From Octopus sinensis (taxonomy: Eukaryota): a stretch of 7,824 nt of DNA. Location of the stretch: NCBI RefSeq assembly GCF_006345805.1, contig NW_021828664.1, positions 1 through 7,824 of the forward strand. Reading direction: 5' to 3'. The notes beneath the pieces were generated by a model, which had not been told where the DNA came from, searched no databases, and was given only the letters and a program-made list of their open reading frames with translations. This document shows, piece by piece, positions 1 through 7,824 of the stretch (position 1 is the stretch's first letter; every line of letters begins with the position of its first letter). Made by a program: the position numbers and the translations under genes.

Positions 1-71
1 CAACCACCATGCTCCTTTAGACACCACCTTTTCAATTCCTCCACCTCCTGGATTGCTCCCCCTGCCTCCTC

Positions 72-160
72 CCTCGGCAAATATCGCTTTCTATAGCCTC
101 GCGTCAAGTCGAAGATTGCGAAAGAAACTGGGTGGAATTGAAACCCTGTGCAAGTCCGTC
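72..160 (+). mobile_element. Highly diverged fragment of tRNA/CORE-type SINE family A
   Basis: ccctcggcaaatatcgctttctatagcctcgcgtc...gtccgtcg aligns loosely with the reverse complement of the copies at 1271-1398 and 5042-5206 (accttgggcaagtgtcttctactatagcctcgggcc...cccgtc). Confidence 0.45.
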
Positions 161-271
161 GGGTGGAATGTACACGTAAGCTATACTGCATTAAAAATAC
201 ATTAGTGGTACAATTTTCCGTGGAATACTCGGCCACTTTCACATTTATTCAGGAGCAACTAAATTGGGTGA

Positions 272-309
272 TCGAACAACTGAATACCCATCGTTAAAAC
301 CGACGAAGA
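272..309. repeat. Old dispersed repeat, copy 1 (unclassified)
   Basis: tcgaacaactgaatacccatcgttaaaaccgacgaaga matches 2340-2377 at 29/38 ungapped positions. Confidence 0.55.
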
Positions 310-419
310 TCCTTCTATCCATATTATTATTTACATTGTAACTCTTATGTAAAAAAAAGAACAAAAAAAAAAACGGAGATTGCAATTGCAGTTTTTATTT
401 TATTTTTTAATTTAATTAC

Positions 420-510
420 CTCCCTTCTTATTCTTGAAGAAGAGCACGTGCTCGAAATATTAGGCGGTCTTTCTCCTTCAGAAGGCAAAACTAAACACAC
501 CAACCTGATA
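420..510 (+). mobile_element. Diverged Penelope-like terminal fragment with hammerhead-like motif
   Basis: TTGAAGA-A-GAGC-acgt-GCTC-GAAA-TATT at 434-461, followed by ctttctccttc...aaactaaacacac, which resembles the downstream sequence of the minus-strand copy at 3118-3295. Confidence 0.5.
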
Positions 511-520
511 TTTTATTTGT

Positions 521-555
<35 letters not shown>

Positions 556-565
556 TTCATTTATT
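511..565. repeat. (TTTA)n microsatellite
   Basis: Directly visible tetranucleotide run. Confidence 0.95.
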
Positions 566-628
566 ACAATTTTCTCATATTCGACGTTGCTATGCGTTTG
601 TTTGTCTTCAAGTTCGTATGAATTAATT

Positions 629-756
629 TACGTGTGTGTGTGTGTGTGTGTATGTGTGTGTGTGTGTGAGCGTGTGTATGCGTACGAACGTGTGTCGATG
701 TATGCATACATATATTGCATGTAACACGCATATACATATACATACATACATACATA

Positions 757-799
<43 letters not shown>

Positions 800-856
800 A
801 TATATATATATATATATATACGCGTGCATGTATGTATATATACACGCGTGTGTGTA
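629..856. repeat. Compound (TG)n/(TA)n/(TACA)n microsatellite
   Basis: Almost continuous purine-pyrimidine alternation. Confidence 0.95.
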
Positions 857-1163
857 TTTGGTTTTAAGTGAACATTTTCAATTACTAAACAATCCCGAAG
901 TACGTGAAACAAAAGACACTTTTAGAACGATTGCGTTGCAGACACTGAAAAGCAGATCAATTGAAAATTATGTGCGATCATAAAAGCAATTAACATCGAA
1001 TTTAATTACACTCGACTTTTCTCTCTAACGACAAAATGGAATTTAAATGAATTTAAAAATCGATAAATCGATCAATGCAAATAATATTTGATTAAATTGC
1101 AATTTGAAATAAACTATTGTCAACGGAATATATTTTCAGAGATTGTTACGTTACGTTACGTTT

Positions 1164-1165
<2 letters not shown>

Positions 1166-1208
<43 letters not shown>

Positions 1209-1273
1209 TACTACTACTACTACCACTACTGCTGCTGCTGCTGCTACTATTACTGCTACTATTACTACTACTA
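1166..1273. repeat. (ACT)n/(GCT)n trinucleotide microsatellite
   Basis: Directly visible; preceded by (GTTAC)3 at 1145-1159. Confidence 0.95.
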
Positions 1274-1398
1274 TCAAATCGACTCACAAGGCTTTGGTCG
1301 GCCCGAGGCTATAGTAGAAGACAATTGCCCAAGGTGCCACGCAGTGGGACTGAACCCAGAACCATGTGGTTGGGGAATGTGGAAGTAAAGTTACTATC
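1271..1398 (-). mobile_element. tRNA-derived CORE-type SINE family A (octopus OR/OK-like), partial
   Basis: Minus strand shows B-box-like GGGTTCAGTCCC followed by CORE-like ACCTTGGGCAA; clear similarity to 1506-1567 and 5042-5206. Confidence 0.85.
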
Positions 1399-1440
1399 TA
1401 GAGTGTAGGCTTTGGACGTTTCCAGAATGGAGAATAGTGC

Positions 1441-1448
1441 TATATATA

Positions 1449-1497
<49 letters not shown>

Positions 1498-1498
1498 C
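1441..1498. repeat. (TA)n microsatellite
   Basis: Directly visible. Confidence 0.95.
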
Positions 1499-1505
1499 AT
1501 CTATA

Positions 1506-1567
1506 TGCCCAAGGTGCTATGCAGTGGGACTGAACCCGGAACTACATGGATGGGAAGCAAGCTGCTT
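1506..1567 (-). mobile_element. SINE family A fragment (tRNA head/B-box)
   Basis: tgcccaaggtgctatgcagtgggactgaacccggaac...gggaagcaagc closely repeats 1326-1376 and 5124-5180. Confidence 0.85.
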
Positions 1568-1574
1568 GTCAAAA

Positions 1575-1700
1575 TTAGTAGAATTGTCAGAACATTCGTT
1601 AGTATGGCTTGCGGCATGAGTTCAAATTCCACCGAAAGCAACATCGATTTTCTTTTCTGTCGTGGTCAATAAATAACGTACCGGTTCTGTTCGATTTTTC
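1575..1700 (+). mobile_element. Diverged SINE family B copy
   Basis: B-box-like GAGTTCAAATTCC at 1618-1630; aaattccaccga...aataaataacgtacc parallels aaattccgccga...aaaataaatacc of 7100-7313. Confidence 0.5.
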
Positions 1701-1824
1701 CCTTCACTCTAGTTTATAAACAGCAATACAAAGGTCCCGACCTATCACGTGGTGTTACACCGATTCGCGGCACGATGTGACTACTATGATGTGTATCAGA
1801 ATGTGACACGCACTTACGACTCAT

Positions 1825-1975
1825 GGATGCATCATGGCCAAAAGAATAAGCTATTTGCTTCACAATCACGACGTTTCGCGATCGGTGCTACAGCTTGGAA
1901 CATTGGACAAATATACGTTATTATTTCTTCGGTTCGATCCAAGCCTTGTAAGTAAATATGGATCGATGATAACTA
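1825..1975 (+). mobile_element. Old SINE family A copy, forward orientation
   Basis: Colinear blocks ttgcttcacaatcac, acagcttggaacattggacaa and ttcggttcgatccaagccttgtaagtaaatatgg match the reverse complement of the younger minus-strand copies. Confidence 0.65.
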
Positions 1976-2339
1976 TACAGTAACTGGCGGAATCGACTGT
2001 ATCGCTAAGTTACATATACACCATTGTTTCGTAACATATCACGCTGATTTTTGTCAGCAGATTACAAAATTACCTTACGTACCTTCAGAATATTCAGTGA
2101 CATACACGCTAATTCAATGAATATACACTAATATCTCGCCATATCGTAGTTCACCTATCACACACTCGGCACATCGCAGATTTTTCTGGTTAATATATGT
2201 AAACTTACATCGCGGACTCCTCAGTATACCGCGGGGTTCTTCGACCGATAGGTACTTATAATTTTTAGATTTTAATTATATCTGTGGGAGGTTTTGGAAC
2301 GTAACACCTGTGATAGTCGAGGGATTACTGCATCATCAG

Positions 2340-2377
2340 TCGAACAACTCAATGCTCATCGTCGAAAGTGACGGAGC
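2340..2377. repeat. Old dispersed repeat, copy 2 (unclassified)
   Basis: 29/38 identity to 272-309; a third weaker remnant at about 2455-2490 (ctcaccgtgacaaccgacggaga). Confidence 0.55.
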
Positions 2378-2684
2378 TTTTCTTATTCATTTTATTGTAT
2401 CGCTATTATTTTATGGGCTTTACTTAAATTTCACAAATAGCTCAGAGTTTGGGACCAATGAATTCTCACCGTGACAACCGACGGAGAACCCACATTTTTT
2501 TTAACTGTGTAGGATGATCTTAAGAAAGTGTTGTCTGTATGTCTCCGTGCGGCCATATTTCTTTTGATTATCCCTGTTTGATTAATTAAATTAGAGGAGC
2601 GATTGATATAAAATTATCGATCTGACACTCGAGGCAATACTCATAACGCCATTTGCAGAACTCCTTGTCACACGATAAGCCTCT

Positions 2685-3000
2685 CAGCATACATCATCAG
2701 CCTCTGCGCCACCACGACCATTATCACAGACATCAACATCACCACCATCAACATCAGCATCATCGACAACATCACTACCAGCAGTTTCGCAAACACCACC
2801 ACCACCACCACCTCGACAGCCACCTCTGTCACCATCATCATCACCATCACTATCGCATATGCTAACACGTTGATTAACACCCGCTGCGCCGCCGCTGCCG
2901 CCATCCCAAGCACTATCCCCCAAACACGATCATCTTCACTTCTTTCATCACAATTGCCACTGCCAAAGCTACCACCGACACCATCAGCTCCACCGCCAGA
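2685..3000. repeat. Degenerate (CAC/CAT/CAA/GCC)n triplet low-complexity tract
   Basis: Period-3 imperfect repeat giving His-, Thr/Ile- or Pro/Ser-rich translations depending on frame. Confidence 0.85.
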
Positions 3001-3007
3001 TTCGAAC

Positions 3008-3117
3008 ATGCACGCACACATGCATGCACATACACACATGCATGCACATACACACACACACACACACTCACAAAGACACACACATACATACAGACACAAG
3101 CACACACATATATATAG
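3008..3117. repeat. (CA)n-rich compound microsatellite ending in (TA)n
   Basis: Directly visible. Confidence 0.95.
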
Positions 3118-3295
3118 TTGAAATTTACAGAAAAACAAAAGACGAAGACAGGTCTATAAATAACAAGCAAGTGTGTTAGTTTGAATCTCGGGAAGGTGAG
3201 AAAGTCCTTTACATTTTGAGCCTACGCTCTTCAGCAGAAAGAATCGACGAAATAAAAGAGAGAGAAAAAACACTTTTGGCTATAGCGGTCAATTA
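3118..3295 (-). mobile_element. Penelope-like terminal fragment (second subfamily) with decayed hammerhead-like motif
   Basis: Minus strand 3242-3205: tcttt-CTGCTGA-A-GAGC-gtag-GCTC-AAAA-TG-TA-aagga. It has a pyrimidine-rich leader and a T-rich tail running into (TA)n, the same layout as 5568-5742. Confidence 0.6.
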
Positions 3296-3338
3296 TATAG
3301 ATATATGTGTGTGTGTGTGTGTGCCTGTTGGTGTGGGA

Positions 3339-3552
3339 GTCTTTGTGACTGTGTTTGTCCACCACCACAGCTTGCCGACCGGTGTTGGTGTGTTTACGCC
3401 CCCGTAACTTAAGGGTTCGGCAAAGAGACCGAGAGAATACGTACTCAGCTTAAAACATACGTCCTGGGTTTGATTAAAACCCTTCAAGTTGCTCCAGCCT
3501 GACCGCAGTCACTTGACCGAAACTAGTGAAAGAATAAAAGAATACAAGAATA
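3339..3552 (+). mobile_element. 3' half of a SINE (probably family A) with short repeat tail
   Basis: Follows a (TG)n tract; body gtgtttgtcc...gtgtttacg.ccccgtaactta..ggttcggcaaa recognised from memory as octopus SINE 3' region; ends in aaagaat/aaaagaat/acaagaat tail. Confidence 0.7.
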
Positions 3553-3801
3553 TACATACATACGTACATACACACACACACACACATACATATGTAACAG
3601 TATAATTATAAACGGCAAATTTTAGCCAGTTGTCTGCAGATATGTATGTATATTGTGCGTATATCTATATCTATATATATATATGTGTGTTATATATATA
3701 TATTATATGTATATATACACATAGATATAATATATATTCATATACACTATATATACATATATATATTATACACATATACACATATATATTTCATATGTAT
3801 A

Positions 3802-3842
<41 letters not shown>

Positions 3843-3878
3843 CACACACACACCCACACACACACACAACACACACAC

Positions 3879-3914
<36 letters not shown>

Positions 3915-4012
3915 ATGTATGTAGTATATATATATGTATGTATGTATGTATATGTATATGTCTGTCTGTCTGTACGTATATACATATATATATAAATATA
4001 TATATTTAAATA
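3552..4012. repeat. Long compound (TA)n/(CA)n/(TATG)n microsatellite field
   Basis: Directly visible, with a short unique interruption at about 3595-3640. Confidence 0.95.
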
Positions 4013-4231
4013 TATGGAATAAATTTCTGAATAGAAGTATGAACGAAAGCACCGTTTCTTGCCTCGTTAAAACCATTTATCTGCTGCTAAATGAAAAGGA
4101 AGTGCTCTGTAGAAGTCTTTGGAATATTTTCCACCGAATTCTTTATTTTCTGTTGCAGATACTTAGGAATATCCGGGTTCCGTTCTCTATAGGAATCGTC
4201 CTTTCTTTCCCTTGCCTTTTCTCTATTGACC

Positions 4232-4309
4232 ATGGCATTTACCGATAATAATGCTATGATCGTAGTATGGTTATTATCTATCGTGGTTGTGATTACAAGA
4301 ATTGGTTAA
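4232..4309 (+). CDS. Candidate first coding exon or small ORF: MAFTDNNAMIVVWLLSIVVVITRIG (signal-peptide/TM-like)
   Basis: Strong acceptor ttctttattttctgttgcAG ending 4158 with no AG in 4116-4156; Kozak context GACCATGG at ATG 4232; hydrophobic core; possible phase-1 donor G/GTTAAT at 4304/4305 or stop TAA 4307-4309. Confidence 0.3.
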   Translation: MAFTDNNAMIVVWLLSIVVVITRIG

Positions 4310-4469
4310 TGGAATTTGATGTGAAACTCGGAGTAAATGTTTATGGAGGATTTCTTACTTGCTTAAAGTGCTATATTACGCTATTTGGTTATCGAGTACT
4401 ATATTCGCCACTTTCTTTTACACGTACATGCACACATGTGTGCTAACGATTGTTAACACCCCTTGTCCA

Positions 4470-4550
4470 CACACATACATATGCACACACACACTATATA
4501 TATATATATATAGATAGATACACACACACACACAACACACACATATATAT
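4470..4550. repeat. (CA)n/(TA)n microsatellite
   Basis: Directly visible. Confidence 0.9.
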
Positions 4551-4855
4551 AAAGTAACTCCAAACAAGAAAGCACAAAAAAAACACAACAACGCGAGGAC
4601 GTGAAACAAATATAGTATTATTGGACGCTCAGGAAAGAAGGAAAGAAGAGGGGTTTAACGTTTCGAGCGGAGTTCTTCGTCGGAAACGTAGGAGAAGGAA
4701 AGATCCAGAGAAGGGAAGACACAGGAAAAAAAAATCGCCAACGGTACACACGAGGTCACATTTCTGTAAAAGCAACTATTTAAGGGCTTTTAATGTTTTC
4801 ATACTTGCTGTCCTTTCAAATTCTTCTTATTCCCTCCCAACACACACGCACATAT
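4551..4855 (-). mobile_element. ~300-bp Penelope-like terminal element (longest copy in window)
   Basis: 4551-4734 is the inverted copy of 5568-5742 and 4763-4855 the inverted copy of 6398-6486; contains hammerhead-like motif at 4653-4687; both ends embedded in microsatellite. Confidence 0.7.
4653..4687 (-). ncRNA. Minimal type I hammerhead-like motif (stem II mismatch)
   Basis: GUUU-CCGACGA-A-GAAC-ucc-GCUC-GAAA-CG-UU-AAAC; one substitution (4673) breaks a stem II pair relative to 5614-5648. Confidence 0.45.
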
Positions 4856-4974
4856 ATGTGTATATATATCTATACATACATACATACATACATACATGCA
4901 TATATACATGTATATATATATATTATATAGATATATATATATACATGCATATATATAGTATATATATATATCCA

Positions 4975-5022
<48 letters not shown>

Positions 5023-5043
5023 TATATGTATATATATATATAT
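4856..5043. repeat. (TA)n/(TACA)n microsatellite
   Basis: Directly visible. Confidence 0.95.
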
Positions 5044-5206
5044 GACGGGTTCCTTTCAATTCCTCTTTGCCAATCCACTCACATGGATTTGGTCAACAAC
5101 CCGAGGTTTTAGTATAAGACACTTGCCCAAGGTGCCACGCGGTGGGACTGAATTCGGAGGCATGTGGTTGGGAAGCAAGCTTCTTACCACATGGCCACGC
5201 CTGCGC
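5042..5206 (-). mobile_element. SINE family A, intact 5' half (tRNA head plus CORE-like region)
   Basis: Minus strand begins gcgcaggcgTGGCCATGTGGtaag (A-box-like), then GAATTCAGTCCC (degenerate B-box) and ACCTTGGGCAAGT; runs into the TA tract. Confidence 0.85.
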
Positions 5207-5207
5207 G

Positions 5208-5240
<33 letters not shown>

Positions 5241-5404
5241 TTATGAAATGAAAATAAGCAACAGGATATCAAGTAGTGATGCAGTACGACCGTTTCAAGC
5301 GGCTCCATTGAACTGAAAAATGCAATTATTATATCAGCTCATATGCAATACTATCTTCAGCTGCACAAATAAATACATTGAATTTTAACCAGTGGGACAC
5401 ATTG

Positions 5405-5478
5405 ATATATATATATATATATAATACACAACATACCTACATACATACATATATACATACATGCATATATACATGTAT

Positions 5479-5526
<48 letters not shown>

Positions 5527-5558
5527 CATATATACATATATATATATATACACACATA
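5405..5558. repeat. (TA)n/(TACA)n microsatellite
   Basis: Directly visible. Confidence 0.95.
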
Positions 5559-5567
5559 TTTTTCCTC

Positions 5568-5742
5568 TTTTTTTTCCCCTGTCTTCCCTTCTCTGGATCT
5601 TTCCTTCTCCTTTGTTTCCGACGAAGAGCTCCGCTCGAAACGTTAAACCCTCCTTTTTTCCTTAGCGTCCAATAATACTATATTTGTTCCACGTCCTCGC
5701 GTTGTTGTGTTTTTTTTGTGTTTTCTTGTTTAGATTAACTTT
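5568..5742 (+). mobile_element. Penelope-like terminal fragment, inverted copy of 4551-4734
   Basis: Long near-identical reverse-complement match with a few substitutions and a short indel; 3' end aacttt abuts (TA)n exactly as in the other copy. Confidence 0.75.
5614..5648 (+). ncRNA. Minimal type I hammerhead-like ribozyme motif (best preserved copy)
   Basis: Stem I GUUU(5614-17)/AAAC(5645-48); core CCGACGA 5618-24 (U4C variant of CUGANGA); extra A 5625; stem II GAGC/GCUC; GAAA 5637-40; palindromic AACGUU in place of helix III. Confidence 0.55.
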
Positions 5743-5836
5743 ATATATATATATATATACACACAGAGAAACACACATATATATATAGTTATGCAAATAT
5801 GTGCTGAGTTTTTGTCTTTCTCTGTAGGTGTACATA

Positions 5837-6070
5837 CGGTGTTGGCCAAAAGTCTGTCGACAGTAAATCAAAATTCCATAAGTACTATCTGTAATTCTGT
5901 ATTGACTCGAATGGAGAAATGGCGTCGCTCAAGAAGAACTTCAGTTCAAACAATTTTCCTGACGTTTCGTATTTAGATGCTTTTGTTAAATTCATTCAGT
6001 TGTTGAACACAAATAAATCTTGGAAGTAAATGGTTTTGATTTACCGTCAGCTGACTTTTCGCCAACGCTG
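5837..6070. mobile_element. Tc1/mariner-type MITE (234 bp)
   Basis: 37-bp terminal inverted repeats (5837-5873 / 6034-6070, 30/37 match), consensus CAGTGTTGGCCAAAAG similar to Tc1 ends; TA on both sides (5835-36, 6071-72); no transposase ORF. Confidence 0.85.
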
Positions 6071-6223
6071 TATACAGCTAAACTTTTGTTAGAGTTTTCA
6101 ATATTTGATATTTATTGCAGAAATACAAATTGATATTCATGAATGTATGAACAAATAAACATGCATACAATCCTAAAACACAAATGTACACAAGCATACA
6201 TTCACGCATACATGCATGAATGA

Positions 6224-6285
6224 TACATATATATATATATGTATGTATATGTGTGTATATATATATATGTATATATATATATGTA

Positions 6286-6332
<47 letters not shown>

Positions 6333-6360
6333 TTATCTATATATATATATGATATTATTT

Positions 6361-6391
<31 letters not shown>

Positions 6392-6398
6392 AGAGAGA
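6224..6398. repeat. (TA)n/(TATG)n then (GA)n microsatellite
   Basis: Directly visible. Confidence 0.95.
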
Positions 6399-6486
6399 TA
6401 TGTGCGTGTGTGGGGAGGGAAAAGAAGAATTGAAAGAACAGCAAGTATGAAAACATTAAAAGCCCTTAAATAGCTGCTTTTACAGA
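6398..6486 (+). mobile_element. Inverted copy of 4763-4855 (upstream part of the Penelope-like element)
   Basis: atatgtgcgtgtgtg..gggaggga...cagcaagtatgaaaacattaaaagcccttaaatag.tgcttttacaga shared with only two substitutions and three small indels. Confidence 0.75.
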
Positions 6487-6517
6487 GATATTTGTTGGTT
6501 TCACTGAAATTAGGTCA

Positions 6518-6527
6518 TATATATATA

Positions 6528-6576
<49 letters not shown>

Positions 6577-6635
6577 ATGTGTGTGTGTGAGTGGCGTAAC
6601 ATATATTTATGTATGTATACATGCACATACATATG
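6518..6635. repeat. (TA)n/(TG)n microsatellite
   Basis: Directly visible. Confidence 0.9.
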
Positions 6636-6904
6636 TTTAAATTTCCTAAAAATAGCCTCTAACATTAATTTGGTAAATGTGGAGCGGAAGCTGACATCAT
6701 TTGCCTATCGTTACTAATGGCCGATAAAATACAAAACGGCGGCAATGACGCTGCATTATAACGTCGTAACAACAGCTACAGCCTGATCCATTAGGGAGGA
6801 ATGAGGTTTCGTTTGTTCTTTATTTCCTGACGTTATGTTTGCACCATTACAAACAGACGAATATTTCCACTTAGTTTCCCCAGAACCCAACGACCTGTGT
6901 AGTT

Positions 6905-7093
6905 TTTACGAAGCTGCTCCTTAAATATCTCTCTCAAAACACACATGTTGCTGCTATAGTTAAAGAACACAGATTGTGTAGCCGTCCATGACCTTAAAAA
7001 GGTGAAGTGGTCATTGTTGGAAAACCTCGGAATGTATATCTCCTCGATAGTGTTTCATCTGAAACCAGGCGACAACAACATCAATAACAATAT
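6905..7093 (+). mobile_element. Possible old retroelement 3' end with (AAC)n tail
   Basis: Ends in gacaacaacatcaataacaa, like an RTE-type LINE/SINE tail; resemblance to an octopus repeat is from memory only. Confidence 0.3.
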
Positions 7094-7099
7094 CAATGA

Positions 7100-7313
7100 A
7101 TAATTGGCAGAATCGTTACCAAGTTAGGCAAATCCCTTAATGGTGTTTCGTCTGTCTTCACGTTCTCGGCTAAAATTCCGCCGAGGTCGGCTTTGCCCTC
7201 CATCTTTTCGGATTCCAGAAAATAAATACCTTTTGAACATCGGGGACGAAGGAATCGACTTACTAATCTATCTAGAAATTGCTGGCCTTGTGCCAAAATT
7301 TGAAATCAATATT
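7100..7313 (+). mobile_element. SINE family B, near full length but diverged
   Basis: A-box-like TGGCAGAATCG 7105-7115, decayed B-box region (ggctaaaattccgccgaggtcggctttgcc), 3' part ggccttgtgccaaaatttgaaa; second copy at 1575-1700. Confidence 0.7.
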
Positions 7314-7632
7314 ATTGGATAATTAATCATCACGCTTTTTAAATATTCAGGGTAAAATGGATCATTCAGGAGAGAACAAACATTACTTTTAACCTCGCAA
7401 AGTCGGTGAGCTGGCAGAAGATGGTGAGTTAGCAGAAAATGGTACATTGAAACAAGCCAATAAGGAGGTACAAGAGGGCGAGTGAGCACAATGTGGAGTA
7501 CCGATTCAAATGCACTCGGCCAGTATAATGTGACGCGTTGAAACAGGGTACAGAGCTGGCAGAAGGCTGGGCGCTTGCACCAGGCATAGGGTTGTTACAG
7601 TGGCAATCTGACAGGAACCATTGAGTTGGTGC

Positions 7633-7824
7633 AAGGCGGCACACTAGTAAGGAGGCACAAAGCAGCTTAGCCGGCAGAAGGCGGCACACTAGTAAGGAGG
7701 CACAAAGCAGCTTAGCTGGCAGACGGCGGCACACTAGTAAGGAGGCACAAAGCAGCTTAGCCGGCAGAAGGCGGCACACTAGTAAGGAGGCACAAAGCAG
7801 CTTAGCCGGCAGAAGGCGGCACAC
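7633..7824. repeat. 45-bp GC-rich minisatellite, at least 4.3 copies, cut by window end
   Basis: Unit aaggcggcacactagtaaggaggcacaaagcagcttagccggcag starts at 7633, 7678, 7723, 7768, 7813; only two substitutions (7717, 7724). Confidence 0.98.

Follow-up and report, generated by a model that had tools for sequence, protein, structure and literature searches.

Variant minimal hammerhead motifs in an Octopus sinensis contig and their probable origin in two lineages of Penelope-like retrotransposons

The Octopus sinensis contig NW_021828664.1 (assembly GCF_006345805.1), which is small and repeat-rich and is treated here as a single window over its full length of 7,824 nucleotides, raises the question of why an RNA motif resembling the minimal hammerhead ribozyme should recur at four dispersed sites, with cores that deviate from the standard one, and whether such motifs might still cut.

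The window motifs

The initial annotation had placed hammerhead-like motifs at 434-461(+), 3205-3242(-), 4653-4687(-) and 5614-5648(+), and all four are present as described. Their cores read TTGAAGA (434, +), CTGCTGA (3237, -), CCGACGA (4683, -) and CCGACGA (5618, +), each followed by an extra A and a stem GAGC/GCTC, with GAAC instead at 4683, which encloses the loops ACGT, GTAG, TCC and TCC, respectively. GAAA lies 3' of the stem, with AAAA at 3237, and the ensuing segment, earlier called mostly palindromic, proved to be a true palindrome in three of the four copies and broken in the 3205 copy. Three copies have a helix I of 4, 4 and 5 bp, whereas that at 434 opens with a mismatch.

A descriptor built post hoc from the four motifs matched exactly these four sites in the window, while 300 local dinucleotide shuffles gave a mean of 0.46 matches and reached four in a single case; being post hoc, this test is only indicative. 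The strict pattern CTGANGA..GAAA yielded no match in the window, and a CCGACGA look-alike at 300-312 was dismissed as it carries neither stem II nor GAAA. Rfam models detected no hammerhead in the window at E values up to 10, and none for the single motifs, but a relative with a canonical core also escaped them so that this test does not discriminate; the other Rfam matches in the window were simple-repeat microRNA look-alikes only. The assigned features, where PLE denotes a Penelope-like retrotransposon, are as follows.

426..469, + strand: lone, old hammerhead-like copy with U3 facing G8, A6 and a weak helix I
3115..3293, - strand: solo 3' end of an old subfamily of PLE lineage B
3205..3241, - strand: lineage B minimal hammerhead motif with C6, G12A and a broken palindrome (lineage state U6), from the family alignment
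4553..4763, - strand: PLE lineage A, a solo 3' end that is 95% identical to L160 over 221 nt
4653..4687, - strand: minimal hammerhead motif with U4C core and a private stem II mismatch
5559..5740, + strand: part of a pseudo-LTR of PLE lineage A, a 3' end truncated on its 5' side and flanked by (TA)n tracts, from genome matches
5614..5648, + strand: minimal hammerhead motif with U4C core, the sole window copy fitting its lineage at all motif positions
5614-5617/5645-5648, + strand: helix I of the 5614 motif
5618-5624, + strand: its core, with the extra A at 5625
5626-5629/5633-5636, + strand: its stem II
5637-5640, + strand: its GAAA, with the predicted cut after U17 at 5644

Besides overlaps, 40 scored matches to the 5559..5740 fragment, at 89-97% identity, came from 1,649 candidates in the genome, and 4553..4763 starts where the 5' boundary is preferred, some 80 nt ahead of C3. 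Identity between the 4653 and 5614 copies is 89.5% over 191 nt; as members of one family, they do not constitute independent examples. An inverted duplication is an unlikely source of the pair: subfamily variants also show the 8-nt indel that separates the two, and the inverted match nearby has the wrong order. For 3115..3293, 39 other scored matches were found at 84-89% among 3,125 candidates, and the ORF-linked copy L103 shares 80% identity with it over 197 nt. The genome search yielded no DNA relative of the 426..469 copy, an exact 22-mer of which is unique. Its motif scores 19.7 bits against the family profile, the downstream flank alone not being significant, and its branch length in the tree is 1.33; the copy probably belongs to the same PLE group and has decayed. 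A separate family for this copy was rejected since, among 52 relaxed-pattern matches, those inspected were for the most part lineage B copies or old relatives whose loops differ.

The C6, G12A and stem II mismatch of single copies are post-insertion decay, and the window copies are passengers, ordinary transposon fragments of little importance in themselves. The lesions are expected to abolish or weaken cutting in three of them: the 3205 motif is likely to be dead, and in the 4653 motif stem II is predicted not to form (pair probability 0.0). Moreover, the two lineage A copies are oppositely oriented so that one transcript cannot carry both in sense. No ORF in the window was assignable to the PLE lineages of the motifs.

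Parent elements and their cores

Judged from genomic sequence, three of the motifs belong to 3' ends, of about 180-210 nt and terminating in (TA)n, of two PLE lineages, A and B; (TA)4 follows 196 of 250 copies, compared with 9% of random places. The link to reverse transcriptase (RT) and GIY-YIG frames that had been anticipated was borne out by full-length genome copies which carry both frames and have the motif in both pseudo-LTRs. In L220 it lies at 1115 and 5388, and in L247, which has a 1,008-codon frame, at 770 and 7048, in each case in both direct repeats, as it does in the full-length L223 and L248. The direct repeats of full-length elements are 92% and 98.7% alike. In lineage B the motif is found 3' of the endonuclease at 20 of 30 loci, 19 of them with U6, and in lineage A in 13 of 20 stretches, all with C4. 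The loci giving the top 30 GIY-YIG matches were rejected as parents, most belonging to another PLE family with a different hammerhead.

RVT_1 matched L220 with an E value of 2.7e-8, while the GIY-YIG domain fell below the curated cut-off in L247 and gave no hit in L220; both domains were aligned by tblastn to the Pfam-positive L098 protein, and the motifs ADKG, YIDD, IYC and YIGQ could be read directly in the parent elements. A PDB search gave no hits. The elements thus have the characters of EN+ Penelope-like elements, and in both lineages a cysteine linker, C-x4-C-x2-C, separates RT and endonuclease. This linker, which is also common to Nematis, and the targeting of microsatellites are traits of the Neptune clade, and the likeness to Neptune here extends to these two traits.

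Each lineage carries its own core change. U4C is fixed in lineage A (4,625 exact pattern matches, with C4 in 82 of the first 100) and A6U in lineage B (12,543 matches versus 412 lacking U6). The canonical core, C3 U4 G5 A6 N7 G8 A9 with G12 A13 A14, occurs in basal subfamilies, and such cores branch basally to the C4 clade in the tree; lineage A departs from it by C4 and lineage B by U6, and it matches none of the four window copies. By sequence comparison, either U4C or A6U is the fixed state of an entire autonomous PLE lineage. In the literature covered, neither an A6U core nor a cleavage measurement for A6U was found; Lunse 2017 and Arkhipova 2017 may describe core variants that overlap with these.

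Variation at U4 and A6 had been proposed as a family trait. This holds for U4C in lineage A, but at position 6 the state of lineage B is U and the C6 in the window is a lesion: C6 copies are scattered on the tree at a frequency expected of mutation and do not define a subfamily. The CTGACGA copies of lineage A cannot, for the most part, be attributed to mere CpG decay since they have diagnostic flank letters in common and are basal, and a shifted core register in lineage B was discarded because it breaks stem II and is lost when N7 changes. The prediction that strict CUGANGA searches would miss the family was confirmed, most copies being missed by the pattern counts in the genome.

Constraint and possible functions

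At the 21 other core, stem II and palindrome positions, no change was found after A6U in lineage B against 7.8 expected (P 0.0004), and none after U4C in lineage A against 5.9 expected (P 0.003), where the expectations derive from four-fold (synonymous) sites of the same elements, counted over 2-13 copies in each group as minimum values. Across 14 subfamilies there were three changes in 11 core columns, none in the extra A, stem II or palindrome, and five each at N7 and H17, compared with 144 in 101 flank columns, a step count inflated by low-complexity alignment. The palindromic A15.1-N-N-U16.1 is present in all 14 subfamily majorities and the extra A in 251 of 254 copies. Stem II is 97% paired over 34 rows, and helix I is 87.5% paired with one pair altered on both sides, the outer pair switching from G-C to C-G between lineages, which amounts to a single covariation event. 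Helix I is eroded in the young lineage A, where U faces U with a pair probability of <=0.05, and also in one lineage B subfamily. The earlier claim of selection on RNA structure is upheld in that constraint exceeds the flank and synonymous levels, but stem II is invariant rather than covarying and no compensatory change occurs in its alignment. A hairpin between the U-tract and GAAA was discounted as a selected fold as it carries no covariation signal. The constraint acts on the replicating lineages and need not extend to the four window copies.

We consider it rather probable that three of the motifs are pseudo-LTR hammerheads of two PLE lineages, with the fourth likely an older relative, and that the motifs of the parents are slow ribozymes requiring a second copy or the protein of the element. 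Slow variant ribozymes are suggested because each family shows one fixed core change with the rest kept. PLE insertion would leave short 3' fragments in (TA)n tracts, and transcription from an upstream pseudo-LTR could pass through the motif, two copies of which may build helix III by pairing via their 4-nt palindromes. If cleavage after H17 were weak or late, most templates would be copied uncut and the inserted copies would retain the whole motif. Counting against cleavage, none of 232 downstream-profile hits starts at H17+1, although most of these loci had been chosen by motif, and for the anole PLE no reads end at the cut site (PMC11167929). Precedents are the weak cutting of PLE minimal hammerheads as dimers (PMC4209133) and the anole PLE hammerhead, which cleaves only with its protein (PMC11167929). 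Among single changes, U4C left a viroid infectious and A6C retained low activity (PMC3088659), but in one ribozyme A6C slowed cutting about 100,000-fold at 0.3 mM Mg2+ (PMC7151607). Only tentatively do we extend this to U6 and C4 hammerheads that are rescued by protein or deliberately slowed and have been long used despite a crippling change, with the remainder under undiminished selection and more than 12,000 exact U6 copies missed by standard searches.

Conservation of the motif alone is no proof of catalysis since other pseudo-LTR blocks are also well conserved, including a second block 15-25 nt downstream of the motif. It is conceivable, if somewhat unlikely, that a hammerhead-derived motif no longer cuts and is kept for recognition of its sequence or fold by the element's protein or a host factor, or as promoter DNA of the pseudo-LTR. 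The second block, the erosion of helix I in young lineage A, the uncut motif in inserted copies and the tolerance, by two sister lineages, of changes damaging in vitro are all consistent with this, as are anole hammerhead mutants, which show normal insertion in vitro (PMC11167929). Against it, variation is free precisely where a hammerhead permits it, at N7, H17 and loop II, and the H17 of all 14 subfamily majorities is one of A, U and C but never G, as catalysis predicts; G17 occurs in three of 254 copies, all old single copies. With only five changes at H17, this avoidance of G is weak on its own. Plain decay, in which U4C and A6U ended ribozyme function and too little time has passed for further change, accords with the decay of single window copies and with copy-level mismatch being highest at CpG sites. 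Nevertheless, synonymous differences between subfamilies reach 31% in lineage B and 25% in lineage A with no change at the 21 motif positions, and N7 ran through all four bases while U6 stayed constant; the synonymous-site comparison largely refutes decay, which we regard as very improbable. We give hardly any credence to an RNA element selected by the host at this locus, or to a stand-alone ribozyme family that has no coding element behind it. The window does hold three clear copies in 7.8 kb, more than the 9 in 600 kb averaged for the genome, but there are thousands of dispersed copies directly linked to PLE frames, the window is a small repeat-rich contig lacking a tandem array of hammerhead-bearing units, three of its copies have private lesions and the closest pair lies on opposite strands.

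Relation to known hammerheads

The proposed minimal type I architecture is matched by the extra nucleotide, G10.1-C11.1, stem II, palindrome, helix I and pseudo-LTR location. As in metazoan PLE hammerheads, the 5' side is U-rich, helix I has 2-5 bp, the extra nucleotide lies between 9 and 10.1, G10.1 pairs with C11.1, a 4-nt palindrome replaces helix III, and the motif resides in pseudo-LTRs, mostly as solo copies (Cervera and de la Pena 2014, PMC4209133). The extra A and almost absent palindromic helix III are conserved general traits of these hammerheads and not, as initially supposed, lineage-specific (PMC4209133). The nearest example given there, the Neptune motif of Acropora digitifera, has a CUGACGA core, an extra A, nearly the same layout, a 4-bp stem II ending GCUC and a palindrome identical to that here. 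All rows of that alignment carry U4 and A6, with core variants at position 3 and with or without A8, whereas here U4C and A6U are fixed.

PAc, a green anole Poseidon element (Frangieh 2024, PMC11167929), likewise has a pseudo-LTR hammerhead, AT-rich targets and uncut RNA as the main template, as would apply here. It belongs to the Penelope/Poseidon clade and its ORF starts inside the hammerhead, while here the start of the long frame is found well 3' of the motif and, unlike in PAc, a cysteine linker precedes the endonuclease. The viroid U4C and extra A10 and the A6C of phage Bcep176 (PMC3088659, PMC1636495, PMC7151607) indicate that a single change at position 4 or 6 reduces cutting without necessarily abolishing it; they occur in single replicons with full helices, whereas the variants here are present in thousands of copies. 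Animal non-LTR retrozymes (bioRxiv 10.64898/2026.07.22.740005; PMC7229834) are also short hammerhead-bearing derivatives related to PLE pseudo-LTRs, but are defined by tandem units, each with a hammerhead. Such units are absent from the window, and the genome matches include a few adjacent pairs, the copies being mostly dispersed solos.

PLE hammerheads may not need to cut at all: they act weakly in vitro, insertion can do without them in the sole reconstituted system, and some PLE clades lack them. Lineages A and B provide a natural experiment in that close relatives with long open frames bear canonical, C4 or U6 cores, so that catalysis could be separated from a binding role with few constructs. 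Should the U6 core prove to cut, the patterns used to search for hammerheads would have to be broadened, and present genomic hammerhead counts would be too low.

Four motifs and two element lineages

The four hammerhead-like motifs proposed in the initial annotation were all found at their assigned places, and a descriptor built from them, written after they had been seen, yielded exactly four matches in the window; with this post hoc descriptor, local dinucleotide shuffles gave a mean of 0.46 matches and reached four in 1 of 300 cases. The window spans an entire contig of the 2.72 Gb genome. The motif set is a genuine feature, yet mostly of known type. Positions follow hammerhead numbering, as do the roles assigned to G8 and G12, with the cut expected after H17.

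The copies at 4653 and 5614 form a single family (89.5% identity across 191 nt) representing lineage A of the Penelope-like elements (PLEs), for which 1,649 candidates were detected in the genome, those scored being mostly 94–97% identical. Its copies are about 200 nt long and end in (TA)n. An exact-matching census with a 34-nt pattern, leaving positions 4, 6 and 7 free, produced 4,625 genome matches and none in the control and, among the first 100 matches listed, hand counting gave C4 in 82 and U4 in 18. The two window copies, at 4553–4763 (-) and 5559–5740 (+), constitute a 190-bp inverted pair with about 800 nt between them, such that double-stranded RNA would form in any transcript spanning both.

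Lineage B, with 3,125 candidates, is represented by the copy at 3205. Since the family alignment has U6 and keeps both GAAA and the palindrome intact, the C6, G12A and broken palindrome of the window copy are later lesions. The lineage pattern with N7 free gave 12,543 exact matches with U6 (N7 among the first 100 listed: T 51, A 22, C 15, G 12) and, with H17 also restricted to A or T, 412 with another base at position 6 (first 100 listed: C 68, A 23, G 9). A contig from a sequencing run labelled as a second organism does not differ from lineage B locus L220:1112-1192, U6 included, and the U6 lineage thus extends beyond one sample label. In 60 evenly spaced 10-kb stretches, nine copies cover the motif and two are shorter, which extrapolates to roughly 40,000 copies in the genome.

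For the lone 434 copy (window 426–469, +), a DNA search of the genome revealed no relative and its 22-mer is unique there. It scored 19.7 bits against the family profile, the downstream flank by itself not being significant, and is taken only as a probable old relative.

Association with coding elements and constraint

The proposed connection of the motifs to PLEs was borne out by reverse transcriptase (RT) and GIY-YIG endonuclease frames lying upstream and by motifs in both terminal repeats. Long lineage B copies carry degraded frames of both kinds, and the motif lies downstream at 20 of 30 endonuclease loci, 19 of them with U6; at L220 and L223 it occurs twice, 4,273 nt apart, within direct repeats flanking a long frame. 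For lineage A, a sister frame lies 2.7 kb upstream of one copy (L186), the motif follows in 13 of 20 stretches around the endonuclease, always with C4, and both repeats of L247 and L248 contain the motif, together with a frame of 1,008 codons. Pfam detected RVT_1 on L220 (E 2.7e-8) and GIY-YIG on L247 below threshold only. A cysteine linker precedes the endonuclease in proteins of both lineages, as described for Neptune and Nematis (PMC8557442). (TA)4 directly follows 196 of 250 copies versus 9% of random places. PLEs in Octopus vulgaris are described as abundant and some as recent (PMC13282606).

An alignment of 254 copies was prepared after removing 32 of 286 matches as partial or duplicate and adding the 434 copy by hand. 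Clustering of 251 copies on flanks alone produced 14 groups of at least three (169 copies), with 82 ungrouped. Over these groups, the 11 core columns showed three changes, at positions 4 and 6 only. No change affected the extra A, stem II or the palindrome, whereas there were five each at N7 and H17 and 144 in 101 flank columns, a count inflated by low-complexity flanks. In rooted trees, canonical cores are basal in lineage A, with a single C4 clade (a few short copies being grouped by artefact) and, in lineage B, where the base is poorly resolved, N7 has passed through all four bases with U6 constant.

The earlier suggestion of selection on RNA structure is supported in part. No changes were found at 21 motif positions versus 7.8 (lineage B) and 5.9 (lineage A) expected from the elements' own four-fold synonymous sites, in groups of 2–13 copies, with one copy showing a private stem II change. 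Among 34 hand-picked rows, lineage A has G-C as its outer helix I pair and lineage B has C-G; stem II is invariant and provides no compensatory change. Counting against constraint are U opposite U in helix I of young lineage A, a helix I mismatch in one lineage B group and G17 in three old copies.

Solo copies show a preferred start about 60–90 nt before C3 (about 30 of 72 in lineage A, 28 of 72 in lineage B), seen in the window at 4763 (-) and 3293 (-). In lineage B it carries a CCATG-like word, which we take to resemble a YY1 site. This start may mark transcription initiation inside the pseudo-LTR (the direct repeat at the element ends) and account for the many 200-nt solos.

Published hammerheads and possible function

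According to Cervera and de la Pena (PMC4209133), PLE minimal hammerheads consistently have the palindrome, G10.1-C11.1 and a nucleotide inserted between 9 and 10.1. The present layout is shared by their consensus and by the row for Acropora Neptune; the architecture was therefore already known. Of the proposed lineage-specific, non-canonical family, what stands is the lineage-wide core changes at positions 4 and 6, the extra nucleotide and palindrome being published PLE traits. Tolerance of an extra A in the CChMVd hammerhead, also invoked earlier, is in print, with a moderate rate loss (PMC1636495). Two further sources report that a viroid tolerates U4C and low activity remains with A6C (PMC3088659), and that A6C causes a strong loss in Mg2+ which Mn2+ rescues (PMC7151607). 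The literature searches turned up neither octopus PLE hammerheads nor a PLE lineage in which U4C or A6U is fixed, although Lunse 2017 and Arkhipova 2017 may contain such. New here are the two lineage-wide core changes (U4C, A6U) under continued constraint.

Anatomy, location, fixed core changes and constraint pattern are direct observations. As to function, we lean somewhat towards a parent transcript that would carry one motif near either end, the two pairing via the palindrome and being cut slowly or late. Folding of single motifs predicts that the core pairs with the palindrome in an inactive shape. For published PLE minimal hammerheads, monomers fail and dimers cut weakly (PMC4209133); the anole PLE hammerhead needs its protein to cut, and insertion in vitro proceeds normally with its mutants (PMC11167929). 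None of 232 downstream-profile matches begins at the cut site, consistent with slow or late cutting; the set is biased to motif-bearing loci, 10 matches coming from unbiased stretches (800 kb). A recognition role without cutting is the less probable reading, at perhaps one chance in three.

A second conserved block, 15–25 nt past H17 (L220:1160-1175 and equivalents), contains GAGC and is a possible competitor for pairing with stem II's 3' strand; deletions at L134 and L232 join the two GAGC words or fall nearby.

Other repeats

Further repeats in the window are as follows.

5834–5873 and 6034–6073: inverted ends, 40 bp, 82.5%, around about 240 nt
1277–1374, 1506–1567, 5072–5205, 3340–3545 and 7130–7310: fragments of very abundant short repeats, each matched by about half of 60 random stretches
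7633–7824: tandem repeat, 45-bp unit, 4.3 copies, 97%, continuing past the contig end
272–328, 2340–2396 and 2450–2506: three diverged copies, each 57 nt, of another repeat
4760–4830 and 6425–6489: inverted pair of a low-copy repeat adjoining (TA)n tracts

The region 5834–6073 resembles a small non-autonomous DNA transposon, and the short-repeat fragments are presumably SINEs. The 272–328 copy contains the word CCGACGA and lacks the hammerhead stem.

Elsewhere in the genome, a young PLE family (L098:1721-4063, L099 and the family of L077-L091) carries an intact 781-codon frame encoding RT and GIY-YIG. Its 3' region contains CCAAT-like and CRE-like repeats, and a hammerhead-like motif whose core is of the published U3-A8 type lies about 80 nt ahead of the (TA)n end. 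Another dispersed repeat, seen in three copies (L131, -, near 487 from the end; L002; L176:2392), combines a canonical core and extra A with a 6-bp stem II and a 4-bp helix I.
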